In this document: piece by piece, positions 1 through 11,947 of the stretch
Position numbering within the stretch: position 1 is the stretch's first letter
How the letters are laid out: the number at the start of each line of letters is the position of its first letter
Source: a virus
Lineage: Duplodnaviria; Heunggongvirae; Uroviricota; Caudoviricetes
IMG/VR virus record: IMGVR_UViG_2896601577_000004
Strand: one strand, 5' to 3'
DNA length: 11,947 nucleotides
Notes under the pieces: model-generated
Databases searched by the model: none
The model's input: only the letters and a program-made list of their open reading frames with translations
What the model was told of the DNA's origin: nothing
Position numbers and translations under genes: made by a program

Positions 1-906
1 GTGGATAGCGCACGCGCCCTTATTGCCCGGGGATGGGGAGTAAGCTTAGTCAGCCGTTGTCTCCGGGTGTCGCGTGCGCAGTTGCACGTCATTCTCAGAC
101 GAACCGATGACTGGATGGATGGCCGCCGCAGTCGTCACACTGATGATACGGATGTGCTTCTCCGTATACACCATGTTATCGGAGAGCTGCCCACGTATGG
201 TTATCGTCGGGTATGGGCGCTGCTTCGCAGACAGGCAGAACTTGATGGTATGCCTGCGATCAATGCCAAACGTGTTTACCGGATCATGCGCCAGAATGCG
301 CTGTTGCTTGAGCGAAAACCTGCTGTACCGCCATCGAAACGGGCACATACAGGCAGAGTGGCCGTGAAAGAAAGCAATCAGCGATGGTGCTCTGACGGGT
401 TCGAGTTCTGCTGTGATAACGGAGAGAGACTGCGTGTCACGTTCGCGCTGGACTGCTGTGATCGTGAGGCACTGCACTGGGCGGTGACTACCGGCGGCTT
501 CAACAGTGAAACAGTACAGGACGTCATGCTGGGAGCGGTGGAACGCCGCTTCGGCAACGATCTTCCGTCGTCTCCAGTGGAGTGGCTGACGGATAATGGT
601 TCATGCTACCGGGCTAATGAAACACGCCAGTTCGCCCGGATGTTGGGACTTGAACCGAAGAACACGGCGGTGCGGAGTCCGGAGAGTAACGGAATAGCAG
701 AGAGCTTCGTGAAAACGATAAAGCGTGACTACATCAGTATCATGCCCAAACCAGACGGGTTAACGGCAGCAAAGAACCTTGCAGAGGCGTTCGAGCATTA
801 TAACGAATGGCATCCGCATAGTGCGCTGGGTTATCGCTCGCCACGGGAATATCTGCGGCAGCGGGCTTGTAATGGGTTAAGTGATAACAGATGTCTGGAA
901 ATATAG
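1..906 (+). CDS. insD: IS2 transposase OrfB (InsD), DDE integrase-like catalytic subunit; GTG start at window edge, may be the downstream part of an InsCD fusion frame
   Basis: 301-aa ORF with IS3-family DDE transposase features; sequence recalled as IS2 InsD. Confidence 0.88.
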
Positions 907-917
907 GGGCAAATCCA
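1..917 (+). mobile_element. IS2 (IS3 family), 3' portion only; the window opens inside the element and the right end lies at about 917 (terminal sequence GGGGCAAATCCA)
   Basis: The 301-aa ORF matches the recalled IS2 InsD transposase; the recalled IS2 right terminus ...CAGATGTCTGGAAATATAGGGGCAAATCCA is present at 888..917. Confidence 0.88.
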
Positions 918-933
918 CTATCTTCCTCAAGTC

Positions 934-3526
<2,593 letters not shown>

Positions 3527-3598
3527 TGGAGCACCTGTGTTGTTCTGAGGTGAGCATATCACCTCTGTTCAGGTGGCCAAATTCAGTGTGCCACTTCA

Positions 3599-3659
<61 letters not shown>

Positions 3660-3662
3660 ATA

Positions 3663-3738
<76 letters not shown>

Positions 3739-3740
3739 GC

Positions 3741-3817
3741 TGGCCCACCACCGAGGACTCGAACCTCGCACCGTCAACTTAGAAGGTTGATGCTCTATCC
3801 GGATGAGCTAGTGGTGG
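3741..3817 (-). tRNA. tRNA-Arg (anticodon UCU, reads AGA), 77 nt, CCA encoded; unusual C1:G72 acceptor pair
   Basis: Minus-strand CCACCACTAGCTCATCCGGATAGAGCATCAACCTTCTAAGTTGACGGTGCGAGGTTCGAGTCCTCGGTGGTGGGCCA folds into a full cloverleaf (D stem GCTC/GAGC, anticodon stem TCAAC/GTTGA, T stem CGAGG/CCTCG). Confidence 0.7.
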
Positions 3818-3818
3818 T

Positions 3819-3895
3819 TGGTGGCCCTTGCTGGACTTGAACCAGCGACCTGGCGATTATGAGTCGCTCGCTCTGACCAACTGAGCTAAAGGGCC
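3819..3895 (-). tRNA. tRNA with CAU anticodon, most similar to tRNA-Ile2 (lysidine type, reads AUA) but tRNA-Met cannot be excluded; 77 nt, CCA encoded
   Basis: Minus-strand GGCCCTTTAGCTCAGTTGGTCAGAGCGAGCGACTCATAATCGCCAGGTCGCTGGTTCAAGTCCAGCAAGGGCCACCA resembles recalled E. coli ileX; one A-C mismatch at the top of the anticodon stem. Confidence 0.65.
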
Positions 3896-3983
3896 GGAGG
3901 CAGAATAATAACCATATGTCATCACATCTGCAAACTCATCTGACCACCAGCACGTTTAACGTCCTGTGCCGTTTTTCAGGTAT

Positions 3984-4008
3984 AAAAAAACCCGCATAAA
4001 GCGGGCTC
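3984..4008 (-). terminator. Rho-independent terminator between the Q-like gene and the tRNA array; candidate tR'-type terminator of a lambdoid late operon
   Basis: Minus strand reads AAAGAGCCCGC-TTTAT-GCGGG-TTTTTTT: a GC-rich 5-bp stem (extendable), 5-nt loop and 7-U tract. Confidence 0.55.
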
Positions 4009-4084
4009 TTTCAAATGTCCATGTCTGCTATTCGCCTCGCGGTACAGCTTTGCGAAGCGTACAAGAATTGAAGCAGTTTTTACG

Positions 4085-4507
4085 TCAAAAAGCAATAACT
4101 TTTTTCTCTATACCAAAAGCCATAACCATTGGTTTGTACAAAATAAATTCTGCCACCTTTAGCCAATGCTCAATGCGTCTTTCACAGGTTCTTAAACTCC
4201 ATTTCGGGTGTGCATCATTCAGCAGTTCAGCCATTTTGCGTTTGGTCATCCCCCGCCCCTCATACCGTTGCCGAAGGACGCTAATCAATCCTGGATGCTC
4301 TGCCAGCACCTCACTTATGACCCGATCAATACATAACGCCTCTGCATCAGTACAATGCGCCAGCCAGCTCTTTTGCTTACCGTTAATCATATCCCGCAAA
4401 AAAGCCTCAAGTTCAGACTTGTTCAGACCTGCTTTTTTCATCCTCCGGAGCGCCTCGTTAATTGCCGTTTTTGTCAGCTTTTTAGAGGCCAACAACTGGT
4501 TGAACAT
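4085..4507 (-). CDS. Putative phage late-gene antiterminator Q-like protein (about 140 aa from the ATG at 4507); the longer 193-aa frame back to 4666 starts with TTG inside the IS600 inverted repeat and is probably artefactual
   Basis: Position is Q-like: downstream of nin-region genes and immediately upstream of a terminator plus tRNA array. Loose similarity to recalled 933W/DLP12-type Q (QuuD) around ...HCTDAEALCIDRV...GMT...; no search run. Confidence 0.4.
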   Translation of the reverse strand: MFNQLLASKKLTKTAINEALRRMKKAGLNKSELEAFLRDMINGKQKSWLAHCTDAEALCIDRVISEVLAEHPGLISVLRQRYEGRGMTKRKMAELLNDAHPKWSLRTCERRIEHWLKVAEFILYKPMVMAFGIEKKVIAF

Positions 4508-4638
4508 ATTCCCCGTCTTACCGCCGCCAATATACGACCAGCGCCCCACATGCGCAGTTTTCCCTGAATCCAGACACTTTCCAGCGTGGTGAGACGAAGG
4601 TGTTCCCCGCTTTTGCCTGTATTTGTTGGGTAAATCAT
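4474..4638 (-). CDS. Small hypothetical ORF (54 aa, MIYPTNTGKSGEHLRL...) translationally coupled to the ybcO-like gene in the pre-IS600 sequence
   Basis: Its ATG overlaps the reconstructed ybcO-like stop (TTATGA) and is preceded by AAGGAAGG once IS600 is removed in silico; no recognisable family, W-rich composition. Confidence 0.25.
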   Translation of the reverse strand: MIYPTNTGKSGEHLRLTTLESVWIQGKLRMWGAGRILAAVRRGICSTSCWPLKS

Positions 4639-4693
4639 AAATAACCTTCCTGAGGTGTACTGGCAATAGCGGACACTACCATTTGTTCTTTTT

Positions 4694-5512
4694 TTAAGCA
4701 GCCATCTGATGATATTTTTCCCTGAAGGCTGCCGGGGAGATATTCCCCAGACGAGAGTGACGACGCTGACGATTGTAGAAAATCTCAATGTATTCCCGTA
4801 TTACTGAGATGGCTTCATCCCGGTTATTAAAACGATAGTGGCTCAGGCTCTCATTTTTCAGCGTTCCCCAGAAGCTTTCCATCGGAGCGTTGTCGTAACA
4901 CTGACCTTTACGCGACATTGATGTTTTCAGACCAGACTGCTCCTGTATGACCCGGTAATCGTATGCGCAGTACTGTGAACCTCGATCAGAGTGGTGGATT
5001 AGCCCGGCAGGTGGGCGCTGGCTCCTGAGCGCCATAAACAGGGCTTTACCTGTCAGCTCTTTTGTCATGCGCTCTCCCATGGCGTAGCCGACAATTTCGC
5101 ACGTATAAACATCTTTGATGCCAGCGAGGTACAACCATCCCTCCTGTGTGGCAACATACGTCAGGTCCGCCACCCAGACCTGATTTGGTGCTGTAGGAGC
5201 GAACGTCTGGTTCAGCAGATTTGGCGCAACTGGCAGATTGTGGTTCGGGTTCGTAGTCGCTCTGAACTTGCGTTTCTGCTTACAGCGTAGCCTTAGCTCC
5301 TTACGAAGACGTGCCAGTCGGTCACGACCAACGATGATGCCATTCTCTGCCAGCTCCGTCTGGAGCCGCCGGGTTCCATATGTTTCGCGAGTGCGGATAT
5401 GTGCCACCTTAATCTCCAGTTTTAGCCGCTCATCACTTTGTTTTCTGTCTGAGGGTTCATGCTGTACCCAGTTGTAATAACCGCTCCTGGATACACCAAA
5501 TACCTGACACAT
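4694..5512 (-). CDS. IS600 transposase OrfB (DDE domain)
   Basis: 272-aa ORF of IS3-family OrfB type, recalled as IS600 OrfB. Confidence 0.9.
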   Translation of the reverse strand: MCQVFGVSRSGYYNWVQHEPSDRKQSDERLKLEIKVAHIRTRETYGTRRLQTELAENGIIVGRDRLARLRKELRLRCKQKRKFRATTNPNHNLPVAPNLLNQTFAPTAPNQVWVADLTYVATQEGWLYLAGIKDVYTCEIVGYAMGERMTKELTGKALFMALRSQRPPAGLIHHSDRGSQYCAYDYRVIQEQSGLKTSMSRKGQCYDNAPMESFWGTLKNESLSHYRFNNRDEAISVIREYIEIFYNRQRRHSRLGNISPAAFREKYHQMAA

Positions 5513-5547
5513 CGCTTCAATGGGAAATTGTTGTCGCCATTGTTCGA

Positions 5548-5850
5548 TTAACGCGTATTTTTCAGCGACTCCTGTGCAAAATACGCTGTTGCTTTTTTTA
5601 ATATATCTCGCTCAAGGCGAGCTTCATTTAACGCCTTACGCAGTTGCAGAATTTCAGATTCCAGTTCAGCCACCGTGCGGGAACCAGGAGTACCGAGCCC
5701 TTTTCTGGCGGCGGTAACCCATTGTCCTAAAGTGCCTTCAGGAAGGGATAATCGGGAAGCGCCTTCACTGATCGAAAGTTGATTTTCAAGAACCGTTCTG
5801 ACAGCTTCGGCTTTGAACTCTTTAGAGTAACGTTGGTTTTTTCTGCTCAT
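5548..5850 (-). CDS. IS600 OrfA (helix-turn-helix regulatory protein, 100 aa)
   Basis: MSRKNQRYSKEFKAEAVRTVLENQLSISEGASRL... recalled as IS600 OrfA; an A-rich slippery run lies at its 3' end. Confidence 0.9.
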   Translation of the reverse strand: MSRKNQRYSKEFKAEAVRTVLENQLSISEGASRLSLPEGTLGQWVTAARKGLGTPGSRTVAELESEILQLRKALNEARLERDILKKATAYFAQESLKNTR

Positions 5851-5914
5851 TATTAGCTCCTTCTGATGCCATTCTATTTCAGGAAGGAGTGTCCGTTAAA
5901 CTCAGGCTACCTAA

Positions 5915-6109
5915 TCCTTTCTCCAGATTTCTTGCGTGCGAAAAACACCTTCTGCATGCATCAGGCGTAATTCTTCTTTGGTGTAATCGCTTGTTTTTAC
6001 CCGCCAGTCGGTAATGCGCCAGCACAGACGTTTCCGGATCGTGATTGCAGTAGCCAGGAATTCTGACGGTGCACATCTGCCCCCGCGCCGCTTTACGTAA
6101 ATCCACCAT
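5915..6109 (-). pseudogene. ybcO-like (DUF1364) lambdoid nin-region gene, degraded: N-terminal 37 aa in one frame, C-terminus in another frame (internal deletion of the Cys/His-rich centre), and IS600 inserted 9 nt before its stop; the last codons and TGA stop lie at 4635..4650 beyond IS600
   Basis: N-terminus MVDLRKAARGQMCTVRIPGYCNHDPETSVLAHYRLAG matches recalled E. coli YbcO (MADLRKAARGRECQVRIPGVCSHNPETSVLAHIRLTG...). The frame-2 C-terminus ...EGVFRTQEIWRKEGYL (spliced across IS600) matches the recalled YbcO C-terminus ...EGMARTQVIWLKEGVIKA. Confidence 0.55.
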
Positions 6110-6759
6110 TACGCAAACTCCAGTAGCTGCGCGGCCACATTTTCGACTTGTTCCGGAGAGGAAAATTTACGGAACAGGATCCAGTTCAACAGTACATTCA
6201 GCACAGATTTATAAACCTGCTGAAACTCGGTTTCGTCCATATTCGCAAACGAGATGGATTTCGCCCTGCGCCCACGGCTACCGTCCGGATAAATATGCTC
6301 GGTGTAAAATCCGGCCTGAATGGTTACCCACTCGCGGAAAGCCTCAAACGACTTTAGCAATGCTGTATCTCGGGTTCTGCGTGTCGCAACTGTATTCAGA
6401 TATTGCTCTGCGGCTTCGCTCAGAGCTGGCGTATGTTCCCGGCCTACTGATTCGCACAGGTACTCAACGAAGCCTGATACCAGTTCTCGTTCGCGAGGCG
6501 TAATCGCCCCACCGATCGGAGTCCAGTAATCGAATCCCAGTTGCAGGAGTTTGAAAAAACGCTTGTGGAATGCGTAGTTACGCACACGCTTAAAGTCTGC
6601 GTGTATCCACTCACCTGTTTTGATTTGATGCAGAAAATCGCAACTCTCCGGCGTCGCCGGGAGAAGTAATCCGGAAGAGGTTTGTTTGATCAGTTGTATA
6701 TGGCCATCGGCTTTCTCCGGTGGCACGGTGTTACACAGCAGGAGTTCAATCCTGCTCAA
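6109..6759 (-). CDS. Conserved lambdoid-prophage nin-region protein of unknown function (possibly DUF1367 family), 216 aa
   Basis: Long ORF whose stop overlaps the ybcO-like start (TAATG) and whose start overlaps the upstream 95-aa ORF by 14 nt; family assignment is from memory only. Confidence 0.6.
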   Translation of the reverse strand: MSRIELLLCNTVPPEKADGHIQLIKQTSSGLLLPATPESCDFLHQIKTGEWIHADFKRVRNYAFHKRFFKLLQLGFDYWTPIGGAITPRERELVSGFVEYLCESVGREHTPALSEAAEQYLNTVATRRTRDTALLKSFEAFREWVTIQAGFYTEHIYPDGSRGRRAKSISFANMDETEFQQVYKSVLNVLLNWILFRKFSSPEQVENVAAQLLEFA

Positions 6760-7033
6760 GATTGTAGATGAGTTTATTCTTCAGCAAAAGCAGAAAACCA
6801 GCCTTAAAACCAATCTCTTTCAAAACCCGTAATGATGTGACAAATTCGTCCTCACGCAAAATAAAACCGTCCGTCAGAAGTCCATTACAAAAATAAAATA
6901 ACACAGCACCGCTCTTCCTTTGTTGAGATTGCAAACATCTAATGCGGCAATGGCTGACAATCGCTCCATTCTCAACGCGCACAGCATAGAGGCCATTTTC
7001 ACTAAAAATTTCACGCAATTCTTCGATTTTCAT
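6746..7033 (-). CDS. Hypothetical small prophage protein (95 aa), first gene of a coupled operon
   Basis: ATG at 7033 preceded by GGAAGGA at suitable spacing; 14-nt overlap with the next gene; a sigma70-like promoter lies just upstream. Confidence 0.5.
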   Translation of the reverse strand: MKIEELREIFSENGLYAVRVENGAIVSHCRIRCLQSQQRKSGAVLFYFCNGLLTDGFILREDEFVTSLRVLKEIGFKAGFLLLLKNKLIYNLEQD

Positions 7034-7114
7034 CTTCAGAATCCTTCCAGATAAATAGCTCTCCCCTGTTCGGGGTCCATCCCTCTTCTCCCTGCGCGCT
7101 ACTTAAGTGAGTCG

Positions 7115-7142
7115 ATTCTATCTGCGAAGGTGCGCGAATCAA
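7115..7142 (-). promoter_or_regulatory. Candidate sigma70 promoter for the 95-aa / 216-aa / ybcO-like / Q-like operon
   Basis: Minus strand reads TTGATT (-35), 16-nt spacer, TAGAAT (-10), about 80 nt upstream of the ATG at 7033. Confidence 0.35.
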
Positions 7143-7161
7143 ATTCACCGGAAATAAACAA

Positions 7162-7205
7162 CAAAAAACCCGCCGAAACTCTGAGAGATCACAGCGATGG
7201 GCGGG
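7162..7205 (-). terminator. Candidate 3' terminator of the hok transcript
   Basis: Minus strand CCCGCCC-(25-nt loop)-GGCGGG followed by TTTTTT; a second perfect 9-bp hairpin (GGGCGGGGA/TCCCCGCCC, 7236..7265) lies just after the hok stop without a U-tract. Confidence 0.4.
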
Positions 7206-7282
7206 TTAAGTGCGGGTGCGTTGAGGATGCCTGACACATCAGAGGTGGGCGGGGATGGGATCAGCTCCCCGCCCGGTCACTC

Positions 7283-7438
7283 TTACTTCCTGGATTCGTA
7301 GTCTACGAAGACAGCGACCTCCGTCTGGCCGGTTCGGATTCGTACCTCACAGAGGTCTTTCCTCGTTACCAGTGCCGTCACTATGACGGTTAAACAGATG
7401 ACGATCAGGGCGATTAACATCGCCTTTTGCTGCTTCAT
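7283..7438 (-). CDS. hok: Hok-family type I toxin (51 aa small membrane peptide, HokD/RelF-like)
   Basis: MKQQKAMLIALIVICLTVIVTALVTRKDLCEVRIRTGQTEVAVF... is near-identical to recalled HokD over the first ~44 residues, with the typical single transmembrane helix. Confidence 0.8.
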   Translation of the reverse strand: MKQQKAMLIALIVICLTVIVTALVTRKDLCEVRIRTGQTEVAVFVDYESRK

Positions 7439-7495
7439 AGCCTGCTTCTCCTTGCCTTTCGGCATGTAAGAGGCTAACCTACATGTGCAAAGCAT
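7283..7495 (-). CDS. mok: Mok (modulator of killing) reading frame, same frame and stop as hok with a 19-codon N-terminal extension
   Basis: ATG at 7495 opens a 70-aa frame co-terminal with hok, the arrangement known for mokC/hokC-type loci. Confidence 0.55.
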   Translation of the reverse strand: MLCTCRLASYMPKGKEKQAMKQQKAMLIALIVICLTVIVTALVTRKDLCEVRIRTGQTEVAVFVDYESRK

Positions 7496-7665
7496 GAAAT
7501 TGGCCTCAGATTAATGTTAAGCGTCTTGCCGGACGCGTAATGTTAACTGGGGCTTTTCTCTATCTGCCTTTTAGTGTTCATGCCTGAAGCAGATAGCCTC
7601 AAGCACCCGCAGTCATTCTACTTACCTCGCCAATATGAAATCAATCAGAAAGGTGCCCCATAAAA

Positions 7666-8352
7666 TCACTCCTTCTCTTCTTTACCGTAGTGGAGTTGAC
7701 CAATTTTGATAAGAGGGCGTCCCTGAGATTTGCGGTGTAGATTGGTATCGCGCAGAGAATACACACAGCCACAATATTCCTGCTGATAGAATTTTTCGCG
7801 CTTGCTGATTTCAATCATACGGGACGAGCCTCCCTGCTTGCGCCAGTTATAATCCCAGTACACCATGCCCGGATAATGCGCGACGGCTCGCCGCCCACAG
7901 TCGTTAACCTGCTGCATATTTTTCCAGCGTGAAATGCCCAGTGAACTGCTGATCACACTGAAACCATTTTCAGCGGCGTACAGCGCTGTCCGCTCAAAAC
8001 GCATGTCAAAACACATGGTGCAACGGATCCCTCGTTCGGGCTCCCATTCCATTCCTTTGGCTCGTTCAAACCAGTTGTCTGTGTCGTAATCAGCATCAAT
8101 AAACGGCACGCCGTGTTGTTCAGCAAAGCGAATATTCTCATCCTTACGAATTAAATACTCTTTCTGAGGATGAATGTTCGGGTTGTAGAAAAAGATGGTG
8201 TAGTCGATTCCCGAGGCCTGAAGCGCCTCCATCACCTCACCGGAACATGGAGCACAGCAAGAGTGCAGTAGTAGTTTGTTTGCCCCGTTTGGGAGCTCCA
8301 ATTTGGGCCGTTTGAAATCAGCAACTGTCATAAATATGTTTATTGGGGTCAT
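7666..8352 (-). CDS. queH: QueH-like epoxyqueuosine reductase (DUF208 family), prophage-borne
   Basis: 228-aa ORF with the recalled DUF208 cysteine motifs: HSCCAPCS near the N-terminus, CTMCFDMRF in the middle, YCGCVYS near the C-terminus. Confidence 0.75.
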
Positions 8353-8499
8353 AAAAATATCAAAGAGTGTAGCATTAGAACGGGGCTATCGGAAACAGAT
8401 GTGTGACTGCTCCCCGCCCTTTCGGGCTGAAGTGGCACACTGAATTTGGCCACCTGAACAGAGGTGATATGCTCACCTCAGAACAACACAGGTGCTCCA

Positions 8500-9397
<898 letters not shown>

Positions 9398-9439
9398 TGA
9401 ACCGCCCCGGGTTTCCTGGAGAGTGTTTTATCTGTGAAC

Positions 9440-10330
9440 TCAGGCTGCCAGATCATCGTTTCCGATGGAAGCATAATAAGCTTTTTCTGCTTCTGCCGGA
9501 GGAGTATGGCCCAGCCTTTCCAGCAATCGTCGATTATTATACCAGTCCACCCACGTGAGTGTGGCCAGTTCCACTTCTGCACGGTTTTTCCAGCTCTTAC
9601 GGTGTATTACCTCCGCTTTGTAAAGACCATTGATGCTCTCCGCCATCGCGTTGTCATACGAGTCGCCTGTACTTCCTGTTGATGCCAGTAATCCGGCTTC
9701 CTTAAGCCGCTGTGTGTAGGCCAGCGATACATACTGAGAACCTTTATCACTGTGATGGACTGTGCCGGACGGTCGACGGGCCCATAACGCCTGCTCCAGA
9801 GCATCCAGCACGAATGTCGTTTCCATGGACGATGAGACCCGCCACCCCACGATGTATCCGGCAAACACATCAATGATGAACGCCACATAGACGAAGCCCT
9901 GCCATGTGCTGACGTAAGTAAAATCAGCCACCCACAGCTGGTCAGGTCGTTCTGCCACGAACTGACGGTTTACGCGGTCGCCTGCGGCAACGGCTTTCCG
10001 GCTGATGGTCGTACGGACCTTTTTACCCCGGAGAACACCGGCAAGTCCCATAACCGCCATGAGACGTGCCACAGTGCATCTGGCCACTCTGATACCTTCC
10101 CGTAACAACTGACGCCAGACTTTACGCACACCGTATACCTGATGATTCCCATCGTATACGCGCAGTATCTCTTTCTTCAGCCAGTCATCGCGCTGCGCAC
10201 GGGCACTGCGTTTATCAGGATGATGTCGCTGTTGCTGACAGTGGTAATACGTTGACGGGGCAATATGCAGTTCACTGCATACCGGTCCGACCCCGTACAG
10301 CTTACGCAGCTTATCCAGCAGTGGCATCAC
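9440..10330 (-). CDS. IS629 transposase OrfB (DDE domain, 296 aa)
   Basis: IS3-family OrfB with a 4-nt overlap with OrfA; recalled as IS629 OrfB. Confidence 0.9.
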
Positions 10331-10653
10331 TTTTTCCAGAGGCGGTCGAACTCCGCCTTCGCAAAATAAGCGGAAGCCTGGCGAAGGATATCGTTACTGC
10401 GGCGCAGTTCACGATTTTCACGCTCCAGCTCTTTCAGACGCTGACGTTCAGCGGTGGTGAGCCCTCCATCACCGCCCCCGGTATCCCGCTCATGCTGGCG
10501 AACCCAGACACGCAGAGTCTCCGGCGTACAGCCAATCTTTGGAGCAATGGAACAAATTGTCGCCCATTGTGAGTCATATTCGCCCTGACTTTCCAGAACC
10601 ATACGGACTGCCCGTTGACGGACTTCGGGGGAAAAACGAGTATTTTTAGTCAT
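10327..10653 (-). CDS. IS629 OrfA (108 aa, helix-turn-helix)
   Basis: [50 protein letters not shown]... recalled as IS629 OrfA. Confidence 0.9.
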
Positions 10654-10707
10654 CCTGTTTACCTCTTTCTCAGGGAGTTTAGTCTCCAGGATTCCCGGGG
10701 CGGTTCA

Positions 10708-11102
10708 ATGGGAAATTGTTGTCGCCATTGTTCGATTAACGCGTATTTTTCAGCGACTCCTGTGCAAAATACGCTGTTGCTTTTTTTAATATATCTCGCT
10801 CAAGGCGAGCTTCATTTAACGCCTTACGCAGTTGCAGAATTTCAGATTCCAGTTCAGCCACCGTGCGGGAACCAGGAGTACCGAGCCCTTTTCTGGCGGC
10901 GGTAACCCATTGTCCTAAAGTGCCTTCAGGAAGGGATAATCGGGAAGCGCCTTCACTGATCGAAAGTTGATTTTCAAGAACCGTTCTGACAGCTTCGGCT
11001 TTGAACTCTTTAGAGTAACGTTGGTTTTTTCTGCTCATTATTAGCTCCTTCTGATGCCATTCTATTTCAGGAAGGAGTGTCCGTTAAACTCAGGCTACCT
11101 CA
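10708..11102 (-). mobile_element. IS600, second copy, truncated: only the left ~395 bp (orfA end) remain, abutting IS629
   Basis: Sequence identical to 5518..5912 of copy 1; terminus ...CTCAGGCTACCTCA at 11102; the IS629/IS600 junction falls within the 4-bp microhomology TTCA (10704..10707). Confidence 0.9.
10736..11038 (-). CDS. IS600 OrfA (copy 2)
   Basis: Identical protein to copy 1 OrfA. Confidence 0.9.
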   Translation of the reverse strand: MSRKNQRYSKEFKAEAVRTVLENQLSISEGASRLSLPEGTLGQWVTAARKGLGTPGSRTVAELESEILQLRKALNEARLERDILKKATAYFAQESLKNTR

Positions 11103-11947
11103 ATCTTAAACTACCGGAATGAACTGCTGCATGGAGAAACGCTTTACCTAGATAATCCAAGATCCAACAAAAAAGGAAGAATCGTGCGCACAGTTGATAA
11201 CTATATCGCCCTGCTCTGTTCGTTGTTACGTTTTGCGTATCAGTCGGGATTTATATCAACCAAACCATTTGAAGGAGTAAAAAAATTACAGCGAAACAGA
11301 ATAAAACCTGACCCGTTATCTAAAACAGAATTCAATGCATTAATGGAAAGTGAAAAAGGACAGAGCCAAAACTTGTGGAAATTTGCCGTTTACTCCGGGC
11401 TTCGTCACGGGGAACTGGCAGCTCTGGCGTGGGAGGATGTGGATTTCGAGAAGGGAATTGTGAATGTCAGAAGAAACCTGACGATACTTGATATGTTCGG
11501 TCCCCAAAAACAAATGCCGGGATCCGGACGGTAACATTACTGCAGCCGGCTCTTGAAGCACTGAAGGAGCAATACAAACTGACCGGGCATCATCGCAAAA
11601 GCGAAATCACTTTTTATCATCGGGAGTACGGCAGAACTGAAAAGCAAAAACTGCATTTTGTTTTCATGCCCAGGGTGTGTAACGAAAAACAGAAACCTTA
11701 TTACTCGGTAAGCAGTTTGGGTGCAAGATGGAATGCAGCAGTAAAACGTGCTGGTATTCGCCGCCGTAATCCGTACCATACGCGACATACTTTTGCCTGC
11801 TGGCTGTTGACGGCAGGAGCGAACCCGGCATTTATAGCCAGCCAGATGGGGCATGAAACTGCGCAAATGGTGTATGAAATTTACGGTATGTGGATTGATG
11901 ACATGAACGACGAACAGATAGCCATGTTGAATGCGCGGTTATCGTAG
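11103..11947 (+). pseudogene. Phage-type tyrosine integrase/recombinase, 5'-truncated by IS600 and frameshifted near 11506..11512; the C-terminal catalytic domain is intact in the second frame and ends at the TAG at 11945..11947
   Basis: Frame A is open from the IS600 junction to 11534 (...NLTILDMFGP QKQMPGSGR stop). Frame C from about 11507 encodes ...PKTNAGIRTVTLLQPALEAL...HTRHTFACWLLTAGANPAFIASQMGHETAQMVYEIYG..., a typical integrase C-terminal region with the conserved R/H and Y residues; the switch falls in a CCCC-AAAAA run. Confidence 0.8.

Follow-up and report, generated by a model that had tools for sequence, protein, structure and literature searches.

A DUF1133-type, Q21-related antiterminator pseudogene in a probable, now broken late-gene antitermination cassette of a lambdoid prophage

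Gene content and organization of the locus

The analysed DNA (hereafter the window) is an 11,947-nt stretch of a virus of the class Caudoviricetes (IMG/VR record IMGVR_UViG_2896601577_000004). The following genes and insertion sequence (IS) elements surround a Q-like gene on its minus strand:

4651–5914, minus strand: IS600, 1264 bp, a simple insertion with a GGA target duplication (BLAST against the uninterrupted relative L001; transposase domains)
4085–4638, minus strand: gene of a DUF1133/Q21-superfamily antiterminator, a pseudogene in the window copy; one added G restores a 184-aa protein
4544–4547, minus strand: run of four G, five in intact relatives (alignment with EIEC CFSAN029787 and an O121 strain)
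4085–4507, minus strand: ORF of a 140-aa C-terminal fragment from ATG 4507, in frame, without the N-terminal 44 residues
3905–3934, minus strand: the tRNA cluster's own promoter, TTTGCA-18-TATTAT (promoter scan), aligning with the annotated 'pT' of 933W
3663–3895, minus strand: three tRNA genes, i.e. ileZ-type tRNA-Ile2 (CAU), tRNA-Arg (UCU) and tRNA-Thr (UGU)
3599–3650, minus strand: fourth tRNA gene, cut by IS911; tRNA-Val in intact relatives (partial Rfam match at 3596–3650, model positions 10–63)
2351–3598, minus strand: IS911, in the place of the holin, the lysis genes and the late genes; shares 99.6% identity with the IS911 annotated in a second relative, L002

In intact relatives the gene order is DUF1367, DUF1364, DUF1133, terminator and tRNAs, followed by holin, lysozyme, Rz or toxin genes (in Rac-SA53, for example, Q is followed by eplB/eplA, a pertussis-like toxin operon). 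The window retains the upstream neighbours of the Q gene, while the lysis genes are gone. IS600 lies 10 bp upstream of the Q start, within the 3' end of the ybcO/DUF1364 gene. On the other side, IS911 joins the cut fourth tRNA to a chromosomal 6-phospho-beta-glucosidase gene, and the match between the window and L001 ends at L001 position 7054, within its tRNA-Val (6994–7064). The CAU tRNA was called Met by ARAGORN; its counterpart in L001 is annotated as tRNA-Ile by PGAP, and the stretch is similar to ileZ of 933W. Decay is heavy in the prophage around these genes, which contains IS2, IS911, IS600, incomplete IS copies and a truncated tRNA. The original prediction placed tRNAs and any cargo beyond a terminator that follows the Q-like gene. 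The tRNAs are indeed there, but they have their own promoter and do not need read-through, and IS911 occupies the place of any cargo.

Reading frame of the Q-like gene

The ambiguous layout of open frames noted earlier is present: a 193-aa ORF (4085–4666, minus strand) has its TTG start at 4666 within the IS600 terminal repeat, ATG 4507 lies in frame with it, and a 54-aa ORF in another frame runs from ATG 4638 to a stop at 4476–4474 (minus strand). The true start is ATG 4638 on the minus strand, as every 184-aa relative starts at the corresponding ATG. At 4547–4544 the coding sequence is one base short of intact: the missing base shifts the frame after Trp31-Gly32, within the conserved MWGRWSY motif, so that the 184-aa gene falls into two pieces of 54 and 140 aa. 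Loss of one G from this run makes the window copy a pseudogene, unless the G count reflects an error in sequencing the homopolymer. Given the start at 4638 and the lost G, the 140-aa frame is a truncated piece and not a Q of the size of that of 933W, as had been proposed. The fragment lacks an invariant block (W23, G26, W31, G32 and W34) that includes the N-terminal WGRW helix. Programmed frameshifting was also considered and rejected; it requires a +1 shift at the G4 run, where there is no known signal.

The DUF1133 family and its relation to phage 21 Q

The repaired 184-aa protein matches the DUF1133 profile (PF06576) over profile positions 1–176 with 362 bits (E = 4e-109, above the gathering score), and the 193-aa ORF of the window matches it over positions 26–176 with 291 bits. 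The repaired protein also matches PHROG 753, 'anti-termination protein Q-like'. The Q-family profiles suggested for checking the gene gave a divided answer: PF06530 (Q21/Q933W) is passed after repair, with 29.3 bits against a cut-off of 26 (25.6 bits for the 193-aa ORF), whereas lambda Q (PF03589) and phage 82 Q (PF06323) show no Pfam match to the window protein at E ≤ 0.01. A search of NCBIfam with the window protein gave no match. Lambda Q and phage 82 Q are unrelated protein families (bioRxiv 10.1101/651190).

More sensitive comparisons point to phage 21 Q. The DUF1133 profile has a sole match in the PDB, phage 21 Q (E = 4e-8), the next one being at 0.3; hhalign aligns residues 14–181 to 6–155 of Q21-type proteins with 97.5% probability (E = 6e-12); and in the reciprocal check the Q21-type Q of ST64T clears the DUF1133 cut-off (34.4 bits vs 23.1). 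Judged from sequence, the window gene is thus a member of DUF1133, with distant homology to phage 21 Q, whose structure has been solved. This bears out the description of the gene as Q-like, and in intact relatives it occupies the Q position. A hit to a non-Q family, which the original prediction had named as evidence against itself, exists in name only: DUF1133 is labelled as of 'unknown function' in Pfam and named 'DUF1133 family protein' by the NCBI annotation pipeline, yet profile comparison places it with confidence as a branch of the Q21/Q933W family. In a library of clusters at 50% identity, the DUF1133 family is narrow and has few full-length distant members, and a structure prediction from a 14-sequence alignment (pLDDT 54) is too poor for use.

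Homology with Q21 (PDB 6P18 and 6JNX; PF06530) extends over almost the whole length, although the two are only about 25–30% identical. They share (i) an N-terminal WGxW helix, with Q21 W23 and W26 aligned to the invariant W31 and W34 of DUF1133; (ii) a C-x-D-x-[DE] motif; (iii) an S/T-K pair in the first helix of the helix-turn-helix, with Q21 S93-K94 aligned to [ST]132-K133; and (iv) a T-C-x-x-R recognition helix, with Q21 T125-C126-R128 aligned to T151-C152-R154. In Q21, W26 is a contact to the beta' dock, and helix H1, which contacts the beta' dock, is required for antitermination (PMC6606751). DUF1133 differs from Q21 by ∼29 extra residues after the WGRWSY motif, where Q21 forms the exit-channel nozzle, and by the absence of most of the long minor-groove loop (R113) of HT[loop]H, because a 12-residue hhalign gap in DUF1133 lies opposite Q21-type residues ∼112–123. 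The insertion in the nozzle region and the missing loop suggest that the mechanism of DUF1133 may differ from that of Q21.

Late promoter and candidate pause and Q-binding elements

The end of the Q gene and the DNA beyond it carry the following elements:

4090–4095, minus strand: −35 element TTGCTT of a pR'-like late promoter, in the last codons of the Q gene
4082–4087, minus strand: candidate Q-binding element TGACGT, overlapping the TGA stop and a TTGACG hexamer, and co-varying with the recognition helix
4067–4075, minus strand: extended −10 element TGc-TTCAAT, 17 bp after the −35
4056–4061, minus strand: candidate sigma-dependent pause element TACGCT, −10-like, at about −1 to +5, with the invariant form TAnGCT
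3984–4060, minus strand: predicted leader RNA, short (about 77 nt) and terminated, starting near A4060 (±2 nt) as judged from the −10
4033–4059, minus strand: 5' hairpin of the leader, +2 to +9 paired with +21 to +28 (−12.7 kcal/mol, z = −2.8)
4006–3984, minus strand: core of a tR'-like intrinsic terminator (4013–3983 with flanking A-U pairs), GCCCGC-UUUAU-GCGGGU followed by U7

The promoter was found by comparing about 120 related loci, and the column counts below come from 27 unique aligned sequences. The TTG of the −35 is invariant while its neighbouring positions vary; in the extended −10, T−15 is kept in 26/27 sequences and G−14, T−12, T−11, A−9, A−8 and T−7 in all 27. The invariant columns of the alignment are exactly the promoter positions and TAnGCT. 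The promoter is convincing because related loci were compared; taken by itself, the window has 7/12 consensus positions plus the TG, which is indistinguishable from chance. The earlier remark that no convincing −10 could be seen thus holds for the window, whose promoter scan does not list this promoter, but not for the related loci, which show an extended −10. The TTGACG hexamer (4088–4083) does overlap the TGA stop (4087–4085), as originally described, but its suggested role as a −35 is rejected: it is not conserved (relatives have TTTGCC or TTTACG), it has no usable −10 16–18 bp on, and the conserved −35 TTGCTT lies 7 bp upstream of it. Working promoters rarely have T in place of A at −11, as TTCAAT does, and TAnGCT could be the true −10.

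In TAnGCT, the T, A, G, C and T are present in 27/27 sequences, with free variation at −2 and +2. Two Q21-type phages, ST64T and PhiR12_2, have TAAGCT or TATGCT at the same offset, and TACGCT of the window is likely a sigma-dependent pause element. The start of a class-specific hexamer lies upstream of TAnGCT at a distance of exactly 26 bp in 48 unique sequences, an offset equal to that in ST64T and PhiR12_2, and each recognition-helix class has its own hexamer class. For example, the TC-RR helix goes with TGAGC[AC], much as Q21 (ATCRRE) binds TGAGCA, using two DNA subsites (PMC6606751). TGACGT is therefore a likely candidate for the Q-binding site of the window. As in Q21, the candidate binding hexamer of DUF1133 loci lies between the −35 and −10, and a −10-like element lies at the transcript start. 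In contrast to the two direct repeats 8 bp apart of Q21, DUF1133 loci have one class-specific subsite: the second-subsite position holds a constant AA[AC][CG]TG, part of the extended −10, and only the upstream hexamer is class-specific. The association of helix and hexamer classes could partly reflect physical linkage, because the recognition helix and the hexamer are ∼100 bp apart in the same gene end.

Terminator and predicted leader RNA

The strong terminator predicted within ∼80 nt of the stop codon is present, its stem starting 72–79 nt past the stop, and is kept in nearly all related loci. Folding of 4100–3970 gives a total of −38 kcal/mol (z = −2.95) with the terminator as the last hairpin. 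A simple terminator scanner run on the window did not report the site at 4006–3984, we think because the extension of the stem by the A/U run consumes the T tail. The terminator is not a chance feature: among 43 non-redundant related loci, the top-scoring hairpin with a T-run falls 40–90 nt after the −10 in 34, with differing stems, and in most of the other nine a nearer terminator can be seen by eye. The resemblance to a pR'/tR' unit is thus upheld, with promoter, short leader and terminator arranged as in 933W.

Single-sequence folds place a 5' hairpin in every leader type, significant in two types only, and RNAalifold on 21 leaders found no consensus structure across the leader types. No Rfam family matches the window leader at gathering level. 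The isrK model aligns with it end to end (4058–3985), the 5' hairpin of the leader with that of isrK, but scores 19.9 bits where 50 are needed at gathering level; the leader is therefore not a member of the IsrK family. A weak match to Trp_leader (23.1 bits vs 41) was dismissed as merely a hairpin plus terminator.

Comparison with 933W, Gifsy-1 and other Q systems

Phage 933W has the same layout as the window, i.e. a promoter over the Q stop, a terminator within tens of nucleotides, a separate tRNA promoter and an ileZ-type cluster, and the window spacer ACGTAAAAACTGC is similar to TCGTAAAAATCTGC of 933W. The Q subfamily is different, as the 933W Q matches PF06530 only. Compared with the 933W order (Q, pR', qut, terminator, pT, ileZ/argN/argO, stx2), the third tRNA of the window is Thr and not argO, and the downstream toxin/lysis cassette is missing, removed by IS911. 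Lambda Q and phage 82 Q share the genome position and the promoter–pause–terminator logic, with no sequence match. As to whether the Q type of the window is the 'qO111:H-' gene of Stx phages, the Stx2a phage listed for that gene, LC567841, is not among the best 60 of 74 phage matches.

A second comparison concerns the Salmonella sRNA IsrK. The isrK promoter gives a short terminated RNA with partial read-through, and AntQ is toxic to cells, which are rescued by Rho (PMC4825925); this published evidence bears on antitermination by AntQ indirectly. Matches to the Rfam isrK family (RF01394) begin 33 nt past the DUF1133 stop in Salmonella and E. coli loci. Because of this position, we infer that AntQ of Gifsy-1 belongs to DUF1133 and that its pR'-like promoter gives rise to IsrK as a terminated leader. 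The window leader is like IsrK in position, length (74–77 nt), 5' hairpin and terminator, but lacks the second hairpin. The IsrK-type loci also have another spacer (TTATCC), no TAnGCT and, in the downstream position of the tRNAs, a C4/antirepressor module.

Proposed mechanism and alternative explanations

Taken together, these results make it probable that the window contains the broken remains of a cassette for late-gene antitermination in a lambdoid prophage. The homology, the frameshift, the IS boundaries and the conservation and fixed spacing of the DNA elements are seen directly in the sequences, whereas binding, pausing and antitermination are deductions. In intact relatives, the 184-aa DUF1133 protein would be made from the early rightward operon. 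The 3' end of its own gene would bear a sigma-70 promoter (TTGnnn, a 16–17 bp spacer and an extended −10), from which polymerase would initiate, only for sigma to hold it at TAnGCT, at about −1 to +5. During this pause, the helix-turn-helix of the protein would recognize its specific hexamer at the fixed distance of 26 bp upstream of the pause. If it acts as Q21 does, the protein may then load on the polymerase, so that the terminator ∼55 nt further on is ignored and read-through reaches the tRNAs, lysis genes and late genes. Without the protein, the unit would yield only the ∼77-nt terminated RNA. In the window, the parts left intact are the promoter, leader and terminator and the three tRNA genes with their own promoter. 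The switch itself looks dead because the gene is frameshifted, IS600 cuts off transcription from upstream and IS911 has replaced the late genes.

Two alternatives concern the state of the gene. That the G was lost in sequencing or assembly, leaving a functional Q without late genes to control, is unlikely, although the frameshift depends on a single homopolymer base. One base in the G run is the sole difference in this stretch from an EIEC locus that is 99.6–99.9% identical, and two database proteins (P0075 and P0157) are disturbed in frame in the same region, which suggests error-prone calls; a real inactivating mutation, however, would fit the heavy decay of the prophage described above. That the 140-aa ORF from ATG 4507 is a working short Q, of the size of 933W Q, is hardly credible. 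The ORF is open, has GGGGA just upstream of its ATG and is predicted by gene callers in other assemblies, on contigs under 1 kb that do not extend to the G run, and it retains the helix-turn-helix, the region contained in the 193-aa ORF that scores 25.6 bits on PF06530. But the 184-aa relatives start at the equivalent of 4638, and the profile is covered from 1 to 176 only after the G is restored. The fragment also lacks the W23–W34 block, which aligns with Q21 helix H1 (PMC6606751), and the late genes for it to act on are gone as well.

Two others concern the DNA elements and the function of the family. TAnGCT could be the real −10, often after TGn, with the RNA starting ∼12 nt further downstream and about 65 nt long. 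It has the canonical T−12, A−11 and T−7 missing from TTCAAT, and a TG precedes it in most loci (T in 20/27, G in 24/27). Yet the 27 unique sequences have no −35 at the right distance upstream of it, and four further groups of loci (Serratia, Yersinia, Rouxiella and Edaphovirga) have a near-consensus promoter upstream (TTGACT/TTGACA-16-TAAATT/TAGATT, TATGAT, TAGGAT or TAAGAT), which TAAGCT or TAAGAT still follows. Similarly, TTGACA-18-CATAAT lies ahead of TAAGCT or TATGCT in ST64T and PhiR12_2, and in IsrK-type loci the Rfam match begins 7 nt past TATATT; we thus give this reading a small chance and prefer TAnGCT as a pause element. It is very unlikely, in turn, that DUF1133 proteins are activators or repressors of the downstream promoter that resemble sigma region 4, the terminated RNA being an independent sRNA like IsrK. 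The Q21 fold is similar to sigma region 4 (bioRxiv 10.1101/651190), a trans-acting role is documented for IsrK (PMC4825925), and the nozzle regions of Q21 are not conserved in DUF1133. Against this, nearly all loci retain a strong terminator after the promoter and ahead of the lysis, toxin or late genes, an arrangement that demands an antiterminator; the fixed 26-bp spacing from hexamer to −10-like element marks a Q loading site and not an activator site; and Rho relieves AntQ toxicity (PMC4825925).

Implications

The window itself matters little, being an ordinary kind of element with a dead switch in an IS-riddled prophage remnant; it is best annotated as a pseudogene of the Q family with pR'/tR' and tRNA genes after it. 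Comparing related loci is more useful. This places DUF1133 in the Q21/Q933W family and links two literatures, as the position of IsrK suggests that such a Q cassette produces it as a terminated leader. It also yields explicit testable predictions, i.e. the promoter, the pause element, the Q-binding site and the pairing of helix residues with DNA hexamers. DUF1133 may even be a distinct Q21 offshoot with a single subsite 26 bp upstream of the pause, an enlarged exit-channel module, a recognition code and IsrK-like sRNA leaders, the promoter, leader and terminator of the window possibly forming an orphan sRNA gene; we hold this broader reading only tentatively and consider it rather doubtful. 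If true, the code would be a simple one, pairing the hexamer with the residues that follow T-C in the recognition helix, and the leaders, each with a 5' hairpin, would be sRNAs with roles of their own. Thirteen Stx phages with a DUF1133 Q have been reported (PMC8136144), and since a DUF1133-type Q lies upstream of toxin genes in some phages, these predictions bear on the control of toxin expression.

A frameshifted Q-like gene

The original prediction placed a Q-like antiterminator gene of ambiguous start, together with a terminator close behind it, at 3984–4666, and its three open reading frames are all present on the minus strand where it had put them:

4666–4085, minus strand: 193-aa ORF, TTG start at 4666 and stop codon at 4085
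From ATG 4507, minus strand: 140-aa ORF, in frame with the 193-aa ORF
4638–4474, minus strand: 54-aa ORF with start ATG 4638 and a stop codon at 4476–4474, in a different frame

As had also been proposed, the 193-aa frame starts within IS600 (TTG 4666 versus IS600 at 4651–5914). Alignment with two uninterrupted relatives (EIEC CFSAN029787, 99.6–99.9% identical, and an O121 strain, 87.5% identical) reveals a one-base difference: the G5 run in ATG-TGG-GGG-CGC of the relatives is a G4 run in the window (4547–4544). With this G restored, codons 1–32 of the 54-aa ORF run on into the 193-aa frame to give a 184-aa protein from ATG 4638, which matches the entire PF06576 (DUF1133) profile (positions 1–176, E = 4e-109); the unrepaired ORF matches profile positions 26–176 only. 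That the full profile is matched only after repair argues that the three candidate starts are fragments of a single frameshifted gene. The ORFs behind the ambiguous start are thus real, but the alignment and the PF06576 match place the start at ATG 4638, and the 140-aa piece is rejected as a short, 933W-sized Q, being a fragment of the 184-aa gene. The frameshift breaks the MWG|RWSY motif, leaving no complete protein in either fragment. As a single base in a homopolymer, the missing G may reflect a sequencing error; contigs encoding the 140-aa ORF are too short to reach the G run, so the frameshift cannot be checked on them.

Two database DUF1133 proteins (P0075 and P0157) are out of frame over the same KLRMWGRWSY...NMF stretch; P0075 is back in frame by about 'QLL' and P0157 later, at about 'GKITKT', before a second divergence downstream. 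The G-rich stretch thus seems liable to indels or base-calling errors. In S. flexneri SFBU1023 (L012/L013) and E. coli ECMA0423 (L048/L049), the same gene is broken otherwise, by IS911 after about residue 32–38, and its halves now occupy distant chromosomal positions; the terminator of these loci has GCGGT in place of GCGGG.

Relationship of DUF1133 to phage 21 Q

Three Q families are described in the literature: Q21/Q933W (PF06530), lambda Q and Q82 (bioRxiv 10.1101/651190). The protein has no match in NCBIfam, while PHROG 753 labels its family 'anti-termination protein Q-like', and 'DUF1133 (Q antiterminator HHPred)' was already noted for 13 Stx phages (PMC8136144). In a single-sequence search, phage 21 Q is the top PDB match (E = 3.6e-4; its N- and C-terminal matches are collinear), improving to E = 4e-8 (next match 0.3) with a 14-sequence DUF1133 profile. 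Hhalign aligns residues 14–181 of DUF1133 with 6–155 of a small Q21-type alignment (ST64T, PhiR12_2 and 933W) at 97.5% probability and E = 6e-12. In the reverse direction, ST64T Q scores 34.4 bits on DUF1133 (gathering score 23.1) and also passes PF06530. These comparisons indicate that DUF1133 is a remote branch of the Q21/Q933W family.

Functional Q21 residues (PMC6606751) are conserved: W23 and W26, the latter a beta' dock contact (PMC6606751), correspond to the invariant W31 and W34 of DUF1133, S93-K94 to [ST]132-K133, and the recognition helix T125-C126-R128 to T151-C152-R154. In contrast to Q21, DUF1133 has ~29 additional residues at the site of the exit-channel 'nozzle' and is without the long helix-turn[loop]-helix loop. 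An AlphaFold model from a shallow alignment (pLDDT 54) was too poor for use.

Promoter, candidate pause element and candidate Q-binding hexamer

We gathered 44 related loci from species genomes, 80 from viral contigs and several annotated phages, of which 27 unique sequences with a 17-bp spacer were registered on the -10. The comparison points to the following elements in the window:

4095–4090, minus strand: -35 element, TTGCTT
4075–4067, minus strand: extended -10 element, TGc-TTCAAT, after a 17-bp spacer
4061–4056, minus strand: second invariant block, TAnGCT (TACGCT), a -10-like hexamer that keeps the key T, A and T
4087–4082, minus strand: TGACGT, candidate Q-binding site

Among these 27, TTG at -35 to -33, T-27, G-14, T-12, T-11, A-9, A-8, T-7, T-1, A+1, G+3, C+4 and T+5 are invariant and T-15 occurs in 26, while the columns beside them vary freely. 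The transcript is predicted to start near A4060. The assignment is weakened by the window's -10, which lacks the usual A at -11; it is supported by near-consensus promoters at the same place in Serratia, Yersinia, Rouxiella and Edaphovirga (TTGACT/TTGACA-16 bp-TAAATT/TAGATT, TATGAT, TAGGAT or TAAGAT) and by IsrK-type loci, where the Rfam match starts 7 nt past the -10. TTGACG (4088–4083), which the original prediction had flagged as a possible -35, does overlap the TGA stop codon, but it is unconserved among related loci and lacks a usable -10 downstream, and is rejected in favour of the TTGCTT / TGc-TTCAAT pair.

Lambdoid late promoters carry a sigma-dependent pause element at the very start of the transcript, and we infer that TAnGCT is a candidate for such an element. 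In two Q21-type phages, TAAGCT (ST64T) or TATGCT (PhiR12_2) follows the -10 by 7 nt. In all 48 unique sequences carrying TAnGCT, exactly 26 bp upstream lies a T-initial hexamer whose sequence varies with the residues after T-C in the recognition helix.

Recognition-helix residues and upstream hexamer in DUF1133 loci
TC-RR: TGAGC[AC], TGAACC or TGAACA
TC-E[STN]: TTGCGC
TC-EK: TTACG[CT]
TC-ER (the window's own): TGACG[TC]
K-TC-RN: TTGCCA
TC-QR: TGACAT or TGACCG

This pairing suggests more than mere linkage because a given hexamer class accompanies several leader types and -10 elements at three offsets, one leader is common to four hexamer classes in E. coli, Q21 (helix ATCRRE) itself binds TGAGCA (PMC6606751), and in ST64T and PhiR12_2 (helix ATCRNE) an upstream TTATCC or TTAGCC starts 26 bp before TAnGCT (counted by hand). 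With a Q21 subsite starting at -25, a pause element spanning +2 to +7 would be expected, with pausing at +14, where it has been reported. Only one class-specific subsite is visible; at the position of Q21's second subsite, DUF1133 loci have constant sequence belonging to the extended -10. The flagged TTGACG, which TGACGT overlaps together with the stop codon, is more likely a Q-binding site. In phage Rac-SA53 (L003), the candidate pause element is TAAGAT, again 26 bp after TTACGC.

Terminator and short RNA

The strong terminator of the original prediction is present:

4006–3984 (core; 4013–3983 with flanking A-U pairs), minus strand: GCCCGC-UUUAU-GCGGGU followed by seven U

It is the last hairpin in the fold of 4100–3970 (total energy -38 kcal/mol, z = -2.95). 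A simple terminator scanner did not list the site, we think because extension of the stem into the A/U runs consumes the T tail. The predicted transcript, from ~4060 to the U-tract at 3984–3986, is about 75–77 nt long.

In one Salmonella and one E. coli locus, Rfam isrK is matched at gathering level, starting 33 nt past the DUF1133 stop codon. In Gifsy-1, isrK lies directly downstream of the Q-like antQ, its promoter gives a short Rho-independent-terminated RNA and a read-through transcript, and AntQ over-expression is toxic, with rescue by Rho or RNase H (PMC4825925). By position, AntQ would be a DUF1133 protein, with IsrK as the terminated leader of its Q cassette. The window's leader aligns end to end with the isrK model, sharing the 5' hairpin and terminator, but at 19.9 bits falls below the gathering score of 50 and is thus a different leader type. 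A 5' hairpin starting near +3 appears in folds of every leader type; RNAalifold found no consensus structure over them.

In IsrK-type loci (L007, 3575–3776; L011, 290–476 and 3588–3768), the isrK match that directly adjoins the DUF1133 gene shares sequence with a match to 'a1,b1 target of C4', and a match to C4 antisense RNA comes next, as in the P1/P7 immI (c4-icd-ant) region; L011 has two isrK-C4 copies, ~3.3 kb apart. Some relatives (L027 and L030) carry tandem intrinsic terminators after the leader, ~50–115 nt past the -10: AACCCGCC...GCGGGTTTTTT, then GGCTGCC...GGCGGCCTTTTTT.

Surroundings and decay of the cassette

The cassette lies between two insertion sequences:

4651–5914: IS600, 1264 bp, a simple insertion with a GGA duplication on both sides
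3934–3905, minus strand: tRNA promoter TTTGCA-18-TATTAT, from a promoter scan
3596–3650, minus strand: fourth tRNA (tRNA-Val in intact relatives), cut by the IS911 end at 3598/3599
2351–3598, minus strand: IS911, 99.6% identical to an annotated copy

IS600 sits 10 bp upstream of ATG 4638, within the last codons of the ybcO/DUF1364 gene. Upstream of the Q gene are a ybcO fragment, DUF1367 and hok/sok, typical nin-region content. Three tRNA genes follow the terminator; from the annotation of L001 (an uninterrupted related locus) and 933W, the one called Met(CAT) by ARAGORN is a tRNA-Ile of ileZ type. The promoter at 3934–3905 aligns with 'pT', annotated as the tRNA promoter in 933W, so the tRNAs are independent of pR' read-through. 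On the far side of IS911 is a chromosomal 6-phospho-beta-glucosidase gene. The same tRNAs precede holin, lysozyme and Rz in intact relatives, and in Rac-SA53 (3537–4462) the DUF1133 Q cassette lies directly upstream of the pertussis-like toxin operon eplB/eplA, with holins after; the late region has therefore been lost from the window.

The predicted arrangement, with a pR'/tR'-like unit after a Q-like gene, was right in kind and matches the annotated layout of 933W; its details shift, in that the gene, as judged from its sequence, is a frameshifted DUF1133/Q21-superfamily pseudogene and the promoter uses another hexamer pair. The cassette has nothing left to control and, within this decayed prophage, is of an ordinary kind. 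The comparison itself yields useful leads: DUF1133 as a probable Q21 relative, IsrK as a putative Q-cassette leader and a candidate helix-to-hexamer code with a fixed 26-bp geometry.

The early/nin region also encodes a 228-aa homologue of QueH (epoxyqueuosine reductase, PF02677; 7666–8352, minus strand), a tRNA-modification gene in the same phage as tRNA genes. The hok/sok module (7283–7608, minus strand) comprises a Hok/Gef ORF (7283–7495) and a sok RNA match (7433–7608, 116 bits). The window is dense in insertion sequences, as is typical of Shigella and EIEC genomes, with IS2, a second partial IS911, an IS3-family element (ALIL frameshift pseudoknot at 10256–10372), a partial IS600 and a phage integrase fragment; the IS-rich stretches are:

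1–917
8428–9397
9440–10653
10701–11102
11184–11534

Follow-up and report, generated by a model that had tools for sequence, protein, structure and literature searches.

An 83-bp internal deletion and an IS600 insertion in a ybcO-like gene of a Rac-type prophage remnant

On the minus strand of this locus, an open reading frame of 76 aa (6109-5879) starts at the stop of a DUF1367 gene and runs into a copy of IS600, and a second short frame of 54 aa follows on the other side of the element. The locus thus raises the question of whether these two frames are genes, which lesions gave rise to them, and how much they say about the decay of the prophage. A preliminary description, made from the sequence of the window (the whole stretch of DNA analysed, 11,947 nucleotides), had proposed that IS600 was inserted into an already degraded ybcO-like gene and that two separate events had inactivated this gene. 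In line with the check that it suggested, the sequence was repaired by removal of the element and aligned to homologues from phages and E. coli. The alignment is gapless over the joint and contains a gap of 83 bp in ybcO.

Our best explanation, in which we have high confidence, is that an IS-laden chromosome of the Shigella type here carries the remnant of a Rac-type lambdoid prophage, of which the region represents the nin/Q segment, and that the two lesions in ybcO are real, independent of each other and fixed in the lineage. The ancestral gene order would have been rem, DUF1367, ybcO and a Q-like DUF1133 gene, with neighbouring genes overlapping; ybcO, of 96 aa, belongs to DUF1364 and is predicted to encode a His-Me-finger nuclease. 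All genes treated here lie on the minus strand. The features are as follows.

4085-4638, minus strand: DUF1133 Q-like antiterminator homologue, present in the window as a 54-aa ORF (4638-4474) and a 193-aa ORF (4666-4085) in different frames (Pfam)
4544-4547: CCCC (GGGG in the direction of the gene), where relatives and short-read assemblies have one base more; apparent DUF1133 frameshift
4635-4650, minus strand: displaced last ybcO codons, (E)GYL, and TGA stop (4637-4635), overlapping the ATG at 4638-4636 (sequence; intact loci share an ATGA or GTGA overlap)
4648-4650: copy 2 of the target-site duplication, TCC, which restores GGAAGG before the DUF1133 start codon (sequence)
4651-5914, minus strand: IS600 (IS3 family), 1264 bp, with orfA at 5850-5548 and orfB at 5512-4694 (identity to annotated IS600; Pfam)
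5915-5917: copy 1 of the target-site duplication, TCC (GGA on the gene strand; sequence)
5918-5998, minus strand: 3' part of ybcO, native frame +1 relative to the ATG, reading RVKTSDYTKEELRLMHAEGVFRTQEIWRK (Pfam match of the tail; alignment to phage vB_EcoS-666R9)
5999-6006: junction of the 83-bp deletion (alignment to the same phage); the exact point is ambiguous within the retained GGCGGG (6000-6005)
5999-6109, minus strand: ybcO-like pseudogene, native N-terminal 37 codons, MVDLRK...HYRLAG (Pfam YbcO PF07102; identity to the same phage)
6109-6759, minus strand: DUF1367 gene, irsA-like (Pfam PF07105, E 7.6e-94; relatives are annotated as DUF1367 family protein)

The IS600 insertion and its setting

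The DUF1367 gene lies directly upstream of ybcO, its stop overlapping the ybcO start (TAATG), and the Q-like DUF1133 gene lies downstream. This is the context in which YbcO/DUF1364 genes are found, namely prophage nin regions next to Q, RusA or recombination genes (PMC5714182). The module in the window is cut off by other IS elements on both flanks.

Two side observations concern the neighbourhood. The 95-aa ORF upstream of DUF1367 (6746-7033, minus strand) gave no Pfam match in our own scan; a precomputed table assigns it to PF27490 (Rem), and the annotation of Rac-SA53 has rem at the same position. In the public assembly CP026866.1 (locus L003), a further IS3-family element lies at 4491-5704 between rem and a DUF1367 gene truncated to 83 aa, and IS66-family elements at 9918-12231 take the place of the GH1 glucosidase of the window.

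IS600 is inserted in the same orientation as the operon. Over positions 3-1264 it is 99.8% identical to copies annotated as 'IS3-like element IS600 family transposase', and its two reading frames are intact, encoding proteins of 100 aa with an HTH_Tnp_1 domain and of 272 aa with an rve domain (Pfam). Target duplications of 3 bp are typical of the IS3 family, and the element is flanked by one such duplication, TCC. A BLAST alignment with a gap at 5913 would instead suggest an element of 1263 bp with a 4-bp duplication; this was rejected, since the 4-bp flanks would then differ (TTCC vs ATCC). A single substitution together with a perfect 3-bp duplication is preferred because it fits the 1267 inserted bases.

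When position 4650 was joined to 5918 by script, the resulting sequence was ...GTTTTTCGCACGCAAGAAATCTGGAGAAAGGAAGGTTATTTATGA, which in the +1 frame reads ...FRTQEIWRKEGYL followed by TGA. The TGA overlaps the ATG of the next gene (ATGA), and AAGGAAGG stands upstream. As had been claimed, this restored C-terminus resembles that of YbcO, the solved E. coli protein 3g27 ending in ...RTQVIWLKEG. Against phage vB_EcoS-666R9 (ON470614) the joined sequence forms one ungapped block of 191 nt that spans the joint, and it is likewise ungapped across the joint against the prophage of E. coli FDAARGOS_944. The empty site also exists in nature, in two related organisms. An RNA-seq contig of organism C (run X37) reads ...AAATCATAAATAACCT-TCC-TTTCTCC..., which equals the joined sequence with a single TCC, and a contig of organism G (run X31) runs over the site without IS600. 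The contig of organism C stops short of the deletion site and is informative for the empty IS600 site only. With the 3-bp duplication, the ungapped alignments to intact loci and the natural empty sites, the clean insertion of IS600 is confirmed. Its position near the end of the gene also holds, but the distance to the stop had been given as 9 nt; between the insertion point and the TGA there are 10 nt, or 13 nt with the duplicated GGA.

The element would thus have transposed into the fourth codon from the end of ybcO, generating the 3-bp duplication. As judged from the reading frames, IS600 alone would have changed only the last four residues in the native frame (...WRKEGYL to ...WRKD, i.e. 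EGYL replaced by D). Comparison with 3g27 shows that the C-terminal tail of the YbcO family is variable. The preliminary description had counted the insertion as a second inactivating event; because only the last four residues are replaced, this is doubtful, whereas the deletion stands as such an event. The main effect of IS600 was likely a different one, namely that the Q-like gene would have been cut off from the operon and from translational coupling with ybcO.

The two ends of the element are not equivalent. The end on the orfB side is canonical (TGAGGTG... at 4651). On the orfA side the element ends in TT and not TG, with an A at 5913, so that it reads TTAGGTAGCC instead of TGAGGTAGCC and lacks the terminal 5'-TG...CA-3' pair. 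TG is found at this end both in the partial second IS600 copy of the window (11046-11102) and in the best E. coli copies; none of the best listed E. coli copies shares the TT end, and their alignments begin at position 3. The substitution was present in all four short-read runs examined and in CP026866.1. From what is known of the IS3 family, it probably cripples transposition from that end.

The Q-like gene behind the element

The 54-aa ORF behind IS600 had been described as a small downstream gene whose ATG overlaps the restored TGA. The frame exists as written and the overlap is there, but it is no separate gene. The Pfam family DUF1133 (PF06576) matches it with profile positions 1-34, and positions 26-176 of the same profile match the overlapping 193-aa ORF; the match to Phage_antitermQ (PF06530) stays below the cut-off (25.6 vs 26). 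In the intact relatives ON470614, Rac-SA53 and E. coli FDAARGOS_944, the gene has 180-184 aa and carries the annotation 'antitermination protein Q' or 'DUF1133 family protein'; it shares 4 nt (ATGA or GTGA) with ybcO, which has 96 aa in all three. On the evidence of these frames and matches, the 54-aa ORF is the N-terminus, or 5' end, of a 184-aa Q-like DUF1133 gene and no gene of its own.

The two parts are separated by the short G run at 4544-4547, and it matters whether this break is present in the organism. We consider it likely, at a confidence only slightly below that for the explanation as a whole, that it is a long-read homopolymer error of this assembly and no third lesion. Otherwise, the contraction would be a genuine mutation of the sequenced strain; it would then count as a third inactivating event, with the 54-aa ORF as a truly truncated product. 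G runs are natural slippage hot-spots, GGGG is found in the window as well as in CP026867.1, and CP026866.1, with five G at this site, is short of one base in a different G run of this gene. However, the window and CP026867.1 are gene-for-gene collinear and therefore probably one record, not two independent ones. Seven short-read assemblies from the same organism were informative (X1, X9, X17, X5, X13, X19 and X18); they come from several studies, and all of them have an extra C behind 4543, i.e. a run of five. These seven have the DUF1133 profile match in one frame, and so has CP026866.1 as far as this site is concerned. An assembly error is also suggested by the base that CP026866.1 lacks in its other G run, and by the four indels that separate the window from CP026866.1: every one of them falls in a homopolymer, a pattern typical of long-read consensus errors.

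A similar discrepancy of four versus five C occurs elsewhere in the window, at 11498-11501, where the integrase is split into ORFs of 116 and 93 aa. Five C were found there in four of four runs and in the draft AMKC01000120.1, which has a single integrase gene of 254 aa, so that the short reads and the draft contradict the window; this break is probably an assembly homopolymer error of the same type. Taken together, a genuine contraction in the DUF1133 gene is unlikely. If the contraction is read as an assembly error, the Q-like gene is probably still intact in the organism.

An intact Q-like gene behind a co-oriented IS600 leads to a second alternative, in which the element, with its mutated and possibly immobile end, has been kept as a source of transcription for the Q-like gene and the rare-codon tRNA cassette downstream of it. 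Read-through from IS600 into the Q-like gene is conceivable from the layout of the sequence. IS600 and the operon point the same way, and owing to the duplication GGAAGG again stands 7 nt in front of the ATG. Consensus scans of the element predict no terminator-like site on the minus strand, but a promoter-like site in its left end. In the short-read assemblies the Q-like ORF is unbroken, and the end carries TT instead of TG. If this were true, a prophage scrap would be kept for tRNA supply and would not merely be decaying. However, drift and bottlenecks would account for fixation equally well in a clonal lineage with expanded IS elements, the late genes on which Q would act have been lost, and consensus scans are no evidence of function. 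We thus regard such a retention as very improbable, and prefer ordinary decay.

The internal deletion of ybcO

The ybcO-like gene itself is broken further upstream, and the deletion of its Cys/His-rich centre, which had been claimed as an event separate from the IS600 insertion and out of frame, was borne out. The first 37 aa of the ORF are identical to the intact 96-aa protein of vB_EcoS-666R9, which reads MVDLRKAARGQMCTVRIPGYCNHDPETSVLAHYRLAG-TCGTATKPHDMQAAIACSSCHDLIDG-RVKTSDYTKEELRLMHAEGVFRTQEIWRKEGYL. With 66 bits, the match to the Pfam family YbcO (PF07102) exceeds the gathering score of 29.9; however, residues 3-39 of the 76-aa ORF cover profile positions 2-38 only. Profile positions 64-91 are matched by the tail in the +1 frame, WRVKTSDY...FRTQEIWRKEGYL (E 9.5e-6; 26 bits, below the cut-off), and the DNA of this 3' part is 95% identical to that of the phage. 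The 76-aa ORF consists of 37 native residues, 28 out-of-frame residues and 11 that derive from the terminal repeat of IS600. A continuous frame of about 92-96 aa over the whole YbcO profile was not found, as the halves lie in different frames, 83 bp are gone, and the last codons are cut off by IS600.

The missing bases correspond to 2796-2878 in the locus of the phage (L001). At the two ends of the lost segment stand ACTGGCGGGAA and ACGGGCGGGTA, which form an imperfect direct repeat (9 of 11 positions) with copies 83 bp apart; one GGCGGG has been kept. Because of these flanking direct repeats only, the deletion between the GGCGGG cores is ascribed to slipped mispairing or short-homology recombination, one of which was probably at work. 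It takes residues 38-63 (T38-G63, 26 residues) and two further nucleotides, which shifts the frame. Cys39, Cys54, Cys57 and His58, and with them the CxxCH motif, all lie inside the deleted segment. This block (C39, C54-x-x-C57-H58 in 3g27 numbering) is conserved between the intact homologue and 3g27 and is lacking in the copy of the window. YbcO has been classed as a treble-clef zinc, His-Me-finger domain and a predicted nuclease (PMC4999995, PMC5714182); a role of the lost cysteines as zinc ligands is predicted from this literature and from conservation in the family. The deletion by itself would be expected to destroy YbcO and would be the disabling lesion.

The gene is thus best classified, by its frames and profile matches, as a pseudogene of YbcO/DUF1364 (PF07102) and not as a functional member of the family. 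That the 76-aa product could be a normal or functional form of YbcO, with the similarity in the other frame coincidental, was the scenario that the preliminary description itself had named against its reading; the ORF is indeed open from its ATG and overlaps the stop of the upstream gene, but there is virtually no chance of this and we consider it ruled out by the Pfam match and the alignments to intact loci, since the family match stops at residue 39 and only out-of-frame and 11 IS600-derived residues follow, the other frame holds YbcO positions 64-91 in DNA 95% identical to intact genes, and relatives encode 96 aa, with none of the inspected relatives from E. coli and phages lacking the 83 bases.

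Spread of the lesions and comparison with known systems

Both lesions are found beyond this record. The exact 76-aa product occurs in four NCBI assemblies (CP026866.1, CP026867.1, AMKC01000120.1 and LPTS01000269.1), two of which carry different later IS insertions nearby. Because the IS insertions near the gene in CP026866.1 are additional and different ones, both lesions should be older than the split of these strains. The same remnant kept decaying, and did so differently in the strain of CP026866.1 and in that of the window. The stretch of ybcO and DUF1367 (5900-6400) was complete in 20 public runs, all from one organism. Four short-read runs from different studies were compared across it, and all four were free of differences at the deletion junction and at the IS600 junction next to it. 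The junction at 4650/4651 was crossed by flank contigs in three of these four and in four further runs; IS600 was present at very high depth in the runs.

Most of the module is found in 1,275 of the 5,426 complete E. coli genomes searched, and each of the matches listed includes the additional 83-85 bases. In these 5,426 genomes, the deletion junction gave no match in one piece that ranked above those in two pieces, and IS600 was absent from this site in all of them; among the GTDB species representatives, the deletion junction had no matches. Organism G has neither lesion, the 83-bp segment being retained and the IS600 site empty. As a separate observation, a 56-nt RNA-seq contig from the same run of organism G (X31) links 6090-6119 with a canonical IS600 end (T-GAGGTAGCCTGAGTTTAACGGACACT). 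It suggests an independent IS600 insertion in this organism, in the opposite orientation and at about 6119, a few bases before the DUF1367 stop, together with an intact ybcO.

The case is one of ordinary decay of a Shigella-type prophage, driven by IS elements and deletions, with lesions that are already contained in public assemblies. Its biological weight is very small, as prophage genes in genomes of the Shigella type are expected to carry IS insertions and small deletions. For annotation, neither the 76-aa nor the 54-aa ORF should be entered as a gene. At least two frameshifts of the window, those in the Q-like gene and in the integrase, are probably assembly homopolymer errors, so that inactivating events counted from this record make the decay look greater than it is. 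The two fixed lesions and the unusual end of IS600 could serve as lineage markers.

A known counterpart for comparison is YbcO of the E. coli K-12 prophage DLP12 (PF07102/DUF1364; PDB 3g27), to which the intact close homologue is related with E 1.4e-29. The window has the same N-terminal 37 and C-terminal 33 residues, the latter in the other frame, and the same position in the nin region upstream of the Q gene. It differs in that the central 26 residues with the CxxCH motif are missing, the gene is frame-shifted, and the last codons have been displaced by IS600. In DLP12, rusA and ylcG lie between ybcO and quuD; unlike this arrangement, ybcO here directly overlaps a Q-like gene of the DUF1133 type.

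As for the element, IS600 insertions of Shigella and EIEC have the same length of 1264 bp, the same orfA and orfB and a 3-bp duplication. The copy in the window is 99.8% identical to annotated copies and differs from the best listed E. coli copies by its TT end.

Further close counterparts are the nin/Q modules of the Rac type, i.e. those of Rac-SA53 (KU052037), vB_EcoS-666R9 (ON470614) and the prophage of E. coli FDAARGOS_944. They share the order queH, hok, rem, DUF1367 (irsA), ybcO and Q/DUF1133 with the window at a DNA identity of 89-97%. Just downstream of Q, at 3970-5201, Rac-SA53 has eplB and eplA, by annotation a putative exported toxin-binding subunit and a pertussis-like toxin catalytic subunit; in the window this position is occupied only by a terminator and a tRNA array, with an IS behind them. 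In the FDAARGOS_944 prophage the module is followed by a tRNA array, as in the window. These Rac-type relatives are intact at all three sites, whereas the copy in the window carries the 83-bp deletion and IS600.

What the first reader, a model, noticed from the sequence alone, without database searches (positions are those of the whole stretch)
7150..7660. hok/mok type I toxin-antitoxin locus with predicted Sok antisense region and structured 3' UTR
Hok (51 aa) lies inside a co-terminal 70-aa Mok frame, as in known hok/sok loci. On the opposite (plus) strand a candidate Sok promoter TTGCCT-N17-TAACCT (7452..7480) would drive an antisense RNA across the mok start (ATG 7493..7495). Downstream of the hok stop there is a perfect 9-bp hairpin (7236..7265) and a second hairpin with a U-tract (7162..7205), consistent with the fold-back elements of hok mRNAs. 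The locus appears intact, unlike the pseudogenes around it, which suggests retention by post-segregational selection.
Basis: partly seen in the sequence, partly recalled or inferred. Interest (0 to 1): 0.4.

Follow-up and report, generated by a model that had tools for sequence, protein, structure and literature searches.

The report
Complete prophage hok/mok/sok toxin-antitoxin cassette

Summary
A 51-aa Hok ORF (7283..7438, minus) lies inside an in-frame, co-terminal 70-aa Mok ORF (to 7495). Pfam HOK_GEF scores E=4e-23. Rfam RF01794 scores 116 bits on the hok-sense strand (7433..7608).

The proposed Sok promoter TTGCCT-N17-TAACCT (7452..7480, plus) is at the stated coordinates. It is conserved in homologues and has the same two hexamers as the sokW promoter of Stx2 prophage Sp5, where sokW is a proven antitoxin. 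By homology, Sok is 7487..7557 (plus).

Its terminator hairpin is about 8 kcal/mol more stable on the plus strand in all 17 sequence variants, and it shows compensatory changes.

It is the stretch 7214..7226 between them, which pairs with the mRNA 5' end (tac, 7597..7608). The 9-bp hairpin is at 7247..7274, not 7236..7265.

RefSeq annotates a 99.6%-identical locus as hokD. K-12 hokD keeps only 7201..7452 of it.

The locus lies between intact queH and nin-region genes. The claim that it is retained by post-segregational selection is unsupported.

Verdict: already known, low interest.

The parts
7615..7644 (-). Putative hok/mok mRNA promoter, TTGATT-N18-TAGAAT. It places the transcription start at about 7608.
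   Evidence: Sigma-70 scan, 9 of 12 positions. The Rfam model and the homology among relatives both begin at 7608.
7161..7608 (-). Full-length hok mRNA, about 448 nt (inferred ends).
   Evidence: Fold of -187.5 kcal/mol, z=-8.3. Across 66 homologues 89% of cells are paired and 40 pairs show double-sided changes.
7597..7608 (-). tac (translational activator) element, GGGUGCUUGAGG, at the mRNA 5' end.
   Evidence: It pairs with the fbi in the minimum-energy fold. It is nearly invariant in 66 homologues. It has alternative partners at 7580..7590 (5' hairpin when the fbi is absent) and at the ucb (Rfam consensus structure).
7549..7555 (-). ucb / anti-SD element, AAGCCCC. It pairs with the mok SD in the closed form or with tac in the open form.
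   Evidence: Helix 5 of the full-length fold pairs GCCCCAG with CUGAGGC. The Rfam consensus pairs model positions 1-8 with this stretch.
7504..7507 (-). mok Shine-Dalgarno sequence, GAGG, sequestered in the full-length fold.
   Evidence: Read from the sequence. Paired. It is the same GAGG motif as the R1 mok SD (PMC9841398).
7283..7495 (-). mok leader ORF, 70 codons, in frame and co-terminal with hok.
   Evidence: The ATG column is conserved in 64 of 66 homologues while the frame varies.
7448..7452 (-). hok Shine-Dalgarno sequence, AGGAG. It adjoins the Sok -35 box on the opposite strand, sharing base 7452.
   Evidence: Read from the sequence. Invariant block G153-G161 in alignment A1.
7283..7438 (-). 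hok toxin ORF, 51 aa: MKQQKAMLIALIVICLTVIVTALVTRKDLCEVRIRTGQTEVAVFVDYESRK.
   Evidence: Pfam PF01848, 81.1 bits, profile 1-42 of 42. It differs from HokW at 1 of 51 residues. The 99.6%-identical locus in RefSeq is annotated hokD.
7297..7300 (-). UACG motif at Tyr47, a candidate TadA A-to-I (Tyr to Cys) recoding site. The editable A is at 7299.
   Evidence: UACGA is invariant in 66 homologues. The A lies in a 7-nt CUACGAA loop in a +/-25-nt fold. Editing at this position is reported for K-12 hokC/D/E (PMC5630033).
7247..7274 (-). Perfect 9-bp hairpin just after the hok stop codon; probable 3'-terminal protective stem-loop of the processed mRNA.
   Evidence: (I5). Homologues keep a hairpin at this position with different stem sequences. 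Role inferred from R1 (PMC9841398).
7214..7226 (-). fbi (fold-back inhibitory) element, CCUCAACGCACCC.
   Evidence: 12 bp with tac and one bulged C. 96.8% of cells are paired across 66 homologues, with one compensatory G-C to A-U change. Homology among relatives stops just after it.
7161..7207 (-). Intrinsic terminator of hok mRNA: 8-bp GC-rich stem, 25-nt structured loop, U6 tract.
   Evidence: I6. The loop carries a 23-nt insertion relative to the usual CCCGCUUCGGCGGG form.
7452..7480 (+). Sok promoter, TTGCCT-N17-TAACCT.
   Evidence: Coordinates read. A -35 of TTGCCT or TTGACC with a 17-18 nt spacer is present in 65 of 66 homologues, and a TAnnnT -10 in 58. The hexamers are identical to those of the sokW promoter. 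The primers of the sokW 'pro-less' mutant replace exactly this -10, and that mutant released HokW toxicity.
7487..7557 (+). Sok antisense RNA, about 71 nt. It has a 5' single-stranded tail (7487..7502) across the mok start codon, a terminator hairpin (7503..7553, whose first bases cover the mok SD) and a UUUU tail (7554..7557).
   Evidence: Positional equivalent of the annotated sokW RNA of VT2-Sakai. Fold of -30.2 kcal/mol, z=-4.7. The hairpin is more stable on the plus strand in 17 of 17 variants. 6 of 18 pairs are compensatory and the G-U pairs are conserved.

Best explanation
The locus is a complete hokD/hokW-type hok-mok-sok type I toxin-antitoxin cassette. It sits in the early-right (nin) region of an IS-riddled lambdoid prophage of a Shigella/E. 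coli chromosome, and it most likely works like hok/sok of plasmid R1.

Shown by sequence, folding and comparison:
- A roughly 448-nt mRNA starts near 7608. It encodes the Mok leader and the 51-aa membrane toxin Hok.
- Its 5' end (tac) can pair with the 3' fbi element, while the ucb element sequesters the mok SD. That would give a closed, untranslatable full-length RNA.
- Without the fbi, the 5' end refolds locally.
- A constitutive-type promoter on the opposite strand would produce a roughly 71-nt Sok RNA. Its 5' tail covers the mok start codon and its terminator hairpin begins over the mok SD.

Inferred from the R1 and Sp5 homologues:
- Slow 3' trimming removes the fbi, and the tac/ucb pairing then opens the mok SD.
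- Sok binds the opened RNA and RNase III destroys the duplex.
- If Sok synthesis stops, the stable mRNA is translated. Translation of mok is coupled to translation of hok, and Hok depolarises the inner membrane.

The biological pay-off in this defective prophage is not determined. The candidates are resistance to deletion, help with lysis, or phage exclusion.
For: Family models:
- Pfam HOK_GEF, E=4.3e-23, full-length match.
- Rfam RF01794, 116 bits, full model 1-157, ending at the hok AUG.

Annotation and experiment in relatives:
- RefSeq annotates a 99.6%-identical locus as hokD, between queH and nin genes.
- The DNA is 91% identical to hokW/mokW/sokW of VT2-Sakai/Sp5. There HokW is toxic, sokW is detected by Northern blot, and a mutation of the sokW promoter releases toxicity (PMC8621323).

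RNA structure:
- 12-bp tac-fbi pairing in the minimum-energy fold, z=-8.3. It is kept in 96.8% of cells across 66 homologues.
- Alternative 5' hairpin when the fbi is removed.
- The mok SD is paired to the ucb.

Sok:
- Promoter hexamers and spacing are conserved.
- The hairpin is favoured on the plus strand by about 8 kcal/mol in 17 of 17 variants and shows compensatory changes.

mok:
- The ATG column is conserved while the frame varies, as expected for a coupling leader (PMC9841398).
Against: - There are no expression or phenotype data for this locus.
- The Sok promoter is weak by consensus (7 of 12) and the scan did not call it.
- The NCBIfam Hok subfamily model scores 55 bits, below its curated cut-off of 73.
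- The terminator loop carries a 23-nt insertion that is absent from the characterised homologues. Its effect on termination or 3' processing is unknown.
- The tac-fbi helix is almost invariant, so covariation support for it is thin: one compensatory cell.
- Chromosomal hokA/B/C loci that were tested did not give post-segregational killing or rifampicin activation (as summarised in 10.1101/2025.08.07.668861).
Confidence: 0.9

Rival explanations
1. The cassette is structurally intact but physiologically silent: a passenger relic of the prophage, like the chromosomal hok loci of laboratory E. coli. It gives no killing on loss of Sok and is under no selection for retention.
For: [quoted passage not shown] E. 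coli genomes that carry a match have a median of 2 places, up to 9, including degenerate copies such as L010 (mutated tac, shifted mok frame). The window variant has a 23-nt insertion in the terminator loop. The surrounding prophage is broken by IS elements.
Against: Every regulatory element is intact and matches the functional hokW-sokW locus. Hok differs from toxic HokW at one residue. Non-coding elements (tac, fbi, Sok hairpin, Sok promoter) are nearly invariant among 46 close relatives while neighbouring positions vary, which argues for purifying selection in the lineage as a whole.
Confidence: 0.3
2. The cassette is active, but its role is tied to the phage life cycle or to phage defence rather than to post-segregational retention. 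Either Hok is released on prophage induction and hastens lysis, as in Sp5, or it acts in abortive infection against superinfecting phages.
For: hokW-sokW of Sp5: sokW disappears after mitomycin C, HokW appears in a RecA-dependent manner about 1 h before the endolysin, and deletion halves phage release (PMC8621323). hok genes are about four-fold enriched in prophages. R1 hok/sok on a high-copy plasmid protected against T4 (summarised). Here the cassette is co-oriented with queH, the nin genes and the tRNA cluster. Early-right read-through transcription on induction would therefore run against the Sok promoter (inference).
Against: This prophage carries several IS3-family insertions, so a productive lytic cycle seems unlikely (whether it can still be induced was not tested). 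In Sp5 the cassette sits at a different place, near the prophage end. According to its section heading, the preprint reports that hok is not enriched near defence systems (outline; the section itself was not read).
Confidence: 0.35
3. The ORFs and motifs are chance features, or a decayed pseudogene, with no toxin-antitoxin function.
For: The Sok promoter motif alone is not above chance. The NCBIfam score is below its cut-off.
Against: Pfam E=4e-23 and Rfam E=2e-26. There is no frameshift or stop. The locus is 99.6% identical to an annotated hokD locus. Structure is conserved across 66 homologues.
Confidence: 0.01

Closest known systems
hokW-mokW-sokW of Stx2 prophage Sp5 / VT2-Sakai (933W L0137/L0138/L0144)
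   Same: 91% DNA identity over about 405 nt of the transcript. Hok is identical at 50 of 51 residues. Mok is 70 aa and in frame. The Sok promoter hexamers are identical, and so are 54 of 54 nt of the Sok hairpin and tail. It is also carried on a lambdoid prophage. [quoted passage not shown]
   Different: 7 of the first 17 nt of Sok (the recognition tail) differ. The region beyond the fbi and the -35 region of the hok promoter are unrelated, because homology spans only window 7204..7631. Sp5 carries it near the prophage end, whereas here it lies between queH and the nin genes. The window's Hok ends in SRK instead of SEK.
hok/mok/sok (parB) of plasmid R1, the mechanistic paradigm
   Same: The parts list is the same: tac/fbi, ucb/anti-SD over a GAGG mok SD, a metastable 5' hairpin, a 70-codon mok, a Sok promoter inside the leader, a Sok with a 5' tail plus terminator hairpin, and a 3' stem-loop (PMC9841398).
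   Different: Hok proteins are only about 44% identical (HokW versus R1 Hok). R1 mok is, from my memory of the R1 sequence, in the +1 frame relative to hok; here it is in frame. The window's Sok hairpin carries about 16 extra nt relative to the Rfam consensus. R1 is a plasmid stabilised by post-segregational killing; this locus is chromosomal and prophage-borne.
hokD (relF) of the E. coli K-12 Qin cryptic prophage
   Same: It has the same RefSeq gene name. DNA is 90% identical over window 7201..7452 (hok SD, ORF, 3' hairpin and fbi). It also lies in the nin region of a lambdoid prophage, upstream of a Q-type antiterminator.
   Different: K-12 homology stops at 7452. K-12 therefore lacks the mok start, the Sok -10 and the Sok gene, the ucb, the tac and the hok promoter, and sits directly downstream of relBE. 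The window carries the complete cassette downstream of queH.
hokC (gef)/mokC/sokC chromosomal locus
   Same: About 75% DNA identity over the transcript (L019-L026). The tac and fbi blocks are the same, and mok is in frame at 69 aa in four of the seven copies.
   Different: It has a shorter Sok hairpin of 33 nt, a different -10 (CACTCT) and a different chromosomal context.

Membership tests
hok/sok (Hok/Gef) type I toxin-antitoxin family | Toxin ORF of about 50 aa from the Hok/Gef family (hydrophobic N-terminal helix, conserved Cys and LCE motif) | tested here: met
   Pfam PF01848 at 81.1 bits (cut-off 22), profile 1-42 of 42. No stop or frameshift; 50 of 51 residues identical to HokW. Caveat: NCBIfam NF007279 scores 55 bits, below its cut-off of 73.
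hok/sok (Hok/Gef) type I toxin-antitoxin family | mok leader ORF with its own SD, starting upstream of hok and overlapping it | tested here: met
   70-codon ORF at 7283..7495 with a GAGG SD at 7504..7507. The ATG column is conserved in 64 of 66 homologues whatever the frame.
hok/sok (Hok/Gef) type I toxin-antitoxin family | cis-encoded antisense Sok RNA (about 65-70 nt) with its promoter inside the leader, a 5' tail over the mok translation start, and a terminator hairpin | tested here: met
   Promoter at 7452..7480, conserved. The positional equivalent of the annotated and experimentally detected sokW is 7487..7557. Plus-strand-specific hairpin stability in 17 of 17 variants and covariation. 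Transcription itself was not observed.
hok/sok (Hok/Gef) type I toxin-antitoxin family | Long-range tac-fbi pairing between the mRNA 5' end and the 3' UTR | tested here: met
   12 bp, 7597..7608 with 7214..7226, in the minimum-energy fold. 96.8% of cells paired in 66 homologues, though the helix is mostly invariant.
hok/sok (Hok/Gef) type I toxin-antitoxin family | ucb (anti-SD) pairs with the mok SD in the closed form and alternatively with tac in the open form; metastable 5' hairpin in nascent RNA | tested here: met
   SD-ucb helix in the full-length fold. The tac-ucb pairing of the Rfam consensus structure is satisfied. A 5' hairpin at nt 3-29 forms when the 3' end is absent. These are folding predictions only.
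hok/sok (Hok/Gef) type I toxin-antitoxin family | Match to the curated RNA family model (Rfam RF01794) | tested here: met
   116 bits against a gathering score of 59, E=2e-26, full length. The hit is on the hok-sense strand, because the model represents the mRNA leader.
hok/sok (Hok/Gef) type I toxin-antitoxin family | 3' exonucleolytic processing to an active truncated mRNA; RNase III cleavage of the Sok-hok duplex; unstable Sok versus stable hok mRNA | not testable with these tools
   Known for R1 (PMC9841398). Partly shown for hokW-sokW: RNase III and Hfq dependence, and truncated bands on Northern blots.
hok/sok (Hok/Gef) type I toxin-antitoxin family | Killing phenotype or post-segregational killing | not testable with these tools
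   There are no data for this locus. HokW, which differs at one residue, is toxic.
hokD (relF) as defined in E. coli K-12 | Truncated hok locus without mok/sok/tac, lying directly downstream of relBE in prophage Qin | tested here: not met
   K-12 homology covers only window 7201..7452. K-12 has relE-relB upstream; the window has the full leader and queH upstream. The RefSeq name 'hokD' applies at the protein level only.

The most novel reading that the evidence does not exclude
The 5' recognition tail of Sok and its target around the mok start (7480..7506) is a variability hot spot within an otherwise almost invariant cassette. Co-resident prophage copies in one genome carry different tails. 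This could reflect diversifying selection for mutually orthogonal Sok/hok pairs, so that one prophage's Sok cannot neutralise another's hok. That would be a specificity code among competing lambdoid prophages. The window's own tail variant and its terminator-loop insertion would then be functional allelic differences rather than drift.
Probability: 0.25. Interest if true: 0.35.

Novelty: already known. Interest (0 to 1): 0.1.

Why it matters
It matters little beyond correct annotation. It also shows that the 'hokD' label in RefSeq hides a complete mok/sok/tac/fbi cassette, which is truncated in K-12. For the host genome, probably a Shigella or an IS-rich E. coli, it marks a potentially lethal gene held in check by a small RNA inside a decaying prophage. 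That is relevant to prophage deletion, engineering and SOS-induced killing. The side observations (variable Sok tail, invariant TadA-type UACG site, variable mok frame) fit published models and add no new principle.

Tried and rejected
- The terminator scan found nothing in 7000..7800.
- The promoter scan did not call the Sok promoter, which matches 7 of 12 positions. I relied on conservation and homology instead.
- I considered that the minus-strand Rfam 'sok' hit meant Sok is on the minus strand. I rejected this because the model starts at the tac sequence and ends at the hok AUG, so it is in hok-sense orientation.
I rejected this because the fbi is the stretch between them.
- I considered that the identical hexamers TTGATT/TAGAAT at 7142..7115 indicate a duplicated promoter. 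There is no similarity beyond the hexamers, so I treat it as chance or as the promoter of the downstream ORF.
- A whole-window search to identify the source found no single record covering more than 39%, because of the IS mosaic. The best local matches are E. coli FDAARGOS_943/944 at 99.6% and Shigella flexneri SFBU1023 at 99.1%.
- NCBIfam gave only sub-threshold Hok hits and nothing for the neighbouring small ORFs.
- The minimum-energy fold of the truncated mRNA did not reproduce the textbook tac/ucb open form. It gave the local 5' hairpin instead. I used the Rfam consensus for the tac/ucb pairing.

Full report
**Observation.**
- The minus strand carries a 51-aa ORF (7283..7438) nested in frame inside a co-terminal 70-aa ORF that starts at 7495.
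- The shorter ORF is a full-length Hok/Gef-family protein: Pfam PF01848, 81 bits, E=4e-23.
- The perfect 9-bp hairpin exists, but its arms are 7247-7255 and 7266-7274. That is about 10 nt from the coordinates given.
- The U-tract hairpin is an 8-bp stem (7167-7174 / 7200-7207) with a 25-nt loop. The long loop is why the simple terminator scan missed it.
- A gathering-threshold Rfam scan hits RF01794 'sok' at 116 bits (gathering score 59, E=2e-26) over 7433..7608 on the minus strand.
- The aligned model begins at GGGUGCUUGAGG and ends at the hok AUG. It is therefore a model of the hok mRNA leader in sense orientation, and Sok is the complement of its middle part.

**Anatomy.**
- A sigma-70-like promoter (TTGATT-N18-TAGAAT, 7644..7615, minus) places the mRNA start at about 7608. 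The Rfam model and the homology to relatives also start there.
- The 449-nt RNA from 7608 to 7160 folds to -187.5 kcal/mol, z=-8.3.
This is the tac-fbi fold-back of hok mRNAs.
- In the same fold the mok SD (GAGG, 7504..7507) is paired with GCCCC of the ucb, the upstream complementary box or anti-SD (7549..7555).
- If the 3' part is removed, the 5' end instead forms a local hairpin with nt 19-29.
- The Rfam consensus structure shows the third option, tac paired with the ucb.
- These three alternative partners are the ones described for R1 hok mRNA: the metastable nascent form, the closed full-length form and the open truncated form (PMC9841398).

**Sok.**
- The window aligns base for base with VT2-Sakai (AP000422), where mokW, hokW and a 71-nt 'SokW antisense RNA' are annotated.
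- The equivalent of sokW is window 7487..7557. The promoter hexamers are identical. All 54 nt of the hairpin and tail are identical, and 7 of the first 17 nt differ.
- The predicted RNA has a 5' single-stranded tail over the mok start codon, a long hairpin and a GGGGC-UUUU end. The fold is -30.2 kcal/mol, z=-4.7.
- The hairpin occurs in 17 distinct sequence versions among the homologues. In all 17 it is more stable on the plus strand, with a mean of -20.7 versus -12.6 kcal/mol. Several of its pairs are G-U, which become C-A on the hok strand.
- RNAalifold on 21 Sok-strand sequences finds 6 of 18 pairs with compensatory changes and conserved G-U pairs.
- A -35 box (TTGCCT or TTGACC) with a 17-18 nt spacer is present in 65 of 66 homologues. 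A -10 of the form TAnnnT follows in 58 of them.
- In Sp5, HokW was toxic, sokW was detected by Northern blot, and a sokW promoter mutant released toxicity (PMC8621323). The published mutagenic primers replace exactly the TAACCT box (my reading of primers YO-421 and YO-422).
- On consensus alone the promoter is weak (7 of 12) and the scan did not call it.

**Comparative support.**
- I aligned 66 distinct homologues from genomes and viral contigs, 68-99% identical to the window.
- The window's predicted full-length structure is kept in 89% of cells, against 33-42% when the partners are slid. 40 pairs show double-sided changes, and none of 500 shuffles reached this.
- The tac-fbi helix is 96.8% paired but nearly invariant, with a single compensatory case (L047, G-C to A-U). 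Its support is therefore conservation of a non-coding block rather than covariation.
- Homology between relatives stops just after the fbi, and the terminators beyond it are interchangeable.
- The window's terminator carries a 23-nt insertion in the loop compared with the common CCCGCUUCGGCGGG form. The closest relatives in the alignment (L006, L053) share this insertion.
- The mok ATG column is conserved in 64 of 66 sequences, but the frame relative to hok varies:
  - frame 0 in 46 sequences, giving a co-terminal product of 68-70 aa;
  - frame +1 in 14, of which 13 carry an ATG and give 55-68 aa;
  - frame +2 in 6, giving 19 aa that end just past the hok start.
- This is what is expected if translation of mok matters rather than its product, as shown for R1.

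**Context.**
- The cassette lies between an intact queH (7666..8352; Pfam QueH, E=2e-65) and a 95-aa ORF. DUF1367, DUF1364, DUF1133 (Q-like) genes and a tRNA cluster follow, all on the minus strand.
- This is the nin/early-right region of a lambdoid prophage, as in E. coli FDAARGOS_943 and IHE3034, where RefSeq calls the gene hokD.
- The window is a mosaic with several IS3-family copies. The nearest matches are Shigella flexneri and atypical 'E. coli' records.
- 4713 of 5426 complete E. coli genomes carry a match, with a median of two places each. hok genes are known to be enriched in prophages.
- K-12 hokD shares only 7201..7452 and sits behind relBE. The window therefore carries the complete form of a locus that is truncated in K-12.

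**Mechanism and role.**
- The most likely mechanism is the R1 one, as set out under the best explanation. The sequence-level prerequisites are shown here. The processing, RNase III and killing steps are inferred from R1 and Sp5.
The immediate neighbours are also intact.
- Tested chromosomal hok loci did not show post-segregational killing. The closest studied homologue instead accelerates lysis on prophage induction.
- Whether the cassette is active in this IS-disrupted prophage is open.

**Verdict.** The finding is real and correctly interpreted, but it is an already-annotated member of one of the best-studied toxin-antitoxin families. Novelty: already known. Interest: about 0.1.

Noticed in passing
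window 7297..7300 (-), Hok codon 47: The Tyr47 codon UAC lies in a UACG motif within CUACGAA. UACGA is invariant in all 66 homologues, and the A lies in a 7-nt loop in a +/-25-nt fold. This matches the TadA A-to-I (Tyr to Cys) editing site reported for K-12 hokC/D/E (PMC5630033). In the window the closing stem is weaker than in the hokW-type relatives.
   Followed up: partly
window 7480..7506 (Sok 5' tail / mok SD spacer and first mok codons): This is a variability hot spot among 46 close homologues (column entropy 0.5-0.7). It is flanked by near-invariant Sok hairpin and promoter blocks (entropy 0.1 or less). Co-resident copies in one genome (L006/L009/L010 and L007/L012/L014) carry different tails, which may make the Sok/hok pairs orthogonal.
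   Followed up: partly
alignment A1 (66 homologues), mok ATG column = window 7493..7495: The mok start position is conserved but its frame relative to hok differs between homologues: 0, +1 or +2, giving products of 70, 68 or 19 aa. This fits mok acting only through translational coupling.
   Followed up: yes
window 7175..7199 (-), loop of the hok terminator: There is a 23-nt insertion (CAUCGCUGUGAUCUCUCAGAGUU) in the terminator loop relative to the common CCCGCUUCGGCGGG form. The closest relatives in the alignment (L006, L053) share it. Homology among homologues otherwise stops just after the fbi.
   Followed up: partly
window 7433..7608 (-): Rfam RF01794, named 'sok antitoxin', is built in the hok-mRNA sense orientation, running from tac to the hok AUG. 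Its hits therefore mark the toxin mRNA leader strand, not the Sok strand.
   Followed up: yes
window 7115..7142 (-): A second promoter-like site has the same hexamers as the hok promoter (TTGATT-N16-TAGAAT). It lies directly after the hok terminator and upstream of the 95-aa ORF (6746..7033). There is no similarity beyond the hexamers.
   Followed up: no
window 3596..3895 (-): A phage-type tRNA cluster: Thr(UGU), Arg(UCU) and a CAU-anticodon tRNA that RefSeq annotates as Ile in the related locus L001. A fourth tRNA matches only model positions 10-63 at 31.5 bits and is apparently truncated next to an IS3-family element.
   Followed up: no
window 1..906, 2331..3562, 4694..5850, 8464..11038: Several IS3-family transposase copies, including a programmed-frameshift ALIL pseudoknot at 10256..10372. 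One copy appears to truncate the DUF1364 ORF (5879..6109, 76 aa, against 96 aa in L001). A family 1 glycosyl hydrolase ORF (934..2319) sits between IS copies.
   Followed up: partly
L133 (E. coli K-12 Qin, 1645119..1645274) versus window 7201..7452: K-12 hokD homology ends exactly at the hok SD / Sok -35 boundary. The relBE-hokD arrangement therefore replaced the whole leader (mok start, Sok, ucb, tac, promoter). Similar truncated copies are among the fetched loci (L011, L013, L045, L114, L129).
   Followed up: partly

Follow-up and report, generated by a model that had tools for sequence, protein, structure and literature searches.

The stretch of DNA analysed here (the window; 11,947 nucleotides of the IMG/VR virus record IMGVR_UViG_2896601577_000004) holds a decayed lambdoid prophage with a gene for QueH; a hok/sok module lies 58 bp away from this gene, and an array of phage tRNA genes ~3.8 kb away (Table 1). 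The order on the minus strand is queH, hok/sok, a 95-aa ORF, DUF1367, the remnant of a DUF1364/YbcO gene, a Q-like gene of the DUF1133 family, and the tRNAs. Both the hok neighbour and the nearby tRNA array had been read from the sequence in a preliminary description, and both are borne out by the profile and tRNA searches of Table 1. The DUF1367 gene order is the same in the prophages of E. coli FDAARGOS_944 and E. coli 042. The 95-aa ORF (6746-7033, minus strand, between hok and DUF1367) has a GC content of 39.6% and no Pfam or NCBIfam match; it is kept in the FDAARGOS_944 prophage, where it is annotated as hypothetical, and in 18 of 80 IMG/VR loci.

Table 1. Features of the prophage remnant in the window, with the evidence for each.
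Feature	Coordinates	Strand	Evidence
queH CDS	7666..8331	-	221 aa from the probable start, ATG 8331; PF02677, PDB match, AF2/Foldseek
Conserved upstream region, candidate proximal promoter	8332..8402	-	Kept with queH in three prophage backgrounds
hok/mok toxin ORF	7283..7495	-	Pfam HOK_GEF E=9.8e-23; NCBIfam Hok
sok antisense RNA region	7433..7608	-	Rfam RF01794, 116 bits
DUF1367 phage gene (nin-region equivalent)	6109..6759	-	Pfam PF07105 E=7.6e-94
DUF1364/YbcO gene remnant	5879..6109	-	Pfam YbcO residues 3-39 only; blast breakpoints
IS600 within the DUF1364/YbcO gene	4651..5912	-	99.8% identity to IS600-family annotations; transposase domains
DUF1133 Q-like antiterminator gene	4085..4666	-	Pfam PF06576 E=2.8e-87; weak Phage_antitermQ match
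tRNA array: Met/Ile(CAU), Arg(UCU), Thr(UGU), 3'-truncated Gly(UCC)	3598..3895	-	ARAGORN; Rfam partial tRNA 3596..3650
IS911 copy 1	2349..3598	-	Opposite orientation to copy 2; left end adjoins the cut tRNA-Gly gene
IS911 copy 2	8428..9397	+	orfA/orfB ORFs; matches annotated IS911-family transposase
Phage integrase fragments, frameshift-split, left edge of the prophage remnant	11184..11947	+	Pfam Phage_integrase on both

Insertion elements have destroyed much of the prophage. Between the integrase fragments and queH, phage DNA is replaced by the truncated IS911 copy 2, a 1310-bp IS3-family element and a partial IS600, and the replication, immunity and recombination genes are missing; the lysis and structural genes have all been cut off by IS911. 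The integrase region itself matches that of the sequenced phage HannyBb weakly. Relative to the FDAARGOS_944 prophage, the DUF1364/YbcO gene is broken by an IS600 and an 83-bp deletion that together leave 37 YbcO residues.

Several details of these rearrangements can be read from the junctions. The two IS911 copies are inverted with their left ends inward and bracket the surviving phage segment, 3599..8427; copy 1 cuts the tRNA-Gly(UCC) gene, and copy 2 replaces everything upstream of queH, an arrangement also seen in the IMG/VR contigs L012, L014 and L021. Copy 2 is in turn truncated at 9397 by the 1310-bp IS3-family element, with an ALIL frameshift pseudoknot at 10256-10372 (Rfam, 120 bits), and the partial IS600 copy lies at about 10704-11102, between that element and the integrase fragments. 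The 83-bp deletion just beyond the complete IS600 (region 4651-6010) is flanked by an 11-bp repeat. At the other end of the window, a glycosyl hydrolase family 1 gene that has lost its N-terminal part and probably encoded a 6-phospho-beta-glucosidase (934-2319, minus strand) lies between an IS3-family transposase (1-906) and IS911 copy 1, and marks a prophage/chromosome rearrangement junction.

Amid this decay the queH reading frame is whole. The minus-strand ORF at 7666..8352 encodes 228 aa in as many codons, and its protein matches the Pfam QueH profile PF02677 over positions 1-174 of 175, scoring 220.6 bits (E=1.9e-65) where the gathering cutoff is 23.5 bits. T. maritima QueH (7lc5) is matched at E=5e-22 by the single sequence and at about 2e-49 by a profile of 48 homologues. 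All three cysteine motifs named in the preliminary description, CCAPC, CxxC and CGC, are present as C32-C33-A-P-C36, C111-x-x-C114 and C194-G-C196 (seven Cys), and they survive careful alignment. A first alignment set the ORF protein against representatives of 50%-identity clusters, drawn from 1.84 billion searched proteins; a second, of 48 sequences, reached down to 35% identity and has 15 invariant columns (C32, C33, C36, N59, R69, E106, R110, C111, C114, R118, K144, Q191, C194, G195 and C196), and the ORF protein keeps all 15 of these residues.

The predicted structure agrees with this assignment. A single-sequence AlphaFold run reached a pLDDT of only 37.7, and the alignment-based model (AF2; pLDDT 94.4) was used instead. 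The five best PDB matches of that model in Foldseek are all T. maritima QueH (target-normalised TM 0.91-0.92, rmsd 1.3-2.0 Å), with a fit to 7lc5 of TM 0.92 and rmsd 1.3 Å over 179 columns; the next matches, TtuA and GMP synthase, fall orders of magnitude behind. No NCBIfam model matches the ORF protein at E<=0.01. The identical protein is nonetheless called QueH in RefSeq, so that name must come from another rule, and the missing match leaves the Pfam and structural evidence unweakened. By sequence, profile, conserved residues and predicted fold, the ORF is confirmed as an intact, full-length, canonical QueH/DUF208 homologue; the profile search and structure prediction that had been proposed as checks on the QueH call have both upheld it.

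The crystallised T. maritima enzyme (7LC5, 7LC7, 9DEU) shares this fold at only 30% identity and lacks about 20 residues that the window protein has at either end. T. maritima C9, C10, C87, C90, C169 and C171 align with C32, C33, C111, C114, C194 and C196 of the window protein, while Asp13 takes the place of Cys36. CCAPC is the family consensus, with Cys at the Cys36 position in 53 of 55 sequences, and in the aligned family the prophage QueH is the typical form at this position and the crystallised enzyme the exception. As the solved enzyme has Asp there, metal-site detail for the window protein is extrapolated from family conservation and not from the crystal structure; the roles of individual ligands are taken from alignment and from the titles of PDB entries (C9S and D13N mutants).

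Much closer relatives are the chromosomal QueH proteins of other Enterobacterales. Those of Erwinia, Providencia, Proteus, Photorhabdus, Serratia, Pantoea and Rahnella are 78-86% identical to the prophage protein at the amino acid level (80-86% for Erwinia, Providencia and Photorhabdus), and they share its length, its N-terminal start, its C-terminal tail (HRKxQGRxxIKxGxxYYG) and all catalytic-site residues. The difference lies in the setting: chromosomal queH sits among ordinary genes, adjoining tmcA and purC in Providencia and among non-phage genes in Photorhabdus and Erwinia amylovora, whereas the window queH is prophage cargo, in E. coli hosts that already have QueG. Family membership, conserved residues, predicted fold and the high identity to housekeeping QueH together argue that the protein would perform the canonical reduction of epoxyqueuosine (oQ) to queuosine (Q) at tRNA position 34.

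The chromosomal homologues also bear on where the gene begins. The ORF of the preliminary description, 7666-8352, does exist on the minus strand, and opens at an in-frame ATG at 8352; comparisons with its homologues, however, point to the ATG at 8331 as the probable true start, which would make a protein of 221 aa. The downstream codon is favoured because PGAP/RefSeq uses the equivalent codon, because chromosomal homologues begin there, and because three of the eight amino acid differences from the phage HannyBb protein fall within codons 1-7 of the longer ORF. At 48%, the GC content of queH is unremarkable.

Upstream of the gene, homology ends at 8402 in comparison with E. coli 042 and HannyBb and at 8427 in comparison with FDAARGOS_944, and most of the 80 IMG/VR loci likewise lose homology at 8402. 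The common endpoint across backgrounds implies that the unit travelling with queH includes only ~50 bp of upstream sequence, and in the window this conserved block is wholly retained. Within it, an invariant TGcTACACT at 8374..8366 resembles, when read by eye, an extended -10 element, and we infer from this conservation that 8332..8402 may hold a proximal queH promoter. A hairpin precedes the conserved block in both other backgrounds. Consensus scans of the window sequence and of the intact prophage called neither a sigma-70 promoter nor a terminator for queH.

IS911 copy 2 begins at 8428, 75 nt before the ATG at 8352, exactly the distance given in the preliminary description; the distance to the ATG at 8331 is 96 nt. 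The accompanying suggestion that the insertion may have displaced the queH promoter is weakened: the proximal conserved block is retained to 8402, while the phage early promoter region is gone. The early region upstream of queH has been removed whole, so any transcription of queH that depended on it has been lost. Nor does the arrangement fit the further idea that queH is transcribed from an outward promoter of the element. The left end of IS911 copy 2 faces queH, and orfA (ATG 8500) reads away from it, which makes such transcription unlikely on the layout of the elements; no outward promoter is known at the IS911 left end.

These losses raise the question of whether queH here is a silent passenger, an intact-looking leftover that would have gone untranscribed since the IS-mediated loss of the early promoter and upstream genes, and that would contribute nothing to the cell. 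The heavy degradation of the prophage speaks for this, with its early genes missing, its YbcO-like gene disrupted and its tRNA-Gly, lysis and structural genes cut off, as does the failure of consensus scans to call a promoter upstream of queH. Yet the ORF is undamaged, its product is identical to that of an intact prophage, with one synonymous change between the two genes, and the conserved upstream block with its extended -10-like motif remains in place. Moreover, the arrangement of IS911 and queH recurs in several independent assemblies (IMG/VR contigs L012, L014 and L021). The intact ORF could still be reconciled with silence if the decay were too recent to have damaged queH. On balance we regard a silent gene as unlikely. 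The IS911-queH junction is absent from complete E. coli genomes, and an exact search of species-representative genomes gave no match; with the junction shared by L012, L014 and L021 and the exact protein named from Shigella sonnei, the window probably comes from a Shigella-like strain.

The arrangement from which this remnant derives is seen intact in E. coli FDAARGOS_944, E. coli 042 and phage HannyBb, where queH lies between the replication genes (ydaV, DUF977) upstream and hokD downstream. The 042 copy belongs to a Rac-type prophage (kilR, sieB, ydaF, ydaT/ydaU/ydaV ... trkG), in which the block between ydaV/DUF977 and trkG comprises queH, hokD, DUF1367, DUF1364, DUF1133, tRNAs, holin and lysozyme. 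The cryptic prophage Rac of E. coli K-12 is of the same type as the window and 042 prophages, but there the rzpR pseudogene and trkG come immediately after ydaW, and the queH/hok/Q-like/tRNA/holin/lysozyme block is absent. The laboratory strain K-12 has thus lost a queH block that the fuller Rac of 042 carries.

Beyond these genomes, queH is found on 188 IMG/VR viral contigs, 80 of whose loci were examined: DUF977 lies upstream in 75 of the 80 and hok downstream in 65. A block of ~1.2 kb spanning queH to hok (~7201-8402 in the window) recurs in different prophage backgrounds, and the tRNA sets and Q/nin modules that accompany it differ, from which we conclude that the block is exchanged among lambdoid backgrounds as one mosaic unit. 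Flanked by conserved phage modules and present or absent among related phages, queH has the character of prophage cargo (a 'moron'). Other tRNA sets (CAU, Arg-UCG and Arg-UCU; or CAU, Lys-UUU, Thr and Gly) and another Q/nin module are seen in many queH-bearing prophages, among them the IMG/VR loci L038, L053 and L058. In L053, with its Met-Arg-Arg tRNA pattern, a toxin gene was sought right after the tRNAs; no complete ORF lies beyond 11974, and frame 1 of 11560-12684 holds none.

In FDAARGOS_944, 042 and HannyBb alike, queH lies directly after the replication genes and on their strand, an early-right operon position, and this raises the possibility that QueH serves the phage: expressed from that operon only after induction, it would tune the Q status of host tRNAs for phage translation during lytic growth. 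The presence of queH in a sequenced phage genome is in keeping with such a role, and so is the lack of a strong predicted promoter or terminator of its own. Against it, differences in decoding between oQ and Q are undocumented in the literature examined, and turnover of the host tRNA pool within a single lytic cycle seems a weak lever. The hairpin and conserved block that precede queH in different backgrounds fit a self-contained module instead, and queH stays intact in non-inducible remnants such as the window. We consider a function confined to lytic growth quite unlikely.

The tRNA genes of these prophages help to define the substrate. In the preliminary description, the lack of a GUN anticodon among four adjacent phage tRNAs had been taken to mean that the enzyme acts on host tRNAs or, conceivably, on a 7-deazaguanine modification of nucleic acid. 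None of the window tRNAs is indeed of the GUN type, although only three of the four (CAU, UCU and UGU) are intact, tRNA-Gly(UCC) being cut at 3598 by IS911 copy 1; the array is intact in the FDAARGOS_944 prophage. The argument for host tRNAs gains from a wider comparison, as no GUN anticodon was found beside queH in 57 related loci, whose phage tRNAs are confined to the anticodons CAU, UCU, UCG, UGU, UCC and UUU. The neighbouring phage tRNAs therefore cannot be the substrate of QueH. One exceptional locus, L064, has Glu(UUC), Ala(UGC) and Ile(GAU) tRNAs, none of them GUN; this set is apparently not a phage array, and our guess is that it belongs to a host rRNA operon.

The second idea, that QueH acts on 7-deazaguanines in phage or host DNA and not on tRNA, has a precedent in phages that place such bases in their DNA by means of Q-pathway genes (PMC6884629). 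Dpd-like phage clusters such as that of phage 9g resemble the queH prophages in carrying genes related to the Q pathway. They combine early pathway steps (FolE, QueD, QueE and QueC) with the DNA transglycosylase DpdA and modify DNA, whereas the queH prophages carry only the last, tRNA-specific step. No dpdA/TGT-like, folE, queD, queE or queC gene is annotated within ~9 kb on either side of queH in FDAARGOS_944, 042 or HannyBb, the intact versions of the arrangement. Hutinet et al. group QueH with the proteins specific to tRNA-Q synthesis (PMC6884629), and the 80-86% identity to housekeeping chromosomal QueH likewise speaks against a change of substrate. Action on DNA is thus highly improbable.

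Prophage carriage of queH had also been called notable, and it is less so than it seemed. At least 1000 public contigs encode exactly this 221-aa protein, already under the name QueH (Shigella sonnei; 'MULTISPECIES Enterobacteriaceae'), and prophages of E. coli and Shigella commonly carry the gene. Among 5426 complete E. coli genomes, 995 carry queH at 90-99.9% nucleotide identity, almost always as a single chromosomal copy, annotated 'epoxyqueuosine reductase QueH'. The QueH call is therefore real without being new: this is a common gene, already known from database annotation. All 5426 genomes have queG, including the 995 with queH, so in complete E. coli genomes QueH is always a second enzyme. 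At the level of its alleles, prophage queH is under purifying selection, with dN/dS of 0.04-0.08 and differences that are mostly synonymous.

Outside Escherichia and Shigella, the closest relatives come from Enterobacter, Kluyvera and Scandinavium (86-92%). We note one peculiar locus in Enterobacter hormaechei (CP170191.1; 5181-6690 of locus L091), where a 92%-identical queH comes right after a phage-integrase fragment, among chromosomal genes (a GntR regulator, an FAD oxidoreductase, LysR, and acetolactate decarboxylase/synthase); it looks like the remnant of a small mobile element, unlike the lambdoid context. We set aside QueH matches in 'phage' records of Staphylococcus, Listeria and Acinetobacter (282-378 kb, or tiny fragments), which look like bacterial DNA or doubtful assemblies. 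Two of the records, named 'Acinetobacter phage MD-2021a' (328-379 kb, with a 78%-identical QueH), are doubtful as phage genomes.

The enzyme that accompanies QueH in these E. coli hosts is QueG (yjeS/b4166), which catalyses the same reaction, oQ34 to Q34 in tRNA (EC 1.17.99.6; PMC5372724). The two families are non-orthologous: QueG requires cobalamin, and QueH is its alternative that works independently of cobamides (PMC5372724, PMC6461909). Reduction of oQ in E. coli is cobamide-dependent, according to Frey et al. 1988 as cited in PMC5372724. As the host reaction needs a cobamide and QueH does not, completion of Q without B12 would be the most economical benefit for a host to draw from the prophage. 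Where B12 is available QueH is redundant, every E. coli genome examined having QueG.

Our preferred reading, to which we give a probability of roughly 0.78, is accordingly of an intact, canonical QueH carried as lambdoid prophage cargo, which would complete Q34 on host tRNAs independently of B12. The gene was probably captured from a chromosomal queH of Enterobacterales; it sits in the nin-like part of a lambdoid prophage of the Rac type, with the replication genes on one side and the hok, Q-antiterminator and tRNA modules on the other. Its product, a predicted cobalamin-independent iron-sulfur enzyme, would reduce oQ34 to Q34 on host tRNA-Asp, -Asn, -His and -Tyr, so that a host with the B12-needing QueG would gain a B12-independent way to finish queuosine modification.

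What is worth keeping is that lambdoid prophages of E. coli and Shigella carry the final tRNA-specific step of queuosine synthesis, and that they do so always in the company of the B12-dependent QueG. A 2019 virus survey reported no QueA, QueG or QueH in the viruses analysed (PMC6884629). A literature search found no paper that discusses prophage carriage of QueH. The carriage of such an enzyme beside QueG is a modest point, though apparently an undiscussed one.

Rac-type and other lambdoid prophages might, in a tentative extension that we hold with some doubt, be regarded as lysogenic-conversion elements for tRNA modification, with QueH letting about one-fifth of E. coli strains and many Shigella finish queuosine without B12; on that view QueH would be the first tRNA-specific enzyme of the queuosine pathway to be recognised on phages. 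This could matter for Shigella, in which Q modification (tgt/vacC) has been linked to virulence (Durand 1994, as cited in PMC10570037). If queG were inactivated in the source genome of the window, the prophage queH would be the only oQ reductase left. Should queH be expressed in lysogens, the prophage would remove a vitamin dependence from a translation-tuning pathway of its host, and this would explain the presence of an intact gene amid a prophage otherwise destroyed by insertion sequences.
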